Shown: positions 1 through 64,000, counted from the first letter of the stretch. The stretch is DNA of 64,000 nucleotides from an uncultured bacterium (GCA_963727525.1 CAVSGO010000006.1:64001-128000); one strand, 5' to 3'. The notes: generated from the letters alone by a model not told the origin. Translations and numbers: made by a program.

Positions 1-1992
1 GTGATGGGGACTCCGTCCACCAGCACCCACGAACTCTCGACCGCCGTCGATCCCCAGGCGGCAGCCGACCTCATGGCCGCGATCGAGCGCGTGTTCAAGA
101 TCGGTGTCTATTACCCATCCGGTCACGCCCTCTGCGACCAGGCGGCCGACGTGTTTCTCACCGCGCTGGGCCGTGTGGTCGGCAAGGCGCCCACGTTGCG
201 ATTCAAGCTGAGCCAGGATGTCCTCACCGTGCAGGGGTTCGAACTGGACCCGACGCTCCGCGGCGTGCAGGGCTTCCGCGACCTCCTGAAGGAACTGGGC
301 GTGGCGGCGGTCGACGTCGACAGCACCGTGGATGCGGCCGACCTGCACGTCTTCGTCACGCAGCTCCTCGCCTATCGCAATCGCGTGAAGGGCACCCATT
401 CCTTCCAGCAGGTGGTCGTGGAGGGCATGCCGCCCACCATCGGCGTGGAGCATCTCGAATTCATCGCGCGCGAGGTCTACGGCGACGAGAATACCGAGGG
501 CGGCGACCCTTCGAACCCCAGCGTCGAGGCGTTGCTCGCCACGCTCGCCCGGCATGGACTCGGTCCCGAGGAGATCGATCGCTGCCGCCGCCTGCTGGAA
601 TCCATCCCTGGGTACCTCGAGAACCGTGAGGGCGGCGGTGGGGCGCTCCCGCACGTGACCTGGGCCGACGTGGAGGCGCTGCTGGTGCGGGCGGCGCGAG
701 AGCCGATCGACCCCGAGAGGTCCGGGGCGACCGGACGGCGCTCGTCGCACGCGAGTCTGGACGCGCTGGCCGCGATCTTCGAGGCCCTGGGCAAGCGCGT
801 GAAGACATCGGGATCGCGCGAGGCCATCGACCTGTTGCTCTCGATCTCGCGACGCGACGAGGCGGCGACCGACGCGAACGCCAGCGAGAACGCGCCTTCG
901 CCGGCGTCGCCCACGCCGCCGCCGAAACCGGCGCCGCCGCGTGAGGCGCAGGAGGCGCCGCTGAGCGCGCTGTACGATCAACTCGCCGCGTGCCGTGCGG
1001 CTGCGCCCGGGACGCCGACGCTGGCAACCGCCAATCGCTGCGAGGACCTCACGATCCTGTTCCAGATGTTCACACGGGATCAGACGCCGCAGGCCCAGCT
1101 GCGGATCCAGAAGAGGATCCGCGACATCCTGCGCACGCCCCTGCAATCGTCGGAGTGGGACGTCGTGGTCGCCGGTACGCGCCAGCTCGTGGAGCTGGAC
1201 GACCGGGAACACCTCACCGGGCCGCTGCGCATGGTGCTCGAGGCGCTGCGCGCCTCGGAATTCGCTTCGACATTGCGATACCTCGCCGACATCGGCCGCG
1301 GCCTCACGCCCGAACGATTCATGGTGGTGTGGCCCCACCTCGTCAACGAATTGCTCATCGGAGGCCCCGGCGCCGATCCCGAAGTCTTCGCCGAGGTTGG
1401 CGCCATGGTTTGCCGCCCGACGCATGCGGACATGGAGACGGCGTTGCCGATGCTGGAGTCGCTGGACGCGTTGCGGGATCGTCGCTGCGCGCGTGCGCTC
1501 TTCTCGCCGCCGCCGGTGGAACTGTATCCGGTGTTCGCGGCGCTGCTGCAGTCGCCACATGCCCCGTTCATCGGCAATCTTCTGCTCAGTGGCATGCGTT
1601 TCCGACCGCTCAACTGGTTGAGCGAATCGGTGCTACCCTTGCTCGGACATTTCCAGCCGCAACATCGGCGATTCCTGGTCGACCTGCTCAATCTCGGCGC
1701 CCTCGATACGCCGCCCCGCAGCACGGCCGAGATGGCCGGCAAGATCATCGCCGTTGCCCTGCCGCAGCTTCCGCGCTCGCGTCGCAACGAACCGTGGGTG
1801 GCGACGTCGGTGCGCGCACTCGGAAAGCTCCCGACGCCCCGCGCCGGTCGAGTACTGCGTCAGATCGTCCGGGCCAGGCGGCTCTGGCTGATCCCGGAAT
1901 GGCCGGATGCCGCGCGGCAAGCGGCGCGCCAGACGCTCGACCGTTTCCACGCGCTGACTGACGACGAGATCGATGAGACACCGAAAGAGTGA
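1..1992 (+). CDS. Hypothetical helical protein (HEAT-like C-terminus), partner of the downstream HD-GYP protein; start lies at the window edge
   Basis: 663-aa ORF; N-terminal 'YYPSGH...' domain resembles the N-terminus of the next gene; stop abuts the next start. Confidence 0.6.
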   Translation: MMGTPSTSTHELSTAVDPQAAADLMAAIERVFKIGVYYPSGHALCDQAADVFLTALGRVVGKAPTLRFKLSQDVLTVQGFELDPTLRGVQGFRDLLKELGVAAVDVDSTVDAADLHVFVTQLLAYRNRVKGTHSFQQVVVEGMPPTIGVEHLEFIAREVYGDENTEGGDPSNPSVEALLATLARHGLGPEEIDRCRRLLESIPGYLENREGGGGALPHVTWADVEALLVRAAREPIDPERSGATGRRSSHASLDALAAIFEALGKRVKTSGSREAIDLLLSISRRDEAATDANASENAPSPASPTPPPKPAPPREAQEAPLSALYDQLAACRAAAPGTPTLATANRCEDLTILFQMFTRDQTPQAQLRIQKRIRDILRTPLQSSEWDVVVAGTRQLVELDDREHLTGPLRMVLEALRASEFASTLRYLADIGRGLTPERFMVVWPHLVNELLIGGPGADPEVFAEVGAMVCRPTHADMETALPMLESLDALRDRRCARALFSPPPVELYPVFAALLQSPHAPFIGNLLLSGMRFRPLNWLSESVLPLLGHFQPQHRRFLVDLLNLGALDTPPRSTAEMAGKIIAVALPQLPRSRRNEPWVATSVRALGKLPTPRAGRVLRQIVRARRLWLIPEWPDAARQAARQTLDRFHALTDDEIDETPKE

Positions 1993-3381
1993 GTGACCAT
2001 GCAAGGAAATCTCGACAAGCTCGTCATCCTGCTCAGCAGCGGCTTCGCGCAGCGTCGCCTCTACTTCGCCGACCACCCGAAGGTGGCCGGCCATAGCCGG
2101 GAGTTCGTCGCTCAGCTCGGTCGTTATCTCGACGAGGTCGATCAGGACGAGATCTTCCTCGGCGTGATCGACGGCAAACTCGTCCACAATGGCCGTTACC
2201 TAATCGGACCGAGCATCGCCGGCGGCCCGCTCATCGAATTCGTGACCCGCATGCACGGTGGTGGACTCGCCTTCACGCGCCTCACCACGGATGCCGAGGT
2301 GCGGGCTCTCTTCTCCATGGCGGCGGAGCTGCGCGAACCGACGTCGGGCCTGACGGAGGCGCGGGCACTGCTGGCATCACGCGGCATCACCACCATTCAC
2401 GTGGCGGCACCATACCATGAGGCATCCGGCCTGATGCCGGAGGACGCCCAGGTCTCGTGGCAGGGCAAGGATCAGGGCGGCGGGGGGCTCGAATCGCCGT
2501 TGCTCGTCTATCAGGCGCTCTTCGATGTCGTCACGGCCGCCCACGGCAATGCGTCGCTGAGTCGTGCGCTGGATATCGAGAGCACGCGTTCGGTGAGCGA
2601 GTATCTCCTGCACAGCACTCGTGCCAACTTCACCGACATCATGCATCTGATGCATTACCCGGACTTCGATTCTTACACGGTGGGGCATTCGGTACGCGTG
2701 GCCACGCTGGCCGTGTTCGCGGGCGACCGGCTCGGATTGTCCGACGAGCACCTCCTCGATCTGGGCACCGCCGGACTGCTGCACGATGTCGGCAAGAGCA
2801 AGATCCCCGACGAGATCCTCTACAAGCCCGGCCGCCTCGACGCCGGCGAATTCGCGATCATGCAATCCCACGCGGCCATCGGCGCGGAGATCCTGCTCGA
2901 GCACAAGACCGCCACGCAGCTCGACGTCGCCGCGGCCTGGGGACACCACATCCGTCACGACGGCGGCGGTTACCCCAAGACGCCACCGTGGGGCGCGCGC
3001 AACAAGATCACGGCGCTCTTGCAGATCTGCGACGTCTTCGAGGCGTTGACGGCGGTACGTCCCTACAAGGCGCCGATGACACCACGCACCGCGTTCGAGA
3101 TCATGCTGAAAGACCAGGGCGCCTTCGATCCTGGTCTGCTGGCCGTATTCGTGAACACGCTGGGTCTCTACCCGCCCGGAAACGTCGTACGCCTCAACGA
3201 CGGCACCTACGGCAGCGTTGTCGCCGCCACCGCCGACATCGAACGTCCACGGGTTCGCTTGACGCACGACCCCGAGGGCAAGCCGCTCCCCGACGAGAGC
3301 CGGGTCGAGTGCGACCTCACGAGCACGCCGGAGTGCAGCGTGGCCGAGCTCGTCCTCGAGCCGGACACGGTGCTGGCCTGA
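1993..3381 (+). CDS. HD-GYP domain cyclic-dinucleotide phosphodiesterase
   Basis: HSVRVA, LLHDVGK, HH, GGGYP, ICDVFEALTAVRPYK motifs. Confidence 0.9.
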   Translation: MTMQGNLDKLVILLSSGFAQRRLYFADHPKVAGHSREFVAQLGRYLDEVDQDEIFLGVIDGKLVHNGRYLIGPSIAGGPLIEFVTRMHGGGLAFTRLTTDAEVRALFSMAAELREPTSGLTEARALLASRGITTIHVAAPYHEASGLMPEDAQVSWQGKDQGGGGLESPLLVYQALFDVVTAAHGNASLSRALDIESTRSVSEYLLHSTRANFTDIMHLMHYPDFDSYTVGHSVRVATLAVFAGDRLGLSDEHLLDLGTAGLLHDVGKSKIPDEILYKPGRLDAGEFAIMQSHAAIGAEILLEHKTATQLDVAAAWGHHIRHDGGGYPKTPPWGARNKITALLQICDVFEALTAVRPYKAPMTPRTAFEIMLKDQGAFDPGLLAVFVNTLGLYPPGNVVRLNDGTYGSVVAATADIERPRVRLTHDPEGKPLPDESRVECDLTSTPECSVAELVLEPDTVLA

Positions 3382-3487
3382 GTCGCGCCTTGCTGGGCTC
3401 GCACGCGCCGTGGTAGAGTGAGTCGACGCGGCCGATGCCCGGCCGTCCCGTCAACGGCGTCTATCTCGAGAGCCAGGATCGTTGGTC

Positions 3488-4369
3488 ATGGTTCGCGTTT
3501 CGCGGGTATTCCTCGTCGCTCTCGCGGGCTTCGTTCTGGCTGCGGCCCCAGCCGTCGCGGCGGTGTCGGCGGCCGATGCCGACTCGGTGGACATCGCATT
3601 CGTACTCATACCCGCGGGATCCTACGTGAGCGGTAGCCCGGGCGACGAGTGGGGAAGCCGTGTCGACGAGAAACAGCACCGCGTCACGTTGAGCCACGCG
3701 TTCTACCTCTCGACGACGGAGATCACCCAGACAATGTGGCGCGCGGTCATGGGCAACAACCCGAGCTATCTCTACGATTGCCCGCGATGCCCCGTGGAAG
3801 GCCTGAGCTGGTTCGACGCGATCGCCTTCTGCAACGCATTCTCGCAGCAAGCCGGTTTGGCGCCGGTCTACGCGATCCGCGACACACTCGTCACGTGGGA
3901 CCGCACTGCCGACGGCTACCGTCTGCCGACCGAGGCGGAATGGGAGTATGCGTGTCGTGCCGGCAGCGCCACGGCGTTCCACACGGGCGACTGCCTCGGT
4001 ACCGACAAGGCGAACTACAAGGGCTATGAACCGCAGGAAGGCTGCGCCAGCGGTCTCTGGCGCGGCCAGACGATCGACGTCGGGTCGTTTGCCGCCAATA
4101 ACTGGGAGCTCTGCGACATGCACGGAAACGTCGGGGAATGGTGCTGGGACCGCTGGGACTTCTATCCGGACACCGCCACGGTGGATCCAGCCGGACCGGA
4201 CCGCGGCGACGAGCGGGTCATCCGCGGCGGCAACTTCGATCGGCCGGCCTGGGACTGCCGTTCGGCCGCGCGCACCATGGCCCGTCCCCGGGCGTGGTTC
4301 CGGGATGTGGGCGTACGTCTCGCGCGTACGGCCTTCACGGCGGCAGACATCCAGGGGGGCAGCCCATGA
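3488..4369 (+). CDS. Secreted SUMF1/FGE-sulfatase domain protein (probably non-catalytic)
   Basis: Signal peptide; RLPTEAEWEYACRAG, DMHGNVGEWCWD, RVIRGG motifs; ATGA overlap with the sulfatase. Confidence 0.9.
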   Translation: MVRVSRVFLVALAGFVLAAAPAVAAVSAADADSVDIAFVLIPAGSYVSGSPGDEWGSRVDEKQHRVTLSHAFYLSTTEITQTMWRAVMGNNPSYLYDCPRCPVEGLSWFDAIAFCNAFSQQAGLAPVYAIRDTLVTWDRTADGYRLPTEAEWEYACRAGSATAFHTGDCLGTDKANYKGYEPQEGCASGLWRGQTIDVGSFAANNWELCDMHGNVGEWCWDRWDFYPDTATVDPAGPDRGDERVIRGGNFDRPAWDCRSAARTMARPRAWFRDVGVRLARTAFTAADIQGGSP

Positions 4370-5760
4370 GCGACGTCTCACGCCGCGACGCGTTGAAACT
4401 GATCGGCGCCGGCGCCGCCGCGCTGACGCTGCCTCGGCTGCTCGGATGCGGCGCCAAAGATATTGCGGGGCGACGCCCCAACGTCGTCGTCATCCTCGCG
4501 GACGACCTGCGCTACGACGCCATCGGCTGCGCCGGAGATCGGCGCTTGCAGACGCCGAACATCGACCGCCTCGCCGGCGAAGGCGTGCGCTTCACGAACG
4601 CATTCGTGACCACGAGTCTCTGCAGCCCGTCGCGCGCGGCCTTTCTCACCGGTTGCTACGCCCATACCCAGGGCGTCTTCTACAACGAGATGCGCGATCC
4701 CCTGCCGTCGGTGCCCATGTTTCCCGAGCTGCTGCAACGCGCGGGCTACGAGACGGCGTTCGTCGGCAAGTGGCATATGCTGCGACGCGCCACGCCGAGA
4801 CGCGGCTTCGATCACTGGGTGGCGTTCAATGGTCAGGGCGCGTACTTCCGGAATACCCTGAACGTCGACGGCGACTGGGTCTACTCCGAGAACTATATCA
4901 CCGACGAGCTCACGTCCCGCGCCGTGAACTACCTGGTGCGGGACCACGAGAAGCCGTTCTTCCTCATGCTCAGCCACAAGGCCGTGCACGCGCCATTCGT
5001 GCCGGCGCCGCGCCATGCGAATCGCTACGGCGACGTGACCTACACGTCCCGGGACGACAGTCGCGACCGGCTCGATGCCAAACCCGCCTGGGGTGGACGT
5101 GCCGCGGACGAGAACGTCGCTTCCGAGATGCGGAATTACCACCGCACGGTGCTGGGCATCGACGAGAGCGTGGGCACGATACGTGCCACCCTGCAGGAGC
5201 AGGGCGTGCTCGATGACACACTGGTGGTCTTTACCAGCGACAACGGCTACCTGTTCGGCGAGCACGGCGGACTCATGGACAAGCGTGCGGCCTACGAGCC
5301 GTCGATCCGTATCCCGCTGATCCTGCGCTACCCGCCCCAGGGGGGCGCCGGAACGATCTGCGACGGGCTGGCGTTGAACATCGATCTCGCTCCCACCCTG
5401 GTCGAGCTGGCGGGCGCGCCGGCTTCCCCGACCATACAGGGCCAGAGCCTGATTCCGCTACTGCGCGGGGAGCCGGGTCGCGATGCGTTCCTCTACGAGT
5501 ACTTTCATGAACTGGGCACCGTGCCCACGGCGCTGGCGGTTCGTACGCGCGAATGGAAGTACGTCACGTATCCCGACGACCCGGACCTGCCGTCCGAACT
5601 GTACGACCTGCGGGCCGACCCCGGCGAGCTACGCAACCTCGCCGACCAGGCGACGCTCTCCGAAAAGCAGACCGAACTCGAGGAACGCCTGGCCGCCCTG
5701 CTCCGTGCGACGAACTTCAGAATGCCGGGACCACCGCGCCGCTCGCTGAGTCAGGGGTGA
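4366..5760 (+). CDS. Cys-type sulfatase, Tat-exported, possible lipoprotein
   Basis: SRRDALK twin-arginine signal, LLGC lipobox-like motif, PNVVVILADD, CSPSRAAFLTG, GKWH, TSDNG. Confidence 0.93.
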   Translation: MSDVSRRDALKLIGAGAAALTLPRLLGCGAKDIAGRRPNVVVILADDLRYDAIGCAGDRRLQTPNIDRLAGEGVRFTNAFVTTSLCSPSRAAFLTGCYAHTQGVFYNEMRDPLPSVPMFPELLQRAGYETAFVGKWHMLRRATPRRGFDHWVAFNGQGAYFRNTLNVDGDWVYSENYITDELTSRAVNYLVRDHEKPFFLMLSHKAVHAPFVPAPRHANRYGDVTYTSRDDSRDRLDAKPAWGGRAADENVASEMRNYHRTVLGIDESVGTIRATLQEQGVLDDTLVVFTSDNGYLFGEHGGLMDKRAAYEPSIRIPLILRYPPQGGAGTICDGLALNIDLAPTLVELAGAPASPTIQGQSLIPLLRGEPGRDAFLYEYFHELGTVPTALAVRTREWKYVTYPDDPDLPSELYDLRADPGELRNLADQATLSEKQTELEERLAALLRATNFRMPGPPRRSLSQG

Positions 5761-5762
5761 TC

Positions 5763-6989
5763 ATGAACGCGCAACCATTCACGCTCCTCGTCAAGCCGGC
5801 TGGAGCCGCCTGCAACCTGCATTGCGCCTACTGCTTCTACTTGCCAACGGCACAGCTCCATGCGCACGAAACCCACCGCTGCATGACCCCGCTGATCCTG
5901 CGCCGACTCGTCACCGGCTACCTGGCCACGCGTCAACCGGTGTACGGCTTCTGCTGGCAGGGGGGCGAACCGACGCTGATGGGCCTCGATTTCTACGTGC
6001 AGGCCACGAAGCTGCAGGAGCGCCTCGGCCGCACCGGTCAGCTCGTGAGCAACAGCCTGCAGACCAACGCGCTGCTGATCGACGACGCTTGGGCCGAACA
6101 CCTCGCGCGCTATCGCTTCCTCGTGGGGTGCAGCCTCGATGGCCCCGCGGCGATGCACGATCGGTACCGCACGGCCGCCAATGGCGAGGCGAGCCACGCG
6201 CGCGTGCTGCACGGGATACGAACGTTGCAACGCCACGGCGTGGCCGTGAATGTGCTCGTGCTGGTGAGTCAGGCCAACGTGCGCCGTGCCGGCGAGGTGT
6301 TCGGCTACTTGCGCGATCTCGGACTCCTGCACCAGCAGTACATCCCATGTCTCGACGTCGACGACGATGGGGCGCCGCGGCCGTATGCGATCGGCAGCGA
6401 GGAATGGGGCGCGTTCCTCGACGCGCTCTTCGTGGCCTGGGCGGCCGACGGGGAACGCGCCGCGATCCGCAATCTCGACGCTCTCGTGGGCCAGCTTCTG
6501 GGCGATCCCCCCGCGGAATGCACGCTGGGGCAGGACTGTCGACAATACGTGGTGGTGGAGCACAACGGCGCCATCTATCCCTGCGATTTCTATGTGCGCG
6601 AGGACCTGTGCCTGGGCAACGTGATGGACGTAGCGTGGGACACCGTGCTGGCGTCACCGGCGCATCGCCGGTTCGGGGCGACCAAGGCTGCCTGGCCCGA
6701 GGCGTGCGCCACCTGCGATTGCCTCGACCTCTGCGCCGGTGGCTGTCCGCGGCACCGCACGGGCAGTGCGGCCGAACCCAGCCGGCTTTGTGCGGGTTTG
6801 CGCGGATTCCTGCGCGTGCGGCGGGAAGAATTGACGCGGATCGCGGCCCGGCGCGCCGGCGAACGCGCCGCCCGCCCCTTCGCGGTCATGACCGGTGCCA
6901 GAGCAGGCGGCGCGGCCGTCCAGTCCCGCAACGAACCGTGCCCGTGCGGCAGCGGGCGCAAGTTCAAGAAGTGCTGCGGCGGCGGTTGA
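5763..6989 (+). CDS. Anaerobic sulfatase-maturating radical SAM/SPASM enzyme (AslB/ChuR family) with C-terminal SEC-C motif
   Basis: VKP..CNLHCAYCFY, WQGGEPTL, YPCDF, CxxCxxxxxCxGGCP, RNEPCPCGSGRKFKKCC. Confidence 0.93.
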   Translation: MNAQPFTLLVKPAGAACNLHCAYCFYLPTAQLHAHETHRCMTPLILRRLVTGYLATRQPVYGFCWQGGEPTLMGLDFYVQATKLQERLGRTGQLVSNSLQTNALLIDDAWAEHLARYRFLVGCSLDGPAAMHDRYRTAANGEASHARVLHGIRTLQRHGVAVNVLVLVSQANVRRAGEVFGYLRDLGLLHQQYIPCLDVDDDGAPRPYAIGSEEWGAFLDALFVAWAADGERAAIRNLDALVGQLLGDPPAECTLGQDCRQYVVVEHNGAIYPCDFYVREDLCLGNVMDVAWDTVLASPAHRRFGATKAAWPEACATCDCLDLCAGGCPRHRTGSAAEPSRLCAGLRGFLRVRREELTRIAARRAGERAARPFAVMTGARAGGAAVQSRNEPCPCGSGRKFKKCCGGG

Positions 6990-7020
6990 GCACCACCGCC
7001 GCCGCACCACCGTACGCGCG

Positions 7021-10000
7021 TCACCGCACCAACATCATCTTGTGCAACATCGTCTCGCCCGTCGCTTCGAGGCGGCAGAAGTAGAGACCGCTCGCCGTCT
7101 CGCGCCCGGATCCGTCCCGTCCATCCCAGCGCACCTCGTGCCGGCCCGCCGGCAACACGTCGGCGACCAGCCTGCGCACCCGTACGCCGCGCACGTCGTA
7201 GATTTCGAGCTGTATGGGGCCGGGTGCGGCGAGGTCGAACGCGATCACCGTCTGGGGGTTGAAGGGATTCGGGGCGTTGCCCACGACCCGGGTGACGGTG
7301 GGGAGCGTCGCCGGCGCCGCCGTGGCGGTGGCGCTGCCGACCAGCAGGTTCAGTCCCCACGTCTGGAACGCGCCGAGCGCGCCGAAGGCGGTGTCGGCCA
7401 CGAAGATGGTCCAGTCGCCCTGAGGGTCCGCGCCCAGGAAGTCATCGAGTGATCCGGGACCGTCGACCACGAGGTTGGCGGGCCAGTTGCCCACGATGTC
7501 GTCGTTGATGCTGCCCGAGTGGTCGTGCAGCGTGACCACCGTACCCTGCGGATTCGTGAGCGTGACGACGAGCTGGCCGATCGAGGGATGCGTGATGGCG
7601 ATGTCCACCGAAACGCCGAGCAGCGCGCCGGTGTCGCCGACGTTGATGTTGCTGGTCATGCCGGCGGGGTTGTTGTCGGGAATCGGCAGGTTCACGCTGG
7701 CTGTCTCGTGCACGGCGACCACGGGGAAGAGCGTGAAGTCCACGCCGGAGAGCGTCTGTCCGTCAGCCAGCGCCACGGTGCGAGTCGCTGGCGCGTAGCC
7801 GTCGCGGCTCACGGTCATCGCGTAGTTGCTCGCCCACAGACCGGCGATCGTGTAGGCCCCATCGGAACCGGTGTTGGCGCTGTGGAAGGGGCCCGCCGTG
7901 ACGGTGATGCCGGACGCGTCACCGCCGTCCTCCAGGCTCACCACCCCGGAGATCGACGAGGTGCCGGGCGACTCGGGCGCCGTCAGGTAGGCCAGCGCGT
8001 TTTCAGTGAGCAAGCGGGCCTGATCCGGGTTCAAGTAGCCGAAGTCGAAGGGGAGGAAGACGATCTGTCCCGCGTCCGGCCCGGAGTTGTCGTCATAGAG
8101 GAGCACGCCGGCGGAATCGATGCTGAACACGGAATGCATGATCACGAGCGCGTCGGCCGTCGGCAGTGCGAGGTCGCACGCTCCCACGTCGAAACCGGCA
8201 TCCACGCCGGTTTCGATGTCGTCGGGAAGGCGGTGCGGCCGGTTCAGGAACAGGTGGTGATCCTCATCCGGATTGGGCACGAGCAACGTGCCCGAATCAC
8301 CCCACCAGTCCGCGGTGTGCAGGACCGTGCGGGTGAAGGCGTCGCTGAACGGAGGACTCTGGTAGGCGCGGTACACGATATCGCCGCCCTCGATCATCAG
8401 ACGGCCACCGCTCTGTACCCAGGCCAGCAGGCGGTCGCGCAACTCCGGATTCTGCAGGGGCTGTTGATTGTTGCCACACGAGATCACCACGGCATCGTGT
8501 CCGGGCAGACTGTTCTGGCCGACATCGGCCGCGTCCACCTGATCGACGACATAACCGGCATCGATCAGCCACTGCGCGATGTCCGCGGCCGAGGTGGCGG
8601 GTTCGACGGGAACACCGCGGGGGGAGCCCGATGGCTCCTGCTCTCGCGCCGCGTAGTTGAAGAGGTTGTCGATCACGAGCACGCGGGCCAGGGCGGCGAC
8701 CACGGTAAAGGTGAATGGGCCGGCGGTGGTCGTGTTGGGGATGGCGGCCACATCCTGTGCCGCCAGGCGGTACGTCACGGTGTCGCCCACCTGCAGCGAT
8801 CCGGCCGCGAGCGGGAAGTCCACACCGTAGCCATCACCGTCGGGCGCCAGCGCGACGGGCCCTTGCTGCGCGCCACCGTTCACTGCGAACGTGAGCGTGA
8901 CGTCGGCGATGCCGATGTTGTCGGATGCCAGCGCGAAGACCCGCGGCGGCCACGTTGCCAGGGTCTGGTCGATGAGCGGCGCGTGGAAGAGTTGCGGCGC
9001 GATGGTATCGACCCCGATACCGAAGCCGTACACGCCGGTGGGCGCGTTCAGCGGTGCCCGGATGGTGATGCCCTGTGCGTCGCTCGCCTCGAGGTAGTAG
9101 TCGACGATGCCACCCGCCTGACCAGGGATCTCGCCCGTGTAGGCGTCGCCGCCCGCGGGGGTCAGTGGCGCCGTTTGCCAGGGGCCGCCATCCACGCGCC
9201 ACACCAGGGAGAGCGTGGCGCCGGCCAGACCCTGGCGGTCGGTGATCGTCGCCGTGACGACGTATGGTCCCACAGTGTCCTCGGTGTCCACGAGCGGCGT
9301 GTGCGCGATGGAGGGGCCCCAGTAGGTGACGGCCGCGTAGGCGTCGACGATGCCCCAGCCGTAGTCGTTGTCGGGGTTGTCCGTGCGGTCGGCGGTGGCC
9401 TTGAGCGCGTCGCGCACCTGGGCCGGTGTGAGCGAGGGCACCCGCTCCAGAATGAGGGCGGCCACGCCCGCCACGAGCGGTGTCGCGAAACTGGTGCCGT
9501 CCACGGCAGAGTAGCCCGTCGCGCCGTCCCAGTAGGCCACGATGTTACTCACGCCCTGGGCGCTGAGGTCGGGCTTGATGCGGCCGTCGTAGGTGGGACC
9601 GGGCGAGCTGAACGAGGCGATGTTGCCGTCGAGGTCCACCGCCGCGAGGGCCAGCACGTTGTGGCCATCGGCAGGGGGCAGGATGTGGGGGAAGTCGGAA
9701 TTCTGCCGCTCGTTGCCGGCGCTATTGAAGACGCAGACGCCCAGATCGAACGCCATGTCGGCCGCGATGGTGGTGACGGCCGTGTCGCCGTCGAGGTCGC
9801 TGAAGTCGTACCAGTAGTAGTAGCCCAGACTGCTGGTGACGACGTCCACGCCGAGCGACTCCTCCCACTCGATGCCCGCGACCCAGTTGTCCTCCTCGAT
9901 GGGCGTCTCGCTCTCGATGTCCTCGGTCTTGGCGAGGATCGCCGAGGCGCCATAGGCCGTGCCGATCAGCTCGCCGTTCTTGAAGCCCATGACGAGTGAG

Positions 10001-10791
10001 AGCGTCTCGGTGCCGTGCCGGGCCTGCTGGAAGTAGTCGCCGGGTTCCTGCGCCACGATGGTGTCGTTGTCGACGAAGTCGTACTGGGCGATGACGTCGA
10101 TGTTCTGCAACGCCATGTGGGTGCGGTTGAAGCCGGAGTCGAGCATACCCACGATCACGCCGTGTCCGCTGAGGCCCAGCTCGTGGGCGGGCGGCACGTC
10201 GATCTGCTCGAGGGTGGCCAGACTGGAGCCATAGCTGAGTTGCCAGCGATCTCCGGACGCGGCCCTGGCCGCATCGTTGCGGGCGGCAGCCCGGGCCTCG
10301 TCGGCTGGCGACACGGCCAGCTCGGGGCGGACGAACTTCGCCACCAGGTCCACCCTGGTCACGAAGGGCAAGCGCGCGATGGCGGCGATCTGGTCCGGCC
10401 TGGCGTTCACGCTGATGGCATCGAGCCAGCGCGACGTCCGGCGTAGGGCCGCGCCGGTGGCCGTGACGGCGCGCACGTAGGCGGCGTCCACGGGCAGGTC
10501 GTGGGTGTCCACGAGGCGGGACCCCGCCGGTTTCACCCTGGCGCGACGGGCCAGCGCGCGCGCCGTCAGGCGCTGCTCCTCGCGGTCGAGGGCGGCCGGC
10601 AGGTCGGATGCGCTCACGCCCTTGTCGGTGAACGAGACCCAGATGGCCCAGGTGCCGTCGGCCTGACGCAGGGGCGCTGCGGGATCGGTGAGCGCGTGGG
10701 CGAGGCGCGGCGAAACTTCGGCGCGCGCCGCGCTCGGCACGACCAGGACCACGGTCACGGCGAGGATCAGCGTCATCAGGAAACGGCGCAT
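7021..10791 (-). CDS. Secreted multidomain S8 subtilase with P-domain and FlgD-Ig/T9SS-like CTD
   Basis: LDSG, HGT, SAGN, GTSFATP catalytic motifs; IPDN...ITHP..GQL P-domain; PNPFNP...HKMMLVR tail. Confidence 0.92.
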   Translation of the reverse strand: MRRFLMTLILAVTVVLVVPSAARAEVSPRLAHALTDPAAPLRQADGTWAIWVSFTDKGVSASDLPAALDREEQRLTARALARRARVKPAGSRLVDTHDLPVDAAYVRAVTATGAALRRTSRWLDAISVNARPDQIAAIARLPFVTRVDLVAKFVRPELAVSPADEARAAARNDAARAASGDRWQLSYGSSLATLEQIDVPPAHELGLSGHGVIVGMLDSGFNRTHMALQNIDVIAQYDFVDNDTIVAQEPGDYFQQARHGTETLSLVMGFKNGELIGTAYGASAILAKTEDIESETPIEEDNWVAGIEWEESLGVDVVTSSLGYYYWYDFSDLDGDTAVTTIAADMAFDLGVCVFNSAGNERQNSDFPHILPPADGHNVLALAAVDLDGNIASFSSPGPTYDGRIKPDLSAQGVSNIVAYWDGATGYSAVDGTSFATPLVAGVAALILERVPSLTPAQVRDALKATADRTDNPDNDYGWGIVDAYAAVTYWGPSIAHTPLVDTEDTVGPYVVTATITDRQGLAGATLSLVWRVDGGPWQTAPLTPAGGDAYTGEIPGQAGGIVDYYLEASDAQGITIRAPLNAPTGVYGFGIGVDTIAPQLFHAPLIDQTLATWPPRVFALASDNIGIADVTLTFAVNGGAQQGPVALAPDGDGYGVDFPLAAGSLQVGDTVTYRLAAQDVAAIPNTTTAGPFTFTVVAALARVLVIDNLFNYAAREQEPSGSPRGVPVEPATSAADIAQWLIDAGYVVDQVDAADVGQNSLPGHDAVVISCGNNQQPLQNPELRDRLLAWVQSGGRLMIEGGDIVYRAYQSPPFSDAFTRTVLHTADWWGDSGTLLVPNPDEDHHLFLNRPHRLPDDIETGVDAGFDVGACDLALPTADALVIMHSVFSIDSAGVLLYDDNSGPDAGQIVFLPFDFGYLNPDQARLLTENALAYLTAPESPGTSSISGVVSLEDGGDASGITVTAGPFHSANTGSDGAYTIAGLWASNYAMTVSRDGYAPATRTVALADGQTLSGVDFTLFPVVAVHETASVNLPIPDNNPAGMTSNINVGDTGALLGVSVDIAITHPSIGQLVVTLTNPQGTVVTLHDHSGSINDDIVGNWPANLVVDGPGSLDDFLGADPQGDWTIFVADTAFGALGAFQTWGLNLLVGSATATAAPATLPTVTRVVGNAPNPFNPQTVIAFDLAAPGPIQLEIYDVRGVRVRRLVADVLPAGRHEVRWDGRDGSGRETASGLYFCRLEATGETMLHKMMLVR

Positions 10792-10873
10792 GGGGGGGCT
10801 CCTTGTCGGGCGCGGGCTCCGCCGTGGCGACGACGGAGCCCGCTGGGGTGGAACGCGCGTGTGGAAGAGCGAC

Positions 10874-12247
10874 CTAGCGGACCAGCATCATCTTGCTGGC
10901 GCGTACGGCCGTATCCGTCACCATCTGCAGCATGTAGGTGCCCGACGGCACGGCGCGGCCGGTCGTGTCGGTGCCCGGCCACAACAGCGCATGCTCGCCG
11001 GCGTCAAAAAGCTCGTTGGCTAGCTCGGTGACCTTGTGCCCGTGCATGTCGAACACGGTGAGGCGCACGTTCTGCGGCTGCGCGAGGCTGAACTTCACGT
11101 TCGTCATCGGGTTGAACGGGTTCGGCGACGCGCCGAGCAGAGCCGTGGCCGGCTGCGGGGTGTCCTGGGGCTGGGTCTGGCCGTGGTCCTCGGTGCTTAC
11201 CGAATTGTCGAGGCGCGCCATGAAGGCGAGATTGAGGAAGCCGCCTTCCTCCACGTAAGACCCGGTGATCGTGTTGCCGTCGCCGGAAATACTCATCGCC
11301 CTCGTAAGCGTCAGACCATCGGCGCCCACCACGTTGTGCCCGGCGAAGTAGTCGGATAGGGTCTGCAGACCCTCGTCCACGGTCCAGATGATCGCCGTGA
11401 CCGAGCTGAAGAACGGGTCGCCGCTGAAACCCACGACCTTGCCGTCGTCCGAAATGCTCAGGCCGGTGCTGCCGTAGGGCTCGTCACCCGGCAGCGTGCC
11501 GATCGGCACCACACCGACGACGTTGTCCCAGTAGAACGCCTCGTTGTTGATGACGCCCGTCATCTTGGTGCCGTCGCTGCTCACGGCATAGACCTCACCC
11601 GGCAAGTCGGGGTCGGCGAGCAACTGAGGGCCGCTGACGTCATCCGTCCAGAAGGCCGCTCGGCGGAAGCCCATGGTTGGATGTTCGTCGAAGCCCACCG
11701 TCACCGTGCCGTCGTCGGAAATATCGGTGGCGCGACTGCTGTTGCCCGAGGAGCCCAGGTTGACGGTGCCGACACCCTGGGTCCACTTGAAGGCCACGGC
11801 GTCGCAGCTGATCCAGCCGAGGCCCACGCCGATCGAACCGTCGAAGTTCAGCGCGTAGCCTGAGCTGAGATCGGAACCGCACGGGGCGCCACCGGGCATT
11901 TCGTCCATGAAGACGAAGCCGCCGGCGGGCGTCCAGTAAGCGGCAGCGTTGAGCCCGTCACTGTTCGGGCGCGTGAAGCACAGCGTGGAACCGTCGCCGG
12001 AGATGGTGCCGCCGCTCGTGGAGAGGCCGCCGGTGTCGATCGTCATGAAGCCGTCGGCCTCGGTCCAGTAAAAGTAGTCGTTCCAGGCGCCGCCCATGGC
12101 CTGGCCGTCGTACGACAGGTAGAGGGTGCCGCCAAAGAACGATCCAGGCAGGTCGGTCAACGGGATGAACGTACCGGTCGCGAACGCTCCGGTCGCGCCG
12201 ATCGCGATGAGCGCGACCACACTCAGGATCATGAGCAGTTTCTTCAT
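10874..12247 (-). CDS. Secreted beta-propeller-like protein (ISxDG/HAF-like repeats) with FlgD-Ig CTD
   Basis: Signal peptide; repeated ISxDG..VG..A..WT units; PNPFNP tail. Confidence 0.75.
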   Translation of the reverse strand: MKKLLMILSVVALIAIGATGAFATGTFIPLTDLPGSFFGGTLYLSYDGQAMGGAWNDYFYWTEADGFMTIDTGGLSTSGGTISGDGSTLCFTRPNSDGLNAAAYWTPAGGFVFMDEMPGGAPCGSDLSSGYALNFDGSIGVGLGWISCDAVAFKWTQGVGTVNLGSSGNSSRATDISDDGTVTVGFDEHPTMGFRRAAFWTDDVSGPQLLADPDLPGEVYAVSSDGTKMTGVINNEAFYWDNVVGVVPIGTLPGDEPYGSTGLSISDDGKVVGFSGDPFFSSVTAIIWTVDEGLQTLSDYFAGHNVVGADGLTLTRAMSISGDGNTITGSYVEEGGFLNLAFMARLDNSVSTEDHGQTQPQDTPQPATALLGASPNPFNPMTNVKFSLAQPQNVRLTVFDMHGHKVTELANELFDAGEHALLWPGTDTTGRAVPSGTYMLQMVTDTAVRASKMMLVR

Positions 12248-12437
12248 GATTGCCTCCAGGGGACATGGCTGGGATTGCCTTGGACACGGATGTGCGATTG
12301 GCCGAAGATCTTGCCAAGTGCCGCAGATCCTAGCAAAATCGGATGGGTCCTAGCAGATTTTCCGGATGGCGTTGACGTTTATGATTTAACAGAATTGGCC
12401 GGCGTCACGGGGTCGCGACGCCGGCCAATGGGGCGGC

Positions 12438-14342
<1,905 letters not shown>

Positions 14343-14422
14343 CGTGCCTCCGGCTTCCTTCTCGCGTCCACGTGGTGTCTGGTGAGCGGGATATCTTAAT
14401 ACGATTTCGGTCCGCGGTCAGG

Positions 14423-16213
14423 TCAAGATTGGGCGTCCAGCTCGGTCCAGCGGCTGTACAGCGCGGCGAGCTGACCCTCGAGGCCGGCGAGGGTGTCGCG
14501 CAGTCCGGCCACCGTGTCGCCGGCGTCCCGGTAGAGGTGCGGGTCGGCGAGGCGGGTCCGCACCCTGGCTTGCTCGATCTCGAGCGCCTCGATCCGTCCG
14601 GGCAGGGCCGCCAGCTCCTGCTGCTCCCGGTAACCGAGGCGCCGCGGCTTCGCGGCAAGGGACGGCGTGGGACGCGTCTTGCGCTCGCCGCGCTCGGCTC
14701 GGGGCTCGGCACTGGCCCGGGCGGTGCGCAGCCAGTCGCTGTACCCGCCCACCGTCTCCACCACGCGGCCGTCGCCGGCCAGGGCCAGGGTGCTGGTGGT
14801 GACATTGTCGAGGAACTCGCGGTCGTGGCTCACCAGCAGGATCGTGCCCGCGAAGGTGCCGAGCAGTTCCTCGAGCAGCTCGAGCGTTTCCAGATCGAGG
14901 TCGTTCGTGGGTTCATCGAGCACCAGCAGATTGGCCGGCCGGGCGAAGAGGCGTGCCAGCAGGAGGCGGTTGCGCTCGCCTCCTGAGAGGCGGGTGATGG
15001 GGGCCCGGGCACGGTCGGGCGAGAAGAGGAAGCTGCCGAGGTAGCTGATGATGTGCACCGGCCTGCCGTCCACGATCACGGTATCGCCCTCGGCGCCCAC
15101 GTTCTCCTGTACGGTGGCTGTTTCGTCGAGCTGGGCGCGTTGCTGGTCGAAGTAGGCGATCGCCAGGTTGGTGCCGTGGTGCACCTGGCCGCCGGCCGGG
15201 CTCAGTTCGCCCAGCAGCAAGCGCAGCAACGTCGTCTTGCCCGAGCCGTTGGGGCCGAGGATACCCACCTTGTCGCCGCGCAGCACCGTGCCGGAGAAGT
15301 CGTCCACGACCGTTCGGTCCCCCCACGCGAAGTTCACGCGCTCCGCCCGGATTACCAGGCGACCGCTGCGGTCGGCCTCCTGCAGCGGCATCTGCACGTC
15401 GCCGGTTTGCACGCGTCGGTCGCGCCGCTCCTCGCGCATCTGCATCAAGGAGCGCACCCGTCCCTCGTTGCGCGTACGACGCGCGAGGATGCCCTGCCGG
15501 ATCCATGCCTCCTCCTGGGCGAGCTTCTTGTCGAACTGCGCCCACTGTTGCCGTTCGGTCTGCATCACGGCGTCGCGTCGCACCAGGAAGGTGGGATAGT
15601 CGCAGGCCCAGTCGCGCAGCCGGCCGCGGTCCAACTCGACGATACGTCCGGCGAGGCCGCGCAGGAACGCGCGATCGTGGGTGACGAAGAGCAGAGTGCC
15701 GCGAAAGCGTTGCAACTCGCTCTCGAGCCAGGTGATGGCCTCGACGTCGAGATGATTGGTGGGCTCGTCGAGCAGCAGCACGTCGGGGTCGATCACCAGG
15801 GCGCGTGCCAGGAGGGCACGACGTTTGGCCCCGGTGGACAGGGTGGCGAAGTCGGCGTCCATGGCCAGACCGGCCCGGGTGACGGCCTGCTCCACGAGGT
15901 GCTGCATCTCCCAGGGCGTGTCGCCTCCCGGGAGGTCGGCGAGGGCAGCCGCCACCACCTGGCCCACCGTACCGCCGAGATCGGCCGGTACCTCCTGCGG
16001 CATCAACCCTATCCGCAGCCCAGCCGTGCGCAAGATCTCGCCGCTGTCGGGCGCCAGCGCGGCGGAGAGCAGCCTCAGCAGTGTCGACTTGCCCTCGCCG
16101 TTGCGGCCCAGCAGCGCGATGTGATCCCCCTTCTCCACGCGCAGGTCGACGTCCACGAGCACGGGCGGCCCGCCGAGCGAGAGCGTCACGGACTTCAGCT
16201 CGAGTATTGCCAT
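14423..16213 (-). CDS. uup: ABC-F ATPase Uup
   Basis: Two ABC domains (GRNGEGKST, GPNGSGKTT, DEPTN twice), WIRQGILARRTRNEGRVR linker, C-terminal coiled coil; start trimmed to MAILELK. Confidence 0.92.
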   Translation of the reverse strand: MAILELKSVTLSLGGPPVLVDVDLRVEKGDHIALLGRNGEGKSTLLRLLSAALAPDSGEILRTAGLRIGLMPQEVPADLGGTVGQVVAAALADLPGGDTPWEMQHLVEQAVTRAGLAMDADFATLSTGAKRRALLARALVIDPDVLLLDEPTNHLDVEAITWLESELQRFRGTLLFVTHDRAFLRGLAGRIVELDRGRLRDWACDYPTFLVRRDAVMQTERQQWAQFDKKLAQEEAWIRQGILARRTRNEGRVRSLMQMREERRDRRVQTGDVQMPLQEADRSGRLVIRAERVNFAWGDRTVVDDFSGTVLRGDKVGILGPNGSGKTTLLRLLLGELSPAGGQVHHGTNLAIAYFDQQRAQLDETATVQENVGAEGDTVIVDGRPVHIISYLGSFLFSPDRARAPITRLSGGERNRLLLARLFARPANLLVLDEPTNDLDLETLELLEELLGTFAGTILLVSHDREFLDNVTTSTLALAGDGRVVETVGGYSDWLRTARASAEPRAERGERKTRPTPSLAAKPRRLGYREQQELAALPGRIEALEIEQARVRTRLADPHLYRDAGDTVAGLRDTLAGLEGQLAALYSRWTELDAQS

Positions 16214-16248
16214 GGCACCATATGCGTCGCGGAAGGAAAGGCGTCCGC

Positions 16249-16794
16249 TCAGATGCTCCAGTTGACGAGCGGCAGCACCGGGAGCTTCGACTTGCTCTGG
16301 ATGATGTTCAGCACCCCGATCTGCAACCCGTGCATTTTCTGGGCGACGTTCACCACGCCGACCTGGACGCCGTTGAAATCGTCGGACACGTTCACGAGAC
16401 CCCACTGCAGGCCCTCGGCCCGCCGGTTCACGTTGACGGCGCCTGACTGCACACCCTGCAGGAAGCCGTCGGTCCGGCTGTAGAACCCGGCCTGCCAGCC
16501 GCTGAAGTCGCCGTCGGTGAGTCCCACGAGAGCCCACTGCACGCCGACCTGGTCGCCGTGCGCGACGGTGATCAGGCCCCAGTCGAGTCCCTTGACGTCG
16601 CGGTTCACGCCATAGAGCAGGGCGAGACGCAGTGCGCTCACCGACGTCTCCTCGCCGGTGGTCTGGACCGGGCTGAACAGCGCGAGATTGAGCGGGCTGC
16701 GGGCCTCGTCGGCCGCGGCGGCCGTGGTCGGTGCGACCACGGCCGGCGTGGCCAGGGCGAGAACGAGGAACGCGTGGGCGAGCGCGTGTCTCAT
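16249..16794 (-). CDS. Secreted LA_2272-like repeat protein
   Basis: Signal peptide; tandem G(V/L)Q.G.VN repeats; ends PLVNWSI. Confidence 0.75.
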   Translation of the reverse strand: MRHALAHAFLVLALATPAVVAPTTAAAADEARSPLNLALFSPVQTTGEETSVSALRLALLYGVNRDVKGLDWGLITVAHGDQVGVQWALVGLTDGDFSGWQAGFYSRTDGFLQGVQSGAVNVNRRAEGLQWGLVNVSDDFNGVQVGVVNVAQKMHGLQIGVLNIIQSKSKLPVLPLVNWSI

Positions 16795-16816
16795 GATCGG
16801 ATCCTGTCGTTGCGAA

Positions 16817-17608
16817 CTATAGCGCGTCGCGCGTGACCGTGGCGTTCTCCACGATGACGTCGTACGCGTAACCCGCGCCGAAATCCTTGTTCGTGGCGAC
16901 GGTGCCCTTGATCAGGACCACGTCGCCGACCTTGGCGTCGCCGTCGGTGGTGACGGTGAGGTCGCCGTCGGCGCCGTTGCTGCTGCCGTCCTGGATGTGC
17001 AGCCAGTTCTTGCCCATCACGTTGCCGGTGCGCTTGACCACCTGGCCGCGCACGAGCACCTGCTTGCCGGCGAGCTTGGCGGCATCGGCGTGGATCTCCG
17101 CCACGGTCACGCCACCGGCAGCCTTGGCCACGCTGCCGGCCGCCACGGTGACGTCGGCCTGATTCAGACCGGAGTGCGGATTGCTGCCACCGCTCATCGC
17201 GCCGCCGCCCATGGAGGCCGGCATGTTCGATGCGCCGCCCTTCTGGATGGCGTTGACGAAGTAGATCTCCGGGAAAGTGCGGTCGAGCGTCTTGCTGGCG
17301 AAGTCCTTCATCACCATGCCGGCGGGCATGGTCACCTCATCGCCCACGGCCACCTCGGTGGTGGGGCCGGCCGCCCAGACGTCGCCATCGGCGGTCTTCA
17401 CGTGGACGTAGGTATAGCCGCCGGAATCCATCGTCTCGGTGACCTCGCCGCTGATGCTGGCCGGGGTCGCGGACGGAGGCGCGGCCTGCTGGCCCTGCGC
17501 GGGGGTGTTCGCGCTGGCCTGCTGCTGGGCGCTGGTGTCGCTCTTGCCCCCGCAGCCGGCGAGCAGGGCGATCAAGGCGATGGCGGCAAGTAACGTACGG
17601 ACCATCAT
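16817..17608 (-). CDS. NrfJ-like OB-fold lipoprotein
   Basis: LLAGC lipobox; GEVTETMDSGGYTY, MGKNWLHIQDG, KDFGAGY motifs; GGGAGG RBS. Confidence 0.75.
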   Translation of the reverse strand: MMVRTLLAAIALIALLAGCGGKSDTSAQQQASANTPAQGQQAAPPSATPASISGEVTETMDSGGYTYVHVKTADGDVWAAGPTTEVAVGDEVTMPAGMVMKDFASKTLDRTFPEIYFVNAIQKGGASNMPASMGGGAMSGGSNPHSGLNQADVTVAAGSVAKAAGGVTVAEIHADAAKLAGKQVLVRGQVVKRTGNVMGKNWLHIQDGSSNGADGDLTVTTDGDAKVGDVVLIKGTVATNKDFGAGYAYDVIVENATVTRDAL

Positions 17609-17678
17609 CGTGAGCCTCCCAAGGGTTTCGAGATTGCCTAGCATGGCCACAAGATAGACCGTACGGGTGGTATTTCAA

Positions 17679-17857
17679 CCCACCTAATTCATGCTGTCGC
17701 GTAGCGAGGCGAGTGGAACGGTCTCTGTGAGCGGGATCTCGCAGGGTTTGTGAGGGAGCCGTACCCGCTGGGGTACGGTGACCGCAGCAAACCCGAGAAA
17801 GCCCGCTCACAGAGACCCGTGACGCCGCCGCAGTAGCGATAGCATGAATTAGGTGGG
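17679..17857. mobile_element. 179-bp MITE-like element with 22-bp TIRs and 5-bp TTCAA direct repeats; folds into a long rod hairpin
   Basis: CCCACCTAATTCATGCTGTCGC (17679-17700) vs GCGATAGCATGAATTAGGTGGG (17836-17857), 21/22 complementary; TTCAA at 17674-17678 and 17858-17862; inner stems GGTCTCTGTGAGCGGG/CCCGCTCACAGAGACC and CCGTACCC/GGGTACGG. Confidence 0.7.
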
Positions 17858-17973
17858 TTCAAGTCGGGCGAGAACCCCCAGGTGCCCAGTTTCGCGCTTG
17901 TCGTGGCGGGACCGATGCCGTTTGCTAGAGTCTCCCGGTAGCCGCGACGGCGCCGGCCACGAGGGAGTGCGCC

Positions 17974-19392
17974 TTGTCCAGTCCGGTCGACCCGGCCGCC
18001 GTGCATGCCAAGACCCGCGCCGCGACCATGTCCGTCATGGCGGCGGTCCTGCTCACCGTCTTGAAACTCACCGTCGGACTCGCCACCGGCAGTCTCGGTC
18101 TCCTGGCCGAGGCGGCGCACTCGGGCCTCGATCTCGTGGCGGCCATCGTCACCTACTTCGCCGTGCGCATCTCGGACCGGCCCGCCGACCACGTTCACCA
18201 GTACGGCCACGGCAAGGTGGAGAACCTGTCGGCGCTGTTCGAGACGGTCCTGCTGCTCGTGACCTGTGTGTGGATCGTCTTCGAGGCGGTGCAGCGCCTG
18301 GCGTACAAGCACGCCCACGTGGAGGCTACGGTGTGGGCCTTCGTCGTGATCATGACGTCGATCGTGGTGGACATCAATCGCTCGCGTATGCTCTACCGCG
18401 CTGCTCGCGAGCACCATAGCCAGGCCCTGGAAGCCGACGCGCTCCATTTCTCCACCGACATCTGGAGTTCTGCCGTCGTCCTGGTGGGGTTGGCCCTGGT
18501 GTGGCTGAGCGGCCGCCTCGGACCCGACTGGCTCTGGCTCGCCAAGGCCGACGCCGTGGCGGCGCTGGGCGTGGCGTGCATCGTCGTCGTGATCAGCATT
18601 CGACTCGGCCAGCGCGCGGTGAACGTGCTGCTCGATGCCGCGCCGCACGGGCTGGTCGCTCGTATCGAGGCCGAGGTGGTGCAAGTGCCGGGCGTGCGCG
18701 AGGTGCGGGACACGCGTGTGCGTCAGAGCGGGGCCGCCACCTTCGTCGATCTCACCGTCGAGGTGGAGCGCAGCGTCGCCCTCGAGGAAGCGCACCGTAT
18801 CGCCACCGAGGTCCAGGAGGCCGTGGCGCAACTCGTGCCGCGCAGCGACGTGGTGGTGCACGTCGATCCGGTGCGGCCGCGCGGCGAGATCCTTCCCGAC
18901 ACCGTGAGCGCCATCGCCACGCGGATGGGGCTGCGTACCCACGACGTGGTGCTCCACGAGATCCGCGGCAGGTTCTACCTGGACATGCACGTCGACGTGC
19001 CGGCCGATCTCTCCCTCGCCGATGCGCACGTGGAGGTGTCCCGCCTGGAGGAGGCGATCCGGGCCGAGCTGCCGCATGGCACCACCATCAACAGCCACAT
19101 CGAGCCGTACCACTCCACCACCCCGCGCGTGGCGGCGCTGGGCGCCGACACCGAGGCGCTCCTGCGTGACCGCATCCTGGCCGCAATGTCGCGTGTACCG
19201 GGCTTGCGTGGCTGCCACGCCTGCCATCTCCGCGCCGGGCTCACCGGCTACGACGTCGTGCTCGATTGCCACGCTCCCGCCGAGCTGTCGGTGGATGAGG
19301 CCCATCGCCTCACCGAGATCGCGGAGTCGCGCTTGCGGGAAGAGATCCCGGGCATCGGGCAGGTCCTCATCCACGTCGAACCCGCCTCCTGA
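17974..19392 (+). CDS. Cation diffusion facilitator with three tandem C-terminal dimerisation domains
   Basis: GSLGLLAEAAHSGLD, HQYGHGKVE, ADALHFSTD; three repeats of 'S(L/V)xEAH...xVH(V/I)(D/E)P'. Confidence 0.9.
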   Translation: MSSPVDPAAVHAKTRAATMSVMAAVLLTVLKLTVGLATGSLGLLAEAAHSGLDLVAAIVTYFAVRISDRPADHVHQYGHGKVENLSALFETVLLLVTCVWIVFEAVQRLAYKHAHVEATVWAFVVIMTSIVVDINRSRMLYRAAREHHSQALEADALHFSTDIWSSAVVLVGLALVWLSGRLGPDWLWLAKADAVAALGVACIVVVISIRLGQRAVNVLLDAAPHGLVARIEAEVVQVPGVREVRDTRVRQSGAATFVDLTVEVERSVALEEAHRIATEVQEAVAQLVPRSDVVVHVDPVRPRGEILPDTVSAIATRMGLRTHDVVLHEIRGRFYLDMHVDVPADLSLADAHVEVSRLEEAIRAELPHGTTINSHIEPYHSTTPRVAALGADTEALLRDRILAAMSRVPGLRGCHACHLRAGLTGYDVVLDCHAPAELSVDEAHRLTEIAESRLREEIPGIGQVLIHVEPAS

Positions 19393-19397
19393 CGCGG

Positions 19398-19841
19398 TCA
19401 GGGCTTCGGTGTGGCGGTCGTGCCCAGGCACAGCGGTGACGCGCCCGCCGAGCGATCGATGAGATCGACGATCGGTGTGCTGCCCATGGCCTCCTCGATG
19501 TGGGCCATGGCGTCGTCGAGCTTGCGGTGCAGGGGGCAGAGCTGCGAACCATGCGCGGGGATGCCCAGTGGGCAGCCATCGAGCCGAGGGATGGGATCGA
19601 TGGCGTTGATCACGTCCAGCGGCGTGATCGTCAGCGGGTCGCGCGCGAGCGTGAAGCCGCCGTGCAGTCCACGCTGCGAGTTCACGAGTTTCGCGCGCAC
19701 GAGGCTTTGCATCACCTTGGCGAGGTAGCCCGCCGGGATCTTCGTGGCGTCCGCGATCGCCCTGGTGGTCTGCGGGGCGTCGCCACGGCTGGCGATCCAT
19801 ACGATCGTGCGGAGGGCGTACTCGGCAGTCCGGGAAATCAA
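19398..19841 (-). CDS. Rrf2 family transcriptional regulator
   Basis: SRTAEYALR, YLAKVMQSL, SQRGLHGGF, CPLG...CPLH; TTG start with GGAGG RBS. Confidence 0.92.
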   Translation of the reverse strand: MISRTAEYALRTIVWIASRGDAPQTTRAIADATKIPAGYLAKVMQSLVRAKLVNSQRGLHGGFTLARDPLTITPLDVINAIDPIPRLDGCPLGIPAHGSQLCPLHRKLDDAMAHIEEAMGSTPIVDLIDRSAGASPLCLGTTATPKP

Positions 19842-19868
19842 CGCGCAGCCTCCGTCTTTCTGCTTACT

Positions 19869-19930
19869 GGACCTTGACATCCACAATGTGCCCGCTATCG
19901 TTGCCCCTGTCAAGAGGACAAAAGCATCCA
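19869..19930. promoter_or_regulatory. Overlapping divergent sigma70 promoters with two GGAC-N5-CATCCA boxes (candidate Rrf2 operators)
   Basis: TTGACA on + (19874-19879) with TATCGT; TTGACA on - (19908-19913) with CACATT; boxes at 19869-19883 and 19916-19930. Confidence 0.6.
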
Positions 19931-19966
19931 GATATCGAGTGAGGCTTCCAGATGGAGGCTGTGGTC

Positions 19967-21037
19967 ATGCAAGGCACCGAGAACACGTCGGATACGATTC
20001 AAGCCACCAGCCGGCCGCGTCGGCGTTCCCGGCCGCGCCGCGCCTACGGACCGCGCCTGGCCGTGCAACTCGTCACCCTCGGCATCTGCGTCGCGATGGG
20101 CGTCCAGTTCGGCACCTGGGTCGGTCGTCTCGAGGCTGGCTCCATCGCGGGTGTCCGGCCGCCAGGCGTGGAGGGTTTCCTGCCCATCTCGGGACTCATC
20201 AGCCTGCGCCAACTGATCGCAACGGGCGAGTTCTCGATGATCCATCCCGCGGCGCTGGTGATCCTCGCTCTCGCCTGCCTGAGCGCACTGCTGCTCAAGA
20301 AGTCGTTCTGCTCCTGGCTATGCCCCGTTGGCACGGTGTCGGAGTACGCGGCGCGTCTCGCGCATCGGGTGACGGGCTGGCGGGTGAAGCTGCCGCGCTG
20401 GCTCGACTACCCGCTGATGGGCATCAAGTACCTGCTTCTGATCTTCTTCCTCCACGCGATCTTCTTCCGGATGGCGACGGCCGACGTGACGGCGTTCCTG
20501 CTCTCGCCGTACAACAAGGTCGCCGACATCAAGATGTTCTACTTCTTCGCCCATATCTCCGCGCTGGCGATCAAGGTCATCTTGGCACTCGTGGCGCTCA
20601 GCCTGGTGGTGCCGTATTTCTGGTGCCGCTACCTCTGCCCGTACGGCGCGCTGCTCGGGGCACTGTCCTGGTTCTCGCCCCTGAAGATCCGCCGCTCGCC
20701 CCTCGACTGCACGAGCTGCGGCCGCTGCGCTGCCGTCTGTCCCGCGTTCTTGCCCGTCGACCTCAAGCTCGTGATCAACTCGCCCGAGTGCACCGGTTGC
20801 ATGGAATGCGCGGCGCATTGCCCGGTGCCCACCGCGCTGGCCTTCGGTCCACCGCCGCGCTGGCATCGCAAGGTGAAGCCGGCGGCGGTGGCCGTGCTCG
20901 TAATCGTGCTCTTCTACGGCGGCATCGGCGTGGCAAAGCTCGCCGGTCGCTGGCATTCGCGGGTCGATCCCGTGGAGTTGCAGCAGCGCGTGCAGCACGG
21001 ACTGAACGGGCCCGACTACGGGCATTTCGGGCGCTAG
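19967..21037 (+). CDS. Membrane polyferredoxin (NapH/YccM-like 4Fe-4S protein)
   Basis: VEGFLPI, FCSWLCPVG, WCRYLCPYG, CTSCGRCAAVCP, CTGCMECAAHCP; several TM helices. Confidence 0.88.
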   Translation: MQGTENTSDTIQATSRPRRRSRPRRAYGPRLAVQLVTLGICVAMGVQFGTWVGRLEAGSIAGVRPPGVEGFLPISGLISLRQLIATGEFSMIHPAALVILALACLSALLLKKSFCSWLCPVGTVSEYAARLAHRVTGWRVKLPRWLDYPLMGIKYLLLIFFLHAIFFRMATADVTAFLLSPYNKVADIKMFYFFAHISALAIKVILALVALSLVVPYFWCRYLCPYGALLGALSWFSPLKIRRSPLDCTSCGRCAAVCPAFLPVDLKLVINSPECTGCMECAAHCPVPTALAFGPPPRWHRKVKPAAVAVLVIVLFYGGIGVAKLAGRWHSRVDPVELQQRVQHGLNGPDYGHFGR

Positions 21038-21211
21038 AGCCCAGCGCGGCGGCGTTGGCCGGCCGGGCGCTGGCCCGCGGATACCGGCCGCGGGTGTTCT
21101 CCAAGCCTGTCGGCGACTGAAACCTCGCCTGGACGCGGTTTCGCGACTAGCTTGAACGGCAATCGTGCCACCCCGCCGATCGTCGATGACCATTCCGCCG
21201 AGCGAGAAGCC

Positions 21212-22264
21212 ATGCCGCATCTCATCGCCGTATCCACAGCGTCGCCCCCGCACCGGGTCGACCAGAGCGAAGCGCGGGAATTCGCGAGCAACCTCTTTCG
21301 CGAGCACCTCTCGCACCTCGACCGGTTGCTGCCGGTGTTCACCAATGCGGGCATCGAGACGCGCTACTTCGCGATGCCGCCCGCCTGGTTTCGCGATCCG
21401 CCGCCCTTCGCCGAGAAGAACGCCATCTTCGTGGAGCAGGCCACAGCGCTCAGTGCGCGCGCCGTACGCCAGCTCCTCGAGACGACGGAGCTGAAACCCG
21501 GCGACATCGACATGATCATCTTCATCAACACCACGGGTCTGGCAACGCCGTCGATAGACGCGCGCCTGATCAACGTGCTCGGTCTGCGCACCGACGTGCG
21601 CCGCACGCCGATCTGGGGCCTCGGCTGCGCGGGGGGCGCCGCGGGCCTGGCGCACGCCTATCACCATGCACTCGGCCATCCGCGCGAGCGCATCCTCGTG
21701 GTGGCCTGCGAGCTGTGCGGCCTCACCTTCCTGGCCGACGACTACACGAAGAGCAACCTCGTGGCCTGCGCCCTCTTCGCGGACGGCGCCGCTGCCGCAC
21801 TCATATGTGGCGACGATGTCGGCGCGCAGGGGCTGGAGTTGCTGGGCACCCAGTCGCGCTTCTATCCCGACTCGCTCGAGGTCATGGGCTGGAACATCGT
21901 CGCCCGCGGCATGCAGGTGGTGTTCGATCGCCGCATCCCCGACATCGTGACGCAGCACGCGGCCGACGAGCTGGACACCTTCCTCGCGCACCACGGCCTC
22001 GCGCGCGCCGGCGTGGCGGAGTACCTCTACCATCCCGGCGGTATCAAGGTGCTCGAGGCCTATGTCAACGCGTACGGTGTGGAGCCGGGCGCCCTGCGCT
22101 ACTCGCGCGAGGTGCTGCGCGATTTCGGCAACATGTCGTCGGTCACGGTGCTCTACGTCCTGGCCCGCTACCTCAGCGAGCACCGTCCTGGCCGCGGCGT
22201 GCATGGCGTGATCTCGGCGCTGGGGCCGGGCTTCTCCTCGGAATCGTTGCTGGTGCGGCTGTAG
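21212..22264 (+). CDS. Type III polyketide synthase (BpsA/SrsA-like)
   Basis: Cys-His-Asn triad: GLGCAGG, HPGG, GNMSS; ALFADGAAA; ALGPGFS. Confidence 0.93.
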   Translation: MPHLIAVSTASPPHRVDQSEAREFASNLFREHLSHLDRLLPVFTNAGIETRYFAMPPAWFRDPPPFAEKNAIFVEQATALSARAVRQLLETTELKPGDIDMIIFINTTGLATPSIDARLINVLGLRTDVRRTPIWGLGCAGGAAGLAHAYHHALGHPRERILVVACELCGLTFLADDYTKSNLVACALFADGAAAALICGDDVGAQGLELLGTQSRFYPDSLEVMGWNIVARGMQVVFDRRIPDIVTQHAADELDTFLAHHGLARAGVAEYLYHPGGIKVLEAYVNAYGVEPGALRYSREVLRDFGNMSSVTVLYVLARYLSEHRPGRGVHGVISALGPGFSSESLLVRL

Positions 22265-22313
22265 ATTTCGCTGGTGCCGGCACCAGAATCGAGGAAGCGC
22301 GTGCTGGCCGTCG

Positions 22314-22991
22314 TCAGCCGGCGGCCAGCATCGCGCGCAACACCGTCTCGCGCTCGAGGATGATGCGGCCGCGGGCCAGCTTTACCGCGCGGGCGCGCTC
22401 GAAGTCCTTCAGCAGACGACTGATGACCTCGCGGGCCGAGCCGAGATCGGCCGCGATGCGTTCGTGGGTCACCGCCAGTTCGCGCACGGGTTCGCCATCG
22501 CCGAAGAAGCGCTTGCCGAGATACTCTGCGAGGCGGCGATCCATGCGCTTGAACGCCACCTCCTCCACCAGGGACATGATGCCCGCGATGTGCGTGGAGA
22601 GCAGCGTGAACACGTACGTACGCAGCACCGGGTTGAGGTCGATCCAGCGCCGGAAATCGGGACCGCGGAATGCCACGGCCTGCACGTCCTCCTCGACGAC
22701 GGCCGACGCCGGACACGGCTCGCCTGACAGGAGGCACGACAGGTTGAGCAGGCACACCTCGCCGGCCTGGACGTGGTAGAGGGTGATCTCGCGTCCGGTG
22801 TCACCCAGCTTGTAGACACGCAGCTTCCCCTGACCGACCAGGGCGATCACCTCGGAATGCCGTCCCTCGGAGGCGTAGTGCGTGCCCCGTTTGAGTTCGG
22901 TGCGGACGCCGACCGCGAGCATCTCCTTCTGGAACGCCGGGTCGCAATCGCGGAAGAATGGGTAGTGCTCGAGGATCCGTCGCTTGTCCAT
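22314..22991 (-). CDS. Crp/Fnr family transcriptional regulator
   Basis: GREITLYHV..GEVC cNMP-like domain; THERIAADLGSAREVISRLLK HTH. Confidence 0.92.
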   Translation of the reverse strand: MDKRRILEHYPFFRDCDPAFQKEMLAVGVRTELKRGTHYASEGRHSEVIALVGQGKLRVYKLGDTGREITLYHVQAGEVCLLNLSCLLSGEPCPASAVVEEDVQAVAFRGPDFRRWIDLNPVLRTYVFTLLSTHIAGIMSLVEEVAFKRMDRRLAEYLGKRFFGDGEPVRELAVTHERIAADLGSAREVISRLLKDFERARAVKLARGRIILERETVLRAMLAAG

Positions 22992-23205
22992 GGGCGTCGC
23001 TTTCGCATGGGCGTGAGGGGCGGCGGTCCCGGCGCTGTCGGCGGGCTGCAGGACGCAACCTGCGGTACCAACGGGTCGCGCCGGAATGAAGATATTCTAT
23101 GTCACGATTTGCGTTCCGGCAACGTACCTGGCGTGAGTGACCGGGATCACAGACGTCAGTCGCACCGATCCTGATCATGAAGACACCGGAGGTCGGAGGT
23201 GCCGT

Positions 23206-24318
23206 CTAATCTGGGTGGGGCGGACGGCGCTTCCGATCGTCCGGATCGAGATCCCCATCGTCCGTGAAGATACGCAGGTCCCGCGGGGCGACATACATGA
23301 CGTCGCCGGCGACCACGTTCAGCTCCTGGAATCGCTCCGGCGCGACCGCGGCCTCGAACTGCTCGCCGGTCGGTGTCCGCAATGCGAGCCTCACCGTAGG
23401 CCCCGCCGCGTGGACCGCCATGACCTCGGCCCGCAGGCTCGGGACCATTGGGGGGTGCCTTTCCAGGGTCAGTTCGTGCGGCCTGATGAAGACACGCACC
23501 GCGCTCGCGGATCGCGCCTGGTGAGCCGGCGCGTCCAGCACGACACTCGCGAACATCACCTTGCCGTCGGCCACGCGACCCCGGAACACGTTGACGTCTC
23601 CAAGGAAGTTCATCACGAATTCCGTCGCCGGTTCGTGGAATACAGCGTCGGGCTTCCCGACCTGTTCGATGTGGCCCTCGTTCATCACGACGATGCGATC
23701 GGCCACCTCGAGGGCTTCGTCCTGGTCGTGGGTGACGAAGACGCTGGTGACGTGGATATGTTCGTGCAACTGTCGCAACCAGATGCGAAGCTGCTTGCGC
23801 ACGCGTGCGTCGAGCGCGCCGAAGGGTTCGTCGAGCAGCAGCACGCGCGGCTCCACGGCGAGCGCCCGCGCCAGGGCCACCCGCTGGCGCTGGCCTCCGG
23901 AGAGCTGAGCCGGGAAACGATCGGCCATGGGTTCGAGCTGAACGAGTTGTAACAACTCCTGCACGCGCGCCGCGATCGCGCGGCGCGAGGGCCGTTCGCC
24001 TCGTGGCCTCACTCGCAGGCCGAAGGCCACGTTCTCGAACACCGTCAGGTGCCGGAACAGCGCGTAATGCTGGAACACGAATCCCACGCGGCGCTCCTGC
24101 ACGCGCCGCCCGGCGACGTCCTGATCGTGGAAACGGACGGGACCGCTGCCGGCATCGGGAAGCTCGAGGCCGGCGATGATACGCAGCAACGTGGTCTTGC
24201 CGGAGCCGGAGGGTCCGAGCAACGCGGTGAGCTCGCCGGCCGGCAGGGTGACGCTCACGTTGCGCAACGCCGTGAACGTGCCATAGGTCTTGCTGACGTG
24301 TTCGATGGTGATGCCCAT
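23206..24318 (-). CDS. cysA: Sulfate ABC transporter ATP-binding protein
   Basis: [38 protein letters not shown] tail; operon context. Confidence 0.95.
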
Positions 24319-24319
24319 G

Positions 24320-25201
24320 TCATGCGACCTCCGTCGCGCCATCGTGGCTGTGGACCTGCGCGGCTTGCGGTTCACCGGTCTGCTGTTCCATCAGCGCCCT
24401 GGCGGCCAGCGTCGCCAGAGCCAGGAGCGCGAGGAGCGAAGCTGCCGCGAAGGCGGCGACGAAGTTGTACTCGTTGTAGAGGATTTCTACCTGAAGCGGC
24501 AGCGTAATGGTCTTGCCGCGAATGTGGCCGGAGACCACCGAGACCGCTCCGAACTCGCCCATGGCGCGCGCATTGCAGAGAATCACGCCATAGAGCAGGG
24601 CCCACTTCACGTTGGGAATGGTCACCCGCCACAGCGTTTGCCAGCCCGAGGCTCCGAGCGTGAGCGCGGCTTCCTCGTCGTCGGTGCCCTGGGCCGCCAT
24701 GAGCGGGATCAGCTCGCGTGCCACGTATGGCAGCGTCACGAAGACCGTCGCCATCACGATGCCGGGCACCGCAAAGATCACCTGCAGATCGTGCGCGGCC
24801 AGCCACGGGCCCAACCAGCCATGAAGGCCGTACACCAGCACGTAGACGAGGCCCGAGATCACGGGCGAGATGGCTAGCGGCAGGTCGATCAAGGTCGTCA
24901 GCACGGTCTTGCCGCGGAACTCGAACTTGGCGACGGCCCACGCCGCCGCGAGGCCGAACACCAGGTTCACGGGCACGGCGATCGCCGCGACGAACAGCGT
25001 GAGTCGGATCGCGGCGCGTACGGCCGGGTCGCCGAAGCTCGCCACGTAGGCGCGCGCACCGCGACGCAGGGCCTCGGCGAAGACGGCGGCCAGGGGCGCC
25101 AGCAGGAAGACCGCGAGAATCACCAGCGTTGCCGCCAGGGCCAGCCGGCGCGCCCAGCGAGGATCGGCGATGGCGACGCGCGGCGTCGATGCAACGGGCA
25201 T
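24320..25201 (-). CDS. cysW: Sulfate ABC transporter permease
   Basis: [38 protein letters not shown]. Confidence 0.95.
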
Positions 25202-25203
25202 GA

Positions 25204-26037
25204 TCAGACTCTCCCGCGCCGGGCCCAGCGCTGTAGCAGATTGATCGTCAGCAACAGGCCGAACGAGACGGCAAGCAGCGCCACCGCGATCGCCGTGGCG
25301 CCCGCCTCGTCGTACTGCTCGAGCTTGGTCACGATCAGGAGCGGCGCGATCTCGGTACGCATGGGAAGATTGCCGCTGATGAAGACCACGGAACCGTACT
25401 CGCCGAGCGCCCGTGCCAGGGCCAGACCGAAGCCGGTGAGCACGGCCGGCGCAAGGCCGGGCAGTACGACATATCGCAGGGTCTGTCGACGCCGCGCGCC
25501 GAGGCTGGCGGCGGCCTCCTCCATTTCGGGATCGAGGTCCGCCACGGCAGGCTGGAGTGTCCGAACGACGAAAGGTAGACCAACGAAGGCGAGCGCGATC
25601 ACCACGCCCAGGGGCGAGAACGCTGCTCGGATGCCCACATGTGCCAGCAAGCCGCCGAGCCAGCCCGTGGGAGCATAGATGGTTGTGAGTGCGATCCCGG
25701 ACACTGCCGTGGGCAGGGCGAAGGGCAGGTCGATGAGGGCGTCGAGGATCCGTTGGCCGGGAAAGCGATATCGCACGAGCGCCCACGCCACCACCGTACC
25801 GCACAGCGTGTCGACGAATGCGGCGATCAGGGCGCTGCCGATGCTGAGCCGGCACGCCGCGACGACCCGCGGCGCGGTCACGATGTCCCAGAATCCGGTC
25901 CAACCAAACGTCGCGGAGCGCAGAACCAGCGCCGCCAGCGGCACGAGGGCCACGACCGAGAGCGTGAACAGCGTGACACCGAGCGTCAGCTCGAAGCCGG
26001 GAAGCACCGTATGCTTGCGCGCCAGGAGGGCCATCAT
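25204..26037 (-). CDS. cysT: Sulfate ABC transporter permease
   Basis: DLPFALPTAVSG, EEAAASLGA, GEYGSVVFISGNLP, KLEQYD. Confidence 0.95.
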   Translation of the reverse strand: MMALLARKHTVLPGFELTLGVTLFTLSVVALVPLAALVLRSATFGWTGFWDIVTAPRVVAACRLSIGSALIAAFVDTLCGTVVAWALVRYRFPGQRILDALIDLPFALPTAVSGIALTTIYAPTGWLGGLLAHVGIRAAFSPLGVVIALAFVGLPFVVRTLQPAVADLDPEMEEAAASLGARRRQTLRYVVLPGLAPAVLTGFGLALARALGEYGSVVFISGNLPMRTEIAPLLIVTKLEQYDEAGATAIAVALLAVSFGLLLTINLLQRWARRGRV

Positions 26038-26044
26038 GGTTGCC

Positions 26045-27131
26045 TCATCGCCGCGCGGCCATCATCGCATCGAAGACGCCGCCGTCGACGAAATGCGTCT
26101 GCTGCGCGACTGTCCAGCCACCGAAGACATCATCGACGCTCATGCGCTGCAACGCCGGGAAGCGCGCGAGATCGGCCGGGTCGGCATTCGTGGGATCGAC
26201 CGGCCGGTAGTAATGCTTCGCTGCGAGCCGCTGAGCGACGGGCGAGTACAGCCACTGCAGGTAGGCCGTGGCCACCGCACGCGTGCCGTGCTTGTCGGCC
26301 CACGAATCCACGAGGGCCACGGGCGGTTCCGCGAGGATGCTCACCGATGGCACGACGATGTCGACGCGGTCGGGGCCGAACTCGTTGACCGCGAGAAATG
26401 CCTCGTTCTCCCAGGTGAGGAGCACGTCGCCGATGCCGCGCGCCACGAATGTGCCGGTGGCGCCTCGAGCCCCCGAATCGAGCACCGGCACGTGGGCGTA
26501 GAGCGCGGCGACGAAGGCGCGCGCGCTGTCCTCGGCCGCGGCAACGGCGCCGGCGGCGGCCGTGTCGTGCAGCCGTGCGAGGTCGCCGAGCTGCCGCTGC
26601 AGCGCCGCCGCCCACGCGGCGAGGTAGATCCAGCGCGCACCCCCCGAGGTCTTGGGATTGGGGGTGATCACCGTCACGCCCGGCGCGAGCAGGTCTGCGC
26701 CAATCGTGGATGCCGCGGGGATTCCCCTTGCGCACCAGGAACACCACGGTCGAGGTGTACGGCGTGCTGCCGTTCGGTAGCCGCTGTCGCCAGTTCCCGG
26801 GCAAGGTGCCGGCATGTGAGGCGATCGCGTCGATATCGTGGGCCAGCGCCAGCGTCACGACGTCGGCTTCCAGCCCCTCGATCACGGCCCGCGCCTGGGC
26901 GCCGGAGCCGCCATGCGACATCGCGATCGTCACTGTCTGCCCGGTCTCCAGCCGCCAGTGCTCCGCGAACGTCGAGTTGACGTCCCTGTAGAATTCGCGG
27001 GTCGGATCGTAGGAGACATTGAGCAGGGTGAGCGGCCTTTCCGATGCCGCGGCGGGCTCGCTCCGACGGCACCCGATCGGGAATGTCATGATGGCCAGCA
27101 GCGCCAGGATCATGAGGGATGCGCGGGACAT
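26045..27131 (-). CDS. sbp: Sulfate-binding lipoprotein, interrupted by one extra base near 26699
   Basis: [24 protein letters not shown] in one frame; [27 protein letters not shown] in another. Confidence 0.9.
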
Positions 27132-27168
27132 GTTGCCTCCTTCCGGTGGGTTCTCCAGCAGATAAGAG

Positions 27169-27183
27169 GCAAATGATGGGCCA
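27169..27183 (-). promoter_or_regulatory. Sigma54 -24/-12 promoter of the sbp-cysTWA operon
   Basis: Minus strand TGGCCC-ATCAT-TTGC, about 40 nt upstream of the sbp start. Confidence 0.75.
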
Positions 27184-27244
27184 ATCGCATGATGATATAC
27201 AACTTGTTGCCGCACAATAAATAGCTTATTTAGTATGCCGTATA

Positions 27245-27303
27245 CCGTGAAATGTGGTAGCTTTGCCATGAAATATCATGGTATGATCCGTGATATATCA
27301 CGG
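27245..27303. promoter_or_regulatory. Three phased palindromic sites (candidate enhancer/UAS)
   Basis: CCGTGAAATGTGGTAG (27245), CCATGAAATATCATGG (27266), CCGTGATATATCACGG (27288); 21-22 bp period. Confidence 0.7.
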
Positions 27304-27315
27304 AGGAGGCCTGCC

Positions 27316-28881
27316 ATGGCGACCGATTCCTGGCTGCTCGACGTCTGGCGAGAAGCCTGCCAGCATCTTGACCTCGGCGAGCTGATCGCGCGGCTCGCCC
27401 CGCTCGTCAAATGCCGCTGGCCCGTGAGCGCGGTCGCCGTGGCGCGCCAGTCGCCCGACGCCAAGGTGATGGAACTTGTCGGCCCGCTTGGCGACGGCGA
27501 CGTCGCGGCGGACCAGCGCCGCGAGCTGACGTCTGCCGATTCCCGCTTGCTCGGCGCCTGGCTTGCACAGGGGCAGACGGAGATCATCGCGAACGACGGC
27601 CGGGTGCCGTCCGGTGTGGCCACGCTTCTGCCCGCTGCGTACACCCGGGCCGGTACCGTCATCGCGCCGCTCACCTCGTCCGATGAGGCGCGCGGGCTAC
27701 TCGTGGTCGTACCCGCGGATTCCGAGGCGCCGCACGGGGTGCTTCCGGCTGTCGAGCAGCTGCGGGCTCCGCTCGCCGCAGCCCTGGCGAACGACCGTCG
27801 GTTGCGTGAGCTGGTGGATCTGCGCCGGGCTGCCGAAGCCGATCGGCGATCCTTGCTCACGCGTCTCGGCCGCGACGAGTTGCTCGAGACCATCGTCGGC
27901 GCCGACGGCGGCCTGCGTGGTGTGATGGCACGCGTCGCCATGGTCGCGGCGTCGGACATACCGGTGCTGATCCTGGGCGAGACCGGTGCCGGCAAGGAGG
28001 TCGTGGCGCGCGCCGTGCACGCGCGGTCGCGACGCGCGCACGGGCCGTTCACGCGCGTGAACTGCGGTGCCATCCCGCCAGAGCTGGTGGATTCCGAACT
28101 CTTTGGCCACGAGAAGGGGAGCTTCACCGGCGCCATGTCCCGCCGCCGCGGCTGGTTCGAGCGCTCGGACCAGGGCACCCTGTTGCTCGACGAGGTCGGC
28201 GAACTGCCGAAAGCGGCGCAGGTGCGGTTGCTACGAGTGATCCAGGACGGCATGCTCCAGCGTGTGGGGGGGGAGTCGATGCTCCGGGTCGACGTGCGGA
28301 TCATCGCAGCCACCCATGCCGATCTTGCCGCCATGGTGCAGCGCGGCGAGTTTCGCGAGGACCTGTGGTACCGGCTCGCTGTTTTTCCGCTGGTGTTGCC
28401 TCCCCTGCGTGAACGGACCGAGGATATTCCCGACCTCGTTGCCATGCTCGCGCGACGCGCCTCGCGACGATTCGGCCTCAGGCCGCAGCGACCGACGGCT
28501 GCCGATCTCGCCCTGCTTGCGGCCTATCCGTGGCCGGGAAACGTCCGGGAACTGGGTTCGGTAATCGATCGTGCCGCCATCCTGGGCGATGGCAAGTGTC
28601 TGGATATCGCGAAGGCGCTCGGCAGCGGCGGTCCCGGCATGCACGCGGGGGCATGGGCGTCGTCGCCACGTGCGACGAGCGCGACGCCCGAGGCGCTCGC
28701 GTCGCTGGACGCGGCGATGGCTGCGCACATTCGCGCCGCCCTCATTGCCTGCGATGGTCGTATCGAGGGGGCGCAGGGCGCGGCCGTTCTCCTGTGCATC
28801 AACCCGCACACGCTGCGCGCGCGCATGCGAAAGCTCGGTCTCGAGTGGGCCCGATATCGGGTCCATCGATCCACAGGCTGA
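27316..28881 (+). CDS. Sigma54-dependent transcriptional activator (FhlA/HyfR-like, GAF-like N-terminus)
   Basis: GETGAGKE, ELFGHEKGSFTGA, LDEVGEL, FREDLWYRL, WPGNVREL, C-terminal HTH. Confidence 0.93.
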   Translation: MATDSWLLDVWREACQHLDLGELIARLAPLVKCRWPVSAVAVARQSPDAKVMELVGPLGDGDVAADQRRELTSADSRLLGAWLAQGQTEIIANDGRVPSGVATLLPAAYTRAGTVIAPLTSSDEARGLLVVVPADSEAPHGVLPAVEQLRAPLAAALANDRRLRELVDLRRAAEADRRSLLTRLGRDELLETIVGADGGLRGVMARVAMVAASDIPVLILGETGAGKEVVARAVHARSRRAHGPFTRVNCGAIPPELVDSELFGHEKGSFTGAMSRRRGWFERSDQGTLLLDEVGELPKAAQVRLLRVIQDGMLQRVGGESMLRVDVRIIAATHADLAAMVQRGEFREDLWYRLAVFPLVLPPLRERTEDIPDLVAMLARRASRRFGLRPQRPTAADLALLAAYPWPGNVRELGSVIDRAAILGDGKCLDIAKALGSGGPGMHAGAWASSPRATSATPEALASLDAAMAAHIRAALIACDGRIEGAQGAAVLLCINPHTLRARMRKLGLEWARYRVHRSTG

Positions 28882-28947
28882 ACTCCCATGTTTTTTGTAA
28901 GTGATGTATGTCTTTATATTTACACGAATCGGCACATGCGATTTTAT

Positions 28948-28965
28948 TTGTTAAATTTTTAACCT
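28948..28965. promoter_or_regulatory. Rex-like operator upstream of the cytochrome-rnf operon
   Basis: TTGTTAA-ATTT-TTAACCT vs TTGTTAA-N4-TTAACAA, within an AT-rich intergenic tract. Confidence 0.55.
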
Positions 28966-29029
28966 ATGACTAGGTTACATCACGAGCACGTTCCCTGAAC
29001 ACAGGCCGCACACGATGCGAGGTGGTCTC

Positions 29030-29503
29030 ATGACTTCTGACACGCCCTCCAATGGCGACCACTGGGAATGCATGGTCTGGGAGAAGCACCGGTACAATGA
29101 CCGTACTGTCATCAAATCCGGTTCCTATCTCCGCGCATCCTGTCCCTACTGCGCGGAATGTCTGATTGCCGAGGGCATGATCCGCCTCGCGTCCGTCTCG
29201 CGAGACGGGCGCAAGGGCTGGGTGGAACTGAGTCCGTACCTCAACGTCTTCGAGCGGCGCAGCGACATCCACCTTTCCGAGACCGCCGACTTTTCGGACC
29301 TGGTCTGTCCCCACTGCCACCGCTCGCTCAGGGTCCCGGAGCGCAAGTGCGGACGCGGCGATGCGAGCGTCGCCGTGGTGATGGTGGGCATCTCCACGAT
29401 CAACGTGCCCTTCTACTTCTGCATGCAGACGGGCTGCACATGGCACCTCATCGATCCAGAGGACGAGCACCGGATCATCCTGGACGACAGCCTGGAATGG
29501 TGA
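29030..29503 (+). CDS. Cys-rich hypothetical protein (possible Zn/Fe-S binding)
   Basis: CPYC, CPHC, C...CMQTGCTWH; first gene of the operon. Confidence 0.65.
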   Translation: MTSDTPSNGDHWECMVWEKHRYNDRTVIKSGSYLRASCPYCAECLIAEGMIRLASVSRDGRKGWVELSPYLNVFERRSDIHLSETADFSDLVCPHCHRSLRVPERKCGRGDASVAVVMVGISTINVPFYFCMQTGCTWHLIDPEDEHRIILDDSLEW

Positions 29504-29507
29504 CGCG

Positions 29508-30161
29508 ATGCCCTTCGCTGGACGCGATGATCATGGTTCGCCGGTTCGCGGTCACGCTCGCAGCAATGCGGTGCTGATCGTCGTTGCGGTCGTGGCCGCC
29601 GCCGTCGCCGCCGGCGGATACTTGCGGGGGGCGCCGCCGCCGACGACTGATCGCATCTACCTGCGCAGCATCGGCGGCGCGGTTGTCTTCGGACATGCGG
29701 AGCACCAGGCTCGGGTCGCAAGCTGCCTGCCCTGCCACCATGAACTGATCCTGGGCGATCCGATCGCCTGCGCCACGTGCCACGATGCGGATGTCACGTT
29801 CGATCTGGCGTCGCATGACGAACTCGTGCAGATCGATGGCCACACCTGCGACGGCTGTCACGCGAGCGCAGATGCCACGGGTGCGCGCAACTGCCGCGCC
29901 TGCCATGCCTCTGAGGTCGAAGGCGCAACGAGCGTGCATGCCTGCAGCGATTGCCACGATGATGCGACATACGGGCCGGCGACGTTGCCGCACGCGAGTC
30001 TCGTGACCATCGAAGGACACAGTTGCGATGGGTGCCACACACCTCGCGCCCTTGCAGAAGCGTACCACGCGACCTGCAACGGCTGTCACCTGCGAGCCGC
30101 CCCGCAGCGATTCGCTGCAGCCGATGGTGGCGCGACGTGCGCAGCGTGCCACCTGAAGTGA
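29508..30161 (+). CDS. Membrane-anchored octaheme cytochrome c (c3/DhcA-like)
   Basis: 8 CxxCH motifs; VVFGHAEH c3-type motif; N-terminal hydrophobic anchor. Confidence 0.88.
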   Translation: MPFAGRDDHGSPVRGHARSNAVLIVVAVVAAAVAAGGYLRGAPPPTTDRIYLRSIGGAVVFGHAEHQARVASCLPCHHELILGDPIACATCHDADVTFDLASHDELVQIDGHTCDGCHASADATGARNCRACHASEVEGATSVHACSDCHDDATYGPATLPHASLVTIEGHSCDGCHTPRALAEAYHATCNGCHLRAAPQRFAAADGGATCAACHLK

Positions 30162-30177
30162 AACGCGGAGGTCGATC

Positions 30178-31482
30178 GTGAGCTTGCTCAACCTGTTCAA
30201 GACACCCGCGGCTCGCGTCCCCCGCGTGGCGCTCGGGTCCACGGCGATCGTCGACCTGCCCGATCCCGACCACGTGGTGATCCCCCTCGAGTATCCCGGT
30301 CAGATTCGCTTTCGACCCGCGGTCCAGGCCGGAGACTCCGTGGCGCGCGGGCAGGTGATCGGCCGTTCCGAACTGGGCAACTGCGTGCACGCCTCGATCA
30401 GCGGGCTGATCAAGGAGATCCGGACAATCTGGTCGGCTAGTGGCTACCACGTTCCGGCGGTCGTCATCACCCGCGGCGACGCACCCGCGCTCACACCCAC
30501 CGAGTGCCTCGGACAGTGCGGGCTCGATCTGGCCTCGGCGACACGCATCGCATTGCTCAAAGCGGGCGGTGTGATTTCCCCGTGGACCACGCCGGGCCAG
30601 GACCACCGAGAAGCGGACATCGGCGAGTTCCCGGACATCCAGCACATCGTCGTGAAGGGGCTGAACGAGGAGCCCACGATCGTAAATTTCGAGCTGCTCA
30701 TGGTGGAGGGAGCCGGCAGGCTGAAGGACGCGTTGCAACGGCTGTGCGATTTCGTGCCCCGCGCCACGATATGGTTGACGGTGGCGCGCCGCCTCGAGCC
30801 GTGGGCGCGCGAGACCTTCGAGGACCTCGTACGCGTGGTGGGCCTCGCCGAGGAGTATCGCCATCGCATCGAGCGGATGGTGGTGCCGCGCGTGACGGGC
30901 GTGGCCATTGCGAATACCGAGGCGTTCCGGTCGCGCGGTGTCGCCGTGCTCTCCGTCGAACACCTGCTGACCGCGGCCGATGCGCTTGCCGGCAAGCCAT
31001 TCACGCACAAGACGGCGACGATAGCCGGAGGCCTTCTGCGCGAGCCGGTGACCGTGCGCACACCGGTCGGAACGACGATCGGGACCTTGCTCGCGAGCCA
31101 GGGCATGAGCGCCGCCGACTACGGTCGTCTGATCGTCGGCGGCCCGATGCGCGGCATGACGCAGTATACCGACGAGACGCCGTTGAGCAAGTTCCAGCAC
31201 GGCGTATTGGTGATGGCAGCGTCCGAGCTGCCGGCGGAGCTGAACCGTACCTGTGTGAACTGCGGCCGCTGCACGCGCGCCTGTCCCGTGCACCTGCAGG
31301 TGCACCTCATCGGGCGTTGCGTGGAGTACAACCTGCTTGCCGAAGTGCCTTCGCGCCACCCAGAGGCCTGTCACGAGTGCGGGCTCTGCGCCTTCGTCTG
31401 TCCGGCTCATCGGCCCCTGGTGCAGATGATGAAGATCGCCAAGCGTGCGGGCGTGACCGAGACGAGCGAGGCGGTGGCATGA
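30178..31482 (+). CDS. rnfC: Divergent RnfC-like subunit
   Basis: N-terminal VQAGDSVARGQ...VHASISG, SLBB and GGPMRG, CVNCGRCTRACP and CHECGLCAFVCP; canonical GGAGFPT and NGAECEP motifs are replaced. Confidence 0.85.
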   Translation: MSLLNLFKTPAARVPRVALGSTAIVDLPDPDHVVIPLEYPGQIRFRPAVQAGDSVARGQVIGRSELGNCVHASISGLIKEIRTIWSASGYHVPAVVITRGDAPALTPTECLGQCGLDLASATRIALLKAGGVISPWTTPGQDHREADIGEFPDIQHIVVKGLNEEPTIVNFELLMVEGAGRLKDALQRLCDFVPRATIWLTVARRLEPWARETFEDLVRVVGLAEEYRHRIERMVVPRVTGVAIANTEAFRSRGVAVLSVEHLLTAADALAGKPFTHKTATIAGGLLREPVTVRTPVGTTIGTLLASQGMSAADYGRLIVGGPMRGMTQYTDETPLSKFQHGVLVMAASELPAELNRTCVNCGRCTRACPVHLQVHLIGRCVEYNLLAEVPSRHPEACHECGLCAFVCPAHRPLVQMMKIAKRAGVTETSEAVA

Positions 31483-32513
31483 TCCCGACGATCATCGACA
31501 CGCGGCCGGCGACCGACCAGGCGCCCAGGAACGATCGCGACGCTCAGCACGACCACAAGCTGAGCGTAGCCGAGGGGCCGCACTGGCACGACGGCAGTTC
31601 GCTCACGCGGACACAGATTCTCTGGCTTATGGCGCTGCTTCCCGCGGGCGTGGCGAGCGGCGTCATGCTCGGCGCACCGGCGTTGCGGGTGATGGCGCTG
31701 GCGGTCGCGGCCGCGATCGCCTTCGATGCCCTCGCCAACCGCGTGATGTCCCTGCCGGATGCCACCTCGAACGGCAGCAGCATCACTCTCGGCCTGCTGC
31801 TCGCCTTTCTCCTGCCGGTCGACGCGCCGTGGTGGTTGGTGGTCGTGGGCTGTTTCCTGACCATCGTGATCGGCAAGAAGCTCTTCGGTGGCTGGGGCGG
31901 CTATCCCGTGCATCCGGTGGCGCTGAGCTACGCGATGCTCGTCGTGTCGTGGCCAGCGCGGATGGACGTCACGGCGTCGCTCGTGCACGCGACCTGGCGC
32001 GCCGCACCGGTGGAACCTCTACGGCTCGTCAAGACCCTCGGCGCGGCCGCCGCCGCGCAATACGACCTCCACGACCTCCTGCTCGGCGTGCAGACCGCTG
32101 GCGTGGGCGACGCGATGGTGCTGTGGCTTCTCGCGGGCGGTGTCTTCCTATTCCTCGTCCGGCAGGTGCCCTGGCAGATTCCGATCGGTGTCGTCGCCGG
32201 CGTGGTGCTCTGCGCCTGGCTGCTCGGCATGGCCGACCCCGGGCGCACGGCCACGCCGGCCTTCCAGCTCCTGGCGGGCGGTACGGTGTTCATGGCGTTC
32301 TTTCTGGCGCCGGAGCACACGACATCGCCGGTCAACCCGTGGCCGATGTTCCTCTACGGGTGGTTGGGCGGCGTGTTGCTCGTGCTGATCCGCGCGTTCT
32401 CGAGTCACATCGACGGCACGGTATTCGCCGTGCTGCTGATGAACGTCGCCTGTCCGCTGCTCGACCGCCTGGGGCCCCGGATCGTCGGCCTGGAGGTGCC
32501 ACGCGATGCGTGA
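31479..32513 (+). CDS. rnfD: Rnf subunit D
   Basis: GPHWH, GKKLFGGWGGYPVHP, TSP, FAVLLMN; multi-TM. Confidence 0.9.
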   Translation: MIPTIIDTRPATDQAPRNDRDAQHDHKLSVAEGPHWHDGSSLTRTQILWLMALLPAGVASGVMLGAPALRVMALAVAAAIAFDALANRVMSLPDATSNGSSITLGLLLAFLLPVDAPWWLVVVGCFLTIVIGKKLFGGWGGYPVHPVALSYAMLVVSWPARMDVTASLVHATWRAAPVEPLRLVKTLGAAAAAQYDLHDLLLGVQTAGVGDAMVLWLLAGGVFLFLVRQVPWQIPIGVVAGVVLCAWLLGMADPGRTATPAFQLLAGGTVFMAFFLAPEHTTSPVNPWPMFLYGWLGGVLLVLIRAFSSHIDGTVFAVLLMNVACPLLDRLGPRIVGLEVPRDA

Positions 32514-33111
32514 AATCGGTCGCCTGGTGCTGGTGCTCGGGCTCATCGGCGTGGTGAGCGCGTCGTCGCTGGCATACGTGCGCACGACCCTCGCTCCCCG
32601 GATCGAGCGGCAGAACGATTTCTACGTGCGCGGGCCGGCGCTCGAACGGCTGTTCCAGCAGCCGGCACGCACTCTCCTGGGCAACAAGGTGACGCTGGAT
32701 GCGGCCGGCACCCGCTACCTGATCTTCTTTCGGCGAGTGGACGGCGACGTCACGGGTCTCGCCGTGGAAGCGCCTGGCCACGGCGGCTACGCCGGCGACG
32801 TGGTGATGATGGTCGGACTCGATCTTGTCACCGAACGGATGCTCGGCGTGGAGATCGTCTCGCACGGCGAGACCCCGGGCGTGGGTGCCCGGATCGAGAG
32901 ACCGACATTCCGCAAGCAGTGGCGAGGCTTGCCGATGGACGACACGCTGAATCTGCGCACTGCGGGCGGCAACATCGACGCGATCAGCGGTGCCACCTTC
33001 TCGTCGCGTGCCATGATCGACGGCACCAACCAGGTCGATGGCCCTGATGCGGGATCACAGGGCCGACATCCTGGCGCGCATAGCCGGGAACTAGACGGAG
33101 AGCGGTCATGA
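32506..33111 (+). CDS. rnfG: Rnf subunit G (FMN-binding); probable extra base near 33037, corrected stop at 33094
   Basis: [22 protein letters not shown] flavinylation motif. Confidence 0.9.
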
Positions 33112-33720
33112 CGTTCAGGCAGGCACTCACTCACGGGTTCTGGCGAGACCTGCCGCCTTTCCGGCTGGTGCTTGGCCTCTGCCCGGCTCTGGCCGTCACC
33201 TCGGCCGCGCCCAACGGGCTGGGCATGGGGTTGGCGGTGACCTTCGTGCTGATCTTCTCCAACATGTTCATCTCGCTGCTGCGCCGGGTGATCCCCGAGC
33301 GAGGTACGGATCGCCAGCTACATCGTGGTGATCGCCAGCCTCGTGGTGCTCGTGGAACTGGGCATGAAGGCGTTCTTCTTCTCGCTCTCCCAGCAGTTGG
33401 GGATCTACATCCCGCTCATCGTCGTGAACTGCATCCTGCTGGGGCGCGCCGAGGCGTTCGCCTCGCGCAATCCTGTGCTGCTGTCCGTGGCCGACGGGGT
33501 GAGCGTGGGGCTGGGCTACACGGTCTCGCTCACGTTGATGGCGTCGGTGCGCGAGGTCCTGGGCGCCGGCACGTGGTTCGGCCATACAGTGTTCGGACAT
33601 GGTTTCGAGCCCTTCGGTTTCATGGTCAGGGCGCCGGGGGCGTTCCTCTGCCTGGGCCTGCTCCTCGGACTGATGAATGCCTGGAGCCGCAAGCGCGGCG
33701 AGTTCTTCGTGCAGACGTGA
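33108..33720 (+). CDS. rnfE: Rnf subunit E, interrupted by one extra base near 33300
   Basis: [10 protein letters not shown] in one frame; [11 protein letters not shown] and [19 protein letters not shown] in the next. Confidence 0.9.
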
Positions 33721-33734
33721 CGGGAGACCGTGCC

Positions 33735-34310
33735 ATGAACCTGATTCTGCTGACCGTGAGTGCGATCTTCGTACACAACATCCTGCTGGCGCAATACCTG
33801 GGCAACTGCCCGTTCTGCGGCGTATCGAAGAGGATCGAAACCGCGACCGGCATGGCGGTGGCCGTGGTATTCGTGACCACTCTGGCGTCGATCTTCACCT
33901 GGGGCACGTATCACCAGATTCTCGTGCCATTGCACCTGGAGTACCTGCAAACGCTGGTCTTCATCCTGGTGATCGCGGCCCTCGTGCAGTTCGTGGAGAT
34001 CTTCCTCAAGAAGAAGAGCCGTTCCCTCTACAACGCGCTCGGGATCTACCTGCCACTGATCACCACGAACTGCGCCGTGCTGGGGATCGCGTTGCTCAAT
34101 ATCAAGAACAACTTCGGCTTCGTGCACATGGTGGTGTATTCCGCCGCCAGCTCGGCGGGATTCGGCCTTGCCATCGTGCTGTTCGCCGGGGTGCGCGAGC
34201 GCCTCTTCCTGTCGCCGGTGCCGCGGTCCATGCAGGGGACGGCGATCGCCCTCGTCACGGCCGGCATCATGTCGCTCGCGTTCCTGGGGTTCGCGGGCAT
34301 GGTCGAGTAG
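33735..34310 (+). CDS. rnfA: Rnf subunit A
   Basis: [32 protein letters not shown]. Confidence 0.95.
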
Positions 34311-34325
34311 CCACGGAGACGCACC

Positions 34326-36416
34326 ATGTGGATCCCCGCTGTCGTCCTCGGAGGTATCGCCGCGATCGCGGCGGTGGTGCTGGGCATTGCGGCGCGCGTC
34401 TTCCACGTTCAGGAAGATCCGCGGATCAAGGCCGTCAATGACCTGCTCGCCGGCGCCAACTGCGGGGGCTGCGGCTACGCGGGCTGCGTCGCCTGTGCGG
34501 AGGCGATCGTCCGCGGCGAGGTGGAGCCCAACGCATGCGTGGTCGGTCAGGCCGATGTGGCGCGCGCCGTCGCCTCGTTTCTGGGCATGGAACTGGCCGA
34601 CACGGAGCCGCAGATCGCGTGCCCCGACTGCCAGGGAGGGTTGCGCGCCTCGCGCAAGTACGCCTACGCCGGCTTTGACGACTGCCGCGCTGCTATGCTC
34701 TATTTCCACGGCCCCGTGTCATGCCAGCACGGATGCCTCGGGCTGGGCACCTGCATCCGCGCCTGCAAGTTCGGGGCGATCACGATGGGGCCCGCCGGGT
34801 TGCCCCTCTTCGATCCTACGCGCTGCGTGGCCTGCGGCGCCTGCGCTCGCGCTTGCCCCAAGGGCATCATCTCGATCATTTCCGAGACGACCAAGATCCT
34901 GCACTGGAATCGCTACACCGAATGCCTGGCCCCGTGCCGGCAGAAGTGTCCGGCGCAGATCAACATCCCCAAGTACATCGAGCACCTGAAGCGCGGCGAG
35001 TTCGCCGAGGCGTTGCTGACGATCAAGGAGAGCAACCCGCTACCGCTCTCCACGGGCCGGGTATGCCCCGAGCCGTGTGCCCTGGCCTGCCGGCGACATA
35101 TCGGCGACGAACCGGTAGCGATCAACTATCTCAAGCGCTTCGCGGCCGACTGGGAAATGAGCTCGGGGCGCCGCCTGCACATCCCTGTGCTTCCGGATAC
35201 CGGCCGGAAGGTCGCGGTGATCGGAGGCGGGCCAGCCGGACTGTCCGCGGCCTACTTCCTGCGCCGCCTCGGCCACGCCGTCACCATCTATGATCAGATG
35301 CCGGCGCTCGGCGGCATGCTGCGCTACGGCATTCCGGAGTACCGTCTTCCCAAGCGTGTTCTCGACTGGGAGATCGAGGGCATCCTGGCACTCGGCATCC
35401 AGGCCGCGACCGGTGTCGCTCTGGGCAAGGACTTCACCATCGATTTCCTGCGCGCCAATGGTCACGACGCGATCTTCCTCGCCGTGGGTGCATGGCGCGA
35501 CAATGGCCTTGGCCTCGAGGACGACGGCGTCTCTGGTATCGTGAGCGGCATCGAGTTGCTGCGGCGCATGCAGACGTCCGCGCCGATCCCCTTACGTGGA
35601 CACGTGATCGTGATCGGCGGCGGCAACACCGCCATCGATGCCGCGCGCACCGCCCTGCGAGCCGGCGCGAGTCGGGTGAGCATCGTGTATCGCCGTTCGC
35701 GCGACGAGATGCCGGCGAATCCGGCCGAGATCGTGGCCGCTGACGAGGAGGGCGTGCGATACCGCTTCCTCAGCGCGCCCAACCGCATCGTATCCGACGC
35801 CGGCCACGTCACCGGGCTCGAGATTCTGCGCATGGAGCTGGGCGAACCCGATCCCAGCGGTCGGCGAAGGCCCGTGGCGATCGCGGGATCGGAAGAGACG
35901 ATCCCGTGCGACCTGATCATCGAGGCCGTGGGCCAGATGCCCGACATCGATTTCCTTGCGGTGCCGGGCATGCCGTCGTTGCCGACAACGCGCTGGAACA
36001 CGATCGACGCCAGCGAGGACACGCTACAGACCGATGTGCCCTACATCTTCACCGGTGGTGATTGCTTCACGGGACCCTCGCTCATGGTCAACGCGATCGG
36101 TGCTGGTCGGTATGCGGCACGATCGATCCACTATTACGTGACCGAGGGCAGGATTCCGCCAATCGAGCACCGACAGACCGAACTCATCAGCGACTCGCTC
36201 TACGAGTCCATCGCGGGTGTGGCACCCCGCCCTCGGGTGCACGAGCCCGTCGTGACGCTGCAGGACCGCCTCGGCACTTTCAATGAGGTCGAGGGCACGA
36301 TCGACGAAGAGGATGCCCTCTACGAGGCCGCGCGTTGCCTGCATTGCGGCACCTACTGCTATGACCACGATCTGGAGCAGGAACGTCTGCGGCAGGAGAC
36401 CGAGCAGCCGGCGTGA
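34326..36416 (+). CDS. rnfB: RnfB fused to a GltD/NfnB-like FAD/NADPH oxidoreductase
   Basis: RnfB N-terminus (EDPRI, NCGGCGYAGC, two ferredoxin motifs), then APCRQKCP, GRVCPEPC, GGGPAG, GGMLRYGIPEYRLP, GGGNTAID, YRRSR, RCLHCG. Confidence 0.92.
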   Translation: MWIPAVVLGGIAAIAAVVLGIAARVFHVQEDPRIKAVNDLLAGANCGGCGYAGCVACAEAIVRGEVEPNACVVGQADVARAVASFLGMELADTEPQIACPDCQGGLRASRKYAYAGFDDCRAAMLYFHGPVSCQHGCLGLGTCIRACKFGAITMGPAGLPLFDPTRCVACGACARACPKGIISIISETTKILHWNRYTECLAPCRQKCPAQINIPKYIEHLKRGEFAEALLTIKESNPLPLSTGRVCPEPCALACRRHIGDEPVAINYLKRFAADWEMSSGRRLHIPVLPDTGRKVAVIGGGPAGLSAAYFLRRLGHAVTIYDQMPALGGMLRYGIPEYRLPKRVLDWEIEGILALGIQAATGVALGKDFTIDFLRANGHDAIFLAVGAWRDNGLGLEDDGVSGIVSGIELLRRMQTSAPIPLRGHVIVIGGGNTAIDAARTALRAGASRVSIVYRRSRDEMPANPAEIVAADEEGVRYRFLSAPNRIVSDAGHVTGLEILRMELGEPDPSGRRRPVAIAGSEETIPCDLIIEAVGQMPDIDFLAVPGMPSLPTTRWNTIDASEDTLQTDVPYIFTGGDCFTGPSLMVNAIGAGRYAARSIHYYVTEGRIPPIEHRQTELISDSLYESIAGVAPRPRVHEPVVTLQDRLGTFNEVEGTIDEEDALYEAARCLHCGTYCYDHDLEQERLRQETEQPA

Positions 36417-36446
36417 TCCGGCCGCCATGCAGAAAGGTACGGCAAG

Positions 36447-36854
36447 GTGTATCTACGGACCGCGCGAAATCGCCTGCAGTTCGTGCTCTGGCTCGTCGCG
36501 GTGCACTCTGCCGCCGTTGCCGTGGGACTCATGGCGCATCCCGTAGCGCTGCTGGAACGCCTCGGCTTCGCCGCCGTGGGCGAGCCGTTCTTCCCGACCC
36601 AGGGCGGCGTCTTCCATCTGGTCATGGCGGTAGGCTACGCGATGGCTGCCTGGTCGCCGGATCGCAACCGCTGCCTGGCCGTGTTCTCGATCGTGGTCAA
36701 GGTTCTGGCCACGCTCTTTCTGCTCGTCTATTGGTTCGTGATCTCTCGTCTACCGGCGGTGCTGCTTTCCGGCCTGGTCGACGGCGCCATGGCGGTAATG
36801 ATCGCGCTCGCGTACGCGGCATGGCGACGCGAGCAAGCACGCGAGGTGTCGTGA
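36447..36854 (+). CDS. Small four-TM membrane protein
   Basis: Hydrophobic 135-aa ORF whose stop overlaps the next start. Confidence 0.65.
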   Translation: MYLRTARNRLQFVLWLVAVHSAAVAVGLMAHPVALLERLGFAAVGEPFFPTQGGVFHLVMAVGYAMAAWSPDRNRCLAVFSIVVKVLATLFLLVYWFVISRLPAVLLSGLVDGAMAVMIALAYAAWRREQAREVS

Positions 36855-38524
36855 TGGACACGAAGCTGCCCGGAATCGTCGTGACCGGCGCCTCCGGCTT
36901 CATCGGTCGGCACTTCCTGGCCAGTGCGGCCGGACGCTACCGGCTGTTCTGTCTGGCGCGCCGCTCGCGCGAGGAGTCGCAGATTCCCGCCTACGAAAAC
37001 CTGCATTGGTCGCAGGTTGACGTTGCGCGCTGGGACGACCTACGCGAGGTCGTGCATTGCGTGAAGAGCCATGGAGGCGCGTCTGCCGTGCTTCATCTCG
37101 CCGGCTACTACGACTTCCACAACATGGAGCACCCCGAATACGAACGCACGAACGTGAAGGGGACCCGCAACGTTCTCAAACTGGCGCGTCAGCTCGGTGT
37201 CGGTCGCTTCATCTTCGCCAGCTCCCTGGCCGCGTGCCGGTTTCCGCCGGCGGGCCTGGCGATCACCGAGGATTCGCCGGCCGACGCCGGATTCGCCTAT
37301 GCCCGGAGCAAGCGCGACGCGGAGGAACTCATCTGCGCGCATACCCAATGGATCCCAGCGTCCATCGTGCGCCTCGCTGCGGTCTATAGCGACTGGTGCG
37401 AGTATCCACCGCTCTATGTCTTCCTGAAGACGTGGCTATCGGACGGCTGGAACGCCTGCATTCTCGGGGGGCGCGGCGAATCGGCGGTGCCGTACATTCA
37501 CGTCCAGGATCTGGTGAAGCTCTTTCATGTGATCCTCGAGCGCAGCGCTACGCTGCCGCGACTGGCCGTGTACAACGCCAGCCCGAATTCAGTGGCCAGC
37601 CATCGGGATCTGTTCCAGATGGCGACGCGTGCATACTACGGCACGGACATCCAGCCGCGATGCGTGCCGCGCGTACTGGCGGTACCGGGCGTGTTCCTGC
37701 GCTGGTGGCTCGGCAAGGCCCGAGGGGCGGCGCCGTTCGAGGCGCCCTGGATGATGCGGTATGTGGACGCGCAGCTCCGGGTCGATGCCAACCGCACCCA
37801 TGCGGCGCTCGATTGGCGCCCGGCGCCGCGCATGGACGTCGTACGACGGCTACTGGTGATGATCGAGAATATGAAGACGCACTCCGAAATATGGCATCAG
37901 CGCAATGAGGCGGCTCTACGGCGCGTGGCATACCGTCCCAATCTCGTCATCGCCCGGATCCTCGACGACCTGCGCGAGGAGTTGATCGCCCGGATCGCCG
38001 AACGGGTGAATTCACCGGATCTGGCCTCGCAATTCGCCGGATATCACGACATGGAGCGCGAGACGCTCCGCTGGTACCTCGCGTTGCTCTACCAGGTGCT
38101 CGTGGCGTCCGTGCGCACGCGCGACCGGCAGCTCATCCGGCACTACGCCCAGGTCATCGCCACGAGACGCCAGCAGGAGGGTTTCTCGTCCGACGAAGTG
38201 CGCGACTTCCTGATCCTGGTGGGCAAGATCGTGACTGAGACGTTGCGCACGCATGCCGAGCTTGTGGGGCACGAGCAGCCCATTCACGACAATGTCGGTC
38301 TGGCGTTCCAGCTCGCGGTCGACGGCATCGAGGACGTCTACGAAGCTCACGAGGCGCTCAATCCGGAATTGATTGCGCGGGGGCAGGGCTTCGCGGAACT
38401 GGGCTCGAACCGCGACCTCGAGCATATGGTTCACCAGCTCCGCGATCTCTGTGGCGATGTGTTCCCGACGCCCGGTGTCCACGCGAACACGGCCACGACG
38501 GATCGTCCCGTCATCGGACCATGA
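36854..38524 (+). CDS. NAD-dependent epimerase/dehydratase (extended SDR) with extra helical C-terminal domain
   Basis: VTGASGFIG, HLAG, YARSK; C-terminal ~200 aa helical, RsbRD_N/globin-like. Confidence 0.85.
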   Translation: MDTKLPGIVVTGASGFIGRHFLASAAGRYRLFCLARRSREESQIPAYENLHWSQVDVARWDDLREVVHCVKSHGGASAVLHLAGYYDFHNMEHPEYERTNVKGTRNVLKLARQLGVGRFIFASSLAACRFPPAGLAITEDSPADAGFAYARSKRDAEELICAHTQWIPASIVRLAAVYSDWCEYPPLYVFLKTWLSDGWNACILGGRGESAVPYIHVQDLVKLFHVILERSATLPRLAVYNASPNSVASHRDLFQMATRAYYGTDIQPRCVPRVLAVPGVFLRWWLGKARGAAPFEAPWMMRYVDAQLRVDANRTHAALDWRPAPRMDVVRRLLVMIENMKTHSEIWHQRNEAALRRVAYRPNLVIARILDDLREELIARIAERVNSPDLASQFAGYHDMERETLRWYLALLYQVLVASVRTRDRQLIRHYAQVIATRRQQEGFSSDEVRDFLILVGKIVTETLRTHAELVGHEQPIHDNVGLAFQLAVDGIEDVYEAHEALNPELIARGQGFAELGSNRDLEHMVHQLRDLCGDVFPTPGVHANTATTDRPVIGP

Positions 38525-39983
38525 CCATCTTGCGCGTGAGCACGTGGCCCGCCTGCTCGAGGCGGTACACGTAGACCCCGGCCGGCATCGCGGCGCCTTG
38601 GTCGTCGGTGCCGGCCCACATCGTCACGTGGTGGCCGCCGTCGCGTTCGGCGTCGACGAGGGTCCGTATCCGTCGGCCGCGCTGGTCGAAGATGGCAAGT
38701 GTGACGTGATCTCCGCCGCGCCGCACGTCGTACCCGATCGTGGTCTGGGGATTGAAGGGGTTGGGAATGTTCTGCTCGAGGGCGATGGCGTTGGGCACGC
38801 TGTCGATGTTGACCGTGGTGCCCGTGATGCGGTAGACCGTATCGCCGCCGACGTCGACCACGTACAGTTCGCCGAGCCCATCCTGGCCGATCGACGCGAG
38901 CCCGCCGAAGCCGCCCGGCGGCGTGATCTGGTCGGTCCAGTCCGTGACCGGTCCGAATCCGCTCGCTGCCGACCACGCGCCACTCCAGATCTGACCGCTG
39001 CAGTAATCGGCGAAAAAATACTGGCCGGCAAGCGCCGGTAAGGCGTCGCCGCGATAGACGTAGCCGCCTGAGATGGAGCATCGAAACGGGGTGCCGCCGT
39101 GCGAGTACTCGTGGACCGGCAACACCAGGGTGCCGTCGTTGCAATCACTCGGCGGATCGTAGCAACTCGTGCCTTCCATCAGGTGCCAACCGTAGTTCTC
39201 ACCACCGCTCGAGCTGGCGGGTTGGACGTCGATTTCCTCCAGCTCACCCTGGCCCACGTCGGCGATGTAGAGATCTCCGGTCTGTCGATCGAAGGAGAAG
39301 CACCAGGGGTTGCGCAGGCCGTAGGCCCAGATCTCGTCACGCCCGGGCTGGCCCACCAGGGGATTCGAGGGCGGATTGGTGTAGCCGGGTGCCATGGCCA
39401 CGTTGATGCGCAGGATCTTGCCCAGCAACAGGTCGACATTCTGCGCCCTGTTCTGCGGGTCGCCGGCTGAGCCACCGTCGCCCAGGCCGATGTAGAGCAT
39501 GCCGTCCGGCCCGAACTGCAGGCACCCGCCGTTGTGGTTGCTGTACGGCTGTGTCACCGAGATCAGGTGCTCGGCGCTCGTGGGGTCGGCGACGTCGGGA
39601 TCGGCGCTGACATGGTAGCGTACGATCTGCGTGTCGCCGTTGACGTCGGTGTAGTCGACGTAGAAGCGACCCGAGATGTCATAGTCGGGCGCGAAGGCGA
39701 GCCCCAGGAGTCCACGTTCGCTCCCCGTGCCGACCAGATCGGAGATGTCGAGGAAGACATCGAGTCGGTTGCCGCCCTGGTCGTAGACCTCGATACGTCC
39801 ACCCTGCCGCACGACGAAGAGGCGAGGATCGCCATCCGGCGCGACGAGCCGCACGGGCTGAGCGATGTTCGTGATCACCGGTTCAACCGCAAGGACGGCC
39901 GCAGCCAACTGCGGGCGCATGGTTATCGCAACGAGGATGATAACGAGCGCGGCCAGTACGGGCCGCGAGAATGTGCGTAGCAT
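38511..39983 (-). CDS. PQQ-dependent glucose/sorbosone dehydrogenase-family protein with FlgD-Ig CTD
   Basis: ERGLLGLAF, NHNGG, GDGG, AYGLRNPW, GENYGW; PNPFNP tail. Confidence 0.92.
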   Translation of the reverse strand: MLRTFSRPVLAALVIILVAITMRPQLAAAVLAVEPVITNIAQPVRLVAPDGDPRLFVVRQGGRIEVYDQGGNRLDVFLDISDLVGTGSERGLLGLAFAPDYDISGRFYVDYTDVNGDTQIVRYHVSADPDVADPTSAEHLISVTQPYSNHNGGCLQFGPDGMLYIGLGDGGSAGDPQNRAQNVDLLLGKILRINVAMAPGYTNPPSNPLVGQPGRDEIWAYGLRNPWCFSFDRQTGDLYIADVGQGELEEIDVQPASSSGGENYGWHLMEGTSCYDPPSDCNDGTLVLPVHEYSHGGTPFRCSISGGYVYRGDALPALAGQYFFADYCSGQIWSGAWSAASGFGPVTDWTDQITPPGGFGGLASIGQDGLGELYVVDVGGDTVYRITGTTVNIDSVPNAIALEQNIPNPFNPQTTIGYDVRRGGDHVTLAIFDQRGRRIRTLVDAERDGGHHVTMWAGTDDQGAAMPAGVYVYRLEQAGHVLTRKMVMVR

Positions 39984-40328
39984 GCCGTTCCTCCGGATTT
40001 CGGTCGAGATTCCGTCAATACGACGATCGTCAAGTCAGATATTTATACAGGATATTACTCGTCATGTATGGCGCCAGGCAAGTTTTTGACCGGTGGCGGG
40101 AAGATCTTGCCCGATCACGATCAGAACACGCCATTGCGACGTGCGACGCACGATCTCTCCCCGTCCTGGTCGGCACAATTCGAGGAGCGAGTAGAGCGCG
40201 AAACCTCTACCTGTATTACGAAACGGAAAAAGACGACTTTGGTCATGATAACTGATTGCAATATCGCTCGTTACAGCAATATTTTCTCAGTAATTTCTTC
40301 ATTTTCTTCTTTCTCCGAGCGATACTAT

Positions 40329-40343
40329 TGGTGTACGTTTTGC
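40329..40343 (+). promoter_or_regulatory. Candidate sigma54 promoter of the porin-cytochrome operon
   Basis: TGGTGT-ACGTT-TTGC (GG-N10-GC), 50 nt upstream of the ATG, after a ~300-bp AT-rich tract. Confidence 0.55.
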
Positions 40344-40393
40344 AACACCTGTCAGCGTATCAACACCTTGATGACCCTGTTCAAGGAGACGGC

Positions 40394-41362
40394 ATGCGCA
40401 CGAACGGCGGATCACCAACCTTCCACGTGATGGCCTTGGCCACGTGCACGGTGCTCTGCCTGGGCCTGATCGCCCTCCTTCCCGGAGTGGCAACGGCCCA
40501 GGACGCGATGCGAACGACCGAGACCTGCCTCGGATGCCACGACGGTCAGGCCGCGAACCTGGTGGGGAGTCCTCACCAGATCACGGCACTGACGGACGCG
40601 GCCGGGGCACGCATTGCTTGCACCGACTGTCACAAGGGCCCTGCCAGCCACTGGGAGGACGACCCCGAATCGAATCCAATGGGCAATCCGGCCACGGTCT
40701 CGGCCGATGCGGCGGCGAAGCTTTGCGCCGGTTGCCACGTCAACCCTCACCAGCAATCGATGATGACCGGCGATCCGCACAACACCGCCGGCGTGTCCTG
40801 CACGAGCTGCCACCAGGTGCATGGTGGAGCGAACCGCGCCGATCTGCTGAAGCAGCCGGAGCCCGGTCTCTGCTACAGCTGCCATGGCGCCGTGCAGGGG
40901 CAATTCGCGCAGCCGTCGCGTCATCCCGTCGCCGATGGGGTCATGACGTGCAGCGACTGCCACCTCAAGTCTGCGGACGCGCGCGGTGCGCTCACATGGT
41001 CGGGCACCAACGCGATGTGCGTGAGCTGCCACGACCAGTTCCAGGGACCGTTTCCCTTCGAGCACCAGGCAACCATGGACTTCTCCACGGAAGAGGGCGG
41101 ATGTCTGAGCTGTCACGACCCGCACGGATCGGCCCTGCCGCGTCTGCTCAAGCAGCCGTACGAGTCGCCTCACTACAACCTCTGTACCCAGTGCCACGCG
41201 GTTCCCAAGCACAACTTCAATCAGGAGCACGGCACCGCCTGGGCGGGCGTGGCCTGCACAGAGTGTCACGTCGACGTTCACGGATCCTACGAGAACCGGC
41301 TGTTCCTGACGCCGGCTCTGCGGGCTCAGGGCTGTTCCGCCGTGGGCTGCCACCATTTCTAG
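40394..41362 (+). CDS. Periplasmic decaheme cytochrome c, MtrA/DmsE family
   Basis: Signal peptide; 10 CxxCH plus terminal CSAVGCH; GPFPFEH and CHDPHGS; AAGGAG RBS. Confidence 0.9.
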   Translation: MRTNGGSPTFHVMALATCTVLCLGLIALLPGVATAQDAMRTTETCLGCHDGQAANLVGSPHQITALTDAAGARIACTDCHKGPASHWEDDPESNPMGNPATVSADAAAKLCAGCHVNPHQQSMMTGDPHNTAGVSCTSCHQVHGGANRADLLKQPEPGLCYSCHGAVQGQFAQPSRHPVADGVMTCSDCHLKSADARGALTWSGTNAMCVSCHDQFQGPFPFEHQATMDFSTEEGGCLSCHDPHGSALPRLLKQPYESPHYNLCTQCHAVPKHNFNQEHGTAWAGVACTECHVDVHGSYENRLFLTPALRAQGCSAVGCHHF

Positions 41363-41374
41363 AAGGGGCGACCA

Positions 41375-42943
41375 ATGCGACGATCGACTGCGACGACAAC
41401 CTGTCTGGCTCTGTTGCTGGGCCTGTTGTACGCGGCGCCCGTCCACTGCGCGACGCTGAATGGAACGCTCACGCTCGGAAACATCAGTCTGGACGAGGAT
41501 GCCGGCGATCTGTCCGCGATGCAGGAGACGTACAACATCCACGACGGATTCTCCGTCTCGCAGATCCTGCTCAACGGCCAGCTCAGCGACCGGAACATGT
41601 TCCAGCTCGACCTGCGTGAGATCAACCTGGACAGCCGCAAGGGGCTCTTCACCTACCGGCTGGCCGACGTCGGCGACGTGACGGTGCGCTATGACCAGCA
41701 TCGGCAGCTCTTCGATGCCGATGGTGCCGTCAGTTCCGAGCGCAAGGATCTGCGCATCGGAGCCAGGGCGGCCATGACACCGTGGCTGCGCGTGTCGGGC
41801 AACTACAATCACCAGACGCGCGCGGGCGACCGACTGGGCTATCCAGCCGGCAACATCGGCTGGCTGGGCAACGGCTACGACTACACGCTGCAGACCGGCC
41901 GCGTGGAGGCCGAGGTGCATGACCACGTCCGCGGTCTGGCCGTGGGCTACGAGATGTCGGACTATGCCGACACTGAGCACAACGGTACCGACCGCCAGGG
42001 CCATGTGGTCTCGGTGCGTGGTCACATGCCCTGCCTGTTCTTGCCCGATCACGTGTCGCACTACGTGCGCGCGGCGTTCGGCCAGCAGGAACTGGTGGGC
42101 AGCGGCCTGCAGTACGACATGGCGTCATTCCAGTACGTGGGCGTGGTCAAGCCGGTGGATCAGTTCAAGTTCAAGTACGACCTGTACCTGAGCCGCGTGG
42201 ACGACGACGCCACCGATCTGAAGACGGACGACATCCGCAACAACTTCGACCTGACCTACTTCTTCAAGTACGGCCAGGTCTTCGGTGGTTATAGCTACGT
42301 GACTGCCGACGACGACCGCACCCTCACCAGCTCCAATGTCTGGCGTGTGGGAGCGGCGGGCGGCTATCACCATGCGATCCGCGCCAAGGTGAGCTACGCC
42401 ACGTCGGACAAGACCGACACCGAGCAGCTCACCTTGCTCAAGGACGTGGAGCAGGACCGTTTCCGGGCGAGCCTGCAGTCGCAACCGGTTGAGAATCTGA
42501 CGGTCGGCGCGTCCTATGCCGACCGCACGCGGGAGTTCCCTGTCATCAACGTGAAGGCCACCGGCAAGCAGGTGAGCACCTTCGCGCGGGTGACGGTGCC
42601 CGGCTGGGGCGGCTTCGGTGCCGACTACACCTATAGCCGTGACGAGTATGACGACCTGGTGGCGGGATACGACGCCGAGAGCAACGTCGTGACCGGCCGT
42701 GTCGACGTGGATTACATCAAGAATCTGCGTCTGTCCGCCGCCGTGTCCTATCTGGATATCGGAAAGGACCTCGATATCGAGAAGTCGATCCTCTCCTTCG
42801 AGGGGCGTTACAACCTGCTCGACGACTATCACATCGAGGTCAAGTACAACGTCTACAACTACGACGACTACATCCTGCTGGACCGCTACTACACGGCCAA
42901 CGTCGTGTGGGTGAACATCGGTTACGATTTCTCGGTGGAGTAG
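41375..42943 (+). CDS. Outer-membrane beta-barrel porin (MtrB/PioB-like role)
   Basis: Signal peptide; amphipathic Tyr/Asp-rich beta strands; C-terminal VNIGYDF; lies between two cytochromes. Confidence 0.8.
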   Translation: MRRSTATTTCLALLLGLLYAAPVHCATLNGTLTLGNISLDEDAGDLSAMQETYNIHDGFSVSQILLNGQLSDRNMFQLDLREINLDSRKGLFTYRLADVGDVTVRYDQHRQLFDADGAVSSERKDLRIGARAAMTPWLRVSGNYNHQTRAGDRLGYPAGNIGWLGNGYDYTLQTGRVEAEVHDHVRGLAVGYEMSDYADTEHNGTDRQGHVVSVRGHMPCLFLPDHVSHYVRAAFGQQELVGSGLQYDMASFQYVGVVKPVDQFKFKYDLYLSRVDDDATDLKTDDIRNNFDLTYFFKYGQVFGGYSYVTADDDRTLTSSNVWRVGAAGGYHHAIRAKVSYATSDKTDTEQLTLLKDVEQDRFRASLQSQPVENLTVGASYADRTREFPVINVKATGKQVSTFARVTVPGWGGFGADYTYSRDEYDDLVAGYDAESNVVTGRVDVDYIKNLRLSAAVSYLDIGKDLDIEKSILSFEGRYNLLDDYHIEVKYNVYNYDDYILLDRYYTANVVWVNIGYDFSVE

Positions 42944-42980
42944 CATTCGCGTTCTCGAGTACGAGGCAAGGAGGAAGACA

Positions 42981-44006
42981 ATGTCCGCTCTCAGGAATCT
43001 CAGTCTAATCACGATCGTGCTACTGCTCCTGGTCGGTGTGACCGCATGCGACCGCACGATCACCCGTGTCGAGCAGGTGGCGGATCAGCCCAGCAGCTGC
43101 TTCAACTGCCATGGCGACGACAACACCGCGCTCATCTCGGCCCAGCTGGCATGGGAGAACTCGCGCCACGCGAGCGGCCTCAATACCAACCGGGCCACGG
43201 CCGACTGCTCCGGTTGCCATACCGGCGACGGCTTCATCGCGCGCGCCGAAGGGAACATCCCCGAGGCCTACGACAACCCGTCGGTCATCCATTGCTTCAC
43301 CTGCCACGCGCCGCACAGCAACGGCGACTTCGGTCTGCGCTGGACGGAAATGGCCACGCTCGAGGACGGCACCACGTTCGATCTCCACGCTGGCAACCTC
43401 TGCGTGGCTTGCCACCATGCGCGCGACGACGTCAACACCTTCGTGCGCACGGGCGGCGACGTGACGATCAGCAGCACCCACTGGGGTCCGCACCATGGCC
43501 CGCAGGGCGACATGCTGCTGGGCTCCAACGGCTACGAGTACGACAGCTACGGCTACGAGCAGACGCCATACCACCGCACCCTCACCCAGGACGGCTGCGT
43601 GGACTGCCACTTCAAGACCACGCGCAACTTCGTGGTGGGCGGCCACTCGTTCAACATGGAGGCCGATCTCGAGGGCTCCACGGTGCGCAACACCGCGGCC
43701 TGCGCGGCGTGCCACACCGGCCTCAGCGATTTCAACTACAACTCCGTGCAGGACAGCGTGGCCACCATGCTGACGACGCTGGAGACTTCGCTCGAGGATG
43801 CGGGCCTGTTCACCAGTGGCCACCCGGTCGCACAGACCGTGGCCGAGGCCGACGCGGGCGCCATGTGGAACTACCTGCTGGTCGAGGAAGACCGCAGCAT
43901 GGGCGTTCACAACTCGAAGTACATCATCGGACTTCTTGACTCTTCCATTCAATATTTGGCGGACAAGAAGTCGGTTGCACCGCTGGCTCTGGTTGACCAA
44001 GATTAG
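42981..44006 (+). CDS. Hexaheme lipoprotein cytochrome c
   Basis: GVTAC lipobox; 6 CxxCH; GPHHGPQ and EDRSMGVHN motifs. Confidence 0.88.
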   Translation: MSALRNLSLITIVLLLLVGVTACDRTITRVEQVADQPSSCFNCHGDDNTALISAQLAWENSRHASGLNTNRATADCSGCHTGDGFIARAEGNIPEAYDNPSVIHCFTCHAPHSNGDFGLRWTEMATLEDGTTFDLHAGNLCVACHHARDDVNTFVRTGGDVTISSTHWGPHHGPQGDMLLGSNGYEYDSYGYEQTPYHRTLTQDGCVDCHFKTTRNFVVGGHSFNMEADLEGSTVRNTAACAACHTGLSDFNYNSVQDSVATMLTTLETSLEDAGLFTSGHPVAQTVAEADAGAMWNYLLVEEDRSMGVHNSKYIIGLLDSSIQYLADKKSVAPLALVDQD

Positions 44007-44050
44007 ACCAGACCAGTAGGACTGCGCGAGCAGCATACTCGCTGAATCAC

Positions 44051-44083
44051 ACACGGGCGGGGACGGTCTCCGCCCGTGTTTTC
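44051..44083 (+). terminator. Intrinsic terminator-like hairpin
   Basis: ACACGGGCGG...CCGCCCGTGT followed by TTTC. Confidence 0.6.
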
Positions 44084-44097
44084 TGAGAGGGATCACC

Positions 44098-46719
44098 GTG
44101 AACTTGAGAGCTTCACTGCGTGCGCTGGCCGTGTTTATTCTCGCCGCGACACTGTCCAGCATCACCTCTCTCTCCTCGGCGTACGCCGACAACGACACGT
44201 GCTTCATGTGCCACGACGATGCGTCGCTCAAGAGCGAGTCGGGCAAGTCCGTCGGCGTTCTGGCGAAGTTGTTCGATGCGAGTGTTCACGCCGGCCTGGA
44301 GTGCACCGACTGCCACACGCAGGACGCGAACTTCGATGACGTGCCGCATTTCTCGCGTTACCAGCCGGTCAATTGCGCGATGTGCCACGAGGACGCGGCG
44401 CACAGCTTCGGATTGAATTTTCACGCCAAGGCGGCTACCCAGGGCAACACCAATGCTCCGAACTGCAAGGACTGCCACGGCGTCGACGGCAATCCCCACG
44501 CGATGCGCGCCCTTACCGCGCGCACGGCGGAGTCGGCGTGCCGACGGTGCCACGCTTCGGAAGCCAAGATCTATGACACCGGTGTGCATGCGATCGCCGA
44601 CAAGGGTGGTCGCGAGAGGGCCGGATGCGTGACCTGCCACCAGTCGCACGGCCCGGGTCTGCCGCCCTCGTCCGGCGCCGTGAACGGCCTCTGCGAGAAG
44701 TGCCACAAGGGCGCCATGGAGGACGTCCAGCGCGGTGGCCACGTGGCCATTGGCGAGGGACTCAACCAGACGCTGAACTGCGCTTCGTGCCACGACGTGC
44801 ATGGCACGCACAAGCCGCACCTGTCCGCGCGCGTGGCCCAGGCGTGCGTCACCTGCCACCAGAAGGAACGCGATGCCTTCATAGGGTCGGTACACGAGAC
44901 GCTCATCGCCGGCGGCACGATGCATTGCCTTTCCTGTCACAGCACGCACAAGGACGAGGCGGCGGCGCGGCAGTACGACGCGGGCTGCGGCAGTTGCCAC
45001 GGCGACGTGGAAAAGATCTACCGCGGTAGCGTGCACCGTTTCGGCCGCTTGCGCGGCGATGACGGTGCCGCGACGTGTGCCAACTGTCACCACGGACACC
45101 ATATCCTCCCGGCGACCGATCCGGCGTCGCCGACGAATCGCTTGAACATTCCCAGCACCTGCGGCGAATGCCACACCGATGAGAGCATCGTCACCAAGGA
45201 CTTCGTGCGTCTGCCGATCACGCTGCCAAACTACATGAACTCGGTGCACGGCAAGGGGCTCGTGGCGGGCAAACCCACCGCGACCTGCACCGACTGCCAT
45301 GGCACGCACGACCTGCAGACCGCCCAGGATCCGAATTCGAAGATCAATCGGTTCCACATCGCGCAGACGTGCAGCAAGTGCCACGCGGATATCGCGGAGA
45401 AATACGAGAACTCGATCCACGGCAAGGCTGTGCAGGTGGGTATCGAGGATTCGCCGACCTGCATCGATTGCCACGACGAGCACCTGATCAAGGACGTCAA
45501 GGACCCCACCGCGCGGCAGAATCCAGAGAACATCGCGCGCGAGCTGTGCGGTGACTGCCACAACAACTCGGACATGGTGTCGAAGTACGGCATCGCCGCG
45601 GGCGTCGTGAGCAGCTATCTCGACAGCTACCACGGGTGGGCGATCAGCCGCGGGGGAACCCTCGTGGCCACCTGCGTCGATTGCCACACGACCCACGAGA
45701 TCCGGGCCCCGCAGGATCCCGAGTCGTCGGTCTTCGTGGACAACGTGACAAAAACGTGCGGCAAGTGCCACGCGAATGCCAACGAGACGTTTTCCCGCTC
45801 TTACACGCACGCGGGCGCGCTAGCGGCGCGCGGGCCGCACGGCTGGGCGAAGCTGATCTACCTCATCCTGATCGCCGTGGTGCTTGGCGGCATGGCGCTG
45901 CACAACTTCGTGATCGCGCGCTTCGAGATCATCAAGCACCGCGTGCGCCGGCGCCGGGAGGCGTACGTCGTGCGCTGGCAGCGCGTGGAGCGCGTGCAGC
46001 ACCTGATCCTGCTCACGTCGTTCTTCGGCCTGGCCATCACCGGCTTCGCGCTGCGCATGCACGACGCCTGGTGGGTCAAGGTGATCGGCCTCGGTGGCTC
46101 CGAGTCGGTGCGCGCCAACCTGCACCGCGCGCTGGCCGTGATCCTCACCGGAGCAGCGTTCTTCCACCTGTGGTGGATCATCGCCACCCGGCGCGGTCGT
46201 TACGCCGTCAAGGAGATGGCGCCCGGCGCGCACGACATCGTGCACTTCATCAAGAACATGGGCTTCCACCTGGGCTTCACGTCCGAGCGACCGAAGTTCC
46301 GACGGTTCGATTACACGCAGAAGGCGGAGTACTGGGCGGTCGTCTGGGGCACCATGGTCATGGCTCTCACCGGGCTCGTGCTGTGGTTCCCCGTGCTGGT
46401 GACCACCTGGACGCCCGCCTGGGTGGTGCGCGTGGCCGAGGTGGTGCACTACTACGAGGCCATCCTCGCGGTCTCGGCCATCATCATCTGGCACTTCTTC
46501 TACGTCATCTTCATGCCATCGGAGTACCCGGTGAGCACCGTGTGGCTCGACGGCCGCATGCCGGAGCACGACTGGAAGGAATTCCACGCGGCCGAGCACG
46601 AGACCGACGGCGACGCAGTGGTGCAGCAGCCCGGGCCCAGCACCGATCTGCCCGGCATCGCGGTGTTCGTGCCCAAGGCGTTGCGCAGCAAGCGTCCTCC
46701 CGACCCGAAACACGGGTGA
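44098..46719 (+). CDS. CbcL-like inner-membrane protein: 19-heme cytochrome c domain plus FdnI/HydC-type cytochrome b domain
   Basis: 19 CxxCH counted; C-terminal ERVQH, LHR, RFDYTQKAEYW, VHYYEAILA, WHFF TM domain. Confidence 0.9.
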   Translation: MNLRASLRALAVFILAATLSSITSLSSAYADNDTCFMCHDDASLKSESGKSVGVLAKLFDASVHAGLECTDCHTQDANFDDVPHFSRYQPVNCAMCHEDAAHSFGLNFHAKAATQGNTNAPNCKDCHGVDGNPHAMRALTARTAESACRRCHASEAKIYDTGVHAIADKGGRERAGCVTCHQSHGPGLPPSSGAVNGLCEKCHKGAMEDVQRGGHVAIGEGLNQTLNCASCHDVHGTHKPHLSARVAQACVTCHQKERDAFIGSVHETLIAGGTMHCLSCHSTHKDEAAARQYDAGCGSCHGDVEKIYRGSVHRFGRLRGDDGAATCANCHHGHHILPATDPASPTNRLNIPSTCGECHTDESIVTKDFVRLPITLPNYMNSVHGKGLVAGKPTATCTDCHGTHDLQTAQDPNSKINRFHIAQTCSKCHADIAEKYENSIHGKAVQVGIEDSPTCIDCHDEHLIKDVKDPTARQNPENIARELCGDCHNNSDMVSKYGIAAGVVSSYLDSYHGWAISRGGTLVATCVDCHTTHEIRAPQDPESSVFVDNVTKTCGKCHANANETFSRSYTHAGALAARGPHGWAKLIYLILIAVVLGGMALHNFVIARFEIIKHRVRRRREAYVVRWQRVERVQHLILLTSFFGLAITGFALRMHDAWWVKVIGLGGSESVRANLHRALAVILTGAAFFHLWWIIATRRGRYAVKEMAPGAHDIVHFIKNMGFHLGFTSERPKFRRFDYTQKAEYWAVVWGTMVMALTGLVLWFPVLVTTWTPAWVVRVAEVVHYYEAILAVSAIIIWHFFYVIFMPSEYPVSTVWLDGRMPEHDWKEFHAAEHETDGDAVVQQPGPSTDLPGIAVFVPKALRSKRPPDPKHG

Positions 46720-46748
46720 ACGCCCGCTGATTAGTCGCATTCCTCAAT

Positions 46749-46780
46749 GAGGCCCCGGAGATCCTTACCGGGGCCTCTTG
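46749..46780 (+). terminator. Terminator-like hairpin closing the cytochrome operon
   Basis: GAGGCCCCGG-N9-CCGGGGCCTC-TTG. Confidence 0.6.
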
Positions 46781-46900
46781 ATATTCCGTTGTCACAGCTG
46801 CTGCCCGGACTCGTAATCTGTGATACCCTGGAGAGCGCCGCGCCTATCGGGAGCGGCGACCTCGCCGGCCTGATGGTGGATCACCCCAATGAAAGGCCAC

Positions 46901-49543
46901 ATGATCATGTCTCGATATGGACCCCAGATTCGTTGGCGCCGCGTCGCCCCGCTGATCGCGGCGCTCCTATCCATCCTCGCCCTCCCCGCATCCGCCGACC
47001 CACCCCATGTGCCTCAGACCTCGCATCTCCTGCCCGGCGACGGCGGCTCCTTCCCCGCGCTCGCGGACCAGACGACGCCTTCCATTGCCGCGGGCAATGG
47101 GGGGTTTCTCGCCGTCTGGACCGATGAACGCTCCACCGTGCTCGCCGGCGGTGGCACAGGCAAGGACATCTACGCGGCCCGGCTCGCGGGCGACGGCAGC
47201 GTGATCGACACGATCCCCATCGTCGTCACGCGCGCCGCGGGCGACCAGTATGATCCCACGGCGGTCTGGAACGGCACCGACTGGCTCGTCATCTGGACCG
47301 GCACCGTGGTTGAAACGCCTTACCCGCGCCACAACACCGAGGGCGCCCGTGTCTCTGGCGACGGCGCGTTGCTCGACGCGCAACCCTTCGAGATCTGGGA
47401 ATTCGGCGACAGCGGCGAGCACGTGGTCGGCGCCGCGAGCGACGGTCAGAACTGGGCCGTCGTCATGACCGACATCTACGTCAATGGACTCTCCACGAAT
47501 ACGCGCCTCGTCGGCCGCAAGATCTCGTCCACGGGCGTCGTCACCGGCGCGCCGTACTACCTGTACTCGCCCGCCTGTTGCTCCTTCTTCTGGCGCACCG
47601 GCATGGCCTACGCGGGTGGTACGTACATGGTGGTGTTCGAGGGGTACGTCGATAGCTGGAACTACGGCATCTTCGGCCTGCGCCTGAGCCCCGGCCTCAC
47701 GACCCTAGACAGCTATCCCGTGGTGCTCACCGAGATCGCGATGCAGAGCGAAACCCGCTTCTACGCGAGCCCCACGATCACGTCCGACGGCTCCACCTTC
47801 TACGTGGCCTGGGACCTGTGGCACCGATTCGAGAACAGCCAGGTCTACGGAGCTCGGATCATGCCCGACGGCACATCGCTCGACGGGAACGGTGTACCCA
47901 TCTCGGGCGTGCTACCCGAAAACAGCGAGCTGCAGCCCACGGCCAACTGGGACGGCACCCACTGGGTGGTGGGCTGGCCGCAGGGCGCACAGCTCCAGCT
48001 CGCGCGGGTCAGCGGCGTGGGCATTGTCGTGGATCCCGGCGGCGTGGCGAGCGGGCTGCCCCTCGGGACGTCGTTCACCGGACCGGCCGCAGGGCTGCAG
48101 GTCGCCTACGCCGAGGCCCGCCATGCCGATACGCATCCGTTCGATGCCGTCACGGCGCACCTCGATCCGGACCTCGCTGTCGGTCCCGTGGACGTGGTGT
48201 CTCTCGGCGCGCCCATGCAGCTCGACGCCGCCATCGCCCACGGCACCCTGGGGGCGCTGATCGTGTCGGCGAGCCGGACGGCCGACGCCGCGCACATCGT
48301 CGCTCAGCTCGTCGACGACATGGGAGAGGCCATCGGCGCCTCGCCCCTGACGCTGGCAGCCGGCACGGTGGCGCATCCGGACGTGGCGTGGGACGGGACC
48401 CGGTATCTCGTGGCGTGGGACGACGGTGATTCCGTGATGGGGACCCGCATCAGCGCGACCGGGGATCTGCTCGACGCCACACCCGTCGCCCTCCTCGCAG
48501 GTATCGATCCGGCCATCTCCGGCCGCACGCAGGGCTTCCTCGTGGCTTCCACCGCGACGAGCGGCGCCCAGGCGGTGCGCGTGGATGGAGACGGCACCGT
48601 GGTCGACGCCACGCCGCTCATGCTCGGCGCGGGCCTCGCCAGCCACGCCGCCGCCGCCGCGCTGGACGACCTGTGGCTCACGGTGTGGGAGCAGGATGGT
48701 GCGCCCGATGGCGGCGACGTGATGCTCTCGGCCGTGAACGACGTCGGCGCGGTCGTGGGCCCGATCCCGGTGACGACGCTGGGCGACGGCCTCGCCACTC
48801 GCCATCCGGCCATTGCAGTCGGCGACTCCATCCTCGTGGCCTGGGAAGACGGCCGCAACGGCACGGCTGACATCTACGGCCGCCGCTATTCGTCCGGTCT
48901 GACGGTCGCCGACCCGGCCGGCGGCGTGGCCCTGGTGATGGCCGACGACGACCAGCTCAACCCCGCCGTCGCGTGGGACGGTGTGCGCTTCATCAGCGCC
49001 TTCGATGACACCCGCGACCGCACCACCAGCCTCGACCATGCCATCGCCGTCTATCGGAGCTGGGCCTCGGCCTATGGCCCGATCGCCGAGACCACGGGGC
49101 TCCCGCTGTTTTCCGGCGATACCTCAGCGGCGGGTGCCGCCGTGACCGGCGACGCCGGCAACCAGATCTACGTGGCCTCGGTCTTCCACCCCGAGCAGCC
49201 TTTTGCGGCCACCCGCCTCGAGGTGCGCTTCGCGGGCCGGCCGACCGCCGTGGACGCGGTGCCGTCGCTCACGCGGTTGCTGCCCGCCTACCCCAACCCG
49301 GCCAACCCGGCCACCAATATCCGTTTCACCCTTGCCCGGGCCGGCGACGCGGTGATCGACATCTTCGACACCCGGGGCCGCCACATCCGCAGCCTCCAGG
49401 GCACGGGCCTCACCACCGGCGCCCACGCAATGCTGTGGAACGGCACCGACGTTCGCGGCGAAGCGGCGCCGTCGGGCACGTACCTGTACCGCCTGCGCGC
49501 CGAAGGCATGCAGGCCACCGGCAAGCTCTCGCTGGTAAGATGA
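46901..49543 (+). CDS. Secreted repeat (beta-propeller-like) protein with FlgD-Ig CTD
   Basis: Signal peptide; repeats of P.(V/I)AWDG..(Y/W)LVxW...I.GAR...G..LD; YPNPANP tail. Confidence 0.8.
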   Translation: MIMSRYGPQIRWRRVAPLIAALLSILALPASADPPHVPQTSHLLPGDGGSFPALADQTTPSIAAGNGGFLAVWTDERSTVLAGGGTGKDIYAARLAGDGSVIDTIPIVVTRAAGDQYDPTAVWNGTDWLVIWTGTVVETPYPRHNTEGARVSGDGALLDAQPFEIWEFGDSGEHVVGAASDGQNWAVVMTDIYVNGLSTNTRLVGRKISSTGVVTGAPYYLYSPACCSFFWRTGMAYAGGTYMVVFEGYVDSWNYGIFGLRLSPGLTTLDSYPVVLTEIAMQSETRFYASPTITSDGSTFYVAWDLWHRFENSQVYGARIMPDGTSLDGNGVPISGVLPENSELQPTANWDGTHWVVGWPQGAQLQLARVSGVGIVVDPGGVASGLPLGTSFTGPAAGLQVAYAEARHADTHPFDAVTAHLDPDLAVGPVDVVSLGAPMQLDAAIAHGTLGALIVSASRTADAAHIVAQLVDDMGEAIGASPLTLAAGTVAHPDVAWDGTRYLVAWDDGDSVMGTRISATGDLLDATPVALLAGIDPAISGRTQGFLVASTATSGAQAVRVDGDGTVVDATPLMLGAGLASHAAAAALDDLWLTVWEQDGAPDGGDVMLSAVNDVGAVVGPIPVTTLGDGLATRHPAIAVGDSILVAWEDGRNGTADIYGRRYSSGLTVADPAGGVALVMADDDQLNPAVAWDGVRFISAFDDTRDRTTSLDHAIAVYRSWASAYGPIAETTGLPLFSGDTSAAGAAVTGDAGNQIYVASVFHPEQPFAATRLEVRFAGRPTAVDAVPSLTRLLPAYPNPANPATNIRFTLARAGDAVIDIFDTRGRHIRSLQGTGLTTGAHAMLWNGTDVRGEAAPSGTYLYRLRAEGMQATGKLSLVR

Positions 49544-49663
49544 CCACCCGGTGCCTGTCCGGTTCAGCCGGCGGACGGGCGCCTCATGTCGACGGCAAGC
49601 CCGGTCGTCGCGCCCACACGAGCAGGACGACCGGGCTGCCACGACTCACGCGAGGCTGTGGTC

Positions 49664-50107
49664 TCAGAAGAGCGCCTTCACCGACGACCAGGTGAAGCTC
49701 TCGACGGGATTCGACTCGCAAACAATGGTCGCGGTCCCGCTGCGGGTCCATTCGTCCACGAGTTCCTCGCCGTACGGCGCCACGATATGGACGGAATAGC
49801 CCAGCCTGAAATCCCCTTCGGGATCGAACCCGGTCCAGGTTCCCTCGAAACTGTAGACCTGCGGGTTTGTCTCGTGCGTGATCGTCCCGGACCAGGTCTG
49901 GGTCTCGAGCACGGTCCCGTCGCCGGCGAGCAAGCTGACGGTATAGTCGAGATCGCCCTGAGTCACACCGTTGCGCCAGTTGATACCGACGTCGAGGTTC
50001 CAGGTGGAGCAATTCCCCGACGCCGTGATCTCGGTGAAATCCGTCGCTCCCGCCACGGCCGGAAGGAACAGGCCAAGGCCCACGACCATCATGATCCATC
50101 GTGTCAT
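49664..50107 (-). CDS. Small secreted protein with a TWxxVKALF C-terminal motif
   Basis: GGGAGG RBS, signal peptide, ends PVESFTWSSVKALF. Confidence 0.75.
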   Translation of the reverse strand: MTRWIMMVVGLGLFLPAVAGATDFTEITASGNCSTWNLDVGINWRNGVTQGDLDYTVSLLAGDGTVLETQTWSGTITHETNPQVYSFEGTWTGFDPEGDFRLGYSVHIVAPYGEELVDEWTRSGTATIVCESNPVESFTWSSVKALF

Positions 50108-50328
50108 CGCTAACCTCCCCATGTATCTTATTGAACAGCCATGATCGCTTGCAGCCCCATCTGCACCCACGATCGGTCGGCACGAGCCAGGCAGGTGCGC
50201 GTGCTCGACCTGGCGCGGAATCACGACCGGATCCGTCAACGGCATTGTAATCATGACAGTCCCTGTCGTAAACTCGTGGTCCCAGAATGGGGGGGGCAAT
50301 CGCAACCCATTCACCGACTGGAGGCGCC

Positions 50329-51270
50329 ATGAAATCGTTGACCTATATCCTCATCGCTCTACTCGCCGTCGCTGCCCTGCCCGCCCTTGCCACCGGCGAC
50401 AACCACTGGCATGTCTCGACCTACCGGGCCGAGTACTTCGACGGCCACGATGCCGCCAACCAGGCCCTCTATTGCGGTGACGAGACGATCCCGGCCTGTA
50501 CGGCCCAGGACACCATCGGCGGAATCGGCAGGGACTGGCTGGATGACGTGGAATGGCGTTCCAGCGTCGCCGACCCCTCCCAGCCCGTGACCGTCCGTTT
50601 GACCGGATTGTTGAACTACGATCTTCCCGACCTGAACTGGGATTTCCTCAATCTCTACATCCAGAGGGGTACCACGCTGGAGTTGCTGAATAGCTGGACG
50701 GGCACCTACGCCAGCACCGTGTCTCTCGATTTCACCGCCACGCTCAACCCCGGCGAGTATACCGGCCCGGGGAATGACGAGGTGAGGCTGGTCTGGCGCG
50801 TCGTGGCTTCCGCCGATGGGTGGGACGACGAGGATTGCCTCAACCCCAGCCACGGAGCCTGCCAGATCGACGATCTCTACGTCTATTTCGATGGCGTCCG
50901 TGTCACGTACGACACCTTCGAACCGGGCAGCCCGGTCAGCTGGACCCCCGTCGGCGATGCGATCACGGCGGCGGACGATGTCCCCGGGATCGGGCAGGTC
51001 GCCGTGGCCGCCCACCCGAATCCCTTCAATCCGCGGACGACCATCGCCTTCGCTCTCCCGCAGGCCGCCGACGTGTCCCTGGCCTTGTTCGATCTGCAGG
51101 GGCGGCTGGTCAGGACTCTCGTGAACGCGACGACCTATCCCGCCGGCCGTCACCAGCAGGTGTGGGATGGGCGGGACGATCTCGGACAGACGGCGCCCTC
51201 GGGCGTCTATTTCTACCGGTTCACTGCGGGGCAGGAGAGTCGGACGGGGAAGTTGACCATGTTGAAGTGA
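50329..51270 (+). CDS. Secreted hypothetical protein with FlgD-Ig CTD
   Basis: GGAGG RBS, signal peptide, HPNPFNP...KLTMLK tail. Confidence 0.8.
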   Translation: MKSLTYILIALLAVAALPALATGDNHWHVSTYRAEYFDGHDAANQALYCGDETIPACTAQDTIGGIGRDWLDDVEWRSSVADPSQPVTVRLTGLLNYDLPDLNWDFLNLYIQRGTTLELLNSWTGTYASTVSLDFTATLNPGEYTGPGNDEVRLVWRVVASADGWDDEDCLNPSHGACQIDDLYVYFDGVRVTYDTFEPGSPVSWTPVGDAITAADDVPGIGQVAVAAHPNPFNPRTTIAFALPQAADVSLALFDLQGRLVRTLVNATTYPAGRHQQVWDGRDDLGQTAPSGVYFYRFTAGQESRTGKLTMLK

Positions 51271-51284
51271 TCTCGAGCGTTCGC

Positions 51285-51441
51285 AGTACCATCCGCGATC
51301 TTCGAGCCGCGGGGACTGCTCGGGCAGCTCTTCCGGTATGCGCTGTGGCCGGTCCATCGGTACGTCTTCGCGGGCAGGTTGCGCGAGATCGCCGCCAGTG
51401 CGGCGATCTCGTCGCTCCTGATCTTGACGTACCGCTCGTGA
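51285..51441 (+). pseudogene. Relic of the C-terminus of a YbjT/DUF2867-like gene
   Basis: STIR / AIFEPRGLLGQLFRYALWPVHRYVFAGRLREIA, split by a frameshift, with no start codon. Confidence 0.55.
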
Positions 51442-51549
51442 CCGGATAAGATCATCCCATGATCCATTGCTAACGCCTAGTTCGGGCAACGTCATCGCCG
51501 TGCGAATCGAGTTCGCGATCCCTGCGACGCGGTGACCAGATCGGGAGGT

Positions 51550-52281
51550 GTGGCATTGGATCGTCCATCGGTTTCGTATCTTTTCCCCCTCTTCGCATGG
51601 ATCGCGTGCCTGGCCGTTGCGGGTGCTGGTTCGGCGTCCCCTTACCAGGAGATCGGCGGTGAGCCGCCGCCGCCGCAACCGCCGGCCTCGGTGCCGGCGG
51701 AAGAGGTGTCGCCGGTCTCGCTCGATCCGTTGGTCGAGATTCTCGGCGGCGTGCAGACCTTCATGGACGAGGATCTGGCGGATACCTACAGCGTGCTGCC
51801 GTCGATCGGGGCGGGCATGAGCTGGCGGCTCGGCGCCTCGTCCCGCGTTCGCGTGACAGCGGCCTATGCCCAGGCCGATGGCGACCCCTACTACGCCACG
51901 CCCGAGTTCGACGGGCCGTCGTCGCGGGTGCGAGTCGTGCCGGTCACCGTTGGTGTGAGCACCGACCTGAATCCGCGCGGTTCGCTGCACCTCGACGTGG
52001 GGTGCGCATTCCAGACGGCCTGGATGGAGGAGCATGTGCCTCTCGCGGATGGTTTCGCCTACGCATCCGGCGTGCTGTTCGGCCTCGATTTCACGGGTGG
52101 GCACCGGTGGAGCCTGGATCGCGGGCGCAAGTCCGTGAGCCTGGAACTGGGCTGGGGCGGAACGGGTGGTCGGGTGCGCGCGCACGGCGACCACTATGAC
52201 GCCGATCTGCGCGGTTTCCACGCGCGCATCGTCTATGCGTTCCGCCTGCACGACGGCCGTGCCTTCGGGGAGGTGCAGTGA
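51550..52281 (+). CDS. Putative small outer-membrane beta-barrel protein (start uncertain)
   Basis: Signal-like N-terminus, Pro-rich linker, alternating beta strands ending ARIVYAF. Confidence 0.55.
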   Translation: MALDRPSVSYLFPLFAWIACLAVAGAGSASPYQEIGGEPPPPQPPASVPAEEVSPVSLDPLVEILGGVQTFMDEDLADTYSVLPSIGAGMSWRLGASSRVRVTAAYAQADGDPYYATPEFDGPSSRVRVVPVTVGVSTDLNPRGSLHLDVGCAFQTAWMEEHVPLADGFAYASGVLFGLDFTGGHRWSLDRGRKSVSLELGWGGTGGRVRAHGDHYDADLRGFHARIVYAFRLHDGRAFGEVQ

Positions 52282-53327
52282 TGCGTACGCAGGGAGGGAA
52301 TCGTGCCGGCGTCCTGGCCGCGTTGATCATGCTCACCGCGCTGGGGCCAGGGGCGGCGCGCGCCGACGGTTTGATGATGCCGCCCATCGGCTATGCGCTC
52401 TACGAGTACGAGCAGCTGGCCTTCCTCGACTGGGATGCGACGGATAGCACCGAGACGCTCGCCATCATGCCCGCGTTCCGCGGCGATGCCCGCAACTTCG
52501 CCTGGGTGATCCCCGTGCCGGCCGTGCCGCAGGTGGCTGAGGGCACGCGCGGGCTCTTCGACGAGATGCTGGCGTTCACGTCGCCCGAGTACCGCGCGCG
52601 CGGCAAGGGTTGGAACTGTGAGGATCGGACGTACGACCTGGTCGACGCGGCCGCCGGCGGAGTGGAGGTCGTCCAGCACGATCTCGTCGGCATCTACGAC
52701 GTCGCGGTCTTCACCGCCAGCGACGCCACGGCGCTCGCCGACACGCTCACCACGCTCGGCTACCTGCACGCGGACAACCACGACGCCGTGGTGCCGCTTC
52801 TCGACGACTACGTGGCGCGCGATTGGGCCTTCGTGGCGATGTTCGTCGACAGCACCGCCGTCAACGACGTGTATCATGACGACGGTTATTTCTACGGCGG
52901 TCTGCAACCCATCGTGCTGACGTTCGCGAGCGATGCCCCCGTGTTCCCGCTGCGCGTCTCGGCCGCGAGCGCGGACCTGAGCACGCGGATCATGCTCTTC
53001 ACGGCGGCGGATCACCGGATGACGTTCGAGGGCGCCACGGCCACCTACGCCAATCGCTTCGGCGACGCCGAGTACGCGGCGCTATCGCGAAAGTATCCCA
53101 CGACAGCGGCGCGCCTGGCGCCCGGCCGTTTCCTCACGCGCCTCGATCGCCGGCTCGCGCCGGATGCCATGGATCACGATCTCGTCATCGTGCGCGCCGA
53201 TACCGACGACGAGTTCCGGCCCATCGACTACGGCCGGGTGCCGTTCTTCGGCCTGTTCGTCGGAGGGTGGGCCCTCGCGTGGGCGACGTGGCGGCTGCGC
53301 CGGTGGCGGCAGGCGGCCCGGGCGTGA
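52278..53327 (+). CDS. DUF2330-like exported protein with C-terminal TM anchor
   Basis: FAWVIPVP, VGIYD, YVARDWAFVA, LQPI..TF, FPLRVS. Confidence 0.75.
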   Translation: MMRTQGGNRAGVLAALIMLTALGPGAARADGLMMPPIGYALYEYEQLAFLDWDATDSTETLAIMPAFRGDARNFAWVIPVPAVPQVAEGTRGLFDEMLAFTSPEYRARGKGWNCEDRTYDLVDAAAGGVEVVQHDLVGIYDVAVFTASDATALADTLTTLGYLHADNHDAVVPLLDDYVARDWAFVAMFVDSTAVNDVYHDDGYFYGGLQPIVLTFASDAPVFPLRVSAASADLSTRIMLFTAADHRMTFEGATATYANRFGDAEYAALSRKYPTTAARLAPGRFLTRLDRRLAPDAMDHDLVIVRADTDDEFRPIDYGRVPFFGLFVGGWALAWATWRLRRWRQAARA

Positions 53328-53379
53328 TATGCTTGGTGCGCTATATTGACGTTTCGATCGATCATGGACCCCGAAGAAG

Positions 53380-55419
53380 GTGGCGGCCCCGGTGCGTATT
53401 CTCGCCCTCACCGCGATTCCCCTCGTGCTGGCGCTCGCCGCGGCGGCTGCGGCAGCGGAGCGCCACGTGGGGACCGGCCAGCCCTACGCCACCATCCAGG
53501 CCGCCGTCGACGCGGCGGCCGACGGTGACGCCGTCATCGTCCATGACGGCACCTATGCGGAGCACGTGATCGTCGACCGGCGCCTCTCGCTGCGCTCCCT
53601 CGACTTCATCGACCACGGCGAGAACGACGGCGCCGTGATCGATGGCGGCGGCGAGGCGGCCTACGCCGTGCTCGTCGTGGCCGACGGTGTCACGGTGGAG
53701 GGATTCACACTGTACGGGGCCACGGGTCTCGCCGACTTCGCCTTCTACGCGAGCATCGGCGTCGTCGGCGCCGCGAATGCCACGATCGCCCACAACCGCA
53801 GCGGCACGAGTTACCAGCAGACCAGCGATATCGGCATCGCGGCCAGGTACGCGGATGGACTGGTGATCACCGGCAACGAGCCGGCTTACGGTACCAACGG
53901 GATCTGGCTCGAGGACTGCCGAGGCGCCACCATCACGGCGAACGAGCCGCACCATTTCATCAGCGATCCGGCGGGTGCGGGCATCGCGCTGGCCGGCGCG
54001 GATGTGAAGGACGTGTCGTCGGCGTCGCACAACCGTATCGCCGGCAACCACGTGCACAACTGCAACCTCGGGATCTACCTGGCGCTGAACGCCACGAACA
54101 ACGTCATCGCCGACAACCTCGTCGAGAACGGCTTCGTGGGCATCTACGCGAAGGACGGTAGCCACTACAACGTGATCAGCGGCAACACCGTGCGTGGCTG
54201 CAACGGGCGCGGCATCGAGGTGAACAACGCCGACGCGTGCACGCTGGTGGGCAACCTGCTGGAAGACGACATCACCGGCATCTGGCTCGGCTACCTCGAT
54301 CCCGTGGACAATGGCGCCGATCGCTGCCTCGTGGTGGGCAACACGTTCACGCAGAACACGACCGCCGGGCTGCGCGTCTCGTCGCACTCGCTCGACACCC
54401 GCGTCTTTCTGAACGCCTTCGTCACGAACACGCACCACGTGCGTTCCGAGGGCGCCGAATGGGCGACGGCGATGCCGGTGTCGTATGTCCATGGCGGCGT
54501 GGACCACGCCGGCCAGCTCGGCAACGCCTACGACACGTACGGCGGTGCCGACCTCGACGGCGACGGCGTCGGCGACACCGACCTGCCCTTTCGTGACGGC
54601 GACGCCATCTACGGCCCGTTCGAGAATCACCCGCTCGTGGACGACCCGACCGCCTACGCGCTCCAGGCCTGGTTCCTCGACGGCGGCGCCGTGCCGCTCA
54701 TGCACCACGCCGACCCCGCGCGCGAGATTGGCGAACGCGTGCTCCCGGCCGGCGAGGCGGCCACCTGGCTCTCGGCCATTGTGGCCGCGGATGACCTCGA
54801 CTACGCGTCCGGCGCCTGGGCGGGCGATCTGCGCTTCGCCGCGCTGCCGGTGGACGGCGATCTGCTTGTGGAAGTGGGCACGGCGAGCGGAGCGGGCGAT
54901 TTCATGGCGAGCGGGGCCGAGGCAGCCGTCGCGGCGGATGCCTGGGACGCGAACTTCACGACGTCCGCAGCGCCGGTGGCGGTGCCGGTCGGCGCGCACC
55001 TCGCGCTGCGGATCACGAACCGCAGTCCCGTGGCTTGCGCCATCCTCGTCGGCGGGGCCGCGAGCCTCGTGTCGAGCCCCGGTCTCGATGATCCGGTGTG
55101 GCCCGGTGGCACCATCGCCGTGCCCGACACGCCCAGGGCGGGTGCGCGCCTCGCCCAGAATCGTCCCAACCCCTTCAACCCGAGCACGACCATCGCCTTC
55201 GCGCTGGCGAGCCCGGCGCAGGTGGACCTGCTGGTCTACGACCTCGCCGGTCGTCTCGTGCGCACCTTGTTGCGCGGGACCGACCTCGGCGGGGGAGAGC
55301 ACGCTGTTGTCTGGACCGGCGAAGACGACCACGGCCACGCCATGGCGTCGGGTGCCTACCTCTATCGGCTCGTCACGCCGGATGGTGCGATCGCGCGGTG
55401 CATGCTGCTCGTCCGCTAG
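53380..55419 (+). CDS. NosD/pectin-lyase-like parallel beta-helix protein with FlgD-Ig CTD
   Basis: YATIQAAVDAA, repeated N.I..N...GI.L units, DLDGDGVGD, PNPFNP tail. Confidence 0.82.
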   Translation: MAAPVRILALTAIPLVLALAAAAAAAERHVGTGQPYATIQAAVDAAADGDAVIVHDGTYAEHVIVDRRLSLRSLDFIDHGENDGAVIDGGGEAAYAVLVVADGVTVEGFTLYGATGLADFAFYASIGVVGAANATIAHNRSGTSYQQTSDIGIAARYADGLVITGNEPAYGTNGIWLEDCRGATITANEPHHFISDPAGAGIALAGADVKDVSSASHNRIAGNHVHNCNLGIYLALNATNNVIADNLVENGFVGIYAKDGSHYNVISGNTVRGCNGRGIEVNNADACTLVGNLLEDDITGIWLGYLDPVDNGADRCLVVGNTFTQNTTAGLRVSSHSLDTRVFLNAFVTNTHHVRSEGAEWATAMPVSYVHGGVDHAGQLGNAYDTYGGADLDGDGVGDTDLPFRDGDAIYGPFENHPLVDDPTAYALQAWFLDGGAVPLMHHADPAREIGERVLPAGEAATWLSAIVAADDLDYASGAWAGDLRFAALPVDGDLLVEVGTASGAGDFMASGAEAAVAADAWDANFTTSAAPVAVPVGAHLALRITNRSPVACAILVGGAASLVSSPGLDDPVWPGGTIAVPDTPRAGARLAQNRPNPFNPSTTIAFALASPAQVDLLVYDLAGRLVRTLLRGTDLGGGEHAVVWTGEDDHGHAMASGAYLYRLVTPDGAIARCMLLVR

Positions 55420-55832
55420 GCCGGACGCCGGTTCCGACGCGCGTCGAGGCTCCAGGGTCCCGCGCCGGCGGCCGAGAAATAGAGCCACACGAAGCAGTAG
55501 ATGATCGCCGCGATGCCGTTGTTCACCGTGGGCCACAGGCTCTGCGGCGCGTGGAACTGCCAGTAGGCGATAGCCATCTCGCCCGCCAGCAGGAACGCCA
55601 CGGGCCGCGTGAACAGCCCCAGCACCAGCAGAAACCCGCCGAAGACCTCGAGCACACCGCCGAACCAGATCTGGGTGAACGCCGTGGCCGTGGTGCCGTT
55701 GGGCGGCATGCCGACAGGGATGGCGAAGAGCTTCATGGCGCCGGGCATCATGAATACGAAACCAGCGACAATGCGCAGGATACTCTGGAAGAAGGGGCCC
55801 CAGCTGGCCCAGCGGGCGACGATGGTGGGCAT
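55416..55832 (-). CDS. DoxX family membrane protein
   Basis: LRIVAG, KLF, LGLFTRPVAFLLAGEMA, GAGPWSLD. Confidence 0.92.
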   Translation of the reverse strand: MPTIVARWASWGPFFQSILRIVAGFVFMMPGAMKLFAIPVGMPPNGTTATAFTQIWFGGVLEVFGGFLLVLGLFTRPVAFLLAGEMAIAYWQFHAPQSLWPTVNNGIAAIIYCFVWLYFSAAGAGPWSLDARRNRRPA

Positions 55833-56012
55833 GGGTCGGACCTCGGAGATCGGGTGATGCGATCCTGTGCCGCCACGAGTCGTGCCGGCGCCACTCCCGA
55901 CAGATAGGCATGAATAGCGGTGATCGCCGCTGCCGCACGGTTGCGAACCTGCCGGGTTGCGGTTGATCTGTTCAAGAACCGAACGATCGACGACACGAGC
56001 CCCGAGGCGCCC

Positions 56013-57302
56013 ATGCCACGCCGTCGCCACATCTCTCGAGCCGCTGTCTCGCTCGTCGTGCTGGGGCTTGCGCTCGCCCTGGGCGGCTGCCGCGACGGTG
56101 GCCCGCATCCGCTGGTCTTCAGCGTGGGCGGTGCCCCCGCCGAGGTGGCGGTGTGGGAGCAGGTGGCGCAGGCCTTTACCGACAGCACCGATATCCCCGT
56201 GGAGATCCTGCGCCAGCCGGCCAACACGTCGCAGCAGCGGCAGGCGCTGATCGTGTCGCTGGGGGCCGGGCTCCCCGATCCGGACGTGTTCCTCATGGAC
56301 GTGGCGTGGGTCGCCCTCTTCGCCGACGCGCACTGGCTGCACCCCATCGCTGCCGACACCGCCGCATTCTTCTCCAGCGTGCTCGACGCCGTCGATCGCC
56401 GCGGGGACGATCTCGTGGCCCTGCCCGTCTACCTCGACGCAGGGCTGCTCTATTACCGCCGTGATCTGCTCGCGCAGGCCGGCATCGCGGAACCGCCCGC
56501 CACCTTCGCGGCACTCCGCGATGACGTGCGGCGCGTGCGCGACGCCGGGCATCCTCACATCGGCGGCTACGTGTGGCAGGGCGCGCAGTACGAGGGGCTG
56601 GTCGTGAACTTCCTCGAGTTCGCCGGCCGCGCTGGCGGTCTCGTGGCCGAGGACGGCGGCTGGCGCGTCGATCTGCCCGCCAACCGGCAGGCCCTGCAAC
56701 TCATGCGCGACCTCGTGACCAGCGGCGTATCGCCTGCGTCCACCACCAGCGAGATGCGCGAGGAGGAAGTGCGTGCGGCGTTCCAGCACGGCGACGCGGT
56801 CTTCGAGCGCAACTGGCCCTATGCCTGGGCGCTCCATCAACAGGAAGGCTCGCCCGTGCGCGGCGGGGTGGCCGTGGCGTCGCTGCCCGGCCCTTCCGCG
56901 GACACCGCCACCACCGTGCTGGGCGGCTGGCACGCCGGCATCTCGCGTTTCAGCGACCGTGCGGACGACGCCGCGCGCTTCGTGGCGTTCATCACGTCGC
57001 GCGCGGTGCAGACGCGGCTCGTCCGCACGCTCGGCTGGAATCCCGGCCGCCGCGATCTCTACGACGACGCCGAGCTGCAGCACGCCATCCCGCATCTCGC
57101 CACGCTGGCGCGCGTGATTGCGCACGCGACGCCGCGGCCCACGGTCCCCTACTACCCTCAGATGTCGGCGATCCTGCAGCGCCATCTCAGCGCGGCCATC
57201 AGCGGACGCGCCGCGCCGGCGGATGCGCTGCGCGCCGCCCAGGCGGAGCTGGACGCGCTCGCCCGATACTACCAGGCTTCGGAGGGGCGCGATGTCCCGT
57301 GA
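56013..57302 (+). CDS. Sugar ABC transporter substrate-binding lipoprotein (trehalose/maltose-like)
   Basis: LGGC lipobox, PDVFLMDVAW, LLYYRRDLL, WQGAQYEGL, RNWPYAW, LGGW. Confidence 0.9.
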   Translation: MPRRRHISRAAVSLVVLGLALALGGCRDGGPHPLVFSVGGAPAEVAVWEQVAQAFTDSTDIPVEILRQPANTSQQRQALIVSLGAGLPDPDVFLMDVAWVALFADAHWLHPIAADTAAFFSSVLDAVDRRGDDLVALPVYLDAGLLYYRRDLLAQAGIAEPPATFAALRDDVRRVRDAGHPHIGGYVWQGAQYEGLVVNFLEFAGRAGGLVAEDGGWRVDLPANRQALQLMRDLVTSGVSPASTTSEMREEEVRAAFQHGDAVFERNWPYAWALHQQEGSPVRGGVAVASLPGPSADTATTVLGGWHAGISRFSDRADDAARFVAFITSRAVQTRLVRTLGWNPGRRDLYDDAELQHAIPHLATLARVIAHATPRPTVPYYPQMSAILQRHLSAAISGRAAPADALRAAQAELDALARYYQASEGRDVP

Positions 57303-58176
57303 TCGCCACGCGCGTACCTGGTGGACCGCGGCACCGTACCTGGCGCCGCTGCTGCTGCTCGTCGGCGCGCTCATCCTGGTGCCCGTGATCGGTACGATCG
57401 TGCAGAGCTTGCATCGCGACGTGGTGTTCCTGCCGCGGCGTTTCGTGGGGCTGACGAATTACGCGCGCCTGCTGCACGATCCCGCCTTCTGGCAGGCGGC
57501 ACGCTTCACGCTGGGCTTCGCGCTGGTCACGGTGCCGCTGGAACTGGTGATCGGGCTGACCATCGCCCTCGTGCTCCGCGAGGCGTTTCCTGGCCGCGGT
57601 TTGCTGCGCGCGGTGGCATTGATCCCGTGGGCGATCCCCGCGGCGGTGTCGGGCCGCGTGTTCGAACTGATCGCGCGCAGCGAGCACGGCGCGGCCACAT
57701 GGCTGGCACAGGCGCTCGGGCTGGCCCACGGTGCCGTGCCCTGGCTGGGTTCGGCGCCCGGAGCCTTCGGCGCCCTCGTGGTGGCCGATGTTTGGAAGAC
57801 GGCACCCTTCGTGGCGATCATCCTGCTCGCCGGCCTCGCCCATATTCCGGATGACCTCTACGCTCAGGCGCGCGTCGACGGCGCCGGCCTCTGGCGTCGG
57901 TTCACGCACATCACGCTGCCGCTGCTGCGGCCGGTGGTCGTGGTGGCGTGCCTCTTCCGCGCGATCGAGGCGCTGCGCGTGTTCGACATCGTGTACGTGC
58001 TCACCGGGGGCGGGCCCGGGGGCGCCACGTCGTCGCTCTCGCTGCTGGCGTACGACCACTTCAGCGCCGGCGACCCCGGCTATGGCGCCACGGCCAGCAC
58101 GGTGCTCTTCCTGCTCACCTTCGCTCTGGCCCTGGCGATGGTGACGCTCGGACGCTTCGGGGAGGAGCTGCAATGA
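57292..58176 (+). CDS. Sugar ABC transporter permease (MalF-like)
   Basis: FVGLTNY, WKTAPF, ARVDGA EAA loop. Confidence 0.92.
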   Translation: MSRDRHARTWWTAAPYLAPLLLLVGALILVPVIGTIVQSLHRDVVFLPRRFVGLTNYARLLHDPAFWQAARFTLGFALVTVPLELVIGLTIALVLREAFPGRGLLRAVALIPWAIPAAVSGRVFELIARSEHGAATWLAQALGLAHGAVPWLGSAPGAFGALVVADVWKTAPFVAIILLAGLAHIPDDLYAQARVDGAGLWRRFTHITLPLLRPVVVVACLFRAIEALRVFDIVYVLTGGGPGGATSSLSLLAYDHFSAGDPGYGATASTVLFLLTFALALAMVTLGRFGEELQ

Positions 58177-59003
58177 GCGAGACTCGTGTCCAGCGGCTCC
58201 TGCTCGGTGTCGGCATCGTGGGAACGCTCGTGTTCTGCCTCGCGCCGGTCGTGGTGATGGTGGCCACCGGCCTGGCCCGCGATCCCGACTTCCTGCGGCC
58301 CGACGTCGCCTTCGCGCCCACGCTCGCCCACGTGTACGCTGTGCTCACCGCACCCACCACGCACTTCCCCGCGTACCTGCGCAACAGCCTCATCGTGGCC
58401 GCCCTGAGCGCGGTGATCGCCGTGGGCATCGGCTCGCTGGCCGCGTACGCGCTCACCCGTCTTCCGCTGCCTGGCAAGGCGGCACTCATGGTGGGCGTGC
58501 TCGCGCTCTCGATGTTCCCGCCGGTGAGTCTGCTCGGATTCCTCTTCCGGCTCATGGCGCGACTGGGCTGGATTGATACGCTGCAGGCGCTCGTGCTGCC
58601 CTACGCGGCGTGGACGTTGCCCCTCGCGTTGTGGATTCTGGTGAGCTACTTCTCGCGCATCCCGCGCGACCTCGACGAGGCCGCGCGCGTGGACGGCTGC
58701 TCGCACCTGCAGATCCTGCGCCGGATCGTGCTGCCGCTCGCGGCGCCGGGCCTGGTGTCCACCTTCCTGCTGGCTTTCATCTTCGCCTTCAACGAGTTCC
58801 TCTTCGCCCTCATGCTCACCACCGACGAGGCGGCGCGCACCCTCCCCGTCGGCATCGCGCTCTTCGAGGGGTTGCACGGCCAGGTGCCGTGGGGCGAGAT
58901 CATGGCCGCCGCCACGGTGACGACGATCCCGGTGGTGGTGATCACGCTCGTGTTCCAGCGCCGGATCGTGCAGGGACTCACGCGGGGCGCGGTGAAGTCC
59001 TAG
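58173..59003 (+). CDS. Sugar ABC transporter permease (MalG-like)
   Basis: NSLIVA, LDEAARVDG, NEFLFAL, GLTRGAVKS. Confidence 0.92.
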   Translation: MSETRVQRLLLGVGIVGTLVFCLAPVVVMVATGLARDPDFLRPDVAFAPTLAHVYAVLTAPTTHFPAYLRNSLIVAALSAVIAVGIGSLAAYALTRLPLPGKAALMVGVLALSMFPPVSLLGFLFRLMARLGWIDTLQALVLPYAAWTLPLALWILVSYFSRIPRDLDEAARVDGCSHLQILRRIVLPLAAPGLVSTFLLAFIFAFNEFLFALMLTTDEAARTLPVGIALFEGLHGQVPWGEIMAAATVTTIPVVVITLVFQRRIVQGLTRGAVKS

Positions 59004-59235
59004 GCCGTCCCAGATACATGATAATCCCTATCTACTATTGTTGTTGATCCCGGGCCCCGGCCGTGGTACGGTTGCTTTCGTATCGAAAACATCCGCTTTT
59101 GCCGCGCCAGGAGCGCGGATCGAGCGCGACGGGCATACGACCCGTGATTCCGATACCGGGGGGGCAAGACCGGAGGTCGGGCACGCAGGTGCCGGAACCG
59201 GTCTGGCCAATCACCTTGACCCCGGGAGACGGACC

Positions 59236-61425
59236 ATGGCCCGTATTCGCTCCTTACTCGTCGTTGGCATCGCGCTCGGTGCGATGTCCTTGCAAGCCAG
59301 CACTTTCGAATTCCAGTGGGCCCAGCCGCGCCCCACCGGCAACTTGCTCACGGGCTGCAGCTTCGCCGATGCCATGCACGGGCTGTGCGTGGGTGAGTTC
59401 GGTACCGTCCTGCACACGGATGACGGCGGCACCTCGTGGACGCTCGTTCCCGGTACGTGGACCGTCCTGCCGCAACTCTCCGACGTCCTCATGCTCGATG
59501 CCCTCACCGCCATCGCCGTGGGCGAGGGCGAGCGCCTCTACCGCAGCACCGACGGCGGTGCGACGTGGACACCAGTGAGTGCGCCAGGCGGGCTGCCGCT
59601 GGACGACATCGCACGCGCCGGCACTGATCTGGTGGTCGTGGGCGCGGGCGGCACGGTCCTGCGCTCGAGCGACGACGGTCTGACGTGGACGGCGATGCCG
59701 TTCAGCGGCGACGACCATCTCACGCGCTCGTACTGGCTCGACGGTCAGCGAGGCTTCGTGGTGTCGGGCACTTTCCAGGAGCTCGGTACCGTGGTTGCCC
59801 GCACCGTGGACGGTGGGTCGACCTGGACCCCGCTCGTCGGGGTTCTGCCGCACACGGCGCGCAACGTCGCTTTCCTCGACGACACCACCGGATTCGTGCT
59901 CACCGACGGCGACACGTACCGCAGCGACGACGGCGGTGCCACGTGGACCAACCTCGGCCTCTACTTCCAGTCCTACGCGAACAACCTCGTGTTCCTCGAC
60001 GACCAGACGTGGCTGGTGAGCGCGTTCGGGGAAGGCGCGGTCATCGACCGCACAGTGGATGCGGGCGCGGAGTTCTCGATCGCGTTCTACGACCTCGCCC
60101 TGCAGGGGGTCACGACGCTGCAGCAGATCCCGGGGGGGCGCGTGGTGGCCACGCTGCCCAACGGCGGCGTCGTCACCAGCGATGACGACGGACTGACGTG
60201 GACCGTGCGCGTCGACGACGCTGCGGACGGGCGCTGGCCGACGCTGCGGACCGTGCGCATGACCGAAGGTGGACGCGCTTATGCCGGCGCCGACACCACC
60301 CAGGGTCCGAACAGCCCGCAGCTCTGGCTCGAGAGCGGAGACCATGGCCGGACGTGGCACCAGAGCGCCACGCCGCCGCCTCTGACGCGGTTCCGCGACA
60401 TCCTCTGCGTGTCCAATCAGCACACGCTCGTGAGCGGTACGGTGGGATGGAGCGACCCGGTGATTGCGCGCACGGTCGATGGTGGGCTCACCTGGGGTCT
60501 GAGCACGCTGCCGCCGGGTGACGGGCCGATGACCCTCGCGCTCGCGGGCCCGTCGCGCGTCTTCGTGACGGCGTTATTCGGGTCGAACGGTGGTACCCAC
60601 GTCTATCGCAGCGACGACGGCGGTGCCACCTGGCAAGACGCCAGCATCGGCCTGGCACCGAACCAGGCCTATCTCGGTATCTCGTTCGTCGATGCCGACC
60701 ACGGCTTCGTGTCCGGCGGATTCGCGAGCGGCGTGGTCTCCAGAACCGCCGACGGAGGTGACACCTGGCAGTCCCTGCCCAGCAGCGGACTCGGTGGATA
60801 CGCGCGCTGGTTGTGGTTCGCCGACGAGCAGATCGGCCTCGCGTCGTGCGGCGACGGTATCTACCGCACCGAGGACGGCGGCATGTCGTGGACACTCGTG
60901 CAGGCGGCGAACTACGGCAGCCCGCTCGCGGTGGACCCGAGTGGGCGCGGGTTCGCGCTCGACGGGTTCGACGGCACCCTCTTCACCACCGGCGACGCTG
61001 GACTCACCTGGGAGACGGCTCCCCTGCCGTGGCGTGGGGGCGCGGATGTCGCCGTCGCGGGCACGGACTTCGTGGTGGTGGGCGAGTACGCGAGCATTCT
61101 GCACGGGGAGGTGCTCGGCGCGACGGCGGTCGACCCGTTGCCGGCACCAGGGGCCGTGTCCCTGCGCGCCGCACCCAACCCTTTCAATCCGCGCGTCGAG
61201 CTGCAGCTCGCGATCCCGCGCGACGGCCAGGTGCGTGTCGATATCTTCGATGCGCGCGGCCGGCGCGTGCGCGCGCTTGCGATCGGCGAGGTGACCGCCG
61301 GTACCCACACCTGGACCTGGAACGGCCAGGACGACGCGGGGCGCGCCCTGCCGTCCGGGCTCTACCTCGCACGCGCCACCGGCCTGGCCGGCTCGGCGTC
61401 CACCAAGCTGACGCTGGTCCGCTAA
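59236..61425 (+). CDS. Secreted YCF48/BNR (Asp-box) repeat protein with FlgD-Ig CTD, paralog 1
   Basis: More than 10 (S/T)xDGGxTW repeats; PNPFNP tail. Confidence 0.88.
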   Translation: MARIRSLLVVGIALGAMSLQASTFEFQWAQPRPTGNLLTGCSFADAMHGLCVGEFGTVLHTDDGGTSWTLVPGTWTVLPQLSDVLMLDALTAIAVGEGERLYRSTDGGATWTPVSAPGGLPLDDIARAGTDLVVVGAGGTVLRSSDDGLTWTAMPFSGDDHLTRSYWLDGQRGFVVSGTFQELGTVVARTVDGGSTWTPLVGVLPHTARNVAFLDDTTGFVLTDGDTYRSDDGGATWTNLGLYFQSYANNLVFLDDQTWLVSAFGEGAVIDRTVDAGAEFSIAFYDLALQGVTTLQQIPGGRVVATLPNGGVVTSDDDGLTWTVRVDDAADGRWPTLRTVRMTEGGRAYAGADTTQGPNSPQLWLESGDHGRTWHQSATPPPLTRFRDILCVSNQHTLVSGTVGWSDPVIARTVDGGLTWGLSTLPPGDGPMTLALAGPSRVFVTALFGSNGGTHVYRSDDGGATWQDASIGLAPNQAYLGISFVDADHGFVSGGFASGVVSRTADGGDTWQSLPSSGLGGYARWLWFADEQIGLASCGDGIYRTEDGGMSWTLVQAANYGSPLAVDPSGRGFALDGFDGTLFTTGDAGLTWETAPLPWRGGADVAVAGTDFVVVGEYASILHGEVLGATAVDPLPAPGAVSLRAAPNPFNPRVELQLAIPRDGQVRVDIFDARGRRVRALAIGEVTAGTHTWTWNGQDDAGRALPSGLYLARATGLAGSASTKLTLVR

Positions 61426-61442
61426 CCCGAGGAGGTTCGACC

Positions 61443-63629
61443 ATGAGATTCGCGATACTCGCTCTCGTCCTCGGCCTCGTGGCGGCGCCCGCCACGGCGG
61501 TGGATTTCAGCTTCCAGTGGGCCCAGCCGCTGCCGGCGTCCAATCCCATCCGCGGCTGCAGCTTCGGTGACGCGCAACATGGGCTCACCGTGGGCGACTC
61601 CGGCACCATCCTGCGCACCAGCGATGGTGGCGACACGTGGAACCTCGTGCCCGACTCCTGGAACGTATTGCCGGATCTCCACGACGTGCTCATGCTCGAC
61701 GGCGCCACGGCCGTCGCCGTGGGTGCGGGCGATCGGCTCTACCGTAGCGCGGATGGCGGCCGTACCTGGACGCCCGTGGGCGCGCCCGGCAGTGCGGAGC
61801 TTATCCACATCGCGCGCGCCGGCGCCACGGCGATCGTGGCCGTGGGCGACCAGGGCGAGGTGCTGCGTTCCGCGGACGCCGGGCTCACCTGGACCCTGCT
61901 CCCGTTTCCCGGCAGCGATCGTCTCACCCGGCAGCACTGGTTCGACGCCTCGCGCGGCCTCGTGATGTCGGGCGATGGGCTCAACTTCGGCACCATCATC
62001 GCGCAGACCGATGATGGCGGTCAGACCTGGTCGACCGTCCCCGGCATCGATCCGACGTTTCTGATCAACATCGCGGTACTCGACGACACCACGGGTTTCC
62101 TGGTGAGCTTCGGTCAGACCTACCGCACTGACGATGGAGGGACCACCTGGGCCGATGTGGGCCAGTTCTTTCCGCTTTACAGCGACAACGTCGTGTTTCT
62201 CGACGCGCAGAACTGGCTCGTGGGCGCCAACGGTGAGGGCGCCGAGATCCACCGCACCGTCGATGGGGGAGCCTCGTTCTCGTTCGTCTACGATCGACTC
62301 GCGAACGTTGGCGTCACGCGGCTGCTGCAGATTCCCGGCGGCCGCATCGTCGCCACGATGAGCAGCGGCACGATCGCCACCAGCGACGACGACGGCCTCA
62401 CCTGGACGCACCGCCTCGACGATCTCGCCGACGGCTGGGCGCCGGCCTTCACGGCCCTCGGCCTGTCGCCCAGCGGCCGCGCCTTCGCCGCCAGCGACTA
62501 CCCGGATGGCCCCGACGCCGTGACCACCTGGTACGAGAGCACTGATCACGGCGAGTCGTGGCACTCCGGCACGGCCGCGCCCCCGTACCTGAACTACTCC
62601 GACATCGCCTTCGTGGACGAGCAGCGCGTATACGCCACGGGCTACGGCGTGCTGCTCTTCAACGACGTGGCACTCAGCGTCGACGGCGGCGCCTCCTGGA
62701 CCATGCACTCCCTCGGTACCGGCGACCGCCCATACGACCTGGCCATCACCAGCCCGCTGCGCGCGTACGTCACCTCGGTGCAGAACAACGCGCACGGCCG
62801 CGTGTACCGCACGGACGACGGCGGCGAGTCGTGGCAACTCGCCAGTGGCAACCTGCCCGACAGCTACCCGCTGCGCGCCATCGCCTTCGTCGACGACGAC
62901 CACGGCTTCGTGTTCGCCGACGCCGTACCCGGCCTGCTGTACACGACGACTGACGCAGGCGCGAGCTGGCAGCCGGTGGCCGCGGCCGGCATCGGCAACC
63001 ATCCCCGCGACCTCTGGTTCGCCGACGTCCAGCACGGTCTGGTGCGGTGCTTCGAAGGTATCTTCCGCACCGAGGACGGCGGGTTCAGCTGGGAACCCGT
63101 CGTGTCCGGGAGTCCGGTCGATCACTTCGAGATGACGTCTTCCGGGCGCGGCGGGGTACTCCACTTCGCCACCGGCGTCGTGAGCTGGACGGATGACGGC
63201 GGTGCCACCTGGCAGGATGTGTCGGTACCCTGGCACGGCGGATACACGCTCGCCCTCGACGCCACCGGCTTCGTACTCGCCGGGGTCAACGCCGGCATCG
63301 TGCGCGCCTACCGCAACGACGCCACGCCCGTGATCGAGCCGACGCCACGCATCGCGGCCCTCGTGCTGCAGGCGTCGCCCAACCCCTTCAACCCGCAGGT
63401 GGCCCTGCGACTCGATCTGCCGCGCGGTGGTCGGACGCAGGTGGCCGTCCTCGACGCGCGCGGCCGCCTCGTGCGCATGCTCGCCGTTGCTGACCTGCCC
63501 GCCGGTCCGCATACGTGGACCTGGGACGGATCTGACGACACCGGCCGTGCCTTGCCCTCGGGCGTGTATCTGGCGCGCGCCATGACCGACGCGGGCGCGG
63601 CGTCGCGAAAGCTGATGCTCGTACGCTGA
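61443..63629 (+). CDS. Secreted YCF48/BNR (Asp-box) repeat protein with FlgD-Ig CTD, paralog 2
   Basis: Collinear with paralog 1 from F.FQWAQP onward; GAGGAGG RBS. Confidence 0.88.
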   Translation: MRFAILALVLGLVAAPATAVDFSFQWAQPLPASNPIRGCSFGDAQHGLTVGDSGTILRTSDGGDTWNLVPDSWNVLPDLHDVLMLDGATAVAVGAGDRLYRSADGGRTWTPVGAPGSAELIHIARAGATAIVAVGDQGEVLRSADAGLTWTLLPFPGSDRLTRQHWFDASRGLVMSGDGLNFGTIIAQTDDGGQTWSTVPGIDPTFLINIAVLDDTTGFLVSFGQTYRTDDGGTTWADVGQFFPLYSDNVVFLDAQNWLVGANGEGAEIHRTVDGGASFSFVYDRLANVGVTRLLQIPGGRIVATMSSGTIATSDDDGLTWTHRLDDLADGWAPAFTALGLSPSGRAFAASDYPDGPDAVTTWYESTDHGESWHSGTAAPPYLNYSDIAFVDEQRVYATGYGVLLFNDVALSVDGGASWTMHSLGTGDRPYDLAITSPLRAYVTSVQNNAHGRVYRTDDGGESWQLASGNLPDSYPLRAIAFVDDDHGFVFADAVPGLLYTTTDAGASWQPVAAAGIGNHPRDLWFADVQHGLVRCFEGIFRTEDGGFSWEPVVSGSPVDHFEMTSSGRGGVLHFATGVVSWTDDGGATWQDVSVPWHGGYTLALDATGFVLAGVNAGIVRAYRNDATPVIEPTPRIAALVLQASPNPFNPQVALRLDLPRGGRTQVAVLDARGRLVRMLAVADLPAGPHTWTWDGSDDTGRALPSGVYLARAMTDAGAASRKLMLVR

Positions 63630-63722
63630 CAGCCCACGTCGTTGGCAACAAAGCCGCTGGATGCCGCCGTAGGCAGCGCCCCGAGGCCAGGGAGTTAATT
63701 TGTGGCTTCGAAAGGAGACGCC

Positions 63723-64000
63723 ATGACCAATCGTCGATTCGCCGCGTTCGCCGCGGCTCTCGTATTCTCCAGCATTCTCGCGGCGGCACCATCCCAGGCC
63801 GTCCAGGTCTGGTCCGGCCGCACCTATACATTCACAAAAGCCGCCAGCGCCGACTGGACGCTGCCGGAGAACCAGGACCGCATCACCAGTTCGGTGTGGA
63901 TCACGCGGGCCGGTACCCAGGGCATCTTCAACATCGCGGTGGAGTCGTCGTACGGGTCGCTCAGCCCGGCCGATACCGAGTGGGCCACCGGCGATGCCGC
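63723..64000 (+). CDS. Secreted hypothetical protein, 3'-truncated by the window end
   Basis: AAGGAG RBS, signal peptide, FTKAASADWTLPENQDRITSSVWITR; frame open to the end of the window (not in the ORF track). Confidence 0.75.
   Translation, partial: MTNRRFAAFAAALVFSSILAAAPSQAVQVWSGRTYTFTKAASADWTLPENQDRITSSVWITRAGTQGIFNIAVESSYGSLSPADTEWATGDA

Follow-up and report, generated by a model that had tools for sequence, protein, structure and literature searches.

The operon at positions 29030–36416 of the window (the whole 64,000-nucleotide stretch of DNA that was analysed) is assigned, on its domain content and gene order, to the Rnf2 class (Desulfobacula toluolica Tol2-type), an architecture already in print, and would most likely encode an ion-translocating NAD(P)H:cytochrome c oxidoreductase with wiring like that of Na+-NQR. 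The first report of an Rnf2/Tol2-type complex is said to be that of Woehlbrand et al. 2016 (Proteomics). The architecture is described for Desulfobacula toluolica, Desulfococcus multivorans, Desulfobacterium autotrophicum, and the core genome of the Desulfobacteraceae (PMC5109826, PMC11887813). There, a partner of RnfC other than NAD and a differing mode of action were proposed, the latter of which 'awaits experimental verification' (PMC5109826), and the available passages of PMC5109826 and PMC11887813 report no activity assay of any Rnf2-type complex. In the membrane proteome of D. multivorans, five of the six Rnf2 subunits were found, and the rnf2 cytochrome was found in lactate-grown cells (PMC5109826). 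Because the same architecture and the same interpretation have been published for Desulfobacteraceae and Desulfovibrionaceae (PMC5109826, PMC11887813, PMC11434368), the topology is not the unrecognised one that the sequence-only reading took it to be.

The operon and its relatives

All elements described earlier were located on the + strand, in the order cyt-rnfCDGEA-B behind a Cys-rich ORF:

29030-29503, +: Cys-rich ORF, 157 aa, 9 Cys
29508-30161, +: octahaem cytochrome c, eight CXXCH; Pfam Cytochrome_C7, E=1.4e-8
30178-31482, +: RnfC-like, RnfC_N domain kept; TIGR01945, 176.6 bits
31479-32513, +: RnfD, lacking the FMN-accepting Thr
32506-33111, +: RnfG, flavinylation motif ISGATFSS intact
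33108-33720, +: RnfE, split by one extra base
33735-34310, +: RnfA; TIGR01943, 248.6 bits, passing the cut-off of 229.3
34326-36416, +: RnfB fused to an NfnB/StnC/GltD-type flavoprotein, 696 aa
36821-38524 (start 36821 or 36854), +: SDR/epimerase-like, with a helical C-terminal domain of ~230 aa; Pfam Epimerase, E=7.8e-27

The last of these is a syntenic neighbour, which does not imply membership of the operon; its homologues flank the operon upstream in three related loci (L001, L004, and L011) and downstream in another (L008). For every subunit, Rnf models score better than Nqr models, which lie far below (NCBIfam-type model comparison), and the translations carry the paired Cys of RnfE (GLCPAL and VVNCIL) and RnfA (NCPF and TTNCAV). 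The host probably belongs to the Krumholzibacteria (FCB group) and is not a sulfate reducer. Its genome, which is 96.7% complete, holds this Rnf/Nqr locus only, together with two ApbE genes for flavinylation.

The operon was compared with 28 fetched fused-type loci and, as controls, with 12 canonical Rnf operons from the same phylum. An unrooted tree built from RnfD+RnfA (39 rows) has a single branch, supported at 100/100, between the 28 fused rows (FCB, Desulfobacterales, and Desulfovibrionaceae, with Desulfobacteraceae MAG loci standing in for the named strains) and 11 canonical controls. The membrane core thus groups with the fused types of Desulfobacterales and Desulfovibrionaceae, against the canonical operons of its own phylum. 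The operon further shares with Rnf2 its gene order, a cytochrome c gene inside the cluster, an RnfB extended to ~700 aa by an NAD(P)-binding flavoprotein region, and an RnfC that lacks the Complex1_51K and SLBB signatures. In contrast to the sulfate-reducing Desulfobacteraceae hosts, the probable Krumholzibacteria host has no canonical Rnf1 beside this operon, which is led by an extra conserved gene for a 157-aa protein, and the cytochrome has eight haems as against 5-10 elsewhere.

For the Desulfovibrionaceae, PMC11434368 describes rnf operons that encode a CbcC-like cytochrome and have an 'FAD-dependent oxidoreductase in place of rnfB'. Their fused RnfB is 51-55% identical to that of the window over residues 6-685, and it likewise stands behind rnfCDGEA with a multihaem cytochrome gene in front; however, their cytochromes are decahaem, the Cys-rich ORF is absent, and the FMN-loop segment of RnfC is deleted where the window protein has a substitution. 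A replacement of rnfB by an oxidoreductase, as the published wording has it, was rejected, since the sequence is that of a fusion that keeps the RnfB part.

The pyridine-nucleotide site at the RnfB end

RnfB starts with a transmembrane helix, the RnfB FeS domain, and a dicluster of 2x[4Fe-4S] that reaches to about residue 190 (PF04060 and Fer4; NCBIfam RnfB models cover residues 1-190). Fer4_20 (PF14691, 194-280) and Pyr_redox_2 (PF07992, 295-594) follow, with a tail ending in CxxCxxxC (RCLHCGTYC), and PRK12771 covers residues 196-681. The GltD/NfnB hallmarks that had been read from the sequence were recovered, namely GGGPAG (residues 300-305), GGGNTAID (431-438), and YRR (455-457), in a module in which Fer4_20 is followed by a Rossmann fold for FAD and then by a second one, with GxGxxA, for NAD(P)H. 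Among solved structures, the module scores highest against 9bov_A (454.5 bits), 9n5u_A, and 8oh5_C; NfnB (4ylf_B, 295 bits, and 5jca_L) comes next, and then GltD and DPD. StnC is described as FAD-binding and as oxidising NADPH, with GxGxxA read as an NADP(H) motif (PMC7483475). On grounds of motifs and homology, NADPH rather than NADH is probably the substrate of the RnfB module.

The fusion is genuine and old, and not an assembly artefact, because it recurs at full length (~670-716 aa, with PF04060, PF14691, and PF07992) in 118 of the best 120 database clusters listed, and full-length or near-full-length fused genes stand behind rnfA in 28 loci.

At the other end of the complex, RnfC is predicted no longer to bind FMN or NADH, while keeping its two [4Fe-4S] motifs. 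Complex1_51K was not matched in it even at E<=1, SLBB was matched only at E=0.19, and the TIGR01945 score of 176.6 bits falls below the cut-off of 245.95. Similarly, a whole-genome PF01512 scan did not return the RnfC-like gene among its matches. The canonical site (GxGGAxFP, NxAECEPY, and VQNV) is lacking: in alignment with the solved 7zc6_C and 9eri_C, GMGGATFPTH is replaced by ISPWTTPGQDH and NAAECEPY by KGLNEEPT, so that a conserved SPWTxPG occupies the place of GxGGAxFP. The FMN loop is found in none of 26 fused-type loci but in all 12 canonical controls, which carry all three FMN/NADH motifs. Weak PF01512 remnants in four of 12 close relatives suggest that the fold was kept and the site was not. 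All eight Cys of both [4Fe-4S] motifs are retained in 25 of 26 relatives, and both motifs are present in the window.

The motif losses vary together strictly, and the degenerate RnfC and a multihaem gene each accompany the RnfB fusion in 26/26 loci. The earlier descriptions of RnfC as degenerate and of the pyridine-nucleotide site as moved from RnfC to the RnfB end were thus borne out, the module matching NfnB, StnC, and GltD best and the RnfC motifs being lost in 26/26. From a canonical ferredoxin:NAD+ Rnf the complex differs in that the RnfC FMN/NADH site and the RnfD Thr are absent; the RnfG Thr and the RnfA/E Cys are present, although rnfE is frameshifted.

Flavins, cytochrome, and accessory genes

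RnfD has PVEPL where canonical RnfD has TGATPL, its Glu aligning with T156 of A. woodii RnfD, the threonine that carries covalent FMN according to PMC11889175. The flavinylation Thr of RnfD is absent from all 25 fused-type relatives and present in 10 of 11 controls, whereas that of RnfG is kept in 28/28 (ISGATFSS in the window). The top NCBIfam model for RnfG is the Desulfovibrio-type RnfG_DVU2794, at a score below its cut-off. In NQR/RNF-like systems, an extracytosolic FMN is proposed to reach a non-covalent flavin site directly (PMC11334425); by this analogy, loss of the RnfD Thr would be no proof that the route from RnfG to RnfC is cut.

The cytochrome begins with a hydrophobic stretch, either a signal peptide or a membrane anchor, followed by eight CXXCH motifs and no more; it is predicted to be periplasmic, and rnfC starts 17 bases after the end of its ORF. 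In 26/26 related loci, the gene immediately preceding rnfC likewise encodes a multihaem protein, with haem counts of 5-10 elsewhere; a search of the 12 control loci with the window cytochrome as query detected no such gene. However, Desulfovibrio operons with canonical RnfB are described as having a cytochrome gene too (PMC11434368), and the cytochrome is therefore not specific to the fused type. The complex may plausibly couple to a cytochrome pool.

The 157-aa protein has invariant C38, C41, C93, C96, C107, C131, and C136, a nearly invariant H139, and a C-terminal EW, and is probably a cytoplasmic protein of double zinc-ribbon type. Its family comprises 39 clusters of almost fixed length (157 aa); no named family was matched, and a structure model (pLDDT 72) found no fold match in the PDB. 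Within the phylum, the sampled genomes with full-length copies are precisely the 13 that have a closely related fused RnfB, and the fused-type operons of Krumholzibacteria and other FCB-group members always carry the gene. With the window ORF as query, it is absent from the Desulfobacterota fused-type loci, and therefore cannot be a universal partner of RnfC. Shorter relatives adjoin StnB/StnC-like gene pairs in seven genomes (three loci checked); six of the seven belong to one genus and are therefore not independent.

The reading frame of rnfE is broken by one extra base within 33293-33303, so that the N-terminal part lies in frame 0 (33108-33299) and the remainder in frame +1 (33295-33720). 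The sequence-only reading did not mention this split. The extra base, at a site that no reads covered, either arose as an error of assembly or is a recent lesion, and whether the host strain has a working complex depends on which. If the frameshift is real, the locus would be a recent pseudo-operon and the complex would not be made, a minority possibility that deserves some weight given that each of the 28 relatives examined encodes RnfE in one uninterrupted ORF (197-226 aa). Against it, both halves are still 82-92% identical to their closest relatives, the remaining genes are undamaged, and this is the sole Rnf/Nqr locus of the genome. Additionally, single-base indel errors are possible in an 8-contig, metagenome-type assembly, and a comparable split, in rnfC, is found in at least one other assembly (L006).

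Route and direction of electron flow

In the path that we favour, and that has in our estimate an even chance of being the right one, the Rnf2-class complex is wired like Na+-NQR, from NAD(P)H through the RnfB flavin module, RnfA/E, and RnfG to the octahaem cytochrome. NAD(P)H, probably NADPH, would give up its electrons to the FAD of the NfnB/StnC-like module, and these would pass through its two [4Fe-4S] clusters and the three clusters of RnfB to the iron-sulfur centre of RnfA/E. From there they would cross to the covalent FMN of periplasmic RnfG and leave mainly through the octahaem cytochrome to the periplasmic cytochrome pool, with the downhill flow driving export of Na+ or H+ at RnfA/E. 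In the opposite mode, the ion gradient could be spent on reducing NADP+ with electrons from cytochromes. The sequence comparisons establish the domain content, the motif losses with their co-variation, and the clade, from which the nucleotide preference, the cytochrome exit, ion pumping, and direction are inferred.

Three known systems resemble parts of this arrangement. In Na+-NQR, NqrF stands in the position of RnfB as the entry point for NADH, and NqrA no longer has its cofactors (PMC11889175); the window complex likewise has a pyridine-nucleotide dehydrogenase at that position and an RnfC without FMN or NADH binding, as in its homologue NqrA. In contrast, NqrF joins a 2Fe-2S ferredoxin domain to an FNR-type FAD/NADH domain, NqrA has no [4Fe-4S] motifs, NqrB has the covalent-FMN Thr that RnfD lacks, and no quinone site is implied for the window complex. 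Identity with Na+-NQR was rejected on the GltD/NfnB-type entry module, the two [4Fe-4S] motifs kept in RnfC, and the far lower Nqr scores. The Rnf of Methanosarcina acetivorans releases its electrons through a multihaem cytochrome, MmcA (PMC12174285), an added c-type subunit thought to pass electrons to membrane or extracellular acceptors (PMC6703419, 10.1101/2022.07.20.500911), but its donor is ferredoxin at a normal RnfB and not NAD(P)H at a fused flavoprotein. PF01512 has a match somewhere in the M. acetivorans control genome. Two-subunit NQR/RNF-like systems are described as having no RnfD Thr either, and a role in exporting NAD(P)H electrons has been proposed for them (PMC11334425); they share with the window the Thr kept in an RnfG-like extracytosolic subunit, and the flow is proposed to be one-way, from NAD(P)H to the outside. 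However, their FNR-type NAD-binding domain is fused to the RnfD-like protein, whereas the window has the full six subunits.

The same components could also work mainly in the opposite direction. Electrons from periplasmic cytochromes (supplied by H2, formate, or extracellular donors) would enter through the octahaem cytochrome and RnfG, and the ion gradient would drive NADP+ reduction at the RnfB flavin module, supplying biosynthetic NADPH. Rnf complexes are described as reversible (PMC12174285, PMC11889175), but the sequence fixes no direction and the genome has separate NuoF-like genes, and we consider this use unlikely, if far from negligible.

The retention of the RnfC [4Fe-4S] Cys in 25/26 relatives means that RnfC is probably still on an electron path, and the cytochrome may therefore not be the only or the main exit. 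A U-shaped path might thus be kept, in which NAD(P)H would donate electrons at the RnfB end and these would run through RnfA/E, RnfG, and a non-covalent RnfD flavin to the RnfC clusters and on to a cytoplasmic partner other than NAD (ferredoxin or the 157-aa protein), with the cytochrome as an accessory side branch. Consistent with this, the conserved SPWTxPG in place of the FMN loop suggests a remodelled site and not a dead one, an acidic residue (E or D) is retained at the position that aligns with riboflavin ligand D249, and 'an RnfC acceptor/donor other than NAD' is expected in the literature (PMC5109826). The path nevertheless has no candidate partner for RnfC, with the Cys-rich ORF absent from the Desulfobacterota loci, and no member retains the RnfD FMN site; it seems to us rather doubtful.

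Electron bifurcation, raised in the sequence-only reading, would split NADPH electrons at the NfnB-like FAD between the high-potential Rnf path to the cytochrome and low-potential ferredoxin. The closest solved relatives of the module do come from bifurcating enzymes (NfnB and StnC-type), and the shorter Cys-rich relatives lie beside Stn-like pairs. However, GltD and dihydropyrimidine dehydrogenase share the fold without bifurcating, the Stn neighbourhoods come almost all from a single genus, and the operon has no NfnA-, NuoE-, or NuoF-like partner as a second exit from the FAD. Within 29030-38524, neither NfnA nor StnA/StnB was found, and RnfC is a NuoF-family relative without the FMN site. 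Because no second FAD exit is visible in the operon, the NfnB-like ancestry of the module is all that speaks for the proposal, and we regard it as improbable. It is very improbable that, in the FCB-group Rnf2, the 157-aa protein is a dedicated extra subunit of the flavin module that, with the remodelled RnfC, gives the FAD a second exit for membrane-bound, ion-coupled bifurcation of NADPH electrons, one branch feeding the cytochrome pool of the periplasm and the other a cytoplasmic acceptor of low potential.

The locus and its relatives extend the published account of the class: the Rnf2 type occurs in Krumholzibacteria and other FCB lineages, and the loss of the RnfD Thr, with the RnfG Thr kept, is clade-wide.

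Gene content of the operon and the frame break in rnfE

Eight tightly packed genes occupy positions 29030-36416 on the + strand, and every Rnf subunit among them was assigned by Pfam and NCBIfam. ORF calls and these family matches recovered the set anticipated by the sequence-only reading, namely a Cys-rich ORF, an octaheme cytochrome and rnfCDGEAB.

Genes of the Rnf operon in the window
29030-29503, + strand: Cys-rich ORF, 157 aa
29508-30161, + strand: cytochrome c, 217 aa, with a hydrophobic N-terminal segment; CXXCH occurs exactly eight times
30178-31482, + strand: rnfC (Pfam/NCBIfam)
31479-32513, + strand: rnfD (Pfam/NCBIfam)
32506-33111, + strand: rnfG (Pfam/NCBIfam)
33108-33720, + strand: rnfE (Pfam/NCBIfam), in two frames
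33735-34310, + strand: rnfA (Pfam/NCBIfam)
34326-36416, + strand: rnfB fusion, 696 aa (Pfam/NCBIfam)

Within the first ~190 residues of the rnfB fusion lie the RnfB transmembrane helix, the FeS domain (PF04060) and a 2x[4Fe-4S] domain; Fer4_20 (194-280) and Pyr_redox_2 (295-594) come next, and the C-terminal tail ends in RCLHCGTYC. The GGGNTAID and YRR motifs previously picked out in this protein are both present. The window's genome (4.66 Mb in 8 contigs, 96.7% complete) matched PF02508 (RnfA/E, NqrD/E) at this locus only, and the operon is therefore its only Rnf/Nqr; PF01512 was matched by two genes elsewhere and not by the operon's rnfC, and two ApbE genes were found. A promoter/terminator scan of 28700-37000 returned no promoter-like sites and four terminator-like sites, versus 3.0 expected. 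The gene at 36821-38524, which encodes an SDR/epimerase-like protein whose C-terminal ~230 aa form a helical domain, is syntenic with the Rnf operon, lying downstream in the window and in L008 and upstream in three other fetched loci (L001, L004 and L011); this protein might act in nucleotide sensing or have an accessory role.

The first reading did not mention that rnfE is not a single ORF in the window. By tblastn, residues 1-65 of the relatives' RnfE map to 33108-33302 and residues 63-203 to 33295-33717 in the next frame. Relatives read VIP(D/E)(K/E/D)VRIAS across this junction, and in the window RRVIPE is encoded in frame 0 and SEVRIAS follows in frame +1, which places one extra base within 33293-33303. 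In each of the 28 relatives examined, one ORF of 197-226 aa encodes RnfE, and both halves in the window are otherwise well kept (82-92% identity to the nearest relatives). When relatives' ORFs were compared with the window by tblastn, rnfE was the sole real gene split across frames; other split flags were dismissed as due to out-of-frame or antisense ORFs across neighbouring genes. The extra base may be either an assembly error or a recent lesion, as the one public DNA run listed, with 6% of sampled words, yielded contigs that leave 33170-33303 uncovered. Among the runs listed, no RNA run shared sampled words with the window. Another single-base frame break occurs in a related assembly, a Latescibacteria MAG in which rnfC matches fall in two frames (residues 1-287 and 282-423; L006:5837-7106).

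Distribution and phylogeny of fused-type operons

When the whole rnfB fusion was used as a database query, 118 of the 120 best clusters listed were proteins of ~670-716 aa with the RnfB FeS domain, Fer4_20 and Pyr_redox_2, and the remaining two were shorter (571 and 558 aa). Their source names include Krumholzibacteria, Zixibacteria, Gemmatimonadales, Thermoanaerobaculales, Marinimicrobia, Calditrichaceae and Desulfobulbaceae, as well as the cultured Desulfopila sp. IMCC35006. When species-representative genomes were scanned, 80 loci were found, with full-length or near-full-length fused genes at L001-L028, a truncated one at L029, and matches to the flavoprotein part only at L030-L080. The possibility that the fusion is an assembly artefact was thus ruled out by its recurrence in the 118 clusters and in L001-L028. 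Searches of these loci with the window proteins (tblastn) recovered the complete order of Cys-rich ORF, cytochrome, rnfCDGEA and fused rnfB in eleven MAGs of the FCB group (L001-L011), to which Krumholzibacteria belong. The same gene order with no match to the Cys-rich ORF was found in a Zixibacteria locus (L027). Similarly, cytochrome, rnfCDGEA and fused rnfB were recovered from Desulfovibrionaceae and Desulfobacterales (L012, L014-L026), including the cultured Pseudodesulfovibrio karagichevae and Desulfovibrio caledoniensis. The truncated locus, from a Gemmatimonadota MAG (L029:8142-11023), holds rnfG, rnfE, rnfA and a 340-aa RnfB in which Fer4_20 is retained and the flavin domain lost; rnfC and rnfD are absent upstream. 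This locus was dropped as an unfused control, being a decayed remnant.

The window's phylum was sampled with 201 genomes, in which fusions were counted by junction-spanning matches; the fusion was present in 17 of the 87 genomes of the window's family (G000 counted in) and in none of the 114 sampled from other families. Unfused RnfB is present in many genomes of this sample, and the two kinds occur together in several of the fused-type genomes. For instance, one Krumholzibacteriia MAG (G070; L091:1-13140) carries an Rnf2-type operon, the published class with a flavoprotein-extended RnfB, ~5.5 kb from a canonical rnfABCDGE operon. This arrangement resembles that of D. multivorans, for which rnf1 and rnf2 clusters are reported to be colocalised.

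A maximum-likelihood tree was calculated from concatenated RnfD and RnfA (39 rows), leaving out L013, L029 and the canonical control L097, which had no long RnfD match. One branch with 100/100 support separates 28 fused-type rows from 11 canonical controls, and the fused side contains well-supported groups of FCB (14 rows, window included), Desulfobacterales (6) and Desulfovibrionaceae (8). The fused-type operons therefore form one clade in this tree, which is unrooted and draws its controls from one phylum.

Cofactor sites, the flavoprotein module and accompanying genes

The sequence-only reading had described RnfC as degenerate, and alignment to the solved chains 7zc6_C and 9eri_C agrees with this. 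The FMN loop GMGGATFPTH is replaced in the window by ISPWTTPGQDH and NAAECEPY by KGLNEEPT, and GGPMxG and both CxxCxxCxxxCP motifs are retained. Complex1_51K had no Pfam match in window RnfC even at E<=1, and among 12 FCB-type RnfC homologues PF01512 was weakly matched in four (best 7.9e-6) and SLBB weakly in 11. RnfC has thus kept its fold and lost its FMN site. None of 26 fused-type loci has the FMN loop: in FCB members a new conserved motif, SPWTxPG, takes its place, the segment is deleted in Desulfovibrionaceae, and Desulfobacterales have PGxP. Within window RnfD, a Glu (PVEPL, ~residue 178) stands at the alignment position of A. woodii RnfD T156, which carries covalent FMN according to an excerpt of PMC11889175, and the [ST]GAT-PL motif is absent from all 25 fused-type relatives aligned. 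The FMN-accepting Thr of RnfG is present in 28/28 fused-type sequences. The RnfD change is not mentioned in the available portions of the Rnf2 literature, and may be stated in the supplement or fig. S18 of PMC11887813 or in Woehlbrand 2016.

Twelve canonical operons of the same phylum, with the order rnfABCDGE and an unfused RnfB of ~275-310 aa, served as controls. Their RnfC has GxGGA(T/S)FPTHVK, NxAECEPYLT and VQNV in 12/12, their RnfD has TGATPLG in 10/11, and the window's cytochrome as query found no match in any of the 12 loci. Conversely, a multihaem ORF stands directly upstream of rnfC in all 26 fused-type loci having that region, with eight haems in 12 loci, ten in 8, five in 3, six in 2 and four in 1. 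As these counts show, the fused RnfB goes together with an RnfC lacking the FMN site, an RnfD lacking the FMN Thr and a cytochrome gene.

The best solved relative of the flavoprotein module is 9bov_A (deposited as 'Molybdopterin oxidoreductase', 454.5 bits), and the other top relatives are 9n5u_A ('NfnA') and 8oh5_C ('Formate dehydrogenase-O, major subunit'), from what we take to be the Sporomusa ovata StnABC complex. NfnB-type chains (4ylf_B and 5jca_L) rank next, then GltD and dihydropyrimidine dehydrogenase. The alignments extend through the C-terminal RCLxCG tail, and GGGNTAxDAARTA...YRR is common to the module and its solved relatives. The Fer4_20 part has six Cys (CxxxCxxxCP, CPxxCxxxC), and the tail Cys would complete the ligand set for two clusters. 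StnC is described in the accessible part of PMC7483475 as a fusion of GltD-like and NuoG-like parts that binds FAD and oxidises NADPH, and GxGxxA is read there as an NADP(H) motif. It is therefore reasonable to infer that the module prefers NADPH.

The Cys-rich ORF belongs to a family of which 39 clusters were found, with a length nearly fixed at 157 aa, which supports the ATG at 29030. C38, C41, C93, C96, C107, C131 and C136 are invariant, H139 is nearly so, and the C-terminus is EW. These residues form a double zinc-ribbon pattern; such a pattern does not show which metal is bound. Across the sampled genomes of the phylum, the 13 that have a 77-83%-identical fused RnfB also have a full-length copy (E<=1e-73), and no others do; in 12 of the 13 the two genes share a contig within ~6 kb. 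Shorter relatives (E 1e-12 to 1e-14) lie ~3 kb from StnC-type genes of 1255-1373 aa in seven genomes, six from one genus. Three loci were checked (shorter relatives at L100:3688-4068; L101:8519-8896, - strand; L102:2875-3252), and have the order HydA-like, Cys-like, small ORF, NuoF-like and GltD-NuoG-like. The Cys-like gene here stands between a HydA-like gene (Fe_hyd_lg_C plus FeS) and a NuoF-like/GltD-NuoG-like (StnB/StnC-type) pair, and the cluster follows a histidine-kinase-like ATPase gene. Additionally, a second fused Rnf type in the window's family (L105:1579-16514), whose fusion is 38% identical over its full length, has the order rnfCDGEA, fused rnfB, then NuoG-like, NuoF-like and Cys-ORF-like genes. 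The Stn-type neighbours and this order hint that the Cys-rich protein goes with the NfnB/StnC-type module. Its AlphaFold2 model (mean pLDDT 72.0) had no Foldseek match in the PDB at E<=0.001 (best, 0.26), an Atlas look-up gave unnamed clusters only, and a complex prediction from the Cys-rich protein and RnfC alignments (scores 0.00 and 0.00, mark 0.32) gave no answer either way.

Relation to Rnf2 and a possible electron path

Available passages of PMC5109826 attribute 'a different type of Rnf' to D. toluolica Tol2, with an RnfB of ~700 aa bearing NAD+-binding sites (citing Woehlbrand et al. 2016, Proteomics); a proposed difference in how it works 'awaits experimental verification'. The same passages report five of six Rnf2 subunits in the membrane proteome of D. 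multivorans, a small cytochrome in the rnf2 cluster, and the same repertoire in D. autotrophicum HRM2. Excerpts of PMC11887813 place Rnf2 in the Desulfobacteraceae core genome as 'abundantly and constitutively formed' in marine sulfate reducers. Those of PMC11434368 describe an FAD-dependent oxidoreductase in place of rnfB in many Desulfovibrionaceae, draw a parallel with NQR, and treat the rnf cytochrome as a CbcC homologue. Substrates, direction and ion stoichiometry of Rnf2 are not reported in the portions of these three papers available. A Caldithrix abyssi paper describes canonical rnfBCDGEA, a term search of a 2025 RNF/NQR review found no mention of the fused form, and literature searches found no description of it outside Desulfobacterota, FCB-group phyla included, which is not proof of absence. 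Judged by its sequence, the window operon belongs to the known Rnf2 class. The structural description in the sequence-only reading was thus right, and its suggestion of a new energy-conserving topology does not hold, since this class is already in print. The window operon represents the FCB-group form of the class, found in a new phylum and carrying one additional gene.

We favour, at about even odds, a path in which NAD(P)H electrons would enter at the FAD of the rnfB fusion, pass through its five [4Fe-4S] clusters to the RnfA/E centre, and continue via RnfG-FMN to the octahaem cytochrome, with ion export at RnfA/E; the whole path would be reversible in principle. Such wiring resembles NQR, where, according to an excerpt of PMC11889175, the NADH dehydrogenase NqrF takes the position of RnfB and NqrA lacks cofactors. 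Partial texts also supply precedents: an M. acetivorans Rnf with a multihaem cytochrome (PMC12174285), and two-subunit NQR/RNF-like systems without the RnfD Thr, for which electron export from NAD(P)H is proposed (PMC11334425). Alternatively, the exit may not be purely through the cytochrome, as RnfC has lost none of its eight cluster Cys and shows a newly gained conserved motif, so that a route via a non-covalent flavin in RnfD to a cytoplasmic partner may exist. Electron bifurcation at the module FAD, which had been raised as a possibility, is suggested only by NfnB/StnC-type ancestry, and the operon encodes no second exit from that FAD.

Overall, Rnf2-type operons reach Krumholzibacteria, Zixibacteria, Latescibacteria, Calditrichota and Marinimicrobia-type MAGs. 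The contribution of the window is modest, consisting of this wider taxonomic range and of the co-varying losses of the RnfC and RnfD FMN sites. The function of Rnf2 remains worth testing, and the conserved small partner gene, the Cys-rich ORF, is worth including in any expression construct. If the NQR-like path is true, the complex would couple NAD(P)H to a periplasmic cytochrome pool independently of quinones and with energy conserved, and would bear on NADPH balance in anaerobes with extracellular electron transfer.
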